Of a stretch of DNA of 24,954 nt, positions 1-24,954 are shown piece after piece. The notes beneath the pieces are model-generated. The model saw nothing but the letters and a program-made list of their open reading frames with translations, had not been told where the DNA came from and ran no database searches. Position numbers and translations under genes: made by a program. The stretch lies in the IMG/VR virus record IMGVR_UViG_2778261464_000013; one strand, given 5' to 3'. This stretch comes from a virus (Duplodnaviria; Heunggongvirae; Uroviricota; Caudoviricetes). Positions within the stretch are counted from its first letter, which is position 1; each line of letters opens with the position of its first letter.

Positions 1-318
1 CTACCTGGTTGTATTATCAGGGTAATCACCCGGAGCTGTGATTTCTTTTGATTCTCCTGTTTCGGTGCTAAAGACGATTTCACCGCGATGGTCTGGCACA
101 TATTCCCATGAGTTAAAATCTGCAGATCGGCAGATTGCATAACCAGCTTTGTAGGTGCCTGGAGCATCTAAACAGGAATATGCCGGAATGCCGACACCAA
201 CAGCAAGATATTCAGTTGAAGCTGAAATATACTCCCGACTCATGACGTCAAAGTTATAAACAGTAATTTCTCCTGCCATAGTGGCAATTAATTCACTGTT
301 TAATTCTGCGTTATTCAT
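1..318 (-). CDS. G: Tail fibre assembly protein (gpG-like), N-terminal part only; the C-terminus lies beyond the window start
   Basis: ORF starts with ATG at 318..316, which overlaps the stop of the upstream tail-fibre gene. Its position directly downstream of H matches P2 gene order. The ORF runs off the window edge. Confidence 0.6.
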   Translation of the reverse strand: MNNAELNSELIATMAGEITVYNFDVMSREYISASTEYLAVGVGIPAYSCLDAPGTYKAGYAICRSADFNSWEYVPDHRGEIVFSTETGESKEITAPGDYPDNTTR

Positions 319-1859
319 TATGCAGCCCTCACAATATAGTTAAAAGCGACATTTCGTGGGCGTGTTTCATTCGCACCTGCAGGTTTAGTCGTTGCCGCAA
401 CAACACCACCCTCTGTAATAGCCGGGTTGGGAATTGGGTAATTATCGAAGTCAATGGCTGGAGACAGGGGCGTGATTTGTTTTAAAATCGTGGTGCCTGT
501 AAAACTTTCCAGAGTCTGGTCGTTAGTTCGTGAAGTCCAGATTCCCCAATAGTGGTTATGACTGACAATCGCACCGTCCTGAAGCGTTAATAATCCCCTT
601 CCGTTATCCACTCCACGTCCGTCATCCCAGCCACGAATAAATTCACCGCGTAAATCAGGCAATTTATTTGTCGGATAAGCCTTTGCCAGTTCCGGGTATT
701 CTTCAGCAGAAAAAGCTGCTCCGTTGCATTTCAGCCAGCCTGTCGGCGGAGTGGCGGAAGGCCACGGAACAGGCACACCAACAGGTAATGCAGAGCCTTC
801 TCCCAAACCAAGGTATGCGAGAAGACCAGCCACATCCTTTCCACTCAAATTGGTAAGCGTATTGTCCAGCGGTTGTTTACCTGCCAGCGCATTAAGCATT
901 GTCGTGGCAAAGTTCGGATCATTCCCCAGTGCCGCCGCCAGTTCGTTCAGTGTATCCAGTGCCGCAGGTGCAGAACCCACCATTGCCGCAATCGCCGATT
1001 TCACAAAAGCCGTAGTGGCAATCTGTGTATTGTTGACCGACTGCGCCGCCGTGGGGGCTGTTGGCGTTCCGGTGAGTGCCGGACTCGACAGCGGCGCTTT
1101 CAGTGCCAGCGCATTGTTAATGGTGGTACTGAATTTCGGGTCATTGTTAATGGCTGCGGCTATTTCTTTCAGCGTGTCCAGCGTGGCTGGCGCACCATTA
1201 ATCAGGGCCGTCAGTGCCGCCTGAACAAATGCGGTGGTCGCAAGCTGAGTGGTATTATTCCCCGCCGCTGGCGTTGGCGCTTTGGGGGTTCCGGTAAATG
1301 TCGGACTTTCTTTGGGTGCATACTGTGAATGCGGGTCCAGTGCGGCAAGATGTTTTGCTATCAGGTCATCCACGTACACCTTCAGCTCCAGTGCCTTGTC
1401 ATCCACATACTTGCGGGTTGCCAGCACTACAGCAGGGTCGATTTTCAGGATGATATTGTCCGTACTGCTGGTAATCAGCACCATGCGCACGGTCTGGGTA
1501 CGCCCACTGCCTTCAGCCAGTTGCGGCTTATAGCTTTCCGGGCAGTTACCCACGGCAATCAATGCCCCGGACTCATCAAACAAGCCCACTTCACGTATCC
1601 ACCAACCGCCCTCGTTTTCAGGGATCACCTGTTCAGCAATAATCTGGCTGCTGTTCTGCGGGTCGATATAGAGCATATTCAGCGCAGCCCGGCGTTTCTC
1701 ATTTACCAGTGCTGTCTGCTTTGCGTCCGGCGTTGGTAATGTTCCGCCGCCATCGCCGACCGCCATATGGGTAATTTTTAAAGGCACACCGAGCGCGGCG
1801 GCGCTGGCAAGTTTCGCCGCGCCAATATCCGTCAGCAGGGTATAAAATTTTGTGCTCAT
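318..1859 (-). CDS. H: Tail fibre protein (gpH-like) with conserved N-terminal shaft-attachment region, internal tandem repeats and a C-terminal collar-type receptor-binding region
   Basis: 513-aa ORF. The N-terminus (MSTKFYTLLTDIGAAKLA...) is typical of P2-family gpH. The C-terminus contains LPDLRGEFIRGWDDGRGVD, which resembles the phage tail collar motif. ATG at 1859..1857. Confidence 0.85.
   Translation of the reverse strand: MSTKFYTLLTDIGAAKLASAAALGVPLKITHMAVGDGGGTLPTPDAKQTALVNEKRRAALNMLYIDPQNSSQIIAEQVIPENEGGWWIREVGLFDESGALIAVGNCPESYKPQLAEGSGRTQTVRMVLITSSTDNIILKIDPAVVLATRKYVDDKALELKVYVDDLIAKHLAALDPHSQYAPKESPTFTGTPKAPTPAAGNNTTQLATTAFVQAALTALINGAPATLDTLKEIAAAINNDPKFSTTINNALALKAPLSSPALTGTPTAPTAAQSVNNTQIATTAFVKSAIAAMVGSAPAALDTLNELAAALGNDPNFATTMLNALAGKQPLDNTLTNLSGKDVAGLLAYLGLGEGSALPVGVPVPWPSATPPTGWLKCNGAAFSAEEYPELAKAYPTNKLPDLRGEFIRGWDDGRGVDNGRGLLTLQDGAIVSHNHYWGIWTSRTNDQTLESFTGTTILKQITPLSPAIDFDNYPIPNPAITEGGVVAATTKPAGANETRPRNVAFNYIVRAA
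881..1324 (-). repeat. Tandem duplication of about 222 nt (74 codons) inside the tail-fibre gene
   Basis: Two adjacent nucleotide copies, e.g. gccagcgcatt at about 883 and about 1105. They encode repeated protein blocks of the form TGTP.APT....N.TQ.ATTAFV...A......AP..LDTL.E.AAA..NDP.F.TT..NALA.K. Confidence 0.75.
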
Positions 1860-2461
1860 GGATTCACTCTCATTGTGTCAATAACATGGACCGCCCCGCC
1901 TTCATGCGCGGTGCCGCCGGAAATAATTGTTTCGTTGATATACGGATAGATCGTGATTTCTTCGCCAAGATAACTGGCGGCTCCCACCCAATGCGGGCCG
2001 CTGGTCTGCAGATTGATGGACATGCCGATCATGTGACGGCTACATGGTTTGGCATCGCTTATCAGTCGCTCAAGTTCCAGATAGGTATCTTCAGTGATGC
2101 CCTGATCCTGCACGCCGATATCCAGGCGAAACGTGCCTGGTGTTTCTCCGGTCTGCCACCACTCAATAATGCGGATCAGAAAGCCGAACGGCTCCACCAC
2201 CCGCCGCACGGCACTGGTGGTTCCTTTATGCTGATGAATATAAAAAGCATCCTTCACCACCTGGCGTTTGACACTTTCAGTCCAGCCCTCATCCCAGCGA
2301 TCCACAGAGAACGCCCAGGCGAGATAAGGCAGGAAACTGACCGGACAGGTCGTCGGATCCCACAGGTCACGCAGCGGCACCTGCAAATCAGAAATCCCGC
2401 TGCACGCTTGCGCCAGTCGGCGCTCCAGTGAAGTTGAACCCGGTGGCAGCAGACTATTCAT
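1856..2461 (-). CDS. I: Baseplate assembly protein gpI
   Basis: 201-aa ORF between J and H. Its stop overlaps the H start and its start overlaps the J stop. Assignment by P2 gene order and sequence character. Confidence 0.75.
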   Translation of the reverse strand: MNSLLPPGSTSLERRLAQACSGISDLQVPLRDLWDPTTCPVSFLPYLAWAFSVDRWDEGWTESVKRQVVKDAFYIHQHKGTTSAVRRVVEPFGFLIRIIEWWQTGETPGTFRLDIGVQDQGITEDTYLELERLISDAKPCSRHMIGMSINLQTSGPHWVGAASYLGEEITIYPYINETIISGGTAHEGGAVHVIDTMRVNP

Positions 2462-3362
2462 CCGTTCCTCCGTTGGTTACGCTCCACTGCGTACATGATG
2501 CCGCCTGTGTTTTGTTCAGGACCACATCCGCCAGCGGCGAAGCCAGCTCCACACGCTGCACACCCTCAACATGCAGGGCGGCAAAGATGGCACTACGGCG
2601 AATATCCCGACCAAGCCGCGTCTGACTGGCGATGTACTTCTGCAGGCTGGCTTTTGCCGCTGCCATTACCGGCTCTGCTTCGGGCCCCGGATAGAGAAAA
2701 ATGGTGGCTTCCACGCGGTACGGGATGATTTCTGCGCTGCGAACCGTAAGACGGTCAGCCACCGGGCGGACGTTCTCACTGTTCAGGGCGTTCTCCACCA
2801 CATCCAGCAAGTCTTTTTCTGCTATTCCGTCGCCTTCGCGGCTAAGAACTGTCAGCACCACCTCTGCAGGTGCCGGACTGGTTGCACTGGCATCCGCTAC
2901 CCGACCGTCGGCGCTTCGGGCATGAAATTCATAAGCTGCAGTTGGCCCCGCAACAGAAAGCCCTTCAAAGGCTGCAGGCACACGCAGGCGTAACGCTTCA
3001 TCGCTTTCCATCACAGCTGCAACGGGCGGCACAGCATCATTATCAGCAGGCGTCACCGTCAGGCGTGTCACGTTGTAGTTGGCAGCGAGCTGGTCAAGAT
3101 CGCCGCCCATCGCGTAAGCCACCATCACCGCCTGCGCGGCTTCGTTAATGCGCTGGCGCAGAAGCAACTCACGGTAAGCGTTCTCCTGCAACAATTTAGT
3201 GACGGGTTCAGATTCCAGTTCCAGCGTGCGGATCACGGCTTCCTGCTCATCTTTCGGATGAAGCGCCACAAATTCTGCCTTGCGTTCGGCAAGCAGCGTC
3301 TCAAAGTCCGGCACATCCACAATCTGCGGTGCAGGCAACTGCGAAAGGTCAATCACTGCCAT
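2454..3362 (-). CDS. J: Baseplate protein gpJ
   Basis: ORF track gives 2454..3401. The start is placed at ATG 3362..3360 (MAVIDLSQLP...), preceded by AGGAG. This gives 302 aa and removes the overlap with W. Confidence 0.8.
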   Translation of the reverse strand: MAVIDLSQLPAPQIVDVPDFETLLAERKAEFVALHPKDEQEAVIRTLELESEPVTKLLQENAYRELLLRQRINEAAQAVMVAYAMGGDLDQLAANYNVTRLTVTPADNDAVPPVAAVMESDEALRLRVPAAFEGLSVAGPTAAYEFHARSADGRVADASATSPAPAEVVLTVLSREGDGIAEKDLLDVVENALNSENVRPVADRLTVRSAEIIPYRVEATIFLYPGPEAEPVMAAAKASLQKYIASQTRLGRDIRRSAIFAALHVEGVQRVELASPLADVVLNKTQAASCTQWSVTNGGTDE

Positions 3363-3708
3363 TCTCTGCTCCTGTTGATACGGAAAGGGAAACAGGCACA
3401 CCGTTATTCCGCCGCCCGGTCAGCTCCACCACCATTGAACCGTCAAAATTGCTGTGGATGGTGATGGAATCCAGCGTCAGCCGTGGCTCCCAGCGACTCA
3501 GCGCCACATACACTGCCGACATGACCTGCAGGCGTAATGCCGGATTTTGTGGCTGGTCTATCAGTGCCGACAGCAGGGAACCATATTCACGACGGGCAAT
3601 GCGACTACCCTGTGGTGTCAGCAGAATGTCCCGCACCGACTGGCGCAGATGGTCAATATCAGTAATGGCTTTGCCGCTGGTATTGTTCATCCCGCTATAA
3701 AGCGTCAT
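3349..3708 (-). CDS. W: Baseplate wedge protein gpW (GPW/gp25 family)
   Basis: 119-aa ORF. ATG at 3708..3706 overlaps the TGA stop of V (ATGA coupling). Position between V and J. Confidence 0.8.
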   Translation of the reverse strand: MTLYSGMNNTSGKAITDIDHLRQSVRDILLTPQGSRIARREYGSLLSALIDQPQNPALRLQVMSAVYVALSRWEPRLTLDSITIHSNFDGSMVVELTGRRNNGVPVSLSVSTGAENGSD

Positions 3709-4283
3709 ACCGGGCCTCCAGTTGTATCGCCGCCTTTCAGGACGCCAGTATGCTGATGCGCATCAACCACGATCCCGTTAGAACTCATCGCTCCGCCGCC
3801 CTGGGTAATGCCACCATTGATCACCACTTCACTGTTAATGCGCGTGCGGTCAGCCTCCAGTACAAACTCACTGGTTTTCATGGTGATGTTGTCAGCGGCC
3901 TCAATGACCATTGATTTGATGCCCCTGACATACCAGCGCCCGGTGGCGGGTTCGTATTCAAACCAGCCACCGTCAGGATGTTCTATCACGCAGGCGTCCG
4001 CCGACGTCGACGGTGGCGCGAACTGATTCGAATAGATGGCGGGTAACGCAAAGGCGGTTTCCAGATTGCCGCCCAGACTCAGCAGCACCACCTGCTCACC
4101 TTCCGATGGTCGCCACCATGTGCGGGCATTACCCGCGCGCAGCGTCAGCCAGTTAATCCAGTTGGTTTCAAGGTCGCCCGTTTTCACCCGACAAAGCCAG
4201 TTTCCCCGGTCCACTTCGGTGACTACACCTATGCGGATCAGATTGGTGATAAGGCGCATGATTTCGGTTAGTTGTGCGTTCAT
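3705..4283 (-). CDS. V: Baseplate spike/assembly protein gpV
   Basis: ATG at 4283..4281 (MNAQLTEIMRLITNL...), 192 aa. The longer ORF in the track (to 4526) begins with TTG and runs into AT-rich moron DNA, so that extension is rejected. Confidence 0.8.
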   Translation of the reverse strand: MNAQLTEIMRLITNLIRIGVVTEVDRGNWLCRVKTGDLETNWINWLTLRAGNARTWWRPSEGEQVVLLSLGGNLETAFALPAIYSNQFAPPSTSADACVIEHPDGGWFEYEPATGRWYVRGIKSMVIEAADNITMKTSEFVLEADRTRINSEVVINGGITQGGGAMSSNGIVVDAHQHTGVLKGGDTTGGPV

Positions 4284-4322
4284 AGATATATGATGACAGC
4301 TGAAAACTTGTTTATAACTTCT

Positions 4323-4350
4323 TGCAAATTGTGGTATCGATGGTACAAAT
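4323..4350 (+). promoter_or_regulatory. Candidate sigma70 promoter for the S-V moron (TTGCAA-N16-TACAAA)
   Basis: -35-like ttgcaa at 4323..4328 and -10-like tacaaa at 4345..4350, about 37 nt upstream of the ATG at 4387. The match is weak and it overlaps the dyad above. Confidence 0.25.
4330..4347. promoter_or_regulatory. TGT-N12-ACA dyad (tgtggtatcgatggtaca), candidate late-promoter activator (Ogr/B-type) site upstream of V
   Basis: On the V strand it reads TGTACCATCGATACCACA and sits about 46 nt upstream of the V start codon. It closely resembles the dyad upstream of gene P (TGTACCGACAACCACACA) at the same spacing. Confidence 0.4.
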
Positions 4351-4386
4351 TGATAAAAGGATAAAAAACAACCAATAGGTGGATAA

Positions 4387-5193
4387 ATGAGTGTTATGAA
4401 TCCAATAAGTTCTAATATATTTAATGCTGAATTTTTAAACACCCCGGCAGCGGCACTTGCCGCATGGATTTCCATTATTGGAGCTGTTATAACTTTGGTG
4501 ACGATAGTTATAAGAGCACTATTCAAATATAGAAAATCTCATGATGTAATTTTGAAAAAATCAGGAATACCTGCGTTTATATTAAATTTTTTTCTTATAC
4601 GAATATCATTAAAAAGGCTGCCTACTATCACATGGGCTGAAAAATCAATCACGGTTCTCTTTTCACTTCTTTTTTTGTGTGCAATTTATATTTTTGGTCC
4701 AGTTTTCATCCAAGCCATTAGAACCCCACCAAATAGCACATTGCTTTATTGGATAAAGTCCGGTGAATCATTTTATATGTCAAAAAAACTGGCGACTGCA
4801 GCTACAATATTAACCACTCCTGATTGGGAAATATCAAAGGATGATTGCGAAGAGTCATCCTCTGCCAGTACAGAGAAGTACAAATCATTAACTATCGAAC
4901 ATAAAGAAATTCTTTGTAAACTACTAACCACTGATGAAGGGAATGCTTACATTGATGAAGAAGTCAAGAATTTCGTTAAAGACAAATTCTTTATCTATTC
5001 CTTTGCCCCAACAACCATATTTATTCTAATATGGATTTCTTTGGGTTTTATACTGACCATTCACTATTCTAAAAAAGTTAGGAAATATATTCTGACTGAA
5101 CAAAAAAATGCAATTCATTGGGCATATGGTGAATTCAAGACAGAAGGAATCTATTCAATATATCAAGAGTTAGAACGTAAGACTCACCATTAA
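4387..5193 (+). CDS. Hypothetical membrane protein (about 3 predicted TM helices), AT-rich moron at the S-V junction (orf30-like position), opposite strand to the late genes
   Basis: 268-aa ORF with AGGTGG Shine-Dalgarno 5 nt before the ATG. About 22% GC by hand count on the first 50 nt, against a GC-rich flank. Hydrophobic segments AALAAWISIIGAVITLVTIVI, ITVLFSLLFLCAIYIFGPVFI and TIFILIWISLGFILTI. Confidence 0.6.
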   Translation: MSVMNPISSNIFNAEFLNTPAAALAAWISIIGAVITLVTIVIRALFKYRKSHDVILKKSGIPAFILNFFLIRISLKRLPTITWAEKSITVLFSLLFLCAIYIFGPVFIQAIRTPPNSTLLYWIKSGESFYMSKKLATAATILTTPDWEISKDDCEESSSASTEKYKSLTIEHKEILCKLLTTDEGNAYIDEEVKNFVKDKFFIYSFAPTTIFILIWISLGFILTIHYSKKVRKYILTEQKNAIHWAYGEFKTEGIYSIYQELERKTHH

Positions 5194-5581
5194 GACCCAA
5201 CAAACGACGCTCTGCATAACGGACCTCAGGTCCTTTGCGACTGACGCGATCACGCAGGCCGTAGTGATGAACGCGGGCAATGCGCTGCACCTTGCCTTCA
5301 AACTGCACGCTGGCAGAGTCGGCGCTGGCGGCAGTTTTCAGGTATTTTGTGGTGCGCAGCTTCGCAAACATCTGACGTTTGATGCGCCCCTTTTTGCTGC
5401 GTGCTGTTACCCTGCGCGGCTCATAACTGCTGCCATCTGGATTGCGCTGCATCCTGATGTTCTGCTGCTGTGTCCGGCGCAGTTCCTGCGCCAGCTGGCG
5501 CATCATGCGGCTTCTTGCGGCTGGCTCCAGATTCGCCAATAATGCACTCAGCCAGTCGTCCACCTTCTGCAGTTCAGCCAC
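5135..5581 (-). CDS. S: Tail completion protein gpS
   Basis: 148-aa ORF with the VHHYG-type motif of the phage virion morphogenesis (S) family. Position downstream of R. Its 3' end overlaps the convergent moron ORF by 59 nt. Confidence 0.75.
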   Translation of the reverse strand: MAELQKVDDWLSALLANLEPAARSRMMRQLAQELRRTQQQNIRMQRNPDGSSYEPRRVTARSKKGRIKRQMFAKLRTTKYLKTAASADSASVQFEGKVQRIARVHHYGLRDRVSRKGPEVRYAERRLLGLNGESYVLTLDILNRFLLS

Positions 5582-6026
5582 GTTTCACCGTCCACATTTC
5601 TTCAGGTTCATCAGGTTCCGCTACCGCTTCAACGTTCGACACACTGCCGTCAGTGCTGACCAGCACACGCTCCGTCAGTTGCAGGTTAAGGCTGATATCA
5701 CAGACATCGTTGCGCAGAATATCCACCTCAAAGGTGAATAGCTTTTCCCGTAACGCCGGGTTATTGATGGCATCGGGCTGGTTATCCCGCAACCACAGCA
5801 AAACCGGGGCCATCAGCAGATTCTGGTCGCCGCTGAAATCCTCAATCACCACGTTCAGGGTGTAGCGGTACTCCCATGACATGGAGCTGGCCCCCGTGGC
5901 AACCAGCGAACCGTTATCCACAAACAGATGCAGTTTGTCCGGGTTATTGCGGACATAAGGCACCGCTTTATTGAGGGCGTGGCGCAGGGATTGTGGTTTG
6001 TTCACTGTTTCGCTCCTGACAAGCAA
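5574..6026 (-). CDS. R: Tail completion protein gpR
   Basis: 150-aa ORF. Position and sequence character match P2 gpR (FVDNGS...YTLNV...LRDNQPD). Confidence 0.75.
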   Translation of the reverse strand: MLVRSETVNKPQSLRHALNKAVPYVRNNPDKLHLFVDNGSLVATGASSMSWEYRYTLNVVIEDFSGDQNLLMAPVLLWLRDNQPDAINNPALREKLFTFEVDILRNDVCDISLNLQLTERVLVSTDGSVSNVEAVAEPDEPEEMWTVKRG

Positions 6027-6258
6027 TAATCATATCCACTTTGTCTGCACAGACCGCCCAGGCGGCCTCCGTTTCATCCAGCAACGCGTTCAGATCACCG
6101 TTAGTGCGCGGCGTTGCCTGATCCAGCCGACACGGCGTCACTCGCGGACAACCACTGACGGTAAGCTGCACCTCCGGTGAGTGTCGGACGTTCCCGCAGC
6201 CGGATAATGTCAGCAGGCAAAGGAATATCAGCCCAGCGGCGTAAATCCTCGTTCTCAC
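5968..6258 (-). CDS. lysC: o-spanin (Rz1/LysC-like outer-membrane lipoprotein)
   Basis: 96-aa ORF that starts inside the i-spanin gene in another frame and extends past its stop. Signal peptide with lipobox LTLSGC. Confidence 0.6.
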   Translation of the reverse strand: MRTRIYAAGLIFLCLLTLSGCGNVRHSPEVQLTVSGCPRVTPCRLDQATPRTNGDLNALLDETEAAWAVCADKVDMIIACQERNSEQTTIPAPRPQ

Positions 6259-6529
6259 GTTTCAGTTCCTCGATCCGGTGTTGTCGTTGTCTCAGCAGCG
6301 CGCTGGTCTGTTCTGATTCGGCATAGAGCCGCGCCTGCTCCCGGTTGTTGGTTTCAGCCAGAATGGACAGACTGATCAACTGGCTATTTTTCTTCGTTAG
6401 TTCCTGCGCTTTACTTTCTAGCGCCGCGCGCTGCGTTTCGATGGTGTGGCTGGCGCTGTTAAGCCGCCACGACTGCCAGCCCAGCGCAACGAGTATCAGC
6501 GCCACCACTACTGCCAGCGCACGCGTCAT
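6101..6529 (-). CDS. lysB: i-spanin (Rz/LysB-like)
   Basis: 142-aa ORF with an N-terminal TM helix (ALAVVVALILVALGW) followed by a charged coiled-coil region. Immediately downstream of the endolysin. Confidence 0.7.
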   Translation of the reverse strand: MTRALAVVVALILVALGWQSWRLNSASHTIETQRAALESKAQELTKKNSQLISLSILAETNNREQARLYAESEQTSALLRQRQHRIEELKRENEDLRRWADIPLPADIIRLRERPTLTGGAAYRQWLSASDAVSAGSGNAAH

Positions 6530-7041
6530 AGTCCAGCTCCTTTAAGGCACCAGGCCATCTCCCGCGCACGGCGGTTATCCAGCCCCTGATTAAAAACACC
6601 TTTTACATACACCCAGCGCGGCAACTGTCGGCACGCATCTGCCCAGCGCCGCTGATTGAGTAATTTCACCAGTGTGGAACTGCAGGCATTGCCCGTTCCC
6701 ACGTTGAAGGCAAACGACACCACCGAGTCATACACCTTCTGCGGCGGCTGTTGCTTCACACATCTTTCCAGCGCCCGCTCCACACGTAGCACGTTGGAGA
6801 TCAGCCCTTCCGCTGCCTGTCGTTCCGTAATAGTTTTGCCTGGAATGACGCCAGATGTATTACCAATGCCGTCGGTCCAGACACCCGCGCTGCACTGATA
6901 CGGCTGCAGACGACAGCCTTCGTAATCGGCAATCAGTTTCAGCCCCTCCACGGAGGTGTGAAGCTGCTGAAAACCCGGCAGCGTGGCAGCAATAGCCAGC
7001 ACGGCCCCGACAAGACAGCGTTTAACGATTGATGGATTCAT
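6526..7041 (-). CDS. Endolysin, lysozyme (T4-lysozyme/GH24-like) with an N-terminal signal-anchor-release (SAR) domain
   Basis: 171 aa. Weakly hydrophobic N-terminus (VGAVLAIAATLPGF) followed by a lysozyme catalytic region (DYEG...GVWTDGIGNT). Confidence 0.8.
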   Translation of the reverse strand: MNPSIVKRCLVGAVLAIAATLPGFQQLHTSVEGLKLIADYEGCRLQPYQCSAGVWTDGIGNTSGVIPGKTITERQAAEGLISNVLRVERALERCVKQQPPQKVYDSVVSFAFNVGTGNACSSTLVKLLNQRRWADACRQLPRWVYVKGVFNQGLDNRRAREMAWCLKGAGL

Positions 7042-7237
7042 AGTCCTCCCGCGAGATCTGCCCGTCGCGCAGAAGCTGGTAGGCTTTGTGTTTGTAGTAC
7101 CAGTTGATAGCCAGCATCAGCACACCAATCATCAGGCCGCCCAGCGTTGAGGCATCCTTGATGGACAAATCGCCCAGCCAGGCCAGCACAACGGCGATGC
7201 AGTACGTGATAAAGGCGCTGATTCGCTCAAGCGTCAT
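7022..7237 (-). CDS. Holin (small two-TM, pinholin-like)
   Basis: 71 aa with two hydrophobic segments and a charged C-terminus, immediately upstream of and overlapping the SAR endolysin gene. Confidence 0.65.
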   Translation of the reverse strand: MTLERISAFITYCIAVVLAWLGDLSIKDASTLGGLMIGVLMLAINWYYKHKAYQLLRDGQISREDYESINR

Positions 7238-7240
7238 AAT

Positions 7241-7444
7241 TCAGTCCCATAGCTGGACGGTCTGCACGGTGGTGGTTGTCGGAATGTCCGGCAGCTCCAC
7301 CTGCAGTCCGTGAGGTAAAAAGGGGCCGTATTCGGCAAGCCCCGGATTTGCCTTCAGTACCTGCTCCGTGACACCCTGCGTGCGCCCGTAATGACGCCAG
7401 CAAAGTGCATCCACCGTGTCATACTGATGCGCTCGCACTTTCAT
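7241..7444 (-). CDS. X: Tail protein X (gpX)
   Basis: 67-aa ORF between L and the holin. Position and size match P2 gpX. Confidence 0.75.
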   Translation of the reverse strand: MKVRAHQYDTVDALCWRHYGRTQGVTEQVLKANPGLAEYGPFLPHGLQVELPDIPTTTTVQTVQLWD

Positions 7445-7908
7445 CAGATAAGCTCCACTGTGCAGTGCGGCGCGTCCTGCACCCGGCTGATGGCCCAGCG
7501 GGCGTCACGCCACAAATCACCGCTGGCTTCCGCCAGTTCCTCGCCTCGCTTCACACCGGATGCCGTGGCGTCATAGTCCTGGTAACGTTCGTTGAGCATG
7601 GCGCGTGCCCAGCAGTAAACCGCGTTGAAATAGTGCTGAACGCGCTCACTTTTGCCGTCCAGCTGTTCCGCCGGAACCTCTGCCAGCGAGGCATACCCCA
7701 GCATCTGCTGGCATCTGCGAAACTCATACAGCTCTGCGTTGACCTCCGAAATTGCCGACAGCGCAACCTGCTTTAAACGCGGCTGCGTCACCGTACCGTC
7801 AGTGCGCATCACACTGCGGAACTCCGACAGGTCCACATCAGGCCAGAACGGCGTATTCCTGATGATTTCCGCCTGTTCCGGTGCCTGTTCTGGCGCAACA
7901 AACTTCAT
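7444..7908 (-). CDS. L: Capsid completion protein gpL
   Basis: Start placed at ATG 7908..7906 (MKFVAPEQ...), preceded by GGAGA. The track ORF begins at a GTG at 7971, which is an alternative start. Position after M. Confidence 0.7.
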   Translation of the reverse strand: MKFVAPEQAPEQAEIIRNTPFWPDVDLSEFRSVMRTDGTVTQPRLKQVALSAISEVNAELYEFRRCQQMLGYASLAEVPAEQLDGKSERVQHYFNAVYCWARAMLNERYQDYDATASGVKRGEELAEASGDLWRDARWAISRVQDAPHCTVELI

Positions 7909-8003
7909 GCTGCTTTCTCCTGAGATAGAGGGCGGTGGACGGGGTTTTGATGTGGCAGTGCCTTTCGCCACCCCGTGCCGCCCGTGCGCGGGGGCACGTT
8001 CTG

Positions 8004-8654
8004 TCAGCGGCTGTCATTGCGCAGTCTGCGCTCCAGCTGCTGTTTGTCTTTTTTCACGCCACAGCGGGGATCGAGCTGTAACGCATGGTTGAGATGATTA
8101 AGAGCAGACGCCGGATTGCTTTCACTCAGGACCGCGCCAATCGCTTTATGCAGACGCGCCCGTGACTGGTCCGGCATATCCAGACCGTCTGTCAGCTCCA
8201 GCGTCTGCAGCAACAGATCGGCATCAAACCCGGTGGCGGCAAGCATTGCACTCTGGGCTGCGTCTGCCATTTCCTCTGCCAGCACGGTCTGCACGTTGCG
8301 GTTACCCAGCGGCATCACCCAGCCATGACGCAGGGCATGACGCCCGATCTCCAGCGCCCCGGCATAATCTCCGGCATCAATGCGCCACAGCATCACGTAC
8401 ATCAGCACGTCATCCTGTTGAGCGCCTCCGGCAGCCAGGACACCCTCCGCCCAGGCGGCGTACTTCGGCAGCAGCTCCACCTTGATTTCCGCTTTTTTGA
8501 CCGTGGACTGAACGCCCTTGAGACGGCGGCGGTCTTCCGCCAGTTGCAGCAGCATCAGGTCATAGCCCGACGCGTGGCGAACGCTGCCGCCCTCACGGGC
8601 GGCCTGTTCAGCCTGAACGCGCAGGCGATGCTGCCGTGCGGGACTCAGGCTCAT
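8004..8654 (-). CDS. M: Terminase endonuclease/small subunit gpM
   Basis: 216-aa ORF immediately downstream of the capsid gene. P2 gene order. Confidence 0.75.
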   Translation of the reverse strand: MSLSPARQHRLRVQAEQAAREGGSVRHASGYDLMLLQLAEDRRRLKGVQSTVKKAEIKVELLPKYAAWAEGVLAAGGAQQDDVLMYVMLWRIDAGDYAGALEIGRHALRHGWVMPLGNRNVQTVLAEEMADAAQSAMLAATGFDADLLLQTLELTDGLDMPDQSRARLHKAIGAVLSESNPASALNHLNHALQLDPRCGVKKDKQQLERRLRNDSR

Positions 8655-8657
8655 GGA

Positions 8658-9716
8658 TTACTCTCCGGTTTCTGCTGCGGCGGCGCTGAAATCGCCAATC
8701 TGGATGTTTTCCACCAGTGCGGCGCAGCGGTAGTCCTCAACCACATAGGCTTCGTTAACGGATTCAAAGTTTTCAATCCGGTCACGTTTCGGGTTGTCGA
8801 TAACTGAACGGCGGCGGGTGTCTTCCTGCCAGTAGATGGACAGGTTATCCAGACGGGTGATCAGCAGCGCATTCGGCGGGAAGAACGGCGCACGCACGGC
8901 CTGCAGGCCTCCCATGCGTTTCTGACTGATGATCATATCGGCAGCCAGTTTTTCACTGTTTTCCTGCTCTTTGTTGACCAGCGGGAAATACTTGTCAGAT
9001 AGCAGCTCACGACCGCAAATCACCACCAGATCGTCATCGTCCTGGTAGACCACGTCGATAAGCTCATTGACGGCATCCATCACCACGGCGTCCAGGTTGG
9101 CATATTCGCCACCTTTCCCGACTTTCACCGCGCCCGGTGTGGTTTCACCGCCCGTGGTGGTGCTGCCCATGACGTGATCCGGTGCATCCTCACGGATTTT
9201 CTGCAGCCAGCCTTTGTTCACATCCTGCAGCAGCGGGTTTTCGCTACGGTTGGAGGTTTTCGCACGCTTCACACCGTTAAAGCCGATCATGATGCGGTCC
9301 AGTGCCTGACGTTTCACGATGGCGTCACGGATACGCACCTGGAAATCCTGAAACTTCGCCCACAGGTCCAGCTTCGCGTAGGTCAGTACCGTGTCAAAGT
9401 TGGTCTGTTCGCATTTGTATTCCACATCGACCATCAGCGTCGGATCGACAGGTTCACGCTCTTTCGCGGTGGTGTCAGTGGTTCCGGCAATGGTGCTGCC
9501 AACACCCAGCCCCAGCAGCTGACCGGACTGCTCAGTCACTGGCGTGACGTTAATCAGCGTCAGGAAAGCGGCGGACTGCTGGATCTGGTCTTCCAGCGTC
9601 TGCTGCACAGACGGCTCCACGGTGAACTTGCTGGACAGTTCTTCAACTGCCACACCGTTCAGACGCGCCAGCTGCTGCAGGTAAGCGTTAAAAGCAAAGC
9701 GGGTATTCTTCTTCAT
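8658..9716 (-). CDS. N: Major capsid protein gpN
   Basis: 352 aa. Strong resemblance to the P2 gpN family (MKKNTRFAFNAYL...GFNGVKRA...LSIYWQED...). Confidence 0.9.
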   Translation of the reverse strand: MKKNTRFAFNAYLQQLARLNGVAVEELSSKFTVEPSVQQTLEDQIQQSAAFLTLINVTPVTEQSGQLLGLGVGSTIAGTTDTTAKEREPVDPTLMVDVEYKCEQTNFDTVLTYAKLDLWAKFQDFQVRIRDAIVKRQALDRIMIGFNGVKRAKTSNRSENPLLQDVNKGWLQKIREDAPDHVMGSTTTGGETTPGAVKVGKGGEYANLDAVVMDAVNELIDVVYQDDDDLVVICGRELLSDKYFPLVNKEQENSEKLAADMIISQKRMGGLQAVRAPFFPPNALLITRLDNLSIYWQEDTRRRSVIDNPKRDRIENFESVNEAYVVEDYRCAALVENIQIGDFSAAAAETGE

Positions 9717-9732
9717 CGGGTTTTGTGCTCCA

Positions 9733-10566
9733 TCAGCAATTGGTCAGAGTGTCAGCGGGGGCGTTACCGCCTGTTGCACGCTGGCGGTAGTCCTGGCGGC
9801 TGTCTTCATGACTCAGCTTGTCCACCAGTTCGTTAAAGGCGGTTTGCTGTGCCTGCAGGGCAGCCTCCAGCTCAGACAGGCGTTCTTCCTGCTCAGACAG
9901 GGATTTTTCGGTGCGTGCGCTCAGGTTCTGCTGCTCAGTGGCGACCAGCTCCACGGCCTTATGCACATCAGAGAACCGGGCGTCATCGGACTGCTCTTTT
10001 TTGGTAAACAGCGCCGTGACGCGGGCAAACAGGGACGGTTTGTCGTCCTGGATTTCTTCCAGTTCGATCACCGTTTCCTCTGCAGCGGTAAAGAGATTGG
10101 CAGGATTCTGCTTGCGGTTTGCCAGCGGGTTATGGGCTGCACTGGCGCTGAATGTCAGCATTTCCGTACCCAGACTGGCAGGGTCATCAGTGGCAGCCAG
10201 GCCGACCAGGTAGGCTTTGCCCGTATCAGCGAACTTCGGGCTGACTTCCATAGAGGTGAATAATTTCTGGCCTTTTTTCACCAGTTCCACCAGGGACTCC
10301 GTTGGCTCAACGTCGGCATACAGCGCCATCTTGCCTGCCAGCGGACCTTCCGTGATTTCTTCAGCAAACAGCGCCGTCACCTTGCCGTAGCGGTTAAAGG
10401 TGCTGTCCGGTAGATAAGACTTGATGTGCTCAAGGTTAATCAGCGCGGTATACACCGCCGGGTTGTAGCTGGCTGCCATCTGTTCCAGCCATTCACGCTG
10501 GATTTCGCGTCCGTCGGTGGTGGCACCTTCCACCCCGATGCGAAAACGCTTTGCTTTCACTGTCAT
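9733..10566 (-). CDS. O: Capsid scaffolding protein gpO
   Basis: 277 aa with a coiled-coil C-terminal half. ATG at 10566..10564. Divergent from gene P. Confidence 0.85.
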   Translation of the reverse strand: MTVKAKRFRIGVEGATTDGREIQREWLEQMAASYNPAVYTALINLEHIKSYLPDSTFNRYGKVTALFAEEITEGPLAGKMALYADVEPTESLVELVKKGQKLFTSMEVSPKFADTGKAYLVGLAATDDPASLGTEMLTFSASAAHNPLANRKQNPANLFTAAEETVIELEEIQDDKPSLFARVTALFTKKEQSDDARFSDVHKAVELVATEQQNLSARTEKSLSEQEERLSELEAALQAQQTAFNELVDKLSHEDSRQDYRQRATGGNAPADTLTNC

Positions 10567-10644
10567 GAGCCGTGCTCCGTTAGAAAAAACTTACTGGAGC
10601 CTTATGGTTGCGGTGATGGGGGCAGTGAAACAATGCGCGGTATT

Positions 10645-10662
10645 TGTACCGACAACCACACA
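10645..10662 (+). promoter_or_regulatory. TGT-N12-ACA dyad (tgtaccgacaaccacaca), candidate late-promoter activator site for the P-Q operon
   Basis: Located in the O/P divergent intergenic region, 46 nt upstream of the P start codon. This is the geometry expected for Ogr/B-activated late promoters of P2-like phages. Confidence 0.45.
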
Positions 10663-10708
10663 AACCGCAGGCGGGGAAAGCCTTCATTCAAGGCTGTAGG
10701 TTTGTGCC

Positions 10709-12475
10709 ATGAACACCACACTGACACCCGCAGATCTCGATCCCCGTCGGCAGGCCATGCTGCTGTACTTTCAGGGATACCGCGTAGCCCGCATTGCTGA
10801 AATGCTGGGCGAGAAAGTTGCAACCGTTCACAGCTGGAAAAAACGCGACAAGTGGGGTGACTATGGGCCGCTGGATCAGATGCAGCTCACCACCGCCGCA
10901 CGCTACTGCCAGCTCATTATGAAGGAGCACAAAGAAGGGAAAGACTTTAAAGAAATTGACCTGCTGGCGCGCCAGTCTGAGCGCCACGCGCGGATCGGCA
11001 AGTTTAACAATGGCGGCAACGAAGCCGACTTAAACCCTAACGTCGCCAACCGCAACAAAGGCCCGCGCCGTCAACCGGAAAAGAATGTCTTCACCGATGA
11101 ACAGATTGAGAAGCTGGAAGAAATCTTCCATTCCTCCATGTTCAACTACCAGCGCCACTGGTGGGAAGCCGGAAAAACCAATCGCATCCGTAATCTGCTG
11201 AAGTCTCGCCAGATCGGCGCGACCTTTTACTTTGCCCGTGAAGCCCTGATTGACGCCCTACTGACCGGGCGTAACCAGATTTTCCTTTCCGCCAGCAAGG
11301 CTCAGGCCCACGTCTTTAAGCAGTACATCATCGACTTCGCCAAAGAAGTGGAGGTGGAGCTGAAAGGCGATCCGATGGTGCTTCCTAACGGGGCCACGCT
11401 TTACTTCCTCGGCACCAATGCCCGCACGGCCCAGAGTTACCACGGCAACCTGTATCTGGATGAATATTTCTGGATACCGAAATTCCAGGAGCTGCGCAAA
11501 GTGGCTTCCGGTATGGCTATTCACAAAAAATGGCGACAAACCTATTTTTCCACGCCATCCAGCCTGACACACAGTGCTTATCCGTTCTGGTCCGGTGCGC
11601 TGTTCAACCGTGGGCGCAACAAAGCCGATAAGGTGGACATCGACCTGTCCCACAACAATCTGGCCCCCGGCCTGCTGTGCGCAGACGGGCAATACCGCCA
11701 GATAGTCACCGTGGAAGATGCGGTGCGCGGCGGCTGTAACCTGTTCGACCTTGACCAGTTGCGCATGGAGTACAGCCCGGACGAATACCAGAACCTGCTG
11801 ATGTGCGAGTTCGTGGACGATCTCGCGTCCGTGTTCCCGCTCAGCGAGCTGCAGGCGTGCATGGTGGACAGCTGGGAAGTCTGGACCGACTTTCATGCAC
11901 TGGCCCTGCGCCCGTTTGGCTGGCGCGAAGTATGGATCGGCTATGACCCGGCAAAAGGCACGCAGAACGGCGACAGCGCCGGATGCGTGGTGGTGGCACC
12001 GCCAGCCGTACCGGGCGGCAAATTCCGCATTCTTGAGCGGCACCAGTGGCGCGGGATGGACTTCCGCGCCCAGGCTGACGCCATCAAAAAACTGACACAG
12101 CAGTACAACGTGACCTATATCGGCATTGACTCGACCGGCGTCGGTCACGGGGTTTACGAGAACGTGAAAGCGTTTTTTCCAGCCGTCCGGGAGTTTGTCT
12201 ACAACCCCAACGTTAAAAACGCCCTGGTACTCAAGGCCTACGACATTATCAGTCACCGTCGTCTGGAGTTTGACGCCGGACACACCGACATAGCGCAGTC
12301 ATTTATGGCAATCCGTCGCGCCACCACCGCCAGCGGCAACCGCCCAACCTATGAAGCCAGCCGCAGCGAAGAAGCCAGCCATGCCGATCTGGCCTGGGCA
12401 ACAATGCACGCACTGTTTAACGAACCGCTGCAGGGCGAGTCCGCCAATACCAGCAATATTGTGGAGATTTTTTGA
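10709..12475 (+). CDS. P: Terminase ATPase/large subunit gpP
   Basis: 588 aa. N-terminus and overall sequence are typical of P2 gpP. Followed by Q with a 4-nt overlap. Confidence 0.9.
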   Translation: MNTTLTPADLDPRRQAMLLYFQGYRVARIAEMLGEKVATVHSWKKRDKWGDYGPLDQMQLTTAARYCQLIMKEHKEGKDFKEIDLLARQSERHARIGKFNNGGNEADLNPNVANRNKGPRRQPEKNVFTDEQIEKLEEIFHSSMFNYQRHWWEAGKTNRIRNLLKSRQIGATFYFAREALIDALLTGRNQIFLSASKAQAHVFKQYIIDFAKEVEVELKGDPMVLPNGATLYFLGTNARTAQSYHGNLYLDEYFWIPKFQELRKVASGMAIHKKWRQTYFSTPSSLTHSAYPFWSGALFNRGRNKADKVDIDLSHNNLAPGLLCADGQYRQIVTVEDAVRGGCNLFDLDQLRMEYSPDEYQNLLMCEFVDDLASVFPLSELQACMVDSWEVWTDFHALALRPFGWREVWIGYDPAKGTQNGDSAGCVVVAPPAVPGGKFRILERHQWRGMDFRAQADAIKKLTQQYNVTYIGIDSTGVGHGVYENVKAFFPAVREFVYNPNVKNALVLKAYDIISHRRLEFDAGHTDIAQSFMAIRRATTASGNRPTYEASRSEEASHADLAWATMHALFNEPLQGESANTSNIVEIF

Positions 12476-13509
12476 TGGGAAAGAGTAAGAAAAACCGCGC
12501 TGCGGCGACGAATCAGATCCTGCATAAAAACCAAACTTCAGCCGAAGCATTCAGCTTCGGTGATCCCGTTCCTGTTCTGGACCGCCGCGAATTACTGGAC
12601 TATGTGGAATGCGTACAGATGGACCGCTGGTATGAGCCACCAGTGAGTTTCGACGGGCTGGCGCGAACCTTTCGCGCCGCCGTGCACCACAGCTCACCGA
12701 TTGCCGTAAAGTGCAACATACTGACCAGCACCTACATCCCTCATCCGCTGCTCAGCCAGCAGGCTTTTTCACGTTTTGTGCAGGACTATCTGGTATTTGG
12801 TAACGCCTACCTGGAGAAACGCACGAACCGCTTCGGTGAAGTGATCGCCCTTGAACCTGCCCTGGCGAAATACACCCGACGCGGGTTAGACCTGGATACC
12901 TACTGGTTTTTGCAATACGGTATGACAACCCAGCCGTATCAGTTCACGAAAGGCAGCATTTTTCATCTGATGGAACCGGATATTAATCAGGAGATCTACG
13001 GCCTGCCCGGCTATCTTTCTGCCATCCCATCCGCTTTGCTCAACGAGTCCGCCACGCTGTTCCGCCGGAAGTATTACATTAACGGTAGTCATGCTGGCTT
13101 CATCATGTACATGACCGATGCCGCGCAGAACCAGGAGGATGTGAACAACCTCCGCAATGCGATGAAAAGCGCCAAAGGCCCTGGCAACTTCCGAAATCTG
13201 TTTATGTACTCGCCTAACGGCAAAAAGGACGGACTTCAGATCATCCCGTTGTCAGAAGTCGCAGCGAAGGATGAGTTTTTGAATATCAAAAATGTTAGTC
13301 GCGATGACATGATGGCGGCACACCGCGTGCCGCCGCAGATGATGGGGATTATGCCAAATAATGTCGGGGGATTTGGGGATGTGGAAAAGGCTAGTAAGGT
13401 TTTTGTCAGGAATGAGTTAATTCCGCTACAACACAGAATATCTGAAATTAACTCATGGATTGGACTTAATGAAGAACTGGTTAAATTTACCTCATATGAA
13501 TTAGATTAG
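12472..13509 (+). CDS. Q: Portal protein gpQ
   Basis: 345 aa, P2 gpQ-like. The last roughly 130 nt are visibly AT-rich compared with the rest of the gene. Confidence 0.9.
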   Translation: MMGKSKKNRAAATNQILHKNQTSAEAFSFGDPVPVLDRRELLDYVECVQMDRWYEPPVSFDGLARTFRAAVHHSSPIAVKCNILTSTYIPHPLLSQQAFSRFVQDYLVFGNAYLEKRTNRFGEVIALEPALAKYTRRGLDLDTYWFLQYGMTTQPYQFTKGSIFHLMEPDINQEIYGLPGYLSAIPSALLNESATLFRRKYYINGSHAGFIMYMTDAAQNQEDVNNLRNAMKSAKGPGNFRNLFMYSPNGKKDGLQIIPLSEVAAKDEFLNIKNVSRDDMMAAHRVPPQMMGIMPNNVGGFGDVEKASKVFVRNELIPLQHRISEINSWIGLNEELVKFTSYELD

Positions 13510-13521
13510 GCATATAGAAAT

Positions 13522-13551
13522 GCACCTAACATCGAAAGTGAGATTAGGTGC
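13522..13551 (-). terminator. Hairpin between the convergent Q gene and the 384-aa cargo gene (gcacctaa-N14-ttaggtgc)
   Basis: 8-bp inverted repeat with a 14-nt loop. On the minus strand it is followed by an AT-rich stretch (atttctatat). Weak as a terminator. Confidence 0.3.
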
Positions 13552-13560
13552 AAATAATAA

Positions 13561-14712
13561 TCAGCTTATTTGACCTAATAATTCTTCCGCATATTTTTTA
13601 TCACTATCCATCCGTTGCTGAACAGCATCCCTAAGATGCTCTTTCAACTTATCAGGATAATTTTTACATGCATCAATCAATTTTGTTCGTAAAAGCTTAG
13701 CACCATTTACAATGGTGGCATAAGCTAAAGCATCAGCTAACTCCTTAACTTTCACATCATCAGTAATGATAGAAGGGATTGAAAAAACGTAATATTTCGC
13801 AACATAATTTTGCGTATACCAACTATCATATAACAATCCAATTAAAGCATCACCAAGATCACCTCTTCTTTTAAATTTGCTACCAAATGTATTACCCCAT
13901 GTTCCTATAGCTCCTTTGGTCGCATCAGAATAGAAATCCAAATATCCTTTTTTGCACTCTTCGATGATTATATTTTCCATTCTAATTAAAACATCATCAG
14001 GAAGATTTCTCCATGCGCTCGGCTTAATTATTCTAAATACATTAGCAAACTCAACATTATTGCTAGCCTTGCGTAACTCATCACCTAGCAACCGCATTGC
14101 GGCTTTTTCTTCCTCTCCTGAAAAGCGTTGGTTTATTGCTTTGAATATAGAATCAATTTCCTTGGTTGGCCTTTCATTAAAGCGAGAAATTAAACTTTGG
14201 AAAAAATCTAGTAGTTTTTTTTCTGGAATTTGTGATATTAAAGCTTCTGCATAATCAGAATTATTTACAAAGTGAACCTCATAAATTCTTTCAAGAATTG
14301 CTGTGTAATCGAACTCAGCAACATCTCTTTTTAAATACTTAATAAAAGTATCCAACATGATCAATATTCTCATGCAGGAATCTTCTGTATCAGGGAAATT
14401 GTCATGTGTCCTTGGATTTCTTATACACTGATAGTAGCCTCTTAATAGTGCTTCAAATCCGCGCTGTTCGTCCTGCTCTGATACAGATTGAAGACTATTA
14501 ATTTGGATTCTAGGTGATTGTCCACCCAAAACAGTACCAACAAGCTGAGCCCCATCCCCTTCACATTGCCCTTTTTCACGCAGCAAAGTTGTTAGATATT
14601 TGGTTCCTGCAAGTATTGCATCCGAAAATTGGTTGTTTTCCAGCCTATTACCAATCGCTTCAACTAATTCCGCATCGAAATTATTTGTATTAAAGTTATT
14701 TTTTACAAACAT
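13561..14712 (-). CDS. Hypothetical cargo protein with an N-terminal HEPN-like R-x4-H motif (RNPRTH); candidate abortive-infection/defence protein
   Basis: 383 aa from ATG 14712..14710 (the track starts one codon earlier at a GTG). GGGGAG Shine-Dalgarno upstream. About 35% GC by hand count on the last 60 nt. The RNPRTH codons lie at 14421..14404. Confidence 0.55.
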   Translation of the reverse strand: MFVKNNFNTNNFDAELVEAIGNRLENNQFSDAILAGTKYLTTLLREKGQCEGDGAQLVGTVLGGQSPRIQINSLQSVSEQDEQRGFEALLRGYYQCIRNPRTHDNFPDTEDSCMRILIMLDTFIKYLKRDVAEFDYTAILERIYEVHFVNNSDYAEALISQIPEKKLLDFFQSLISRFNERPTKEIDSIFKAINQRFSGEEEKAAMRLLGDELRKASNNVEFANVFRIIKPSAWRNLPDDVLIRMENIIIEECKKGYLDFYSDATKGAIGTWGNTFGSKFKRRGDLGDALIGLLYDSWYTQNYVAKYYVFSIPSIITDDVKVKELADALAYATIVNGAKLLRTKLIDACKNYPDKLKEHLRDAVQQRMDSDKKYAEELLGQIS

Positions 14713-14794
14713 CACACTCCCCTTTTTTTGAAAGGGTATTGTATTGAACCTTGTTAAGATTTCTCAGATAAGTATCACACTATCTCGAGTTGCG

Positions 14795-14822
14795 CGCGCT
14801 CGTATCCCCGCCACGCCTGCCC
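14795..14822 (-). other. Candidate cos (cohesive end) region
   Basis: The minus strand reads GGCGTGGCGGGGATACGAGCGCGCGC. Its first 13 nt match the GC-rich cohesive-end sequence I recall for 186/P2 (GGCG[T/A]GGCGGGGAAAGCA...). It lies in the expected place, between the replication-side cargo and the portal gene. Recalled from memory and not verified. Confidence 0.3.
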
Positions 14823-14858
14823 GCTTTTTGTAGCGATTTTCATGCAGGTGCATGACAT

Positions 14859-14886
14859 AAGCAAAAGCCCACCAGAACTGGCGGGC
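14859..14886 (-). terminator. Rho-independent terminator downstream of the 260-aa membrane-protein gene
   Basis: On the minus strand: GCCCGCC-agttct-GGTGGGC (7-bp GC-rich stem with one G-U pair) followed by TTTTGCTT. It starts about 50 nt after the stop at 14935. Confidence 0.6.
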
Positions 14887-14934
14887 CTCAGCAAAAACGA
14901 TCCTCAAACGATCATGCATATTCATGCGGCATAG

Positions 14935-15717
14935 TCATGCAGTGACTTTGGTCTGGTCAGGCGTAGAAAAATCTTCGAAAGATTTATAAGTTTCAGTATC
15001 AAATATTGAAATACTCTCAACCTGATCCATTGGGATTACATGCCTAAAATGATTTAAGTTCAGTGGAGTTGAGTCTGCTGTAATATTTTTACTAAGGTAA
15101 AGTTCATAGTAACGATGCTGCTCATGGTATCTGAGCGTATCTTTATCACGATAACCACTGATGTATGGTATGAGAGCCAGATGCTGAGTTTCCTGATGCT
15201 CCATCCGAGGAGCAGCTACGTAACCAATGTAAACTTTTCTGGATTTTAGCGTAACAAAGATGAGCTTACCTTCATCTATAGCCTGAACTAACAGTGACTC
15301 AATTCCATCTTGAGCTGCCATCTCGCGATATGCAGATTGACGAATCTCTTCGTTTTCTATTGCTCTTCGCGCATTGTTACCTTGGTCATAAGCAATAAAC
15401 ACCGCAAGCAGCATAGACAACACAAAGAACAATGGGTAAGACATTATCTTTACGTCTGTGAGCCATGAATAAAAGTCCACATGTAACTTAGGCCAAAAAT
15501 AACCAAAAAAATTGATAACTGAGCTTATAACTAGCAAGGTAACGAATGTAACAGCCATCAGAGTAAACCCCTGAATAGCAAACTTACAACCATGCATAGC
15601 TACATAAAAATAGGAATTCCAACCATTACTTCTTGCTTGCCTGATGCGGGACTGGTAATGATTTTCGGTGTACCAGAACCCGCAAACCAGGACGACCATG
15701 ATAACTAAGGGTCCCAT
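14935..15717 (-). CDS. Hypothetical membrane protein: about 3 N-terminal TM helices and a soluble C-terminal domain of roughly 140 aa; candidate defence effector
   Basis: 260 aa. ATG at 15717..15715 sits 3 nt after the stop of the upstream 66-aa ORF, with AAGGA/GAGGA upstream. The flanking region is AT-rich by eye. Hydrophobic segments at roughly aa 3-15, 50-74 and 92-110. Confidence 0.55.
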   Translation of the reverse strand: MGPLVIMVVLVCGFWYTENHYQSRIRQARSNGWNSYFYVAMHGCKFAIQGFTLMAVTFVTLLVISSVINFFGYFWPKLHVDFYSWLTDVKIMSYPLFFVLSMLLAVFIAYDQGNNARRAIENEEIRQSAYREMAAQDGIESLLVQAIDEGKLIFVTLKSRKVYIGYVAAPRMEHQETQHLALIPYISGYRDKDTLRYHEQHRYYELYLSKNITADSTPLNLNHFRHVIPMDQVESISIFDTETYKSFEDFSTPDQTKVTA

Positions 15718-15720
15718 TCC

Positions 15721-15921
15721 TCATCCTTGTCGTTTTGCAGCCAATTCTTCCATTCTGGCACGCATTGATTCACGTACCTGCTTATTGTTCATGTTTAAGG
15801 TCGCCGCACCATTAGCATCTGTGATAATTTTACTATTATCAGACTGTTGCACATCCTGACGGATGACATCCTGCATAATCTTACCTGGTGCAGAGAGAAC
15901 TTTGCGCAGAAGTTCAGACAT
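15721..15921 (-). CDS. Small hypothetical protein (66 aa), translationally coupled to the downstream membrane-protein gene
   Basis: ATG at 15921..15919 is preceded by GGAGGA (4-nt spacer). The track ORF extends upstream to 15996 but has no Shine-Dalgarno there. Confidence 0.45.
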   Translation of the reverse strand: MSELLRKVLSAPGKIMQDVIRQDVQQSDNSKIITDANGAATLNMNNKQVRESMRARMEELAAKRQG

Positions 15922-15981
15922 ATTTTCCTCCTTATGCCTCAAACGCCACGGATTGTGGTGCATGGAAGCTGTCATCTTATG

Positions 15982-15987
15982 ATTATA
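15982..15987 (-). promoter_or_regulatory. Perfect -10 hexamer TATAAT (minus strand) upstream of the 66-aa/260-aa gene pair; candidate promoter
   Basis: The minus strand reads ...gttgtccTATAATcat..., about 55 nt upstream of the ATG at 15921. No good -35 element. Confidence 0.3.
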
Positions 15988-16099
15988 GGACAACAAAAAT
16001 ACGAAACTATTCGAAGAGTGCTACGTATTAACCTATTTACATATCACCCTGCAACCAATTTATCCATAACTAACGCCTCGCACGGCTCGTTGCTCAACC

Positions 16100-16134
16100 T
16101 TGCGAACGGTAAAAACCAGTTTTATCGTCCGCAA
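16100..16134 (-). other. Long near-perfect inverted repeat (15-bp arms, 5-nt loop) immediately downstream of the DinI-like gene
   Basis: ttgcgaacggtaaaa-accag-ttttatcgtccgcaa; 14 of 15 positions pair. No U-tract follows on either strand. Confidence 0.4.
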
Positions 16135-16140
16135 CGTTCC

Positions 16141-16374
16141 CTAATGTAACCAGCTGTCGTCTTCCCACACCTTCTGCATAATTTTCATCACTTGCTTCCT
16201 TTCTTCGTCCAGTTGCAGTCCGGTCAGTTCCACACCGTTAGAGCTACCTTTGCGGATACGAATTACCGTTTTGGGATACAGGGGGCGCAGATTGCGGTAA
16301 AGCTCGGATTCAAGGGCGTCCAGTGTAGACTGGCTAATCTTCTGCTCTTTATCGATCATTATTTCAATGCGCAT
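16141..16374 (-). CDS. DinI-family protein (DinI/Tum C-terminal domain-like)
   Basis: 77 aa from ATG 16374..16372 (MRIEIMIDK...LDALESEL...WEDDSW), which aligns well to E. coli DinI as I recall it. GAGGTGA Shine-Dalgarno. The track ORF extends upstream to 16446. Confidence 0.7.
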   Translation of the reverse strand: MRIEIMIDKEQKISQSTLDALESELYRNLRPLYPKTVIRIRKGSSNGVELTGLQLDEERKQVMKIMQKVWEDDSWLH

Positions 16375-16384
16375 AAAAGTCACC

Positions 16385-16573
16385 TCAGCTGATGACATCC
16401 ATTGAGCGGTTGTATTCGTGGGTTCTGATTTTTGCCATGAGTTCATCTGTTAGTTCAGAAACCCACTGCAAAGCCAGCCCCTTCTCTTCATCACTACACT
16501 CACTAGCCGCTACAAGCTTAAGAAAAAAATCAATGCGCTGGAGCTTCAAAGACTCCAAAAAATAGTCCTGCAT
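16385..16573 (-). CDS. Small hypothetical ORF (62 aa), first gene of the putative LexA-controlled operon; possible N-terminal part of a split Tum-like antirepressor
   Basis: Lies directly downstream of the LexA box. It overlaps the 5' extension of the DinI-like ORF in another reading frame. Confidence 0.35.
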   Translation of the reverse strand: MQDYFLESLKLQRIDFFLKLVAASECSDEEKGLALQWVSELTDELMAKIRTHEYNRSMDVIS

Positions 16574-16613
16574 CTTTCCTCCTATGACACCAAAGCAATA
16601 CTGTATACATAAC

Positions 16614-16633
16614 CACTGTTTATATTTACAGTA
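16614..16633 (-). promoter_or_regulatory. LexA (SOS) box caCTGTttatatttACAGta
   Basis: CTGT-N8-ACAG with an AT-rich spacer, against the consensus taCTGTatatatatACAGta. It lies about 40 nt upstream of the small ORF/DinI-like operon. An overlapping partial half-site (tactgtatacataaccac) is at 16599..16616. Confidence 0.7.
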
Positions 16634-16725
16634 TATAATAATCTTACTGATGTAAAACGTTTTTTTACGTTCATCAGCCTGATATGCCTAGTATTATTAA
16701 GAGCACGAATTGTTAACCCGCGTAA

Positions 16726-19140
16726 TTAATACAGGTTCCGCCACTTATCATCTTCCTTCAGACGCTGGTTCCGATAGAAGATACGCAGGCCTGCTCCTGA
16801 CGGAATACTGCCACCGCGAAGGAGTAAATCGACCTCTTTCTCGCTGCCATCAAATCCTCTGGACTTCAGTTCATAGACGAGCTGCTGTCGTTGATGGTCT
16901 GTAATTCGCTGTTTGTAGTCTCTACGCCGTTTCGGTTTCACCAGGCGTAACCTTACAGCCAGTTCCCGGCGCTCTTTTTTGTTCATACTGTGCAGAAAAT
17001 CGTGCAACTCCTTGTCATCCATGCGGGTAATATCCGTTCTGGTGTCCCCATCAGCTGATTTATCTTTCTCCTGTTGGTTCAAATTTTCAGCAAGGGGACA
17101 GTTATTGCCACGAGTCCAAGGGGCGCAAGCGCCCTGGTCGGCTGCCGCCTCCTGAACGTCAACGGCCTTACGAACCATTTTCCACTTCACTGCATGAGTG
17201 CAGATCTTGCCCTCTGCAATGGGTGACCAGATGCCATAAATACGAATGCCGTGATCGCCATAGGCGGTCGGCTCTTCGTTAATTTCATAAGCAGTTCTGA
17301 TGAGGTGATATTTGCGGGGAACCAGTACGCCACCCTGCTTCATGATGTAAGTGGCAAAACAACCAGCATCAGCAGCAGCCAGGATGGCATCAAGGCGCGG
17401 GTTATCCAGTACCGGCGCACCTGCTTTTTTGTCGCCCTGTTGCCTTGCCGCCTGACCAGCCAGCAATCGCAGTTCACGGTAAGCCTGACGCCCCGGAATA
17501 CCAAAGAAGCGGAATTGCTGAACACGATGCAGAGACGCCCAGGCATTAACGTATTCAGCGTTATCACGCAGGGATTTACCCGTTTCCTTGCTGATCTCGC
17601 CAGCCAGACCACGCCCGTCAATGTTCTTACTAATGTATTTCGCGATGTAGCTTGTCGGTGTTCCTTTGCGCGGGTTTATCAGCTCAGATTTAAAGCGTGG
17701 ACCAGTGTTATTACCCAGTTCCTCGCGGTCTTCACGGATGGCAAACTTACACAACAATGCAGTAATGGCACGGCGGTCTTTTTTGCGCATGAAACACAAC
17801 AGGTGCCAGTGAACCGTACCGTCATGATGCGGCTCAGCCACCCGCACGCCATACCAGCGCAACCCGGCTTTGTGCATCGCCTTACGAAATGCAGCAAACA
17901 TGCCGACCAGATAATCGCTGCTTTGTCTTACCGTCGCATTTGTCCAGGTTGGGTTTGGTCTGCCGTTATTGAGCGTGGAATGGAAACGTGACGGACAGGT
18001 GATGGTGTAGAAAACGGCGCAGTCACCGCGCATTTCCGCGATAAGCTCCAGACCTTTAACACAGGCCATCATCTCATTGCGGCGATGTGCAGGGTTGCTG
18101 CTGCTGGCGTTTACCACGTCTTCCATATCCAGCGTGTCGCCGTCTTCGTTCACCAGTTCATGAGAACGAAAAAACTCCAGCGACTTACGGCGCTGCTCAC
18201 GTTTATGCATCACGGCTTCATAGCTGACATAGGGAGATGCTTTTTTGCTGACCAGGCAGACAGCGCGCAACTGCTCTTCCCGCCATTCGCAACGCATATT
18301 CCATAATTTCCGGTACCACCAGTCGGCGCACAACATACGCGCCAGCGAACCCGGAATGAGTTCATAGGGCACGGGTTTACGGCGGTTTCTTTTCCGGCGG
18401 AGTTGCTCAAACGCAGGTGGGATGACATCCAGTCGCAGGGTTTCTGCTGCCACCCTTTCCCATGTCTTGCGGATTTCTTCTGGCTTAACGTCATCGGTGG
18501 CATACAAATCGCCACAAGCTGCATCAAGGCACATGCTCATATGCGCAGCTACCAGGGTGGACAGGCGTTTCACCTGATCCTGACTCATTTCAGGCAGGAT
18601 CAGCAGGCCGTCCAGCCCTTCATGGCTCGCCATAAAGCGAAAAGAAGTGGATAGCTGACTGTCGCGTACATGCTCCAGCCGTTCCAGACATGGCTTAATC
18701 GTCTCACGCAAATAGCGGGAATAAGCCTTTGGCCTGCCCAGGCTGCTGAAGTATTCAATACGTTGCATCAGCGGCTTGCTGATATGGGAAGGCTGGGCGT
18801 TGACGTCAGCCAGAATGACCATGTCTGGATTAAAACGCTGCTGCTCATGCGCCAGCTTTGCCCGGCTAATGAGCTTATCCTGCTCCATTTCGCGCTGGAC
18901 AGGATCACGGGATTCATTAAAGAAATAACGCTCCCAGACCTGCTCACTCAGTGCCTCGCGGCGCAGTTGTTCCTGCTCGTTATCGGCAGCATACAGAGTG
19001 ATCAGGTTTGAAAGTGCAGACTCCGGCGCAACTTCCGCCGGGTCCAGATAAGGGTTAATGGCCTTTTTCGGGCCGTTCCATGAAAATGATGCGGCGGCCT
19101 CGTTAAAGCCGCTAGAGTTGCTCATATCGTCATGACTCAT
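16726..19140 (-). CDS. A: Replication initiation protein gpA (rolling-circle replication initiator/nickase)
   Basis: 804-aa ORF, the largest early gene, immediately downstream of the Dam gene with an ATGA overlap. Position and size are consistent with the P2/186 A gene. Confidence 0.8.
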
Positions 19141-19994
19141 ACACGCACCTCGTTCACAGCAGAACTATCTACGCCACGCGAAGGATCAAATCCCACCCAG
19201 CAGCGCGCCCCGGAAACAGCAATGATTTCTGTTGCAGATTTACTCTCGCCAGCCGACACGCCGATGCTGCGTTTTGCCTTGATGTAGTGGTGAGTAAAAT
19301 TGCGATACAGCGAACGGATCAGGGATGTATCACTGTTAGAAACAATGACCGGATGTCCTTCTGATGACCGATGTTCAAGAACGGATGCCAGGTGATACTG
19401 GTCATCCTCAGTGAAGCCATCAGTGTGATAGCCGGAAAACGTACCGTAATAAGGCGGATCGCAATACACCACATCCCCCGCCTTCAACATCGCCAGCGTT
19501 TCATCAAAGCTGGCGCAGATAAACGTTGCTCGCTGGGCTTTTTCTGCAAATTTGCGAATTTCTTTTTCAGGGAAATACGGATTTTTATAATTCCCATAGG
19601 GAATGTTGAAATGCCCGCTCTTGTTATAGCGACATAAACCACGGTAACCGTGACGATTGAGATACAGGAAATATACCGCTTTCATGAAATCAGTAATTTC
19701 AGTTGAGTAATTAAACTCCTGCCTTATGTTGTAATAAGCCACCTCCCTGTTTGCTTCCTCAAATAAAGCTCTGGCGCGAGATATAAACGATTCACAATCA
19801 GCGGCAACCTTTTTATAGAGGTTGATTAAATCAGGATTAATATCCGCAACCAGATAACTGGGATAATCCGTCTCCATCATCACAGCACAGGAACCCGCGA
19901 AAGGTTCAACCAGTCGCGGGCCAGCAGGAAGATGTTTTTTCAGTTCTGACATTATGGCAGTTTTATTTCCCGCCCATTTCAGGATGGTGCTCAT
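19137..19994 (-). CDS. dam: DNA adenine methyltransferase (Dam-like N6-adenine MTase)
   Basis: Start placed at ATG 19994..19992 ([11 protein letters not shown]...), preceded by GGAGGTG. SAM-binding FAGSCAV motif and catalytic DPPY motif. The track ORF has a 20-codon upstream extension. Confidence 0.85.
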
Positions 19995-20218
19995 ACAGCA
20001 CCTCCGTTGTAATGTTTGCCTTTCAGCTCTGCGATTTCCTGACAGGTAATGCAAAGCTGCACACCCGGAATGGCACGGCGGCGTGCTGGCGGAATTGGCG
20101 CTTCACACTCAATGCAAAGCACGCGGGACACGCCCGGCGTTTTGGCACGGGCAGCATGGATATGACGCTGGCGTTCTTCTTCAACGCGCTGCTGTACGAG
20201 ATCCATTGCATCAGCCAT
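19991..20218 (-). CDS. TraR/DksA-family C4 zinc-finger protein
   Basis: 75 aa with CIEC...(17)...CITC, i.e. Cys-x2-Cys ... Cys-x2-Cys. Overlaps neighbouring genes by 1 to 4 nt, operon-style. Confidence 0.65.
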   Translation of the reverse strand: MADAMDLVQQRVEEERQRHIHAARAKTPGVSRVLCIECEAPIPPARRRAIPGVQLCITCQEIAELKGKHYNGGAV

Positions 20219-20451
20219 TAGTGGATCTCCTGCGCTTCGTTCTGGATTGCTTCAGCAGTCACACGAAGCAGTTCTGCCGCTTCGACGTGGTTTAGCTGGC
20301 GGGATGTGATATGACACGCCAGGCTATCAAGGCGAGCTGCCATTGCTTCAGCCCTTGCCCGGCGTTCTTCCAGACGAGCCTCTGTCAGTAAAATATTAAG
20401 CCCTGCGTCATCCGGTCCGGTTTTGGTCGTGAGGGTTTCAATATTACGCAT
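20218..20451 (-). CDS. Hypothetical early-operon protein
   Basis: ATG at 20451..20449, preceded by GGAGA. The track begins 2 codons earlier at a TTG. Confidence 0.45.
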   Translation of the reverse strand: MRNIETLTTKTGPDDAGLNILLTEARLEERRARAEAMAARLDSLACHITSRQLNHVEAAELLRVTAEAIQNEAQEIH

Positions 20452-20518
20452 AATCAATTCTCCTGAATTTAGATAAAGGGATACCCGGCGGGTTTACGCC
20501 ATTAATTTCATTAGTTGG

Positions 20519-20860
20519 TTAATTCGGCATGGTTAGCCGTCTGGGAAATAAGCTCACCACTGCACGAAAATGATTCATTGCTTTAATCAACTCCCGCTTT
20601 TCGTCAGTGGTCAGCTCATTAATGCTGATGCTATGACATTCAGCTGGAATTTTTGCCATAAAGAATATGGCAGCCAGTGCCCGTTTATTTTGTTCATTAT
20701 TGATATCCCGTGGATCACGCATATCTTTAATAAACCGCTCAAGTTCTGACTCAATATTCAGGCCAAATACTTTCGCCCTTAATTCCGCAATGTGATTAAG
20801 TCCATTCAGGCGTTCACCGGGGCTTAATGGAACAGTCGCCGCAGCGCCTTCAATAGCCAT
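20519..20860 (-). CDS. Hypothetical early-operon protein
   Basis: 113-aa ORF with an ATG start and a GGGGG stretch upstream. Overlaps the upstream gene by 37 nt. Confidence 0.4.
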   Translation of the reverse strand: MAIEGAAATVPLSPGERLNGLNHIAELRAKVFGLNIESELERFIKDMRDPRDINNEQNKRALAAIFFMAKIPAECHSISINELTTDEKRELIKAMNHFRAVVSLFPRRLTMPN

Positions 20861-21024
20861 TTGTTCCCCCGTTTATTCGTAGATAGTTCTGCCAGCAATT
20901 CATCTTGTGAACGGCACGGATGCCAGCGTTTACCATCCTCCCCCATGATCCAGCCGTGACCGTAGTGCATTGCCGGGCTTTGTTTTACCAGCAGCGATGC
21001 AAATGATGGTTCTTTCGTCAGCAT
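20824..21024 (-). CDS. Hypothetical small early protein (positional analogue of 186 fil/dhr-type genes)
   Basis: ATG at 21024..21022, preceded by GAGGTG. The track ORF extends to 21054 and would overlap the cII-like gene. Confidence 0.4.
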   Translation of the reverse strand: MLTKEPSFASLLVKQSPAMHYGHGWIMGEDGKRWHPCRSQDELLAELSTNKRGNKWLLKALRRLFH

Positions 21025-21031
21025 AAGCACC

Positions 21032-21541
21032 TCACAGCAAACCGAATGAAGCACCGAGGCCAGTCACGGTATCAACTGCACTCGCCATCGCAGGATTAGC
21101 CTGTAAACGGGCCTGCAATGAAACAGCGGCCAGCGCCATCAGTCGTGTTACAGAGTTAATGCTGCTGATAGCATCACGACGACCGGCACTGGTTTTTACA
21201 TCGCCAGAAACCGCACCTGCCGCGACACGCCCAATTTCAGCAGTTGCACTCATGACGTAATGCGGCAGTTTCTCTTTTGCCACCTCATTAATCGGTACGC
21301 ATGGCAGGCAGTGAATCTGAGCCAGAAAACCATCTACCAGCGTTGAATCTTCAGTCAGATCGGTAAGCAGCCAGATTTCTGGTGCGGTTAATAAATGAGG
21401 TTGAGCTGGGTTCAGCTTGTTCCGCAGAATCTGTACATTCATGCCTGCACGTTCTGCCAGTTGCACCAGGTTGTGGCGCAGTGCGAATGCACGACAGGCT
21501 TCATCAAAATGTGGATGTTTGGAAACTTGGTAATCAAACAT
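21032..21541 (-). CDS. cII: CII-like lysogeny-establishment regulator (186 CII-like)
   Basis: 169 aa from ATG 21541 ([20 protein letters not shown]...). Second gene of the operon diverging from the repressor gene. The family call relies on recalled similarity to 186 CII. Confidence 0.6.
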
Positions 21542-21573
21542 GGTCGACATCCCTGATATACCCCAAAATGGAA

Positions 21574-21795
21574 CTAGTTGAATACAACATTGCAATCAGT
21601 AAGTGCATCAACGGTAAGAGCAGCAAGGTTGATCATTACCTTTTCTCTTTTCTTGTCCTTCCGGAGACGATGCCGAGGGATGCGGCCATCAGCCAGCATA
21701 TCGTTGATTGTGTCGATTGAAAGACCAGTAAGTTCGCTATAACGCTCAATTGTGACATGTGGCGTATTCAGAGTTATTGAAATGTTAGGGGTCAT
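21574..21795 (-). CDS. apl: Apl/Cox-like small DNA-binding lytic-switch/excision regulator
   Basis: 73 aa from ATG 21795..21793 ([32 protein letters not shown]...), with AAGGAG upstream. First gene diverging from cI. Confidence 0.6.
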
Positions 21796-21838
21796 GATGC
21801 AACATCTCCTTTTAGCTTGTGGTGAGCTGGTTTTAATC

Positions 21839-21854
21839 GTGATAACAACATCAC
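21839..21854. promoter_or_regulatory. Inverted repeat GTGAT-aacaac-ATCAC in the cI/apl intergenic region; candidate operator
   Basis: Perfect 5-bp arms, flanked by a further imperfect gtttt...aaaac symmetry. It sits between the divergent repressor and apl starts. Confidence 0.4.
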
Positions 21855-21883
21855 AAAACGGAGAATAGGTTCGCATAAAGAAT

Positions 21884-22828
21884 ATGTCAACTCAAAAATT
21901 CACATTTCGCCATATTGATGACGATATGAAAGCCGTTGTCATACAAAATCGCGGTGGTCAGAAAGTAATCGAGCGGATACTCATGGCTTATGGCTTCAAG
22001 TCACGCCAAGCATTCTGTAACCATCTAGGTATTTCCCAAAGCACGATGGCTAACAGATATGCCCGCGATACATTTCCTGCAGATTGGGTTGTTATCTGCT
22101 CAATGGAAACTGGAGCATCAATTAAATGGCTAGCATTTGGTTCAGATGATGACGAACAAATGCCATCCCCTTCACCAGAACAGCATGTTGAAACACACTC
22201 CGAAGATGGTTCTTATCATGACGTTCACTATAAACAACCAAAGTTCGATAATGAAAACACCATTGATTATTCTCGGGGTGGCAAGGAAGCAATAGAGCGA
22301 ATTGTTAGGGCTTACGGTTATAAGACTCGCCAAGCCTTAGCTGATCACTTAGGTATTTCAAAAAGCACATTAGCCACAAGATATATGCGTGATGTTTTTC
22401 CTTCAGACTGGATAATTAAGTGCGCTCTCGAAACGGGTACTTCACTAATGTGGCTAACTACTGGTAAAGGCCCAAAGTTTGACGATGCAAGAAATGATGT
22501 AATTGCTATTACTCACAAAAAAATTACTGACGGGAATCTATTTGATTCAAATTTCTATATGCTTGATAAAGCATTACTACCAGACTCAATCCAATTACCA
22601 TTGATTGTTAGCACCGAAAAAAAAACATACCTATGTAATCAATCATTCGATGAAATTACAGATGGTAAATGGATTGTTGAAATAGAAGGGAAAGTGAGCA
22701 TTCGAACCCTAACTAGAATTCCTGTAGGAAGATTAAAAATTTCAGACAATGATTTATCATTTGAATGTAAAATTTCAGATATTGATGTTATTGCAAAATG
22801 CAAATTTATTCTGATAGAAGAATTATAA
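21884..22828 (+). CDS. cI: CI-type immunity repressor with a tandemly duplicated N-terminal DNA-binding domain
   Basis: 314 aa. Residues about 24-86 and about 132-194 are about 60% identical to each other (...IERI..AYG.K.RQA...HLGIS.ST.A.RY.RD.FP.DW...C..ETG.S..WL..G). A C-terminal domain follows. Confidence 0.7.
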   Translation: MSTQKFTFRHIDDDMKAVVIQNRGGQKVIERILMAYGFKSRQAFCNHLGISQSTMANRYARDTFPADWVVICSMETGASIKWLAFGSDDDEQMPSPSPEQHVETHSEDGSYHDVHYKQPKFDNENTIDYSRGGKEAIERIVRAYGYKTRQALADHLGISKSTLATRYMRDVFPSDWIIKCALETGTSLMWLTTGKGPKFDDARNDVIAITHKKITDGNLFDSNFYMLDKALLPDSIQLPLIVSTEKKTYLCNQSFDEITDGKWIVEIEGKVSIRTLTRIPVGRLKISDNDLSFECKISDIDVIAKCKFILIEEL

Positions 22829-22942
22829 AAGGATATTGGAATGAGTGGTTCTGATTATAAAAGTAATAGTTAAAAATATACGTCTAGAAGTATTAAATTA
22901 GGAGAATTAAAATCACATTTATCTAATGACACCTATAATACT

Positions 22943-23818
22943 TTGAAAAACCTATTGGATTCTCTAGAGTTTGATGAATTCGATATACTGCTTGATGCTT
23001 ACAGTCGAAATTTTTCTAAAAAAAAATATATGTATGAGCCCTTCATGCCTGACCATACATCATTGCAAAACAGTGAAGCAGATAAGTACCTTTTAAAAAT
23101 TGATGAGTTAGAACATAAACTACGCGAGTTTCAAAAAAGCCATAATTCGCAGTTAGACCAATTCAACAAGTTGCAGATAGAGTTATTAACTGCAATGGAC
23201 AGTAAAGAAAAACTAGCATCACAGCTAAAACTCCAACACGCCCAAAACAAAGAGTTAAAGCTTCAAAACCAAAAACTTTCAAGCAAAATTCAACAAAATA
23301 AAATTGACGAAAAAGTTCCTGAATATGTGCAGGGTGTCAAAGCAAAATTACATCAGGACGATAAAGATTTCACTGCAATGTCTTACAATTGGGCGATAGC
23401 CGGAATACTTTTATCATTATTATCTATAAGTGCCGCCTTTTTAACATTTTTCTATAAAATAGATATAAAAGACGCCACCCCCATTGAACTTTTTTATTAT
23501 TTCACTAGGGGCTTGCTTGGGGTTGCATTACTTTCTTGGCTTTCTTATTTTTGTTTAAACAATTCAAAAAAATACACACATGAAGCAATCATAAGAAAAG
23601 ACAGACAACACGCTCTAATGTTTGGTGAGGTCTTCTTACAAATTTATGGTTCAACTGCGACAAAACAAGATGCTATTGATGTGTTTAAAGATTGGAACAT
23701 GTCAGCTAATTCTGCATTCGCAGATAAAACGCAGCCACCTCCAAATTTATTTAACATTCTAGGCACACTTGCAGATAAAAAATCAGCAGCAAATGATGAC
23801 ATTGTTACCCAAAAGTGA
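22943..23818 (+). CDS. Hypothetical coiled-coil membrane protein (2 predicted TM helices) between cI and int; candidate superinfection-exclusion/defence protein
   Basis: 291-aa ORF, about 28% GC by hand count on 50 nt. The track start is a TTG with no obvious Shine-Dalgarno; the first in-frame ATG is at 23030, so the true start is uncertain. N-terminal Q/K/L-rich heptad-like region, then hydrophobic segments AIAGILLSLLSISAAFLTFF and LLGVALLSWLSYFCL. Confidence 0.5.
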   Translation: MKNLLDSLEFDEFDILLDAYSRNFSKKKYMYEPFMPDHTSLQNSEADKYLLKIDELEHKLREFQKSHNSQLDQFNKLQIELLTAMDSKEKLASQLKLQHAQNKELKLQNQKLSSKIQQNKIDEKVPEYVQGVKAKLHQDDKDFTAMSYNWAIAGILLSLLSISAAFLTFFYKIDIKDATPIELFYYFTRGLLGVALLSWLSYFCLNNSKKYTHEAIIRKDRQHALMFGEVFLQIYGSTATKQDAIDVFKDWNMSANSAFADKTQPPPNLFNILGTLADKKSAANDDIVTQK

Positions 23819-23898
23819 TGATGTATGACAACATGTATCTAATACATTGACACTGGTTATACATACAGTAAAAATGCTCTCCACTGGAGGGCATTTTT

Positions 23899-24954
23899 AT
23901 GGCAGTACGAAAACTCACCACAGGAAAATGGCTTTGCGAATGTTACCCCGCCGGACGTAGTGGGCGTCGTGTGCGTAAACAATTCGCCACCAAAGGCGAA
24001 GCACTGGCTTTTGAGCGTCACACGATGGAAGAAACCGAAGCAAAGCCCTGGCTGGGTGAATCAGTGGATCGTCGAACACTGAAAGACGTGGTTGAGCTAT
24101 GGTTCAAACTACATGGTAAATCTCTGACTGCTGGGCAGCATGTCTATGACAAATTGCTGTTGATGGTTGACGCTCTGGGCAATCCACTTGCAACCGATCT
24201 CACCTCTAAAATGTTTGCCCACTATCGAGATAAACGCCTTACTGGTGAAATCTACTTCAGTGAAAAATGGAAGAAAGGAGCAAGCCCAGTTACTGTTAAC
24301 CTGGAGCAAAGCCATCTAAGCAGCGTTTTCAGAGAACTTTCCCGCCTGGGTGAATGGACACTTCCAAACCCATTAGAGAAGATGCGCAAATTCACTATCG
24401 CAGAAAAGGAAATGGCATGGCTTACACATGAGCAGATTATCGAATTACTGTCTGACTGCAAACGTCAGAACCCAATTCTGGCACTGGTGGTAAAAATATG
24501 TCTAAGTACAGGCGCACGTTGGCGAGAAGCAATCAATCTTACCCGCTCACAGGTCACCAAGTACCGAATCACCTTTGTAAGAACGAAGGGGAAGAAAAAC
24601 AGAAGCATCCCTATCAGTAAAGAGCTTTATGAGGAGATAATGGCGCTCGATGGGTTCAATTTCTTCACAGACTGCTATTTTCAATTTTTATCCGTGATGG
24701 AAAAAACGTCTATCGTTCTCCCTCGCGGTCAACTGACACACGTTCTGCGCCATACGTTTGCGGCGCACTTCATGATGTCGGGTGGAAACATCTTGGCCTT
24801 ACAAAAAATTCTCGGACACCACGATATAAAAATGACTATGCGTTATGCGCATCTGGCACCGGATCATTTGGAAACGGCGCTCCGTTTCAATCCACTGGCA
24901 ACGTTACCAAATGGCGACAAAGTGGCGGCAGCGGTTGGCATTACCCCGCAATAA
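23899..24954 (+). CDS. int: Tyrosine recombinase (phage integrase, P2/186 Int family)
   Basis: 351 aa. C-terminal catalytic region with HVLRHTFA ... GHHDIKMTMRYAHL (His/Arg box and the tyrosine nucleophile). GGAGGG Shine-Dalgarno. Stop codon at 24952..24954. Confidence 0.9.
   Translation: MAVRKLTTGKWLCECYPAGRSGRRVRKQFATKGEALAFERHTMEETEAKPWLGESVDRRTLKDVVELWFKLHGKSLTAGQHVYDKLLLMVDALGNPLATDLTSKMFAHYRDKRLTGEIYFSEKWKKGASPVTVNLEQSHLSSVFRELSRLGEWTLPNPLEKMRKFTIAEKEMAWLTHEQIIELLSDCKRQNPILALVVKICLSTGARWREAINLTRSQVTKYRITFVRTKGKKNRSIPISKELYEEIMALDGFNFFTDCYFQFLSVMEKTSIVLPRGQLTHVLRHTFAAHFMMSGGNILALQKILGHHDIKMTMRYAHLAPDHLETALRFNPLATLPNGDKVAAAVGITPQ

What the first reader, a model, noticed from the sequence alone, without database searches (positions are those of the whole stretch)
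4284..5193. AT-rich moron at the S-V junction encoding a 3-TM protein on the opposite strand and overlapping the 3' end of gene S
Between tail genes S and V (the orf30 position of P2) lies a stretch that is strongly AT-rich by eye (about 22% GC on the first 50 nt of the gene) with a 268-aa membrane-protein gene on the strand opposite to the late operon. It has its own AGGTGG ribosome-binding site and a possible sigma70 promoter, so it could be expressed from the prophage. Its last 59 nt overlap the convergent S gene, which suggests the insertion junction lies inside the S 3' end. It is a lysogenic-conversion or defence candidate.
Basis: partly seen in the sequence, partly recalled or inferred. 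Interest (0 to 1): 0.5.

Follow-up and report, generated by a model that had tools for sequence, protein, structure and literature searches.

The report
Silent membrane-protein cargo gene in P2-like prophage
Between two tail genes of a P2-like prophage sits a foreign, AT-rich gene for a three-pass inner-membrane protein of unknown function (Pfam DUF6216), also present in E. coli BL21. It is kept under selection even where the rest of the prophage has decayed, which makes it a reasonable but unproven candidate for blocking entry of competing phages or plasmids.

Summary
A 268-codon ORF (4387-5193, +) lies in a 33% GC block between tail genes V (3705-4283, -) and S (5135-5581, -) and overlaps S by 59 nt. 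It has three strong hydrophobic segments. Shuffles of the block never gave an ORF above 148 codons.

The protein belongs to Pfam DUF6216, a tiny family of unknown function. The site is the already known variable "orf30" slot of P2-like phages. About 10% of related E. coli prophages carry this gene, including those of BL21(DE3) and REL606, where a 2026 preprint reports H-NS binding and derepression.

New here:
- The layout (opposite strand, start 24-40 nt beyond the P_V activator dyad, 3' end overlapping S) holds in all intact prophage loci, down to a 20%-identical relative.
- A conserved TTGCAA-16 nt-TGgTACAAA promoter candidate overlaps that dyad.
- The gene survives, with dN/dS 0.11-0.21, in prophage remnants where every tail gene is gone. 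A relative sits in a conjugative element.
- The same slot elsewhere holds ApeA-like, HEPN-motif and HNH-like genes.

No homology or fold match to any known defence, exclusion, holin or immunity protein was found. My best guess is an envelope-level exclusion or defence factor, and it is inferred only. Verdict: an ordinary kind of feature with a new member; moderate interest.

The parts
3705..4283 (-). Gene V (baseplate spike), first gene of the late V operon; left conserved anchor of the slot
   Evidence: Pfam Phage_base_V E=2.7e-17 and Apex E=6.7e-6. Homology with insert-free relatives runs up to the V start codon.
4284..5193 (.). AT-rich exchangeable module: a P_V promoter variant, the DUF6216 gene and the last 18 codons of S
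   Evidence: GC 0.327 against 0.56-0.585 for V and S. Absent from CP019275 and 60 of 78 related loci, and replaced by other single genes in 9 loci.
4330..4347 (.). TGT-N12-ACA dyad, inferred Ogr/Delta activator site of late promoter P_V (reads on both strands)
   Evidence: Its centre is 55.5 nt from the V ATG, as for the annotated P2 activator site. It is present at the same spacing in all V-bearing DUF6216 loci and in the insert-free and Cartapus relatives. Its function is inferred from P2.
4322..4349 (+). Candidate sigma-70 promoter of the DUF6216 gene: -35 TTGCAA (4322-4327), 16-nt spacer, extended -10 TGgTACAAA (4341-4349). It overlaps the right half of the dyad.
   Evidence: Both elements are invariant (TTG(C/A)AA and TGGTACAAAT) in 9 loci whose proteins are only 50-80% identical. 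These include V-less remnants in which the canonical dyad is lost. The generic scan did not call it. The transcription start site was not determined.
4377..4382 (+). Shine-Dalgarno AGGTGG, 4 nt before the ATG
   Evidence: Sequence. The aligned position is GGAGG in most homologues.
4387..5193 (+). DUF6216 family gene, 268 aa, predicted 3-TM inner-membrane protein
   Evidence: Pfam PF19723, 45.6 bits against a cut-off of 27.3. RefSeq names the BL21 allele 'DUF6216 family protein'. dN/dS is 0.11-0.21.
4450..4521 (+). TM1 (residues ~22-45)
   Evidence: Kyte-Doolittle peak 2.58; model helix 20-58.
4522..4647 (+). Predicted cytoplasmic loop (residues 46-87), basic, with the family motif KK(S/A)G.P.F.L..F.I.I.LK..P
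   Evidence: +9/-2 charge. It is among the most conserved stretches of the family, with dN/dS 0.11.
4648..4716 (+). TM2 (residues ~88-110)
   Evidence: Kyte-Doolittle peak 2.55; model helix 83-112.
4717..4986 (+). Predicted periplasmic alpha/beta domain (residues 111-200) holding the only family-wide conserved residues: F129, C154 and C177 invariant, W147 nearly invariant (>=90%)
4987..5061 (+). TM3 (residues ~201-225)
   Evidence: Kyte-Doolittle peak 2.11; part of model helix 183-247.
5062..5190 (+). Predicted cytoplasmic basic tail (residues 226-268); the last 19 codons are dual-coding with S
   Evidence: +8/-5 charge. dN/dS is 0.06 for residues 226-249. Synonymous divergence is halved in 250-268, as expected for an overlap.
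5135..5581 (-). Gene S (tail completion / virion morphogenesis); right conserved anchor. Codons 131-148 (5138-5191) are cargo-specific.
   Evidence: Pfam Phage_tail_S E=5.7e-40. S proteins are identical to residue ~130 and then diverge with the cargo. The S tail co-varies with the DUF6216 subtype.

Best explanation
What it is (well supported). The feature is a single-gene accessory cassette, a moron, in the known variable orf30 slot between tail genes S and V of a P2/186-like prophage.

How it is exchanged. It moves as a module bounded by the V start codon and S codon ~130. The module carries its own version of the P_V promoter region, the gene, and the last 18 codons of S encoded antisense to the gene's 3' end.

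The protein. It is a DUF6216 family member, an N-out, three-pass inner-membrane protein. It has a basic cytoplasmic loop, a ~90-residue periplasmic alpha/beta domain with a conserved cysteine pair (probably a disulfide), and a basic cytoplasmic tail. No catalytic motif is conserved, so it more likely acts by binding or by perturbing the membrane than as an enzyme.

How it is controlled (inferred, with partial support). Transcription runs divergently from P_V, from a weak extended -10 promoter whose -10 lies in the right half of the Ogr/Delta activator dyad. The promoter is therefore free in the lysogen. It would be occluded when the late activator binds, and late transcription reading out of S would run antisense through the gene. 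In the lysogen the AT-rich module is largely silenced by H-NS/StpA, as reported for the BL21 allele.

What it does (inferred, not shown). It benefits the host or the mobile element rather than virion production. The most likely mode is action at the inner membrane or periplasm to stop incoming foreign DNA. That would be superinfection or entry exclusion of competing phages and perhaps plasmids. Less likely is a membrane-acting abortive-infection effector.
For: Cargo nature.
- Low GC.
- Absent from close relatives.
- Present in 111 of 5,426 E. coli genomes, against 1,047 genomes with a similar V gene.
- PMC3091744 names the orf30 locus as one of three regions where P2-like phages carry acquired genes.

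Real gene under selection.
- ORF length is far beyond the shuffles.
- It passes the Pfam threshold.
- dN/dS is 0.11-0.21 at dS 0.25-0.8, including remnant-versus-remnant pairs. Every region has dN/dS below 0.35.

Benefit to the host or element rather than the virion.
- P2's gene in the same slot is annotated nonessential.
- The gene persists where tail genes are gone. It stands alone between ybjL and a TetR gene (L010, L012). It sits with only ogr, a V fragment and S (L008). It sits with CI, a GIY-YIG gene and an AAA ATPase gene (L007). It sits next to an IS element (L004).
- Of the 5 species-representative genomes that carry it, 4 have no intact tail module.
- A relative lies among the transfer genes of a conjugative element (L041).

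Slot association with defence. Other cargos at the same slot, all single opposite-strand genes with GC 0.30-0.34, include an ApeA-like protein (PADLOC E=1.4e-13), a 449-aa protein with an R-x4-H motif and an HNH-like protein.

Regulation.
- The V ATG, dyad and gene start are laid out the same way in all intact loci, including a 20%-identical relative and P2 orf30.
- TTG(C/A)AA and TGGTACAAAT are invariant even in V-less remnants, while the canonical dyad is lost in three of them.
- H-NS ChIP peak and derepression in delta-hns delta-stpA BL21-AI (bioRxiv 10.64898/2026.09.05.749240).

Topology. Hydropathy, the positive-inside rule and the AF2 model agree. The conserved residues (F, W and two C) all lie in the predicted periplasmic domain.
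Against: No phenotype is known.
- No member matches any PADLOC model at a meaningful level, any PHROG or any NCBIfam model.
- There is no relationship to the e14 exclusion protein YmfE/Kunado.
- In BL21-AI, the gain of defence against T5 and Gostya9 on H-NS/StpA loss disappeared when retron Eco1 was deleted. Derepressed DUF6216 therefore did not protect against those two phages.
- E. coli B, which carries the gene, is the classical permissive host of T1-T7 (my own knowledge). At native, silenced levels it gives no broad protection.
- The periplasmic domain shows purifying selection (dN/dS 0.15), not the diversifying selection an arms-race interface might show.
- The promoter is inferred from conservation only. 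The generic scan missed it, and no terminator was found.
- Sharing a slot with defence genes is association, not evidence of function.
Confidence: 0.45

Rival explanations
1. It is an orphan immunity or envelope-protection protein. This prophage-borne inner-membrane protein would protect the lysogen from a membrane-targeting toxin (pore-forming bacteriocin, contact-dependent or type VI effector) or from envelope stress. That is lysogenic conversion without any anti-phage role.
For: It is a small multi-pass inner-membrane protein with no catalytic motif. It is a single gene with no partner in every context seen. It is retained under purifying selection after prophage decay. No anti-phage effect was seen for T5 or Gostya9 in the derepressed BL21 background. 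Pore-forming colicin immunity proteins are 3-4-TM inner-membrane proteins (my own knowledge).
Against: No toxin gene lies beside it in any locus. No sequence or fold similarity to any immunity family was found. The slot's other identifiable cargos are nuclease or HEPN-type defence-like genes rather than immunity genes.
Confidence: 0.17
2. It is a membrane-acting abortive-infection effector. The protein would sense infection and collapse the membrane potential or lyse the cell early. H-NS silencing would limit its toxicity.
For: The slot is shared with ApeA-like and HEPN-motif genes, which are typical abortive-infection proteins. Silencing by H-NS resembles that of the neighbouring toxic Eco1 system. 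There is a weak, sub-threshold resemblance of TM1 to holins (Pfam Phage_holin_2_3 E=0.036; PHROG holin E=0.25).
Against: The slower growth of delta-hns delta-stpA BL21 was relieved by deleting Eco1, so derepressed DUF6216 is not overtly toxic. The holin hits are far below threshold (14.5 against 28.8 bits). There is no cytoplasmic sensor-like domain: the cytoplasmic parts are 42 and 43 residues. No PADLOC match.
Confidence: 0.15
3. It serves the phage's own lytic cycle, for example by tuning lysis timing, anchoring tail assembly at the membrane, or acting through antisense control of S, rather than serving the lysogen.
For: It lies inside the late region next to the lysis and tail genes. Its 3' end overlaps S and its start abuts P_V, so its transcription could interfere with both. 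The layout is conserved over deep divergence.
Against: About 90% of prophages with a similar V gene lack it, as do 60 of 78 close IMG/VR relatives. No deposited phage genome among 50,697 records encodes a relative detectable by tblastn. P2's counterpart is annotated nonessential. The coding sequence stays under purifying selection in remnants that have no S, V or lysis genes. That cannot be explained by a role in virion production or by antisense regulation.
Confidence: 0.08
4. It is a selfish or neutral passenger. The gene would persist because H-NS silencing makes it cost-free, not because it does anything useful.
For: It is silenced in BL21 and no phenotype is known. The family is very rare: 49 clusters at 50% identity among 1.84 billion proteins.
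Against: dN/dS is 0.11-0.21, with intact reading frames across 50-80% identical copies, including solitary remnants. The promoter-like elements and the ribosome-binding site are also conserved.
Confidence: 0.05

Closest known systems
Phage P2 orf30 (NP_046770.1), the nonessential gene between S and V
   Same: It occupies the same slot and the same opposite-strand orientation. Its start lies just beyond the P_V activator-binding site and its 3' end faces the end of S. Its size is similar (261 against 268 aa). Read from the sequence, it has the same layout: two N-terminal-half TM segments, a ~90-residue loop with two cysteines, then a third TM followed by Y-(S/T)-K. In the profile comparison the two cysteines and TM3 align.
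   Different: Homology could not be demonstrated. tblastn found no phage match, Orf30 has no Pfam hit, and hhalign gave 9% probability (pairwise E=0.0035) over 70 columns only. In P2 a terminator separates S from orf30 and the two genes do not overlap. The function of Orf30 is also unknown.
Pfam DUF6216 (PF19723)
   Same: The window protein passes the gathering threshold (45.6 against 27.3 bits). RefSeq names the near-identical BL21 protein WP_000115390.1 'DUF6216 family protein'.
   Different: The Pfam match covers only residues 72-237. The enterobacterial subgroup adds a conserved N-terminal peptide and a ~20-residue C-terminal extension that runs into S. The family has no assigned function.
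P22 SieA and e14 YmfE/Kunado (prophage inner-membrane superinfection-exclusion proteins)
   Same: Each is a single prophage-encoded inner-membrane protein expressed in the lysogen. SieA blocks DNA injection by related phages (bioRxiv 10.1101/2023.08.15.553423). Kunado is AT-rich, silenced by H-NS and blocks T5-like phages after adsorption. This is the functional model proposed here.
   Different: There is no sequence relationship to YmfE (hhalign probability 0.6%). SieA was not compared. No exclusion phenotype has been tested for DUF6216, and T5 and Gostya9 were not affected in derepressed BL21 lacking Eco1.
Known cargo hotspots of P2-like phages (old/tin region between gpA and portal; Z/fun; tail-to-CI)
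   Same: These are small loci between conserved core genes, with high turnover of AT-rich anti-phage genes (PMC9122126; 10.1101/2024.10.15.618418; PMC13586616). The S-V slot behaves the same way. At least 7 different cargos were seen here, one of them ApeA-like.
   Different: The passages of those studies that I read do not name the S-V slot as a hotspot. One study lumps everything downstream of gpL together. In the loci examined here the slot is usually empty (60 of 78) and holds one gene at most. Its cargo shares promoter space with P_V and supplies the C-terminus of S.

Membership tests
Pfam DUF6216 (PF19723) | Whole-protein score at or above the curated gathering score | tested here: met
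   45.6 bits, E=7.1e-12, cut-off 27.3. Distant relatives P0038, P0050 and P0061 also pass.
Pfam DUF6216 (PF19723) | Shared architecture and conserved residues across the family | tested here: met
   29 members down to 19% identity align end to end with the same three hydrophobic segments. F129, C154 and C177 are invariant and W147 is nearly invariant.
Moron (independently transcribed accessory gene in a phage genome) | Absent from otherwise closely related phages, at a defined junction | tested here: met
   CP019275 and others have a 68-bp S-V spacer. 60 of 78 related loci are empty.
Moron (independently transcribed accessory gene in a phage genome) | Base composition different from the surrounding genome | tested here: met
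   GC 0.33 against 0.56-0.585 for V and S. The gene stays at 29-39% GC in all but one of the 13 loci examined (L034: gene 0.43, flanks 0.39).
Moron (independently transcribed accessory gene in a phage genome) | Own promoter | tested here: inconclusive
   The generic scan found none on the + strand. A conserved TTGCAA-16-TGgTACAAA is invariant in 9 loci. Transcription of the BL21 allele in delta-hns delta-stpA is reported in a preprint. No transcription start site was mapped.
Moron (independently transcribed accessory gene in a phage genome) | Own terminator | tested here: not met
   No intrinsic-terminator-like site in 4100-5400 on either strand. The gene ends inside S.
Known anti-phage defence systems (PADLOC-DB 2.0.0) | Match to a model of a known or candidate defence protein | tested here: not met
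   0 families for the window protein at E<=10. Across 29 family members there were only two E~0.008 hits to PDC-M23A, one member each.
Superinfection-exclusion inner-membrane proteins (SieA / Kunado type) | Inner-membrane location | tested here: inconclusive
   Predicted only: three strong TM segments, positive-inside charge pattern and the AF2 model. No experiment.
Superinfection-exclusion inner-membrane proteins (SieA / Kunado type) | Sequence or fold relationship to a known member | tested here: not met
   YmfE/Kunado: hhalign probability 0.6%. No BFVD or PDB neighbour. SieA itself was not compared.
Superinfection-exclusion inner-membrane proteins (SieA / Kunado type) | Blocks infection after adsorption, at DNA entry | not testable with these tools
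   Needs plating, adsorption and DNA-entry assays. The only indirect data are negative: T5 and Gostya9 in BL21 delta-hns delta-stpA delta-Eco1.
P2 Orf30 family | Same genomic position, strand and relation to P_V | tested here: met
P2 Orf30 family | Detectable sequence homology | tested here: not met
   tblastn of the window protein against 50,697 phage records found nothing. Profile-profile probability is 9%.
Holins (Pfam Phage_holin_2_3) | Score at or above the gathering threshold | tested here: not met
   14.5 bits against 28.8, over TM1 only. The prophage region also has other lysis-gene ORFs.
H-NS-silenced xenogeneic genes | AT-rich and bound or repressed by H-NS | tested here: inconclusive
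   AT-richness was shown here. H-NS ChIP peak and derepression are reported only for the 99.6%-identical BL21-AI allele, in a preprint, not for this strain.

The most novel reading that the evidence does not exclude
DUF6216 proteins, possibly together with a very diverged P2 Orf30, could be a new family of single-protein inner-membrane exclusion factors carried by P2-like phages and conjugative elements. The gene would be wired into the phage late switch: its promoter sits inside the Ogr/Delta activator site of P_V, so it is on (subject to H-NS) in the lysogen and off in lytic growth. A silent copy sits in BL21(DE3) and REL606. More broadly, the S-V junction would be an under-recognised fourth defence slot of P2-like phages, in which each cargo also supplies the C-terminus of tail protein S.
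Probability: 0.3. Interest if true: 0.6.

Novelty: new member of a known kind. Interest (0 to 1): 0.4.

Why it matters
The kind of feature is ordinary. P2-like phages are known to carry acquired genes at the orf30 slot, and the gene already has a Pfam and RefSeq family name.

It matters in three modest ways:
- The most widely used expression and evolution strains (BL21(DE3), C41/C43, REL606) carry a near-identical, H-NS-silenced membrane-protein gene whose function nobody has tested.
- The gene's survival as the last remnant of decayed prophages, under purifying selection, together with a relative in a conjugative element, marks it as a good candidate for a new envelope-level anti-phage or anti-plasmid factor that current defence catalogues miss.
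- The slot shows a tidy design: the cargo promoter overlaps the late activator site, and the cargo's 3' end encodes the tail of S. This could explain how cargos are swapped by recombination without damaging the late operons, and how they are switched off on induction.

Tried and rejected
Searches that found nothing useful:
- PADLOC, PHROGs and NCBIfam scans of the protein and of 29 family members gave nothing meaningful.
- A tblastn search of 50,697 deposited phage genomes found no match.
- A PDB sequence search with the family profile found no match.
- Foldseek against viral structures gave nothing at E <= 0.001.
- The AlphaFold database library was not available.
- An Rfam scan of the window found nothing, so a known RNA element in the block is not supported.
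- The generic promoter/terminator scan found no + strand promoter and no terminator. I replaced it with a phylogenetic comparison.
- The preprint's supplementary tables, wanted for fold-change values, are not held.
- A literature search for the RefSeq accession gave no paper.

Comparisons that failed:
- Comparison with e14 YmfE/Kunado showed no relationship.
- Homology to P2 Orf30 was tested with single-sequence and family profiles. Probabilities were 1.8% and 9%, so it was not accepted, although the layouts are alike.
- A genome-collection scan with the broad alignment failed for lack of conserved peptides. The scan with the close subgroup found only 5 species representatives.

Ideas rejected:
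- Holin or lysis role: sub-threshold hits, and the gene is absent from most relatives.
- Transposon-type insertion: the module boundaries coincide with the V start and S codon ~130. The family occupies the same slot in prophages whose V proteins are only 67% identical. This points to exchange by recombination in the flanking genes.
- Recent acquisition as the reason for the low GC: the gene stays at 29-39% GC across copies that are 20-50% identical.
Full report
**1. The observation**

The window carries the late region of a P2/186-like prophage on the - strand. Gene V (3705-4283; Phage_base_V and Apex domains) and gene S (5135-5581; Phage_tail_S) flank a block of low GC. The block holds one long ORF, 4387-5193 on the + strand, 268 codons.

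- GC is 0.33 for the ORF and 0.22 for its first 50 nt, against 0.56 for V and 0.585 for the non-overlapping part of S.
- The 40-nt profile falls at about 4260-4280 and recovers at about 5190-5200.
- In 2,000 shuffles of 4284-5193 the longest ORF averaged 48.5 +/- 15 codons and never exceeded 148.
- The last 59 nt of the ORF (5135-5193) overlap the 3' end of S.
- AGGTGG sits 4 nt before the ATG.
- Three hydrophobic segments are strong. The charge distribution fits an N-out topology with residues 111-200 in the periplasm. The AlphaFold2 model (mean pLDDT 73.7) has matching long helices.

One refinement is needed: the first ~65 nt of the interval belong to the late promoter P_V (section 4).

**2. 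What the gene is**

The protein passes the Pfam threshold for DUF6216 (45.6 bits against 27.3). It has no meaningful match in PADLOC, PHROGs or NCBIfam.

The DNA is 99.6-99.9% identical to a gene in 111 of 5,426 complete E. coli genomes. In all 30 records listed, the match is annotated as lying next to the S gene. These include BL21(DE3), C41/C43, REL606 and other B strains, where RefSeq calls it 'DUF6216 family protein'.

The family is very small:
- A profile search of 1.84 billion cluster representatives found 49.
- A pattern scan of one genome per species (185,579 species) found close relatives in five, all Enterobacteriaceae.
- No deposited phage genome among 50,697 records encodes a relative detectable by tblastn.

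An alignment of 29 members down to 19% identity keeps the three hydrophobic segments. F129, C154 and C177 are invariant and W147 is nearly invariant; all four lie in the predicted periplasmic domain. No pattern typical of an enzyme is conserved.

**3. It is cargo in a known variable slot**

Close relatives of this prophage, such as CP019275 and many Klebsiella and E. coli phages, have only a 68-bp spacer between S and V. Phage Cartapus has a different 176-aa gene there. P2 itself has the nonessential orf30 on the opposite strand. PMC3091744 already lists orf30 as one of three loci where P2-like phages carry horizontally acquired genes.

I looked at 78 IMG/VR prophages with a closely related S:

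| S-V slot content | Loci |
|---|---|
| Empty | 60 |
| DUF6216 | 9 |
| Other cargo (five types) | 9 |

Every one of the other cargos is a single gene on the opposite strand with GC 0.30-0.34. They are:
- an ApeA-like protein (PADLOC E=1.4e-13);
- a 449-aa protein with an R-x4-H motif;
- an HNH-like protein;
- two other membrane proteins.

In E. coli genomes, a V gene like this one occurs in 1,047 genomes, DUF6216 in 111 and P2 orf30 in 464.

**4. Anatomy of the module**

On the V side, similarity to the empty relatives stops at the V start codon. A TGT-N12-ACA dyad (4330-4347) is nevertheless kept in all three phage types. Its centre is 55.5 nt from the V ATG, the same distance as between the annotated P_V activator-binding site and V in P2. 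The pattern alone is not rare (6 found, 6.5 expected). The argument rests on its position and its conservation.

On the S side, S proteins are identical up to residue ~130 and then differ according to the cargo. The DUF6216 stop codon falls on S codons 130-131. The exchanged unit therefore runs from the V start codon to S codon ~130. It carries its own P_V variant and its own S tail.

The same layout recurs in every intact locus examined: V ATG, 46 nt, dyad, 24-40 nt, gene start, and a 33-59-nt overlap with S. This includes a prophage whose DUF6216 protein is only 20% identical and whose V is 67% identical. This pattern, and the absence of any sign of a transposon, points to exchange by recombination within V and S. 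It also points to a long association of the family with this slot.

**5. A promoter candidate**

The generic scan found no sigma-70 promoter upstream on the + strand. I then aligned the 126 nt upstream of nine DUF6216 genes whose proteins are 50-80% identical to the window's. Mean column identity is 81%, with invariant TTG(C/A)AA (4322-4327) and TGGTACAAAT (4341-4350). These read as a -35 element, a 16-nt spacer and an extended -10, with a start expected near 4356.

The two elements are kept in loci where V has been lost. In three of those loci (L007, L008, L010) the canonical N12 dyad is no longer present. This argues that the conservation serves the DUF6216 gene, not only P_V.

Because the -10 lies in the right half of the dyad, binding of the late activator should compete with this promoter. 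No terminator separates S from the gene, so late transcription should also run antisense through it. Both points are inferences.

P2 orf30 starts only ~19 nt beyond its dyad, so it must share promoter space in the same way.

**6. Evidence on expression**

A 2026 preprint (bioRxiv 10.64898/2026.09.05.749240) reports three H-NS ChIP-seq peaks in the BL21-AI P2-like prophage: on the retron Eco1 reverse transcriptase gene, on its effector gene and on the DUF6216 gene. It also reports increased RNA from these regions in a delta-hns delta-stpA strain.

The same paper reports that the gain of defence against T5 and Gostya9 vanished when Eco1 was deleted. Derepressed DUF6216 therefore does not protect against those two phages. 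The slow growth of the double mutant was also relieved by deleting Eco1, which argues against strong toxicity of DUF6216.

**7. Evidence that the protein is useful to the host or element**

Pairwise dN/dS is 0.11-0.21 at synonymous distances of 0.25-0.8. Every region of the protein is below 0.35. The cytoplasmic loop (0.11) and the juxtamembrane tail (0.06) are the most constrained. Synonymous change is halved where the gene overlaps S.

The gene outlives its prophage. In different genomes it is found:
- with only ogr, a V fragment and S (L008);
- with a CI repressor, a GIY-YIG gene and an AAA ATPase gene (L007);
- next to an IS element (L004);
- entirely alone between ybjL and a TetR gene (L010, and the 32%-identical L012).

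ybjL is the gene next to which the BL21 prophage sits. Of the five species representatives, one has an intact prophage, one has S and R fragments and three have no tail genes nearby. A 26%-identical relative lies among the transfer genes of a conjugative element (L041). Another lies beside a Fic-domain gene near rpoD (L038).

The gene stays at 29-39% GC in almost all of these settings, so the low GC is maintained rather than a sign of recent arrival.

**8. What it might do**

Nothing links the protein to a known mechanism.
- The viral structure library gave nothing.
- The family profile finds no solved structure.
- The e14 exclusion protein YmfE/Kunado is unrelated.

Several facts point to a host- or element-beneficial function at the envelope:
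- It is a single gene.
- It is borne by two kinds of mobile element.
- It sits in a slot that also holds defence-like genes.
- It is predicted to be expressible in the lysogen, since its promoter is independent of the late operon, although it is reported silenced by H-NS in BL21.
- It is retained after prophage decay.
- It has no catalytic motif, and the family-wide conserved residues are periplasmic.

I consider exclusion of incoming DNA at the inner membrane the most likely mode. P22 SieA and Kunado are the working analogies. This is an inference with no direct test.

The rivals are an orphan immunity or envelope-protection role, a membrane-acting abortive-infection effector, a role in the phage's own lytic cycle, and a neutral passenger. 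The last two fit the data poorly. The gene is absent from most relatives, yet it is conserved in remnants that have no phage functions left.

**9. Relation to P2 orf30**

P2 Orf30 has the same position, strand, size and apparent layout. In the profile comparison its two cysteines and third TM segment align with those of DUF6216. The probability is only 9%, and Orf30 has no Pfam match. I therefore treat it as the closest analogue and not as a demonstrated homologue.

**10. Verdict**

The feature is a new, uncharacterised member of a known kind: an accessory gene in a known P2 hotspot. The added points of interest are:
- the conserved promoter-sharing and S-tail-supplying design of the slot;
- the persistence of the gene in decayed prophages;
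- its presence, silenced, in standard laboratory B strains.

Interest is moderate (0.4).

Noticed in passing
window 13561-15717 (- strand), AT-rich block about 13.2-16.8 kb between portal (12472-13509) and DinI/gpA (16141-19140): The classical old/tin-type hotspot of this prophage holds two genes. One is a 384-aa protein with a Hypoth_Ymh domain (Pfam E=2.9e-23) that also matches PADLOC PD-Lambda-3_B (E=2.4e-14) and Aga_HEPN (E=2.1e-9). The other is a 260-aa protein with no match at all. In BL21 the same slot holds retron Eco1.
   Followed up: partly
window 22943-23818 (+): A 291-aa ORF in a very AT-rich stretch (GC 0.28-0.35) lies between the CI repressor (21884-22828) and the integrase (23899 onward). 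It has only weak, sub-threshold coiled-coil-type Pfam hits and no PADLOC hit. It is another possible cargo gene.
   Followed up: partly
L056 4508-6259 (-); L054 4465-5811 (-); L065 4495-5307 (-); L051 4466-5224 (-); L052 4447-5130 (-): Related prophages carry alternative single-gene cargos at the same S-V slot, all on the opposite strand with GC 0.30-0.34. They are a 584-aa ApeA-like protein (PADLOC E=1.4e-13), a 449-aa protein with an RNIIIH motif, a 271-aa HNH-like protein, a 253-aa membrane protein and a 228-aa two-TM protein.
   Followed up: partly
L041 4914-5648 (+): A DUF6216 relative (P0045, 26% identical) sits among the transfer genes of a conjugative element, between TraG-D_C/DtrJ-like genes and the RAQPRD, DUF3262, DUF2976 and TraC_F_IV genes. 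The family is therefore not confined to phages.
   Followed up: no
L010 6001-6792; L012 8001-8741; L007 6001-6804: At the ybjL locus, which is where the BL21 prophage sits, some Enterobacteriaceae keep a DUF6216 gene with no tail genes nearby. In L010 it is the only gene between ybjL and a TetR/MFS pair. In L012 three small unannotated genes lie between ybjL and the DUF6216 gene. In L007 it sits beside a GIY-YIG gene, a CI repressor and an AAA_15/AAA_21 ATPase gene.
   Followed up: partly
L007, L008, L010 upstream regions (alignment A8 columns ~60-80): In three loci where V is lost or truncated, the canonical TGT-N12-ACA dyad is no longer present (TAT or AGT at the left half, or N10 spacing). 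The right half, TGGTACAAAT, and the upstream TTG(C/A)AA stay invariant.
   Followed up: yes
window 10645-10662, 10703-10720 and 11086-11103: Three more TGT-N12-ACA sites were found. I did not map them to genes, and the pattern count in the window is no higher than chance.
   Followed up: no
NZ_CP148585.1 (55,571 bp) and NZ_CP148400.1 (55,211 bp), match at about 3.3-4.4 kb: Two of the 111 E. coli matches lie on ~55-kb records counted as plasmid rather than chromosome. A P2-like element carrying the gene may exist extrachromosomally, or may have been assembled separately, in those strains.
   Followed up: no
L036 940-1725 (P2 orf30): P2 Orf30 has no Pfam family, and only five 90%-identity clusters of relatives were found among 5.8 billion proteins. 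Yet it occurs in 464 of 5,426 E. coli genomes. It is as uncharacterised as DUF6216.
   Followed up: partly

Follow-up and report, generated by a model that had tools for sequence, protein, structure and literature searches.

The interval between gpA and gpQ of P2-like phages is regarded as a single defence hotspot (PMC9122126; PMC9519451), and its described cargo comprises old, tin, retrons and a number of validated new systems (Rousset et al. 2022, PMC9122126; Vassallo et al. 2022, PMC9519451). Among the systems catalogued at this hotspot, system 31 of Rousset et al. (2022; Table S5B, PMC9122126), which was found at 118 loci and is labelled "Hypoth_Ymh" and "Putative nuclease", is exactly the protein considered here. 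The same authors list its 260-aa neighbour as a separate system (system 43, "2 TM", 93 loci; PMC9122126), and the five-gene arrangement of our locus is given in their tables for strain CFT073 (NC_004431; Tables S5A and S5B, PMC9122126). System 31 is not among the P2-hotspot systems that they describe as cloned and validated (PMC9122126). Their "Putative HEPN" (pFR103, from strain S88), which belongs to the additional tested list and not to the validated list, has a different sequence (PMC9122126). As for the protein family, Ymh (PF09509) is one of the HEPN families in which the R-x4-H motif is conserved (Anantharaman et al. 2013, PMC3710099).

In public databases, the protein (WP_000497736) bears the RefSeq name "TIGR02391 family protein", and one phage record calls it "Hypoth_Ymh domain-containing protein". 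Our literature search returned no functional study of this protein and no description of its C-terminal domain. In the HEPN gene we have rediscovered a defence candidate that was already annotated and catalogued; finding it confirms and slightly extends the published candidate list, and opens no new question. The main new observation, which constitutes a modest new lead, is that its C-terminal solenoid is also found joined to other effectors.

Genomic location of the HEPN gene

The stretch of viral DNA analysed here (24,954 nucleotides, hereafter the window) has the recognisable gene content of a P2/186-like prophage. It includes the terminase gene P (10709-12475, plus strand), the portal gene Q (12472-13509, plus strand) and the replication gene A (16726-19140, minus strand), as well as genes for a Dam methylase, CII, a CI-type repressor and an integrase. 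The interval from Q to A is made up of several minus-strand ORFs, which are, in order, the HEPN ORF, a 260-aa ORF encoding a two-TM protein (14935-15717) located across cos from the HEPN gene, a short ORF (15721-15996) and a DinI/Tum-like gene. Neither Rfam nor a tRNA scan gave a hit in the window.

The HEPN gene (13561..14712, minus strand, stop codon at 13561-13563) encodes a Ymh-HEPN/solenoid protein of 383 aa, identical to WP_000497736. In the ORF listing the reading frame extends over 13561..14715 (minus strand) and counts 384 aa from a GTG. The true start is likely the ATG at 14712..14710, one codon downstream of this GTG, which gives a CDS of 1152 nt, because it is preceded by a GGGGAG Shine-Dalgarno sequence (14722..14717, minus strand) with a 4-nt spacer and agrees with the RefSeq and GenBank CDS. 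An earlier note on this DNA, made from the sequence alone, had delimited the gene at 13561-14712, which is exactly the annotated CDS, and had given its product 384 aa, a length that holds when counted from the GTG of the ORF listing but becomes 383 aa from the likely ATG. It had also described the gene as AT-rich and convergent with Q, and both descriptions are correct: the GC content is 35% for the HEPN gene vs 54% for P and Q, and Q ends at 13509 on the opposite strand. A foreign origin of the HEPN gene is predicted from this difference in base composition.

Q and the HEPN gene converge on a 9-bp perfect inverted repeat (TGCACCTAA / TTAGGTGCA, 13521..13552), which lies between their stop codons. 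Its RNA fold has an energy of -14.9 kcal/mol (z = -4.8 relative to shuffled sequence) and probably corresponds to a bidirectional terminator hairpin; in annotated P2, the terminator tQ is found at the equivalent position. At the other end, the gene's own 5' region (14717..14767, minus strand) is a variable stretch that travels with the gene. A consensus scan detected in it a weak sigma-70-like site (CTGAGA-18-TACAAT, 14767-14738, minus strand), whose 9/12 match is no better than chance.

The 19-nt equivalent of the cos cohesive end (GGCGTGGCGGGGATACGAG, 14817..14799, minus strand) was located by alignment to the annotated cosL and cosR of P2, using as reference the cos junction circularised from these two ends. 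It is identical to the annotated 19-nt P2 cos (GGCGAGGCGGGGAAAGCAC) at 14 of 19 positions, and approximately 130 bp of flank on the cosR side can be aligned as well. Searching the window for the exact P2 cos sequence with 3 mismatches allowed gave no match, and the relaxed pattern GGCGTGGCGGGG occurs a single time, at 14806-14817 on the minus strand. In addition, about 90 records of P2/186-like phages, from Klebsiella, Yersinia, Salmonella and E. coli, share the conserved block 14789-14934. The cos site, which had been put forward as a candidate, is thus real by pattern match, by alignment to P2 cosL/cosR and by this conserved block, and the HEPN gene does lie, as proposed, between cos and Q.

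Homology to other phages ends abruptly at about 14789, some 10 bp past the cohesive end on the Q side. It follows that the Q-to-cos interval is occupied by the HEPN gene plus about 75 bp of 5' sequence belonging to it. This interval measures 1289 bp in the window vs 167 bp in P2 (where cosL occupies positions 1-19 and Q ends at 187); the P2 gap had been put at about 0.1 kb, a figure that needs correction, but the argument for an inserted gene stands. Fels-2 carries a different gene, of 565 aa, in the same Q-to-cos slot, and the A side of its cos site holds a further gene. Both sides of cos take cargo, and cos is the boundary between a Q-side slot and an A-side slot. As for hotspot cargo in general, the HEPN gene is located between gpA and gpQ beside cos, and the occupancy of its site varies among related phages.

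The N-terminal HEPN domain

The N-terminal domain spans approximately residues 11-125 (14338..14682, minus strand; residues are numbered from the ATG unless otherwise stated). The Pfam model Hypoth_Ymh (PF09509) matches residues 12-126 over profile positions 2-117 of 119 (E 2.9e-23, 82.4 bits for a cut-off of 25), and the NCBIfam model TIGR02391 scores 44.8 bits vs a cut-off of 39.45. Within this domain, translation places the R-x4-H catalytic motif RNPRTH at 14404..14421 on the minus strand, that is, with its codons at 14421..14404 as had been claimed; R98 and H103 correspond to R99 and H104 when counting from the GTG.

A homologue search yielded 51 clusters, nearly all of them of 381-388 aa and matching at full length, from Klebsiella, Vibrio, Aeromonas, Marinomonas, Sulfurovum, Desulfovibrio and metagenomes. 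We aligned 29 of these 51 cluster homologues (34-92% identical) to assess conservation. The R, N, P, R and H of RNPRTH are invariant in this alignment, as are a GDG motif and the residue pairs EQ and RG elsewhere in the HEPN domain. All 29 close homologues match PF09509, as do 90 of the 104 wider relatives. Among 103 wider representatives, 84 have RNxxxH, 12 of the 19 that lack it being kinase or CHAT forms (see below). By chance, 16% of shuffled versions of the protein contain R-x4-H and 1.8% contain R-[NQ]-x3-H, and the bare motif is weak evidence; its meaning comes from the profile match combined with its invariance. A second R-x4-H occurs at residue 142 and is not conserved.

AlphaFold2, run with the alignment, returned a confident, all-helical model (pLDDT 88.4, pTM 0.64) in which the inter-domain geometry is uncertain. 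In this model, the motif is positioned between helix 77-97 and helix 110-128 (78-97 and 111-129 in GTG numbering). Foldseek searches against the PDB gave nothing significant, either with the full model or with a separately predicted N-terminal domain, for which 2hsb, Csm6 and a HEPN toxin appeared only at E > 1. Similarly, no solved structure of the Ymh family was detectable by PDB sequence search. PADLOC matched the HEPN part only, with the models PD-Lambda-3_B (E 2.4e-14) and Aga_HEPN (E 2.1e-9); it recognised no complete known system in the protein and the scanned neighbours, and the neighbours match no model.

The structural evidence is suggestive rather than decisive; profile and motif establish the N-terminal domain as a true HEPN-family domain. 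The earlier note had read RNPRTH as a HEPN signature, and this reading is upheld by two models above their cut-offs, by the listing of Ymh among HEPN families and by the invariance of the motif in the 29 homologues; the profile search that it had named as a check leads to a HEPN family (PF09509, TIGR02391) and not to another fold.

A C-terminal solenoid joined to several effectors

The remainder of the protein (approximately residues 130-383; 13564..14325, minus strand) is covered by no Pfam model and forms an alpha-solenoid, which is predicted to act in sensing or regulation. In none of the 29 members did this region match Pfam, NCBIfam, PADLOC or a PDB sequence. In the 29-homologue alignment, the solenoid contains the invariant motifs GTWGN at residues 270-274, WYTQNY at residues 298-303 and LAYAxxxNxA, N336 and A338 likewise being invariant, and its conservation is equal to that of the HEPN domain. 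It resembles condensin Cnd3 and importins at the level of fold class only. The earlier remark that the C-terminal 250 aa or so have no recognisable motif holds as far as Pfam is concerned, but the region is an alpha-solenoid also present in kinase and CHAT-protease fusions.

We searched a solenoid-only profile against 1.84 billion cluster representatives and obtained matches to 516 clusters at E <= 0.001, including 102 at E <= 1e-30. These 516 clusters (defined at 50% identity) span Proteobacteria, Acidobacteriota, Planctomycetota, Latescibacterota and Campylobacterota. Most of the proteins are about 375-400 aa long, with the solenoid starting near residue 127-135; in a distinct subset of 445-472 aa it begins near residue 220-230, and there are also a few longer proteins. 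According to Pfam, the N-terminal partner in 104 full-length representatives is a Ymh-HEPN domain (90), a Ser/Thr protein kinase (13) or a CHAT caspase-like protease (1). The kinase-fused members, which come from Pseudomonas azerbaijanoccidentalis, P. thivervalensis, Duganella radicis, Thauera, Xylophilus, Bryobacterales and Planctomycetaceae, retain the WYTQNY and G-x-LGT motifs.

Because one conserved non-catalytic module is paired with three unrelated enzymatic heads, these architectures point to a common sensor or regulator joined to interchangeable effectors, a principle known from immune proteins. One may go further and tentatively suggest that the solenoid represents a widespread type of immune sensor not described before, which would bind a phage-derived ligand and switch on the fused HEPN, kinase or CHAT effector. 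We consider this extension possible, albeit on the unlikely side; if true, single-protein defence systems built on the solenoid would form a new family. The solenoid is in any case a more useful lead than the HEPN gene itself, as the identity of its ligand would reveal a mode of trigger recognition reusable across three effector chemistries and many phyla.

It is far more doubtful that the RNase is aimed at a specific RNA by the solenoid acting as a PUF-like reader of RNA. Homology of the C-terminal domain to PUF/Pumilio proteins was considered and rejected: the best PUF profile match has an E-value of 0.19 and concerns one of the 29 members, the regular PUF repeat of about 36 aa with base-contacting triplets is not recognised in it, and the PDB sequence search returned noise. 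More generally, the domain has no sequence-profile match to HEAT/ARM/Pumilio alpha-solenoids, and Foldseek relates it to them at E 0.04 or worse. The likeness is a resemblance of fold, and provides no evidence of homology or RNA binding.

Proposed function and rival explanations

We favour, with moderate confidence, the hypothesis that the HEPN gene is a single-gene, horizontally acquired anti-phage module, probably acting by abortive infection and carried as cos-proximal cargo of a P2/186-like prophage. Under this hypothesis, the Ymh-HEPN domain would be the effector, namely a metal-independent RNase with R98, N99 and H103 as its active site and, by analogy with other HEPN enzymes, probably working as a dimer. 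The C-terminal solenoid of about 250 aa would keep this RNase silent in the lysogen. Upon binding of a signal from an infecting phage, be it a protein or a nucleic acid, the solenoid would license cleavage of the RNA substrate, which would stop translation and phage growth and thereby confer the predicted protective phenotype. In favour of the hypothesis are the HEPN identity of the N-terminal domain, the conservation of its motif, the position in the hotspot, the low GC content, the patchy distribution, the contexts of homologues, the autonomy of the gene and the modular use of the solenoid. Against it speak the failure of PADLOC to recognise a complete known system, the uncertain inter-domain geometry of the model and some family contexts that are not obviously linked to defence. 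The earlier note had likewise proposed a plausible Abi effector; its other elements hold up, and this step is an inference.

Homologues outside P2-like prophages bear on this hypothesis. In Aeromonas dhakensis, the homologue is located in the early region of a lambdoid prophage. Two metagenomic islands carry it beside an integrase and among TIR, SNase, kinase, diadenylate-cyclase and Mrr genes, and in other islands it adjoins SIR2-like and DUF87/HerA genes and SMEK_N/DUF2326 genes. Some contexts of the family are not obviously defence-related (loci L008 and L030). An alternative to the anti-phage hypothesis is that the protein benefits the phage by means other than exclusion, either as an RNA-processing or regulatory protein acting on host or prophage transcripts (lysogenic conversion) or as a counter-defence protein that would degrade or sequester an immune RNA or signal of the host, with the solenoid as an RNA- or protein-binding scaffold. 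This is unlikely, as relatives reside in chromosomal islands with TIR, SIR2, HerA-like and nuclease genes and no phage around, the strictly invariant catalytic motif favours a nuclease over a binder, and the PUF profile search described above gave no match.

We also considered an ordinary P2 packaging or structural factor, and rejected it because most P2-like phages lack the gene, and both a lambdoid prophage and non-phage islands carry it.

The same collection of contexts allowed us to look for a partner gene. The proteins encoded immediately upstream (204-308 aa) in four contexts are dissimilar to each other and to the neighbour found in the window, and no MNT-type antitoxin or other recurrent partner gene was seen in the window or the contexts examined. 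A conserved partner gene was rejected on these grounds, the upstream proteins being non-homologous in four distant contexts. The earlier view of a standalone gene at a defence hotspot is borne out, since its neighbours are unrelated between loci and its locus is the published P2 gpA-gpQ hotspot. These observations weaken a second alternative, to which we give slightly less credit than to the previous one, namely an addiction or toxin module that would stabilise the prophage or its cargo through post-segregational killing and whose activity would be restrained either by an unrecognised small protein or RNA acting as antitoxin or by the C-terminal domain of the protein itself, defence not being its primary role. 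HEPN domains are frequent as toxins of TA systems (PMC3710099), and the gene is carried by a mobile element in AT-rich, presumably foreign DNA, which would suit such a module. However, besides the lack of an MNT or conserved partner and the different neighbours in every context examined, most E. coli carriers have no cargo other than the HEPN gene on that side of cos, Rfam detected no RNA in the window, and the occurrence of the solenoid next to kinase or CHAT domains suits a sensing role better than it does a dedicated antitoxin.

Finally, we examined how the gene is distributed in complete E. coli genomes. It is present in 52 of 5426 genomes, always in the chromosome, in one copy each and with at least 99% identity; 1253 of the 5426 genomes match some part of the 2.7-kb query, which comprised Q, cos and the adjacent cargo. 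The 3' end of Q and the cos block flank the HEPN gene in 51 of the 52 genomes, and about 46 of these 51 carry it at the locus without the 260-aa gene. Both genes are found together in five E. coli records only (four CFT073 assemblies and UPEC_U013, 99.4% identical), and other E. coli genomes lack the HEPN gene but possess a 260-aa gene that is 100% identical. Each gene being found without the other, both cargos therefore recombine independently around cos. Although the HEPN and 260-aa genes share a strand, lie within 220 bp of each other, are both AT-rich cargo and recur as a pair in CFT073-like genomes, a two-gene system combining a membrane sensor or effector (the two-TM protein) with a HEPN RNase is largely refuted, and highly improbable, given this assortment in both directions, the separation of the two genes by cos and its conserved block, the unrelated neighbours of distant homologues and the listing of the two genes as separate systems 31 and 43 by Rousset et al. 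(PMC9122126).

If active as the anti-phage module that we favour, the HEPN gene would add a compact single-gene HEPN defence (1.15 kb) to the repertoire of the P2 hotspot. Its carriers, which represent about 1% of complete E. coli genomes, include the uropathogenic strain CFT073.

Comparison with known systems

With other cargo of the P2 hotspot, the HEPN gene has in common its locus and its style, being AT-rich and patchily distributed (its own promoter being only a chance-level candidate). It differs from old and tin in its slot, as these are located on the A side of cos and the HEPN gene on the Q side. A phenotype has been reported for old, tin, DUF4238 and DprA-PRTase, unlike for the HEPN gene. 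HEPN-MNT toxin-antitoxin pairs would be expected to show an adjacent MNT gene, whereas there is none in the window or at the other loci examined.

PD-Lambda-3 and Aga_HEPN share a Ymh-type HEPN domain with the HEPN/solenoid protein. In PD-Lambda-3_B, however, this domain is C-terminal (profile positions 138-258 of 270), whereas here it is residues 9-126 that match. Moreover, the name of the model (_B) implies a second component for PD-Lambda-3, while neither a partner nor an Argonaute was found here.

AbiJ, ApeA, HEPN-TPR and PrrC/RloC share with our protein a predicted logic, that is, a HEPN RNase and a regulatory or non-catalytic domain combined in a single protein encoded by a mobile element, but they have no sequence relationship to it outside the HEPN core. 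AbiJ shows the reverse domain order, and the TPR of HEPN-TPR is lacking here. PrrC/RloC proteins start with an N-terminal ABC-ATPase, whereas Pfam and NCBIfam detect none in the HEPN/solenoid protein, whose non-HEPN part is an all-helical solenoid.

The protein is also related to the Ymh family itself (PF09509/TIGR02391), to which the N-terminal domain belongs, with a full-length match above threshold and the R-N-x3-H motif. Described Ymh architectures are either solo or have pMORC, AbiJ-NTD1 or AbiTii N-terminal to the HEPN domain (PMC3710099), whereas in the protein described here the HEPN domain comes first and is followed by a solenoid of about 250 aa.

Solenoid relatives and their neighbours

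Proteins that share the solenoid domain of the HEPN gene product include a kinase-fused group of about 450 aa, found in seven of the comparison loci (L025 5326-6672, +; L028, L030, L024, L026, L029, and L031) and originating from Pseudomonas, Duganella, Thauera, Xylophilus, Bryobacterales, and Planctomycetaceae. These proteins carry G-loop, VAVKI, and HGDLH motifs. Among the Pseudomonas sources, the P. azerbaijanoccidentalis context places the kinase-fused gene next to one encoding a DUF4145 (HEPN-family) protein and close to a UmuC-like polymerase gene. In the metagenomic genome L008, a gene for a 271-aa protein (5972-6787, +) lies directly upstream of the family member. The two proteins are unrelated, and the 271-aa protein, which exhibits an R-N-x3-H motif (IRNLCDH) near its C-terminus, may represent a second HEPN-like protein adjoining a family member.

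Candidate cargo elsewhere in the window

Two further AT-rich ORFs, neither of which was matched by PADLOC, are located away from cos. The first, of 268 aa (4387-5193, +; GC ~0.33), matches DUF6216, adjoins gpV (3705-4526), and runs on the opposite strand from the baseplate and tail genes around it; its position looks like another cargo (moron) slot. The second, of 291 aa (22943-23818, +), is very AT-rich (GC ~0.28-0.33), with the CI-type repressor on one side of it and the integrase on the other. Pfam returned weak coiled-coil-like matches for it and nothing else, and its site is possibly a third slot for cargo or defence genes. The repressor ORF itself (21884-22828, +; 314 aa as listed) matches the Phage_CI_repr HTH domain over two distinct segments: either the HTH is present in tandem, or the ORF reaches upstream of the true start.

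Cargo on both sides of cos

A 53-aa ORF (14764-14925, -) spans the cos cohesive end and the conserved block. It is probably not a gene; a short hypothetical protein is annotated across the equivalent cos block in a Yersinia phage record. On the A side of cos lies an AT-rich cargo gene (14935-15717, -) whose 260-aa product carries transmembrane helices at its N-terminus, belongs to PHROG 3630, and has no match in Pfam. This gene and the HEPN gene assort independently. In Fels-2, the Q-to-cos slot, where the HEPN gene resides in the window, is occupied by STM2723.1 (L015 737-2434, -), which encodes an unrelated 565-aa hypothetical protein, and a gene for a 243-aa hypothetical protein is located on the opposite side of cos. 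Cargo sites are present on both sides of cos. Among the systems catalogued in the P2 hotspot census of Rousset 2022, the 260-aa protein is of the same kind as system 43 ('2 TM', 93 loci; PMC9122126).

What the first reader, a model, noticed from the sequence alone, without database searches (positions are those of the whole stretch)
14859..15996. Self-contained two-gene cargo unit (66-aa protein plus 260-aa membrane protein) in the replication-gene/portal-gene hotspot
Between gene A and the portal gene, where P2 itself carries tin and old, this phage has an AT-rich unit with its own perfect -10 element (TATAAT, 15982..15987), a strong Shine-Dalgarno, two translationally coupled genes (stop and start 3 nt apart) and an intrinsic terminator (14859..14886). 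The products are a 66-aa soluble protein and a 260-aa protein with about three N-terminal TM helices and a C-terminal domain in which I recognise no motif. This is how many abortive-infection systems are built (small partner plus membrane effector), and I cannot assign it to a named family.
Basis: partly seen in the sequence, partly recalled or inferred. Interest (0 to 1): 0.8.

Follow-up and report, generated by a model that had tools for sequence, protein, structure and literature searches.

The report
Uncharacterised two-gene phage membrane cassette
A real, conserved pair of genes (a small soluble protein plus an inner-membrane protein with an Sm-like cytoplasmic domain) rides as add-on cargo in many unrelated phages, including this P2-like prophage; it is a plausible but untested phage-exclusion module of a family nobody has named.

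Summary
The two ORFs, Shine-Dalgarno, 3-nt coupling, TATAAT and hairpin are all at the stated coordinates. The window is about 99.7% identical to the CFT073 P2-like prophage. One correction: the phage cos site lies at ~14799-14817, and the "terminator" sits in the conserved cos flank shared by P2-like prophages in ~1,250 of 5,426 complete E. coli genomes whatever their cargo. True cargo is ~14942-16063.

Neither protein matches PADLOC, Pfam or NCBIfam; neither is Tin or Old. Rousset et al. 2022 catalogued the 260-aa protein alone (system #43, "2 TM", 93 loci) with no recorded test.

New here:
- The 66-aa partner is conserved with the large gene in 75 of 80 loci, down to ~24% identity.
- The family has ~2,650 representative clusters, all unnamed.
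- The pair recurs as a moron: P2-like cos slot, lambdoid tail and nin regions, siphoviral chaperone/tape-measure gap (HK97 gp15's site), next to integrases. Pantoea/Erwinia carry chromosomal copies.

Best reading: a prophage moron acting at the inner membrane in phage exclusion. The function is inferred and has not been shown.

The parts
14942..16063 (-). Variable cargo slot at the right end of the phage genome, between the DinI-side backbone and the cos flank. It holds the whole cassette.
   Evidence: Backbone homology to P2-like prophages with other cargo (EC931, Fels-2, ETEC4091) ends at 14940-14941 and resumes at about 16064-16070, or at 16143 in Fels-2. GC is about 0.40, against 0.53 in the core.
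15982..15992 (-). Promoter-like -10 region, TGTCC-TATAAT. It has a C directly before the hexamer and no recognisable -35.
   Evidence: Sequence. TGTCCTATAAT, TGTTCTACAAT, TGTCCTAAAAT and TGTCCTATAGT are conserved in position in 10 of 12 close-clade loci in P2, plasmid and chromosomal contexts. The consensus scan did not call it, for lack of a -35. It is not conserved in distant clades.
15927..15933 (-). Shine-Dalgarno AAGGAGG, 5 nt upstream of the ATG of the small gene.
   Evidence: AGGAG is invariant in all 12 aligned loci.
15721..15921 (-). Small partner gene, 66 aa, hydrophilic and cytoplasmic (WP_001292590). The conserved core is a beta-hairpin plus a C-terminal helix.
   Evidence: - ORF.
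- PHROG 22451, function unknown.
- No Pfam, PADLOC or NCBIfam match.
- Present directly upstream of the large gene in 75 of 80 loci, and in the Klebsiella, Salmonella and Pseudoalteromonas phages.
- AF2 pLDDT 74.8: hairpin 32-42 and helix 47-65 are confident, the N-terminus is not.
- dN/dS 0.04.
14935..15717 (-). Large gene, 260 aa (WP_000529102). It has three N-terminal TM helices (predicted N-out/C-in), two linker helices and a cytoplasmic Sm-like beta-barrel domain (about 138-240).
   Evidence: - ORF; hydropathy.
- AF2 pLDDT 85.7.
- PHROG 3630, function unknown.
- Family signature: G13, G32-W33, Y36, G43 | K161, Y163, G165, P184, S187-G188-Y189-R190, Y203, Y207, F239.
- Rousset 2022 Table S5B system #43.
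14859..14886 (-). GC-rich hairpin plus U-run. It can terminate transcription of the cassette, but it belongs to the conserved cos-flanking backbone and not to the cargo.
   Evidence: It folds with 11 pairs. It lies inside the 14789-14941 segment conserved in about 1,250 E. coli genomes and in Fels-2, SopEPhi and Klebsiella P2-likes, whatever their cargo. The Klebsiella phi14.1 flank has the same hairpin.
14799..14817 (-). cos cohesive-end sequence (ggcgtggcggggatacgag). It separates the right-end slot (this cassette) from the left-end slot (the 384-aa TIGR02391 gene).
   Evidence: 14 of 19 positions match P2 cos GGCGAGGCGGGGAAAGCAC. The flanks aagcgggc and gcgcgc are shared. A near-identical cos context appears in the P4-like sequences of Rousset Table S2A.

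Best explanation
Shown: this is a two-gene phage 'moron', an add-on cassette that moves among unrelated phages and a few chromosomal or plasmid sites.

Predicted:
- It encodes an inner-membrane protein whose three TM helices tether an Sm-like beta-barrel domain to the cytoplasmic face.
- It also encodes a 66-aa cytoplasmic partner, translated just upstream from the same mRNA.

Inferred:
- In this P2-like prophage it is transcribed from its own weak, -35-less promoter (possibly also by read-through from the A operon). Transcription stops at the hairpin in the cos flank.
- The cassette is expressed from the prophage and acts at the inner membrane against incoming phages.
- The conserved K/R/Y/S pocket of the Sm-like domain, together with the conserved cytoplasmic residues 1-45, binds a phage-derived ligand, most plausibly nucleic acid at or near the entry site.
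- Binding either blocks genome entry (superinfection exclusion) or opens the holin-like three-TM bundle to abort the infection.
- The small partner modulates this as an inhibitor or adaptor. It is not strictly required.
For: Moron behaviour:
- Present or absent among otherwise collinear P2-like prophages, with sharp boundaries.
- Lower GC than the phage core.
- The -10 and SD are conserved with the pair across contexts.
- It has its own strong terminators right after the large gene in lambdoid, siphoviral and SEN5 contexts.

Recurrence of diverged pairs (24-34% identity):
- In the same cos-proximal slot of Klebsiella Gegavirus and Salmonella SEN4/5.
- Near the repressor and integrase regions of Pseudoalteromonas C5a.
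- In a lambdoid tail operon, in siphoviral tail modules between the chaperone and tape-measure genes, next to an Aeromonas prophage integrase, and in lambdoid nin regions.
- The chaperone/tape-measure gap is the site of the HK97 gp15 exclusion moron (PMC3594210).

Other support:
- The slot is the P2 tin/old slot, and many validated defence systems lie in this hotspot (PMC9122126).
- The architecture and Sm-like fold come from a confident model.
- Constraint concentrates on the cytoplasmic parts, while the periplasmic loop and TM2/TM3 vary.
- Purifying selection acts on both genes.
- The partner is conserved in 75 of 80 loci.
Against: - There is no experimental evidence of any phenotype. Rousset et al. 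catalogued the large gene, but it is absent from their tables of cloned systems.
- No similarity to any PADLOC model was found, for the window proteins or for 117 family members.
- Chromosomal copies in Pantoea and Erwinia, and close-clade copies outside phages, sit among housekeeping, transport and metabolic genes with almost no defence neighbours.
- In every phage context the pair is co-directional with the flanking operons. It could therefore be a lytic-cycle gene expressed by read-through.
- The promoter lacks a -35 and was not called by the scan.
- Five species lack the partner.
Confidence: 0.4

Rival explanations
1. Lytic-cycle accessory function for the carrier phage. The pair would be expressed mainly by read-through from early (A/nin) or late (tail) operons. 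It would help the phage itself, for example by remodelling host RNA or membrane physiology, by counter-defence, or by excluding competitors only during lytic growth.
For: - The pair is always co-directional with the surrounding phage operons: downstream of gpA/DinI, in nin regions, and inside tail operons.
- It recurs next to other early accessory genes such as DinI, orphan DNA methylases and RecA/LexA-like genes.
- The promoter is weak and lacks a -35.
- Sm/Hfq-like folds are RNA chaperones, and T4-type phages encode LSm-like proteins (PMC12152347, listed).
Against: - A conserved -10 and 150-350-nt upstream gaps, plus dedicated terminators, mark an independent transcription unit.
- Chromosomal and plasmid copies persist without any phage.
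- The AT-rich, swap-in/swap-out slot is typical of prophage-expressed cargo.
Confidence: 0.2
2. Toxin-antitoxin-like addiction module. The membrane protein would be a toxin that depolarises or permeabilises the membrane, and the small upstream protein its antitoxin. The pair would stabilise the prophage or islet without a dedicated anti-phage role.
For: - The layout is the classic small-upstream-gene arrangement, with abutting or overlapping stop and start codons (gaps of -1 to 9 nt in the 75 loci with a partner).
- The distribution is patchy, as isolated two-gene islets between housekeeping genes and on plasmids.
- The predicted three-TM N-out/C-in topology resembles class I holins (inference).
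Against: - Five Erwinia/Kalamiella species keep an intact large gene with no partner anywhere in the locus. An unguarded toxin should not persist.
- No TA-family HMM matches either protein.
- The small protein has no DNA-binding fold of the kind usual in type II antitoxins.
Confidence: 0.15
3. Host-physiology (lysogenic-conversion) function unrelated to phages, for example an envelope or stress-response role. The phage copies would be recruited from a chromosomal gene pair.
For: - Nearly every Pantoea or Erwinia species sampled carries a 33-39% identical pair in syntenic housekeeping neighbourhoods: uspA-uspB-pitA-yhiN-AKR | pair | LacI-SDR-MFS, or IraP-MFS | pair | CrcB.
- The -10 has the C at -13 that is typical of sigma-S promoters (inference).
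- Morons often derive from bacterial genes (PMC3594210).
Against: - All six abundant distant clusters sampled are in prophages, and four sequenced Peduoviridae genera carry the pair.
- Chromosomal contexts differ between genera, so the pair is inserted and not ancestral.
- No metabolic or regulatory partner gene is consistently linked.
Confidence: 0.15
4. The ORFs are spurious or decaying remnants with no function.
For: There is no functional annotation anywhere. The small ORF is only 66 codons.
Against: - Both ORFs are conserved in length and sequence over about 2,650 representative clusters (large gene) and in 75 of 80 loci (small gene).
- dN is far below dS.
- The structure predictions are confident.
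Confidence: 0.01

Closest known systems
HK97 gp15 moron (superinfection exclusion; Cumby et al. 2012, reviewed in PMC3594210)
   Same: - It is an independent add-on unit in a phage genome that encodes an inner-membrane protein.
- Distant members of this family sit at the same site, between the tail-assembly-chaperone gene and the tape-measure gene.
- Bacterial homologues exist outside prophages.
   Different: gp15 is a single small protein of the YebO family with no Sm-like domain and no partner gene. I did not test sequence relatedness. An exclusion function is shown for gp15 and only inferred here.
P2 old and tin (the canonical cargo of this hotspot)
   Same: The genomic position is the same, between gpA and cos at the phage right end. 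They are AT-rich, non-essential cargo expressed in the lysogen.
   Different: There is no homology: BLASTP E = 7 and hhalign probability 0.1% against Tin, and no ATPase or TOPRIM domain. old-tin are transcribed from near cos towards A, whereas this pair runs in the opposite direction, co-directional with A.
Rousset et al. 2022 P2-hotspot catalogue, system #43 ('2 TM', 93 occurrences)
   Same: It is the same protein (3 substitutions) and the same locus. The CFT073 locus is row 1 of their Table S5A.
   Different: It is listed as a single-gene entry with no Pfam domain. The 66-aa partner, the fold, the wider family and the non-P2 contexts are not described, and it is not among the cloned systems.
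Sm/LSm/Hfq proteins and WYL sensor domains (DriD, BrxR, CapW, PafBC)
   Different: There is no sequence-level match to the LSM, Hfq or WYL Pfam models. The domain is membrane-tethered and carries extra helices after the barrel. Ring assembly and ligand binding are untested.
Two-component membrane abortive-infection systems (lambda RexAB type) and membrane-localised entry defences (SNIPE, PMC13190303)
   Same: They are prophage- or hotspot-encoded, with an inner-membrane component plus a second protein or domain facing the cytoplasm. They act at the membrane where phage DNA enters (RexAB from general knowledge).
   Different: There is no sequence or domain relationship, no nuclease domain and no PADLOC hit. 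The resemblance is in layout only.

Membership tests
Phage moron (independent accessory transcription unit; definition in PMC3594210) | Extra DNA present in some but not other closely related phages, with sharp boundaries | tested here: met
   The slot 14942..~16063 is replaced by other cargo in EC931, Fels-2 and most P2-like prophages. Only 16 of 5,426 E. coli genomes carry this pair at 99% or more.
Phage moron (independent accessory transcription unit; definition in PMC3594210) | Base composition different from the surrounding phage genes | tested here: met
   GC is 0.38-0.45, against 0.50-0.60.
Phage moron (independent accessory transcription unit; definition in PMC3594210) | Own promoter | tested here: inconclusive
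   A perfect -10 is conserved with the pair in P2, plasmid and chromosomal copies of the close clade. There is no -35 and the consensus scan made no call. The -10 is not conserved in distant clades. No transcript data are available.
Phage moron (independent accessory transcription unit; definition in PMC3594210) | Own terminator | tested here: inconclusive
   Strong hairpin plus T-run terminators follow the large gene directly in the lambdoid, siphoviral and SEN5 copies. In this window the only hairpin (14886..14859) belongs to the conserved cos flank.
Phage moron (independent accessory transcription unit; definition in PMC3594210) | Expressed from the repressed prophage | not testable with these tools
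   This needs RNA-seq or 5'-RACE of a CFT073-type lysogen.
Known anti-phage defence systems (PADLOC-DB v2.0.0, which I recall but did not verify includes the Rst_ and PD- systems from P2/P4 hotspots) | HMM match of a component protein | tested here: not met
   There were no families at E <= 1 for either window protein, and no credible match for 117 family members. The peptide strings are absent from Rousset Tables S2A/S2B, which include the AC1 2TM+1TM+TIR system.
P2 Tin / Old | Sequence homology to Tin, or an ABC-ATPase plus TOPRIM architecture (Old) | tested here: not met
   BLASTP E = 7.2 and hhalign probability 0.1% against Tin. No ATPase or TOPRIM Pfam domain was found.
Sm/LSm/Hfq superfamily | Sm fold: an N-terminal helix followed by a strongly bent five-stranded antiparallel sheet | tested here: met
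Sm/LSm/Hfq superfamily | Sm1/Sm2 sequence motifs, or a match to the LSM/Hfq profile | tested here: not met
   There is no Pfam match at E <= 1 and no PDB sequence relative.
Sm/LSm/Hfq superfamily | Hexameric or heptameric ring, and RNA binding | not testable with these tools
   Only monomer prediction was available.
Type II toxin-antitoxin module | Small upstream gene translationally coupled to a larger toxin gene | tested here: met
   The gap is 3 nt here, and from -1 to 9 nt in the other 75 loci with a partner.
Type II toxin-antitoxin module | The toxin never occurs without its antitoxin; membership of a known TA family | tested here: not met
   Five species have the large gene alone. Pfam and NCBIfam give no TA match.
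MscS-type mechanosensitive channel (three TM helices plus an Sm-like beta domain) | MS_channel profile match, or structural match to the MscS TM3-beta domain | tested here: not met
Pfam DUF6338 (PF19865) | Score above the gathering threshold (26.5 bits) | tested here: not met
   The window protein has no hit. Five of 117 distant members hit weakly, with a best E of 1.5e-5. One member shown in detail scored 13.7 bits over residues 4-176. This may be a remote sister family. It has no functional literature.

The most novel reading that the evidence does not exclude
This is the founding, still unnamed member of a large family (about 2,650 clusters at 50% identity) of membrane-anchored Sm-like phage-exclusion proteins. 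The family would be spread as a moron across myoviruses and siphoviruses. A cytoplasmic Sm-like ring would sense incoming phage nucleic acid, or a phage-induced ligand, at the inner membrane. It would then gate a holin-like three-TM bundle, or block the entry channel, under the control of a 60-77-aa partner. That would be a sensor-effector logic not represented among described defence systems.
Probability: 0.25. Interest if true: 0.75.

Novelty: new variant of a known kind. Interest (0 to 1): 0.55.

Why it matters
P2-like prophages are a proven reservoir of anti-phage systems, yet much of their hotspot cargo is still unnamed. This cassette is not a one-off. The same pair has been picked up repeatedly by unrelated temperate phages at the classic moron sites, which suggests it pays its way. 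If it is an exclusion or abortive system, it would add a family built on a membrane-tethered Sm-like domain. That would extend the Sm/Hfq/WYL sensing fold to the membrane. It would also give a simple two-gene model for how prophages police DNA entry. If instead it serves the phage's own lytic cycle or host physiology, its spread across phage types still makes it one of the more common uncharacterised morons of enterobacterial phages. The practical gains from this work are the corrected cloning boundaries, the recognition that the small gene belongs to the unit (the published catalogue lists the large gene alone), and a short list of invariant residues to mutate.

Tried and rejected
1. **Tin/Old orthology:** rejected.
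2. **Membership of any PADLOC, Pfam or NCBIfam family:** none found, for the window proteins or for 117 distant members. Only a sub-threshold DUF6338 similarity appeared in a few distant members.
3. **Identity with the validated AC1 '2TM+1TM+TIR' system or any other cloned Rousset system:** the peptide strings are absent from Table S2.
5. **Conserved 5'-leader hairpin between the -10 and the SD:** the RNAalifold consensus is only -1.4 kcal/mol with little covariation, so I dropped it.
6. **The hairpin as the cassette's own terminator:** rejected for this window, because it lies in the cos flank.
7. **Defence-island association outside phages:** not seen; there are only isolated hits.
8. **Structure and sequence libraries:** The BFVD viral structure search gave only weak, unnamed hits. 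A PDB sequence profile search found no relatives.
9. **Literature searches:** searches for the WP accessions, for DUF6338 and for TM plus Sm-like anti-phage proteins found no description of this family.
10. **The 53-aa ORF 14925..14764:** it spans cos and is not a gene.
11. **Read-through fusion model of the two proteins:** considered but not run. The predicted N-out topology of the large protein makes a head-to-tail fusion uninformative.
Full report
**1. What is in the sequence**

- TATAAT at 15987..15982.
- AAGGAGG at 15933..15927.
- A 66-aa ORF at 15921..15721.
- A 3-nt gap (GGA).
- A 260-aa ORF at 15717..14935.
- A GC-rich hairpin with a U-run at 14886..14859. It folds with 11 pairs.

The unit has about 0.40 GC, against about 0.53 in the phage core. 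The 66-aa product is hydrophilic. The 260-aa product has two strong hydrophobic segments and a short hydrophobic N-terminus. The consensus promoter scan did not call the TATAAT, because no usable -35 exists.

**2. Where the window comes from, and a correction to the anatomy**

The region is 99.7% identical to the P2-like prophage of E. coli CFT073. The gene order there is terminase, portal, TIGR02391 gene, the pair, DinI, a small conserved ORF, gpA.

I compared the window with the ends of phage P2 and with the P4-type cos sequences printed in Rousset et al. Table S2A. The cohesive-end site is at about 14799..14817 (ggcgtggcggggatacgag, 14 of 19 identical to P2 cos, with shared flanks).

The segment 14789..14941 is conserved in about 1,250 of 5,426 complete E. 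coli genomes, and in Fels-2, SopEPhi and Klebsiella P2-like phages, whatever cargo they carry. Pairwise comparison shows backbone homology ending at 14940-14941, just past the stop codon of the large gene. Homology resumes at about 16064-16070.

Three conclusions follow:
- The hairpin belongs to the cos flank and not to the cargo.
- The true cargo is about 14942..16063.
- The gpA-gpQ 'hotspot' is two slots separated by cos.

The two slots assort independently. The same pair is combined with a TIGR02391 gene (CFT073) or with TIR plus a hypothetical gene (13TMH22). Diverged versions are combined with RloB plus an AAA ATPase (ETEC4091) or with a SEFIR protein (Klebsiella phi14.1).

**3. Is it a known family?**

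- Neither protein matches PADLOC, Pfam or NCBIfam, even at E <= 1.
- Both fall in PHROGs of unknown function.
- The large protein is unrelated to P2 Tin and has no Old-type domains.
- Rousset et al. 2022 (PMC9122126) surveyed this hotspot. The CFT073 locus is the first row of their Table S5A, and the 260-aa protein alone is their system #43 ('2 TM', no Pfam, 93 occurrences).
- Its sequence is absent from their tables of validated and of tested-but-inactive systems, and the 66-aa partner is not listed.
- No paper in the library cites the accessions. Searches for related descriptions found nothing.

**4. The pair is a conserved module**

The indexed homologue search found 158 clusters, all about 255-273 aa and all 'hypothetical'. 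A scan of one genome per species returned 201 loci, of which 80 were kept.

- In all close relatives the small gene lies directly upstream with the same spacing.
- A homologous small ORF is also present in the 33-39% clade. In total 75 of 80 loci have it, with stop and start codons abutting or overlapping.
- Five Erwinia/Kalamiella species have the large gene alone, and no partner appears anywhere in the locus.
- Both genes are under strong purifying selection.
- Within the close clade the -10 (TGTCCTATAAT and variants) and the SD keep their positions in P2, plasmid and chromosomal contexts.

**5. Structure**

With a 35-sequence alignment, AlphaFold2 gives a confident model (pLDDT 85.7):
- Helices 2-19, 33-72 and 96-121.
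- Two linker helices.
- A compact domain with helix 138-149 and five strands up to residue 239.

The positive-inside rule places the N-terminus outside and the Sm-like domain in the cytoplasm (inference).

Conservation is concentrated on residues 1-45 and on the Sm-like core. The rest of TM2, the periplasmic loop, TM3 and the linker are highly variable. The family-wide invariant residues form a basic and aromatic set suggestive of a ligand pocket: K161, Y163, G165, P184, S187-G188-Y189-R190, Y203, Y207 and F239.

The partner model is confident only for a beta-hairpin (32-42) and a C-terminal helix (47-65). That is also its conserved core.

**6. Size and ecology of the family**

A profile search of 1.84 billion representatives finds 2,657 proteins at E <= 1e-3 and 1,510 at E <= 1e-10. 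Nearly all are 240-290 aa and align end to end. None has a name or a Pfam domain. A few distant members show sub-threshold similarity to DUF6338.

Phage contexts:

| Context | Position of the pair |
|---|---|
| Klebsiella Gegavirus; Salmonella SEN4/5 | Same cos-proximal slot, pairs 31-34% identical |
| Pseudoalteromonas C5a | Between the repressor and integrase regions |
| Lambdoid tail operon (Enterobacter) | Between the gpK-like gene and gpJ |
| Aeromonas prophage | Next to the integrase |
| Siphoviral tail modules | Between the chaperone and tape-measure genes |
| Lambdoid nin-type regions | Between a DNA methylase and DinI or RecA |

All six abundant distant clusters I sampled were in prophages. 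In these contexts a strong terminator follows the large gene directly.

Non-phage contexts:
- Pantoea and Erwinia species carry a 33-39% identical pair among housekeeping genes such as uspA/uspB/pitA, IraP and CrcB.
- Close-clade copies outside P2 lie among transport and metabolic genes, with only isolated defence-type neighbours.
- A few copies are on large plasmids.

**7. Interpretation**

The cassette meets the descriptive definition of a moron as given in PMC3594210. It is an add-on relative to sibling phages, has a different GC content, carries promoter-like and terminator elements, and has bacterial homologues outside prophages.

Its siphoviral insertion site is the same as that of HK97 gene 15, the founding moron, which encodes an inner-membrane superinfection-exclusion protein. 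Its P2 site is the tin/old slot of a hotspot rich in validated defence systems.

I therefore rank a prophage-expressed, inner-membrane phage-exclusion function first, at about 0.4. In that reading the Sm-like domain senses a ligand and the small protein modulates it. This is inference: nothing here shows a phenotype, ligand binding, oligomerisation or expression.

The rivals are:
- A lytic-cycle accessory role, expressed by read-through. The pair is always co-directional with its host operon.
- A TA-like addiction module. This is weakened by the partner-less clade.
- A host-physiology function. The chromosomal Pantoea/Erwinia copies point this way.

**8. Verdict**

The cassette is unassigned, conserved, mobile cargo that could well be a defence or exclusion module, but that remains untested.

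The locus itself was already catalogued. New here are the obligate-looking partner, the Sm-like fold, the family's size, and its repeated capture by unrelated phages.

Noticed in passing
window 14799..14817 (cos) and 14789..14941 (conserved cos flank): The phage cohesive-end site lies inside the gpA-gpQ hotspot and divides it into two cargo slots that assort independently. The same pair is found with TIGR02391 or TIR+hyp, and diverged versions with RloB+AAA or SEFIR cargo, on the other side of cos.
   Followed up: yes
window 13561..14715 (-): A 384-aa gene in the left-end slot. Its N-terminal Hypoth_Ymh/TIGR02391 domain has an R-x4-H (RNPRTH) HEPN-type motif. It gives partial PADLOC hits to PD-Lambda-3_B (2.4e-14) and Aga_HEPN. 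It is Rousset system #31, 'putative nuclease' (118 occurrences), and is a separate single-gene defence candidate.
   Followed up: partly
window 16141..16446 (-); L089, L103, L106: DinI, orphan DNA methylase and RecA/LexA-like genes recur next to the pair in unrelated phages: P2-like DinI|pair; SEN5 methylase|pair; lambdoid nin region methylase|pair|DinI or RecA. I cannot say whether this is a functional link or just shared accessory-gene sites.
   Followed up: no
L026, L033, L056, L061, L063 (Erwinia/Kalamiella): One subclade keeps an intact large gene about 100 nt downstream of an MFS transporter gene, and the small partner is absent from the whole locus.
   Followed up: partly
window 15982..15992 (-): The conserved -10 has a C immediately upstream (cCTATAAT) and no -35, a pattern reminiscent of sigma-S-dependent promoters. 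Some chromosomal homologues lie near uspA/uspB and iraP. This is speculative.
   Followed up: no
window 14764..14925 (-): A 53-aa ORF spans the cos site and hairpin. Its conservation is explained by cos, so it is not a gene.
   Followed up: yes
L027-L069 (Pantoea), L047-L081 (Erwinia): Nearly every Pantoea or Erwinia species sampled has a 33-39% identical pair in syntenic housekeeping neighbourhoods with no phage genes within 6 kb. This could be a domesticated copy or the ancestral source of the phage moron.
   Followed up: partly
distant family members P0285 and others (A3): A weak, sub-threshold similarity to Pfam DUF6338 covers the TM region and the start of the Sm-like domain. DUF6338 may be a remote sister family. 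It has no functional literature.
   Followed up: partly
H65, NZ_CP066556.1 (Enterobacter hormaechei, 35,441-bp 'plasmid'): A family member lies on a 35-kb non-mobilisable plasmid record whose size matches a P2-like genome. It may be an extrachromosomal P2-like phage-plasmid.
   Followed up: no

Follow-up and report, generated by a model that had tools for sequence, protein, structure and literature searches.

A probable SOS operon with tum function divided over two genes in a Fels-2/186-like prophage of Escherichia coli

The two genes and their junction

The DNA analysed here (the window) is the whole 24,954-nt stretch of the virus record IMGVR_UViG_2778261464_000013, and the features of the region under study are collected in Table 1. 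Replication gene A and a 62-aa ORF (ORF62, the tumA-like gene) are separated on the minus strand by a spacer of 152 nt, which holds the promoter and the LexA boxes. ORF62 is followed by a gene for a 77-aa DinI-like protein, which has its own SD sequence and starts 10 nt past the ORF62 stop codon. The window genes downstream of the DinI-like gene are unrelated cargo. The downstream 260-aa ORF was considered as a homologue of orf97 of phage 186 and was rejected, as it has no similarity to 186 Orf97 or to Fels-2 STM2726. The generic promoter and terminator scan found no terminator after the dinI-like gene.

Table 1. Positions of the genes and sequence elements in the window.
Feature	Position	Strand	Remarks
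186-type CI immunity repressor, presumed target of the tumA-like protein	21884..22828	plus	314 aa; two tandem HTH and a CI C-terminal domain
Replication gene A	16726..19140	minus	804 aa; immediately upstream of the module
-35 hexamer TTTACA of the p95-like SOS promoter	16651..16656	minus	read from the sequence; invariant in six aligned relatives
-10 hexamer TACTGT	16628..16633	minus	17 nt after the -35 hexamer; inside LexA box 1
LexA box 1, TACTGTAAATATAAACAGTG	16614..16633	minus	core CTGT-N8-ACAG at 16616..16631
LexA box 2, CAGTGGTTATGTATACAGTA	16599..16618	minus	core GTGG-N8-ACAG at 16601..16616; 15 of 20 positions as in the consensus
SD of the tumA-like gene, AGGAGG	16578..16583	minus	
tumA-like gene (ORF62), putative antirepressor	16385..16573	minus	62 aa and TGA stop
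Junction hairpin GTCATC-AGCTGA-GGTGAC	16379..16396	minus	from the terminator-like scan; tumA-like stop in the loop, dinI-like SD in the 3' arm
SD of the dinI-like gene, GAGGTG	16381..16386	minus	
tumB/DinI-like gene	16141..16374	minus	77 aa and stop; start ATG 16374

The assignment of the downstream gene to the DinI family, which was part of the original prediction, is borne out by Pfam, where PF06183 matches over its full length (profile positions 1-63 of 63) with an E value of 6.6e-23 and a score of 81.3 bits, against a cut-off of 24.2. The protein also matches PHROG 189, annotated as 'RecA filament binding protein DinI', with an E value of 1.5e-29. It is 41% identical to residues 71-145 of 186 Tum, and it begins exactly at the internal GTG start of the 186 gene. 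Judging from its family, it would bind RecA filaments and modulate the SOS response.

A longer, 101-aa form of this ORF (16141..16446) had been described as overlapping ORF62 by about 62 nt in a different frame. The overlap does exist in the longest mechanical ORF, and only there; the gene is predicted to start at ATG 16374, where there is no overlap. Two non-overlapping genes are preferred because the Pfam match and the Tum alignment begin at or just after Met-25 of the 101-aa ORF (ATG 16374; MRIEIMIDK), because the PGAP annotation of E. coli 13TMH22 has genes of 62 and 77 aa with 10 nt between them (the two proteins being identical to those of the window), and because the N-terminal extension of the long form is not conserved. 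The number of open codons upstream of the dinI-like ATG is 25 in Fels-2, 14 in SopEPhi (without a start codon), 4 in Yersinia phage MLG42 and 1 in PSP3, and 25 of the 31 distinct 62-codon orthologues have a stop codon inside the overlap in the frame of the window-type long form. In the overlap region, the differing codons comprise 2517 synonymous versus 2561 nonsynonymous differences when read in the ORF62 frame and 625 versus 4597 when read in the long-DinI frame. These comparisons indicate that the locus has two adjacent genes 10 nt apart, and that the 62-nt overlap is an artefact.

ORF62, present as originally noted, is encoded in 66 phage records, and its protein is 98.4% identical to Fels-2 STM2728. 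RefSeq names it 'hypothetical protein', and in some sources it is called 'levan regulatory protein'. Pfam has no family for this protein, and the PDB holds no sequence relative of it. Pairwise BLASTP gives no alignment of ORF62 with 186 Tum or with PSP3 TumA, which is uninformative because the same comparison between the N-terminal half of 186 Tum and PSP3 TumA is also negative. In a profile comparison with hhalign, 29 diverse sequences of the ORF62 family aligned against 27 homologues of the 186 Tum N-terminal half give a probability of 96.3%, an E value of 1.7e-9 and 48 gapless columns starting from Met-1; the positions common to both families include E7, R13, Cys 26, the A-L pair 34-35 and E40. 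As judged from this one profile-profile comparison over 48 columns, the family of 62-aa proteins and the N-terminal half of 186 Tum, which is the antirepressor part, are homologous, and 'TumA-like antirepressor' is a name that this link supports for annotation. In the AF2 model, ORF62 is a two-helix hairpin (pLDDT 89). A Foldseek search of the PDB with this model finds no significant neighbour (best E 0.59, with the ExoVII small subunit and designed helical bundles), and the fold, as modelled, is uninformative on function.

It had been proposed that the two ORFs could be a frameshifted, inactivated tum. In this case an indel would have broken an ancestral single 186-like gene into two pieces, and the prophage could not be induced by the SOS response. 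This proposal is in agreement with the structure of 186 tum, where both parts are one 146-aa ORF, and with the different frames of the two ORFs of the window. It does not agree with the pattern of variation. In 31 distinct orthologues from many genera the length of ORF62 is constant at 62 codons, the variable sites are distributed as 34/23/56 over codon positions 1/2/3, and the differing codons comprise 7926 synonymous versus 4777 nonsynonymous differences; from the third-position and synonymous excess it follows that ORF62 is, as far as sequence variation can tell, a protein-coding gene under purifying selection and not a fragment. In a DNA alignment of six sequences the tumA-like stop is at the same codon position, as TGA, TAG or TAA, and the SD and ATG of the dinI-like gene are kept in the relatives, with a spacer of 10, 11 or 12 nt. 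The SD and start signals of both genes are preserved. The homologues of the 186 Tum N-terminal half are also mostly stand-alone proteins of 63-91 aa, some of them named 'Tum protein', so that split forms appear to be common in the 186 branch too, and 186 itself has an internal SD and GTG at the junction. In addition, a passage in PMC12626290, quoting Bunny et al. 2002, reports that Fels-2, a prophage with this same arrangement, was missing from all of the rare survivors of lexA sulA Salmonella LT2. Inactivation of tum by a frameshift is considered to be extremely improbable.

A second proposal, programmed frameshifting or stop-codon bypass at the junction, would generate a Tum-like fusion besides the two separate products. 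In its favour, the long DinI ORF overlaps ORF62 in the window and in Fels-2, and there is a hairpin at the junction; in Yersinia phage MLG42 and in PSP3 the genes are in frame with only a stop between them, such that a fusion by readthrough is possible in principle. However, in the set of 47 enterobacterial species loci, 5 loci have the two genes in relative frame 0, 5 in frame +1 and 8 in frame +2, and programmed frameshifting is contradicted by this variation among close relatives. No slippery heptamer is conserved in the alignment, where the stretch before the stop is one of the most variable. The stops in the overlapping frame of the orthologues, as well as the many species loci without dinI (see below), also argue against it, and a C-terminal fusion to DinI is found neither among the 120 best-scoring of the 484 database homologues (these 120 being at least 81% identical) nor among 66 cluster representatives. 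It is therefore hardly credible that the junction is a site of programmed recoding. Comparison with the relatives shows two separate genes, in variable relative frame and with a gap of 3-12 nt (3 nt in PSP3). Of the three alternatives in the original prediction, only that of two separate genes survives.

The junction hairpin is retained as a weak side note only. RNA folding predicts a like hairpin architecture in the window, in Fels-2 and in Klebsiella phi4.1, with different stem bases (GUCAUC/GGUGAC versus AUUUCC/GGGAAU), and it may couple the translation of both genes. The z values of these folds are only -0.5 to -1.6. In two further relatives the MFE fold lacks the hairpin, and it is not significant when compared with shuffled sequences: over five Fels-2-type junctions the z values range from +0.02 to -1.6, and 20-90 of 200 shuffles fold equally well. 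As a terminator or as a coupling device it was rejected, its energies being indistinguishable from those of the shuffles.

When a 1.86-kb query (14900..16760, from two cargo ORFs to the gene A stop) is compared with 5426 complete E. coli genomes, at least part of it is matched in 1125 of them, of which only 16 hold at least 80% of the query. The dinI-like gene follows the tumA-like ORF in only about 20 of the 47 species loci, more than half being without dinI, and the tumA-like gene occurs alone in ESSI-2-like phages and in many Pantoea and Enterobacter prophages. Judged by this distribution, the small tumA-like gene is the constant unit of the module, and DinI is accessory. The order of gene A followed by a tum-type gene is the same in 186, PSP3, Fels-2, SopEPhi and the Yersinia and Klebsiella phages.

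The promoter region and its LexA boxes

The operon promoter has been placed by comparison with the annotated p95 promoter of 186. The 186 record gives the same hexamer as that of the window for the -10 of p95, and the p95-like promoter is probably the active promoter of the operon here. The generic promoter scan does not list it, the -10 hexamer matching at only 3 of 6 positions. LexA box 1 covers the -10 hexamer, as in p95, and a LexA operator placed over the promoter is a feature of the Tum/TumA type.

The near-consensus LexA box that had been predicted upstream of ORF62 is present as box 1. Its core is the sole match to CTGT-N8-ACAG in the window. This 16-mer alone is weak evidence, since at least one match occurs in 24 of 100 shuffles; the 20-mer of box 1 agrees with the consensus TACTGTATATATATACAGTA at 17 of 20 positions, and a match of this quality is found in none of 100 shuffles. 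An exact core within 160 nt upstream of the homologous ORF is seen at 34 of the 47 species loci, and at 9 more loci the core has one mismatch, such that 43 of 47 loci have a core with at most one mismatch. LexA is expected to bind to box 1.

The double SOS box formed by boxes 1 and 2 is a point beyond the original observation. The two cores share one base (G 16616), the 20-mers share positions 16614..16618, and together the boxes are an 18+18 nt near-palindrome. Two LexA boxes with a one-base overlap in a promoter region are the arrangement of the colicin-type double SOS box. The second box is present in the same position at 18 of the 47 loci, as a conserved feature of the Fels-2-type group, and neither 186 nor PSP3 has it. 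Two LexA dimers could be accommodated on the double box, and induction would be tight and late, similar to that of colicin operators. The double box suggests that this group of phages is kept from induction with the same tightness as colicin synthesis, which is a refinement and not a new principle. Rfam has no match in 15500..17000.

The CI repressor and the proposed mechanism

In the CI protein of the window Pfam identifies Phage_CI_repr twice and Phage_CI_C once (E 1.8e-57 and 5.1e-32), and the same domain search finds no LexA-type cleavage domain. In E. coli Ec1120, the PGAP annotation has the same CI protein of 314 aa. An Apl/Cox-like gene and a CII-like gene lie beside CI, and the window also holds an integrase gene. 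As a 186-type CI without a cleavage domain is present, an antirepressor is the expected route of SOS induction.

The original prediction of a tum-like, LexA-controlled SOS module, possibly split, is upheld by the agreement of the position of the genes, the promoter layout, the homology of both halves and the CI/Apl/CII switch. By its sequence features the module is of the Tum/TumA type, as seen from the homology to the N-terminal half, the site after gene A, the promoter overlapped by LexA boxes and the non-cleavable 186-type CI. Very probably, a Fels-2/186-like (Peduoviridae) prophage of E. coli has its SOS operon in this region, with the tum function residing in two independent genes, and the operon functions as follows. 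In the undamaged cell, LexA bound to the double overlapping SOS box would cover the -10 hexamer and the first transcribed bases, keeping the operon tightly off. On DNA damage, RecA-stimulated self-cleavage of LexA would free the promoter. The 62-aa two-helix protein, which is PSP3 TumA-like, would then bind the non-cleavable 186-type CI and lift it off its operators, leading to lytic growth. The 77-aa DinI-family protein, which corresponds to PSP3 TumB and to the C-terminal product of 186 tum, would be made from its own SD and ATG and would act on RecA filaments, possibly modulating the strength or the duration of the SOS signal. By analogy with the known systems, the effect of the tumA-like protein on CI would be binding with a reversible block of operator binding, and the CI encoded in the window is its presumed partner. 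The module looks intact and not decayed; therefore the prophage should be SOS-inducible via the LexA-controlled antirepressor and not via repressor cleavage. Such inducibility, on which the original prediction had a bearing, is thus likely.

It has also been considered that the small 62-aa protein, though induced by SOS, has another role, acting on host functions or on another prophage, in which case induction of this prophage would depend on something else. This would be in agreement with the generic helical hairpin of the model, which has no informative structural neighbour, and with the finding that an identical ORF62 protein is encoded beside CI proteins that are only 47-58% identical to that of the window, single-HTH forms included. 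Moreover, the papers searched yielded no direct assay of the Fels-2-type 62-aa protein, whose role as an antirepressor they infer. The profile homology to the antirepressor half of Tum, however, argues against another role, as does the invariable site of the gene, after gene A and under a LexA box, in phages with a 186-type CI. In addition, this CI is without a self-cleavage domain, and therefore some SOS-controlled antirepressor is needed. Another role for the 62-aa protein is thus regarded as improbable, and a tumA-like antirepressor acting on CI is the preferred reading.

Because the identical ORF62 protein adjoins such different CI proteins, the sequences indicate that a one-to-one match of TumA and CI cannot be assumed. 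The CI of E. coli 13TMH22, for one, has 188 aa. It is tempting to speculate that one invariant 62-aa TumA-like protein, behind a colicin-type double SOS box, inactivates many 186-type CI proteins via a conserved surface, although we consider this rather doubtful. If it is true, an SOS trigger that fires late and may be bistable would be shared by P2/186-like prophages and would cross-induce them, whether they reside in one cell or in different hosts, much as in the crosstalk of the Gifsy antirepressors. The CI repressors concerned, with their 47-58% identity, include the tandem-HTH form.

Comparison with known systems

The split two-gene tum arrangement is already known from Fels-2 and PSP3. 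A passage in Lemire et al. (PMC3121763) states that tum is split in Fels-2 and PSP3 and, via a personal communication, that the upstream gene of PSP3 carries the antirepressor activity. In the 186 record, in agreement with the original prediction, a tum repressed by LexA occupies the corresponding site: gene A is followed by p95 (-35 TTTGCC, an 18-nt spacer and -10 TACTGT), a LexA site and tum (146 aa). The slot after gene A and the promoter layout, with the -10 TACTGT inside a LexA box, are therefore the same in 186 and in the window; the N-terminal half of Tum is homologous at the profile level, and the C-terminal half has the sequence identity to the DinI-like protein described above. The 186 tum record lists several internal starts, the last of which is a GTG giving a truncated product that 'modulates SOS induction'. 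This GTG is preceded by AAGGAGG, such that in 186 the DinI-like part is also made separately from an internal SD and GTG. Unlike in the window, both halves of 186 Tum are in one ORF, there is a single LexA box, and orf97 is next in the operon.

The PSP3 record describes tumA (60 aa) as 'similar to 5' end 186 tum; UV induction of prophage' and tumB as 'similar to dinI and 3' end of 186 tum', and the DinI-family gene of Fels-2 (STM2726.1) is noted as similar to PSP3 TumB. In PSP3 (tumA/tumB) and in Fels-2 (STM2728/STM2726.1), as in the window, the genes lie directly after gene A, the -10 hexamer is overlaid by a LexA box, and the first gene, of about 60 aa, is followed a few bases downstream by a 77-aa DinI-like gene. 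The agreement is closest with Fels-2, whose proteins (98% identical) and operator are nearly identical to those of the window. PSP3 TumA is too diverged for BLASTP, and in PSP3 the two genes share one frame, with 3 nt between them and a single LexA box before them. In the window and in Fels-2 the gap is 10 nt, the frame offset is +1 and the box is double.

The dinI-gfoA/gftA operons of the Gifsy phages are also LexA-repressed and encode a small antirepressor together with a DinI homologue (PMC3121763). In these phages the repressor is inactivated by binding of the antirepressor and not by cleavage (PMC3121763). The Gifsy operons differ from the window in that the gene order is reversed, dinI being first, and in that these are lambdoid phages with unrelated repressors and antirepressors.

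The closest counterparts of the double box are bacteriocin operators. A literal sequence search of the literature for the second box of colicin E1 found nothing. The operators of colicin R (cra), colicin Y (cya) and pesticin (pst), which lie just upstream of these genes on small Col-type plasmids, are 86-92% identical to the 45-nt operator of the window. These operators also have two boxes, whose 16-nt cores share one base and of which the second is of the GTGG-N8-ACAG type. The genes under control are different: a bacteriocin/lysis operon in the colicin and pesticin plasmids and a putative prophage antirepressor here.

The tumA-like gene, its junction with the DinI-like gene and its relatives

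At the junction between the tumA-like gene (ORF62, a putative antirepressor gene) and the DinI-like gene, a hairpin is predicted that encloses the Shine–Dalgarno sequence and the AUG of the DinI-like gene, its 5' arm being formed by the last tumA codons. A junction hairpin of like architecture, made of other paired bases, is also predicted by folding in Klebsiella phage phi4.1. The folding z-scores of the junction hairpin are not significant. As modelled, this structure could provide translational coupling of the tumA-like and DinI-like genes.

In Escherichia phage 500465-1, several single-base indels are present in the tumA-like and DinI-like genes when compared with all other relatives. Together with a nearby IS21/IS100-type element and the truncation of gene A, these indels suggest prophage decay or sequencing errors. 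ESSI-2-like phages, together with many prophages of Pantoea, Erwinia, Enterobacter and Klebsiella, carry ORF62 homologues that have a LexA box and no DinI-like gene at all, and in many of these loci a GTG start lies 34 nt 3' of a perfect CTGTATATATAAACAG. The 62-aa protein is named 'levan regulatory (domain) protein' in some sources (UniRef; Klebsiella phage records) and 'hypothetical protein' in RefSeq; neither name reflects the link to Tum, the antirepressor of phage 186.

Over about 40 nt, the tumA operator, with its two overlapping predicted LexA boxes, shares 86-92% identity with the double SOS boxes 5' of the genes for colicin R, colicin Y and pesticin, which are carried by small mobilizable plasmids. 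The matching stretch takes in the unusual GTGG that forms the left half of box 2. Judged from sequence similarity, this likeness may be due to common descent, exchange or convergence.

Coordinates of the features (window positions unless a related locus is named)
Feature	Location	Strand	Remark
tumA operator region	16596..16640	-	compared with bacteriocin operators
Junction hairpin	16372..16402	-	predicted RNA folding
66-aa ORF	15721..15921	-	cargo slot
260-aa ORF	14935..15717	-	only PHROGs of unknown function
384-aa protein	within 13561..15921	-	N-terminal domain Hypoth_Ymh/HEPN-like
DinI-portal cargo slot	13561..15921	-	
CI repressor, 314 aa	21884..22828	+	two tandem 186-type HTH, one CI C-terminal domain
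291-aa ORF	22943..23818	+	function unassigned (PHROG 2628); between CI and integrase
ORF62 homologues without DinI-like gene	L004 1501..1713; L005 1501..1668; loci L031-L056		related loci
Escherichia phage 500465-1	L009 1399..2031		related locus

Variable cargo slots

For the genes that separate the DinI-like gene from the portal gene, identity with orf97, which follows tum in the 186 operon, was rejected; this region is variable cargo instead. The 384-aa cargo protein has weak PADLOC matches to PD-Lambda-3_B and Aga_HEPN, TIR-domain proteins fill the slot in relatives, and this slot probably serves as a hotspot for defence genes. At 15982..15987, 5' of the 66-aa ORF, a perfect TATAAT is present. 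A second slot for variable cargo separates CI from the integrase; the window has the 291-aa ORF there, and E. coli 13TMH22 an AAA ATPase together with a DUF4276 protein.

The CI repressor

The two HTH domains of the window CI (about residues 20-90 and 130-195) are clearly alike. Most of the CI region is held by only 7 of the 5426 complete E. coli genomes; the 314-aa form is also annotated (PGAP) in E. coli Ec1120, and full-length counterparts, 53-58% identical, are present in Klebsiella phages Kp4860-7 and ST11-OXA48phi15.3. The CI of phage 186, in contrast, has a single HTH domain and about 190 residues, as does the CI of E. coli 13TMH22, which is encoded beside an identical tum module.

Follow-up and report, generated by a model that had tools for sequence, protein, structure and literature searches.

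Here, we describe an immunity repressor of the phage 186 CI type that carries two helix-turn-helix heads in one chain, encoded in a 24,954-nt stretch of viral DNA (the window; IMG/VR record IMGVR_UViG_2778261464_000013, Caudoviricetes). The 314-aa protein consists of an N-terminal extension, an outer head (N1), a 42-aa linker, an inner head (N2) and a C-terminal oligomerisation domain. Comparison with single-headed relatives points to an origin by fusion of two immunity types, not by recent duplication in place. The gene and its parts lie at the following positions of the window.

21884..22828, + strand: cI, two-headed 186-type immunity repressor, 314 aa, a single uninterrupted ORF with two matches to PF07022 and one to PF16452
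21884..21946, + strand: N-terminal extension, codons 1-21, MSTQKFTFRH..., in DNA overlapping the lytic promoter pR
21947..22144, + strand: head N1, aa 22-87, outer helix-turn-helix (Pfam), recognition helix ISQSTMANRYARD
22145..22270, + strand: inter-head linker, aa 88-129, 42 aa, disordered, acidic and Ser/Pro-rich (AF2 pLDDT, dN/dS)
22271..22468, + strand: head N2, aa 130-195, inner helix-turn-helix in the canonical position (Pfam), recognition helix ISKSTLATRYMRD
22508..22804, + strand: C-terminal oligomerisation domain, aa 209-307 (PF16452, Foldseek)

In Pfam, PF07022 (Phage_CI_repr) matched two stretches of the ORF (E 1.8e-57) and PF16452 (Phage_CI_C) matched aa 209-307 (E 5.1e-32). When the first 108 aa were compared with the remainder of the protein by BLASTP, aa 22-86 aligned without gaps to aa 130-194, with 38 of 65 residues identical (58%) and 82% positives (E 2e-31), which is far above chance. 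These results bear out the two head copies reported in an earlier note on this DNA, whose coordinates for them, 21953-22465, correctly correspond to aa 24-194; its description of 186 CI as a protein of about 190 aa with a single N-terminal domain was also right (191-192 aa, one PF07022). Because both domain families are present, the second head and the length of 314 aa do not exclude the protein from the 186-type family, and we regard it as an architectural variant of 186-type CI. The RefSeq twin, WP_047670133.1, is annotated as 'phage repressor protein CI'.

Each head was predicted by AF2 as a five-helix domain, with helices over residues 25-85 in N1 (pLDDT about 85) and 132-193 in N2 (pLDDT about 88), and linker residues 88-125 had pLDDT below 50. 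The full-length model contained confident domains and no confident arrangement between them (pTM 0.42); therefore, contacts between the heads cannot be read from it. The best solved relative was 186 CI (2FJR): residues 135-305 of the query, i.e., N2 and the C-terminal domain, were colinear with the whole of 186 CI (chain 9-180). In addition, the predicted C-terminal domain matched 2FKD, the 14-mer of the 186 CI C-terminal domain, with TM 0.88 and rmsd 2.2 (Foldseek). From the likeness to this 14-mer-forming domain, we infer that the two-headed CI may also assemble into a wheel.

The gene is present in the complete genome of E. coli Ec1120 at 99.9% identity and in six further complete E. coli genomes at 92-98% identity. 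The earlier note had called for a check on an assembly duplication, and this can be ruled out because DNA identity between the two coding copies is only 66% and no identical in-register stretch exceeds 10 nt. The presence of a repeat is all that speaks for an assembly artefact or a decaying pseudogene, and an intact ORF shared by seven complete E. coli genomes and sequenced phages, together with selection on both copies, makes the probability of either negligible.

The dN/dS values indicate purifying selection on both heads. Across three diverged comparisons, N1 was the most strongly constrained part of CI, with dN/dS of 0.004-0.026 at dS of 0.27-1.6, whereas N2 gave 0.08-0.20 at dS above 1 and the linker 0.8-0.9. 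The N2 recognition helix of the window is a variant, STLATRYMRD, of what is elsewhere STLANRYLRD; among 36 two-headed proteins, S159, S161, T162, R166 and Y167 were invariant and K160 was present in at least 90%. In the N-terminal extension, dS was low (0.09-0.25) compared with about 1 in N1, third-position identity over codons 1-10 was 0.76-1.0, and positions 21900-21913 formed an invariant island, TCACATTTCGCCAT.

We investigated how widespread this layout is. The searches each covered the best 120 matches, out of ~1,400 homologues overall. In the classified set of 121 sequences (best 120 matches plus the query), 46 were two-headed; thus, the two-domain CI is not the oddity it had been taken for, and the homologue search showed the layout to be the norm for this subfamily. 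At least 46 related protein clusters have it, and of the 150 best cluster representatives (clustering at 50% identity), 23 had two near-complete heads (~15%). It extends to Klebsiella phages, such as 4LV2017 (CI of 313 aa), and to the family of Salmonella phage PSP3, whose CI (NP_958086, 286 aa) has the same domain layout as the window CI, two PF07022 heads and one PF16452. Among the best 120 homologues of PSP3 CI, all but one were two-headed, the exception being a 208-aa protein with no match to the C-terminal domain, and PSP3-type CI was very common in prophages of Klebsiella, Enterobacter, Salmonella and E. coli, with one cluster occurring on 737 contigs. PSP3 CI is ~30% identical to the window CI and its linker is shorter (~25 aa). 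Its heads are closer to each other (46%) than to N1 or N2 of the window (34-44%), so the two-headed state appears to have arisen independently. The PSP3 switch region contained repeats without a clear operator pattern. Furthermore, the N1 position in other two-headed proteins is filled by other lineages: a 186-like head in P0008, and the heads of P0048, P0050 and PSP3. Two complete PF07022 heads, a variable linker and one PF16452 can be proposed as the trait of the group, and the window CI has all of them. The two-headed CI is therefore a common design in 186-like phages and one undescribed in the searchable literature: our literature searches found no description of a two-headed 186-type CI, and Nilsson et al. 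2011 (PMC3448106) noted only the length of PSP3 CI, described merely as having 'a longer C-terminal domain'.

Single-headed relatives of both heads were found, and they differ from each other. N1 was 86% identical to the head of P0084, a 208-aa CI from a Salmonella enterica subsp. diarizonae prophage, which shares the MSTxxxTxRH extension (also found in N1-type single-headed CIs), the pR core and TCAC boxes at -33, -13 and +16; in P0084, however, a different C-terminal domain of its own follows directly on the head, there is no second head, and the Apl of this phage type is different (78 aa). Conversely, N2 was 79% identical to the heads of the single-headed P0029, P0031 and P0036, whose C-terminal domains were 70-80% identical to that of the window CI (P0029, ~80%). 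Among the N2-type single-headed CIs are P0029 and those of Klebsiella phage KP12 and Escherichia phage vB_EcoM-813R9, and these phages have the same apl/pL flank as the window; vB_EcoM-813R9 occupies the same chromosomal site (rcdA/ybjJ) as the twin of the window prophage, and KP12 and the twin have identical pB regions. In a neighbour-joining tree of 66 columns without bootstrap, single-headed proteins fell within the N1 clade and among the N2 sequences. The earlier note had described a tandem duplication; we rejected a recent one on this identity pattern, since each head is closer to single-headed CIs (86% and 79%) than N1 is to N2 (58%).

The DNA follows the same division. By blastn, 22286-22856 (571 nt) was 83% identical to the single-headed cI of L063, and 21851-22132 was 75% identical to the N1-type single-headed phage L065. 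The DNA left of 21843 matches the apl/pL side of N2-type single-headed phages, and from about 22240 the counterpart of the gene is an N2-type cI, beginning at codon 5 of the latter. The linker can be aligned between relatives solely at its end, and this end (..KFPIEIKINPNQGGKAAIERL in relatives) is the same as the start of N2-type single-headed CIs (MSTSKYPNEIKINPNQGGKAAIERL). In alignment A3, two-headed phages share the apl/pL side with N2-type single-headed phages up to TAATCGTGA, and to the right of it carry N1-type boxes at -33 and +16 from the ATG. On these sequence comparisons, we count the chimeric ancestry as established. The putative acquired cassette and the elements of the switch are as follows.

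21843..22237, + strand: acquired cassette, approximate limits from the DNA mosaic, with N1-type operators, N-terminal extension, N1 and most of the linker
21862..21890, - strand: pR-like lytic promoter, -35 TTGACA (21890-21885) and -10 TATTCT (21867-21862), 10/12 in a consensus scan, 17-nt spacer
21850..21859, + strand: N1-type operator-like box ATCACAAAAC, TCAC at -33 from the cI ATG, from comparison with L065
21899..21908, + strand: N1-type operator-like box TTCACATTTC, TCAC at +16, within cI codons 6-9, from comparison with L065
22243..22258, + strand: linker-DNA box GTTCGATAATGAAAAC, codons K120-N125, a putative diverged relic of an N2-type promoter-distal operator and candidate intragenic FL-like CI site
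21574..21795, - strand: apl/cox-like gene, 73 aa, first gene of the lytic operon, divergent from cI (phrog_575, Cox-like excisionase and repressor, E 1e-31; RefSeq CDS in the twin genome)
21032..21541, - strand: cII, 169 aa (PF06892 Phage_CP76, E 4e-42; RefSeq CDS in the twin genome)

The context is that of a 186-type switch, with cI-int transcribed away from apl-cII-fil. The -35 of pR overlaps the cI start codon, a position equivalent to that of the annotated 186 pR beside the cI start, and the start ATGTCAAC is conserved in N1-type and N2-type phages. Both window boxes recur at the same offsets in L065, whereas N2-type single-headed phages have GTMCCCAAATGGGAAC and GTACCCAAATGAGATC at the -33 and +16 places, with CCCAAATGGG at the -33 place, so that their pR carries CCCAAATGGG-type boxes versus the TCACA-type of two-headed phages. 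By this comparison, the pR boxes next to cI are of N1 type: the resident boxes correspond to the outer head, and the inner head belongs to another immunity type. The pattern WTCACAWWWC had two exact matches in the window, which are these two boxes, the sites from which it was derived. The +16 box lies within the invariant island, and its ATTCACATT is the left half of the annotated 186 FL site. All immunity types have a GATC(G/A)CA element between the pR -10 and -35, which means that some boxes do not depend on the head type. Scanning the switch region for repeats gave many short, chance-level pairs; we kept only an inverted repeat, GTGA-N8-TCAC at 21839-21854, for its conservation pattern, in which the arms are conserved and the spacer differs in sequence and, by one base, in length. 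A candidate site at the apl-cII junction, the place of FR in 186, was set aside: its motif, TAGTTC(C/G)ATTTTG(G/A)G, is common to N1-type and N2-type phages and therefore does not discriminate between them. Elsewhere in the prophage, a LexA box (CTGT-N8-ACAG, 16631-16616) lies upstream of a 62-aa ORF and a DinI-like ORF; the latter matches the C-terminal half of phrog_189, and this SOS module adjoins the replication gene. Repressors of the 186 type are induced by way of an SOS-controlled antirepressor, Tum, instead of RecA-stimulated self-cleavage.

The position of the linker-DNA box GTTCGATAATGAAAAC is homologous to that of GTACCCAAATGAGATC in N2-type single-headed cI genes, at their codons 5-10. 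Over this box, third-position identity peaked at 0.5-1.0 although amino-acid identity was only 0.28-0.42, with the exception of codon 124, whose Glu is conserved (0.78); L072 has the peptide PIG in place of PIE, a change that preserves the palindrome CCCAATTGGG. With a weight matrix derived solely from the boxes of N2-type single-headed phages, the best match of the whole locus fell in linker DNA in six two-headed loci (L005, L006, L070, L071, L072 and L073; 13.3-19.3 bits, +299 to +362 from the ATG), and the linker match was weak in L002. Such a putative N2-kind box is retained in the linker DNA of most two-headed genes. The window box is conserved within its own sub-lineage, has diverged from the consensus and does not score as N2-type. 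In the window, when up to 3 mismatches were allowed, the N2 pattern GTWCCCAATTGRGA had a single, irrelevant match against 6 expected, and the matrix scan gave nothing above shuffled controls; the window therefore gives no direct support for an N2 target. Single-headed phages with the STLATRYMRD-type (ATRY) helix use TTCAC-type boxes, so N2 might also bind at pR. Two further candidates were discarded. P0112-type single-headed phages have heads that cluster with the window N2 in the tree, but their TTGCAAAA-type boxes are unlike the linker box. An adaptation of pB to the new head was suggested by 4LV2017 (TTCACAAT) versus KP12 (TTCGTAAT), but the Ec1120 twin carries the KP12 version, so there is no systematic change at pB.

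On balance, we favour the reading that this is a genuine two-headed 186-type CI produced by cassette fusion, in which N1 probably runs the resident switch and N2 serves old-type sites or cross-immunity. A cassette with N1-type pR boxes and an N1-type head would have recombined into an N2-type phage, with its right-hand junction at about codon 5 of the resident cI, so that the old head stayed in frame behind the new one. N1 would then hold pR off and maintain lysogeny, a role proposed because it matches the boxes at the resident lytic promoter. N2 may have been kept for one or more of three reasons: it could bind old-type sites that were not swapped, such as the linker-DNA box, a positional analogue of 186 FL; it could bind further CI sites outside the swap, e.g., the late-activator promoter pB; or it could repress incoming N2-type relatives, giving one-way cross-immunity. 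We infer which head binds which site from box and head types, and a division between N1 at the resident switch and N2 at old-type sites and in cross-immunity is the most likely one. That the two heads bear on operator use and immunity specificity, as anticipated in the earlier note, is very probably correct.

The two heads of one chain or dimer might instead bind side by side at pR, on composite operators made of N1 and N2 sites, acting as a single-chain heterodimer that raises affinity and specificity. The flexible 42-aa linker would permit such adjacent binding, the GTGA-N8-TCAC repeat with its conserved arms and variable spacer would be compatible with it, and the ATRY variant of N2 occurs in single-headed phages whose TTCAC-like boxes resemble the N1 boxes. 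Nevertheless, L065 has the same boxes at -33, -13 and +16 and manages on N1 alone, an N2-consensus box is absent at pR, and N2-type single-headed phages likewise have TCGTGA, the left repeat arm, which hence is not specific to the two-headed state; we consider joint binding, including the heterodimer, unlikely. Similarly improbable is that N1 recognises all DNA and N2, no longer binding it here, is kept for folding, dimerisation or wheel assembly of the N2-type C-terminal body. The window does lack a significant N2-type box, its relic box has diverged, and N2 is less constrained than N1, but the conserved recognition-helix residues, the strong constraint across the whole N2 domain at dS above 1, and the preservation of the linker box at synonymous sites in the window's sub-lineage and across the family all argue for continued DNA recognition.

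The earlier note also raised the possibility that the second copy serves as an anti-immunity decoy or sensor. In such a reading, one copy would take no further part in operator binding and act, for example, as bait for a Tum-type antirepressor or an anti-immunity protein. The SOS-controlled module of the prophage, with its LexA box, small ORF and DinI-like ORF, would suit such a role, but no data point to a decoy. N1 is nearly invariant at saturated synonymous divergence and matches the resident boxes, N2 retains its recognition-helix residues, and each head type works as the sole head in single-headed repressors, leaving this idea very little probability. What stands of the earlier interpretation is a repressor with two intact heads before its oligomerisation domain, while the ideas of an oddity, a tandem duplicate and a decoy are not supported.

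A wider and more tentative reading is that two-headed CIs are dual-specificity immunity repressors, formed repeatedly by phages that acquire a foreign operator-plus-head cassette ahead of their own cI. The new phage would escape its ancestor's immunity, since the operators at its pR are now foreign, yet would exclude the ancestor through the inner head (one-way immunity), and the stranded intragenic operator would serve as a distal looping site for the wheel. Cassette capture with retention of the old head would be a testable route to new immunity specificities in temperate phages. It predicts that cross-immunity is asymmetric among prophages competing for the same hosts, even for the same attachment site. 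Many clinical prophages of Klebsiella, Enterobacter, Salmonella and E. coli have the architecture, as does the classical phage PSP3. If a 14-mer wheel forms, it would bear 28 heads of two specificities, which raises the question of how its geometry and cooperativity cope with the tethered outer heads.

Coliphage 186 CI is among the best-studied alternatives to the lambda switch and forms a seven-dimer wheel that wraps and loops DNA. The window CI has the same PF07022 head and PF16452 domain as 186 CI (2FJR, 2FKD), and the gene context is shared as well: int-cI and apl-cII-fil diverge, and pR adjoins the start of cI. The TTCAC-type boxes resemble the annotated FL, FR and pB sites of 186; 186 CI represses pB as well and makes use of FL and FR, which are distal sites at about 300 bp from pR (PMC3675496, record annotation). 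However, 186 CI has one head per chain, whereas the window CI has two from different lineages, and the 186 pR lies in a 130-bp non-coding gap, whereas the window pR is overlapped by the first 21 codons of cI. The single helix-turn-helix of 186 CI is reported to recognise two distinct sequence classes (Shearwin et al. 2002, as cited in PMC3675496, whose statements bound our use of the operator names A-type and B-type); conversely, in the two-headed CI and its single-headed relatives, each of two box classes appears to be associated with its own head type.

The two-headed CI differs from the self-cleaving repressors of the lambda CI/LexA type, since their S24 domain (Peptidase_S24), which carries a Ser-Lys dyad and goes with a cleavage site, had no match in it at E up to 1 (Pfam), and the beta domain shows only a remote fold resemblance to LexA, at 7-10% identity. 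Another parallel is Mce3R of Mycobacterium tuberculosis, which has a double TetR motif in one chain (PMC11667970). As in the two-headed CI, two homologous helix-turn-helix modules share a polypeptide, and such tandem modules make recognition of non-palindromic or dual targets possible, but the resemblance is one of principle only. Mce3R belongs to an unrelated fold family and is no phage immunity repressor, and its two modules form one pseudo-dimer, whereas the heads of the two-headed CI are parted by a disordered linker and sit on a multimerising body.

The window includes the early region of a prophage that is 186-like (Peduoviridae), and E. coli Ec1120 (complete genome) has a 99.9% identical twin of the whole region, adjoining rcdA/ybjJ. 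The genes of the switch region are arranged as follows.

Minus strand: fil, DUF5347, dam and the replication gene, on the same divergent side as the next two genes
21032-21541, minus strand: cII, divergent from cI
21574-21795, minus strand: apl/cox-like gene, divergent from cI
21884-22828, plus strand: cI, ORF with a 314-aa product
Beyond cI, plus strand: a cargo ORF, then int

The earlier note had placed two copies of the CI N-terminal domain at aa 24-86 and 132-194 of this product, correctly. Pfam matches it to the 186-type helix-turn-helix head (PF07022) at two places and to the 186-type C-terminal domain (PF16452) at one; the outer head (N1, aa 22-86) and inner head (N2, aa 130-194) are 58% identical in a gap-free alignment (E 2e-31). 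AF2 predicts five-helix domains at residues 25-85 and 132-193, with a linker between them that is disordered over 88-125 (pLDDT <50), and a C-terminal domain rich in beta structure; the closest solved structure is 186 CI itself, and the predicted C-terminal domain can be superposed on 2FKD, the 14-mer-forming domain, with a TM of 0.88. N2 and the C-terminal domain are colinear with the entire 186 protein in sequence alignment, so the window protein amounts to a complete 186-like CI plus a front extension, a head and a linker. By both domain families, fold and context, it belongs with the 186-type CI proteins.

The earlier note had said that a two-domain norm in the CI subfamily would count against its observation, and the two-headed layout did prove widespread, which refutes its novelty as an architecture. 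Two heads were present in 46 of 121 proteins (the best 120 homologues plus the query), all 46 being 290-330 aa long and from E. coli, Salmonella, Klebsiella, Enterobacter, Citrobacter, Kosakonia or Edwardsiella; the other 75 had one head. Klebsiella phage 4LV2017 encodes a two-headed CI of 313 aa, and the 286-aa CI of PSP3, a classical phage congeneric with 186, matches PF07022 twice. The best 120 homologues of PSP3 CI, a two-headed family, were all 267-290 aa except one of 208 aa without a C-terminal-domain match, and one PSP3-type CI cluster was found on 737 contigs. When 1.84 billion cluster representatives were searched exhaustively, a single head matched 216 proteins, and two near-complete heads were seen in 23 of the best 150 of these matches. 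In a one-genome-per-species sample, most genes were single-headed, and 2 of 54 loci were two-headed. Our literature searches found no paper that describes a two-headed 186-type CI; Nilsson et al. 2011 credit PSP3 CI only with "a longer C-terminal domain" (PMC3448106). The layout itself is already in databases and hence not new there: two-headed CI is common in them, present in a classical phage and apparently uncharacterised. HTH-core matches (query residues ~14-52) occurred 4-10 times each in P0298 (834 aa), P0359 (575 aa), P0361 (343 aa), P0371 (1426 aa) and P0381 (471 aa), long proteins that look like arrays of CI-like HTH motifs.

The coding copies of N1 and N2 share 66% DNA identity, and their identical runs are all 10 nt or shorter, which rules out an assembly artefact. 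For selection, the window was compared with four two-headed relatives, one close (E. coli L060) and three diverged (E. coli L061 and L062, and 4LV2017). Against the diverged three, dN/dS was 0.004-0.026 in N1 (at dS 0.27-1.6), 0.08-0.20 in N2 and about 0.8-0.9 in the linker. N1 is therefore the most constrained part of the protein, and the constraint on both heads rules out a decaying gene. Codons 1-21 behaved oppositely to N1, with low synonymous divergence and relaxed non-synonymous change, which is consistent with overlap of the lytic promoter.

The heads had been interpreted as a tandem duplication, but each is closer to heads of single-headed proteins than to its partner. P0084, a single-headed CI of 208 aa from Salmonella diarizonae prophages, shares the MSTxxxTxRH extension, and its head is 86% identical to N1. 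For N2, the heads of three 199-aa single-headed CIs (P0029, P0031 and P0036) reach 79% identity, and the C-terminal domains of these three are 70-80% identical to that of the window protein. Family-wide, mean identity was 73-75% among N1 heads, 77% among N2 heads and 59% between N1 and N2; N2 averaged 72% against single-headed heads, equal to these among themselves. In a neighbour-joining tree (66 columns, no bootstrap), single-headed proteins were interspersed with the N2 sequences and also fell inside the N1 clade. The N-terminus of single-headed CIs with an N2-type head, MSTSKYPNEIKINPNQGGKAAIERL, recurs from about its fifth residue on at the linker end of two-headed proteins (..KFPIEIKINPNQGGKAAIERL; ..KFDNENTIDYSRGGKEAIERI in the window). 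In DNA, the single-headed gene L063 matches 22286-22856 at 83% identity, and L065, an N1-type single-headed locus, matches 21851-22132 at 75%. These comparisons indicate that the window CI is a fusion of two head lineages. Elsewhere the outer position is filled by other heads (186-like in P0008; others in P0024, P0048 and P0050), and the PSP3 heads are 46% identical to each other and 34-44% to the query's, from which at least three origins of the two-headed state follow. The layout can also collapse, since the single head of P0094 (208 aa) joins an N1 front to the last helix of N2 (..ETGASLLWLTNWTGPKF..) and looks like a product of recombination between both heads of a P0034-like gene.

Over 21000-21810 (apl, cII), the window is 93-100% identical in DNA to L061, L062 and L002, and the cI genes of the same phages show saturated synonymous divergence and unrelated C-terminal domains. 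Conservation breaks at ~21810, at the N1 end (~22115) and at the N2 end (~22416-22440). We read the switch region as a mosaic at the domain level with a recently swept lytic module.

In 186, three operators at the lytic promoter pR start at the cI start, and the sites FL and FR lie ~300 bp either side of them, FL within cI (record annotation; PMC3675496). The window has a pR-like, divergent lytic promoter whose -35 hexamer, TTGACA, overlaps the cI ATG (21884-21890), ATGTCAA being the reverse of TTGACAT. The same overlap is found in L016, L052, L063, L065 and L076, and the ATGTCAAC start is common to N1-type and N2-type single-headed phages. As the overlap is kept across immunity types, the "MST" N-terminus of the repressors can be regarded as a promoter imprint. 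In our main comparison of switch regions (alignment A3), the apl/pL side is common to two-headed and N2-type single-headed phages (Klebsiella, Citrobacter, Escherichia) as far as TAATCGTGA. Past this point, two-headed phages have the N1-type phage's boxes, (A/T)TCACA... at -33 and +16 from the cI ATG, whereas N2-type phages have GTMCCCAAATGGGAAC and GTACCCAAATGAGATC there. The alignment thus assigns the resident pR of two-headed phages to the N1 type. The +16 box, ATTCACATT, has the sequence of the left half of FL as annotated in 186, and the N2-type core, CCCAATTG, is the core of the 186 pR operator TCTCCCAATTGAGAGA. GATC(G/A)CA lies between the pR -10 and -35 (window 21870-21879) in every immunity type examined (N1, N2, ATRY); being common to all, it would be a common CI half-site or promoter part, not an immunity-specific operator.

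The +11 box of the N2-type ancestor occupied codons 5-10 of its cI, and after fusion it falls in linker-coding DNA, ~350 bp from the ATG. The linker box is GTTCCCAAT(T/C)GAGA in L005, L006, L070 and L073, and GAACCCAATTGGGAAC in L072, where PIG replaces PIE in the peptide and the palindrome is retained. A weight matrix built from boxes of single-headed phages only had its best match of the entire locus at the linker spot in 6 two-headed loci (13.3-19.3 bits); the mean maximum in shuffles was 12.8, the shuffled sequence being the much longer window. In nine two-headed genes, third-position identity was 0.3-0.45 within the heads and peaked at codons 1-10 and 119-125, where amino-acid identity was low. 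These patterns support a DNA-level element in the linker region, at a position analogous to FL. In the window's sub-lineage (the window, L060, L061, L062 and 4LV2017), the box is GTTCGATAATGAAA(A/T)C, which L060 carries with a single synonymous change, T to C. The group conserves this box, and it does not fit the N2 consensus. The N2 recognition helix of this sub-lineage is STLATRYMRD, versus STLANRYLRD elsewhere; as box and helix co-vary here in a single event, this is weak evidence for a link between them. Single-headed phages that have the ATRY helix use, for example, GTTCAC-N5-TGAAATC, a box with arms similar to the window's box.

Other genes of the prophage were also annotated.

13561-14715, minus strand: 384-aa ORF between the portal gene and the SOS module, with a Hypoth_Ymh domain (PF09509)
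16374-16141, minus strand: separate DinI-like ORF (77 aa), after the 62-aa ORF
16573-16385, minus strand: 62-aa ORF, phrog_698
16631-16616, minus strand: perfect LexA box CTGTAAATATAAACAG, upstream of the 62-aa ORF
22841-23818, plus strand: cargo between cI and int, 291/325-aa coiled-coil protein with predicted membrane helices, phrog_2628 (function unknown)

The cargo of the cI-int slot differs among otherwise similar prophages: GmrSD and HEPN genes in E. coli 504239 (L061 3337-4942), an OLD-like TOPRIM/AAA protein in a Klebsiella michiganensis prophage (L072 1662-2336) and a large ATPase in KP12 (L076 5118-6794). The slot looks like a defence or moron hotspot; PADLOC gave no match for the window's cargo protein. 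The 384-aa ORF matches the PADLOC models PD-Lambda-3_B (E 2e-14) and Aga_HEPN and is a candidate anti-phage defence gene; 4LV2017 has a reverse transcriptase in its place. The 77-aa ORF matches only the C-terminal half of phrog_189, a Tum-length profile, and a Tum-like antirepressor module seems to be divided between two genes in the window. The int ORF is 351 aa (23899-24954) versus 343 aa annotated in the twin (L003 6400-7431), which may reflect a stop-codon difference or an effect of the window end.

Starting from what is demonstrated, namely the architecture, its prevalence, constraint on both heads, chimeric ancestry, N1-type pR boxes and a conserved linker-region DNA element, we propose that N1 would repress the resident pR and that a cassette swap would exchange the pR operators only. 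N2 would be kept because 186-type CI also acts at FL, FR and pB, which the swap leaves in place, and it would also still repress N2-type relatives. Such relatives share apl/pL DNA with two-headed phages and are real competitors of them; the attachment site of vB_EcoM-813R9 and the pB region of KP12 are identical to those of the twin prophage. Alternatively, composite N1+N2 operators may exist at pR, or N2 may be merely a structural spacer. A decoy role, which the earlier note had offered for the second copy, is not supported; its suggestion that two heads may bear on immunity specificity is plausible. A recurrent origin by cassette capture, a stranded intragenic operator and predicted one-way immunity are ideas that are specific and can be tested. 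Compared with 186 CI, the type member, the window's CI departs by carrying two heads, and between two-headed and N2-type phages operators and head switch as a unit, as in a classical immunity region.
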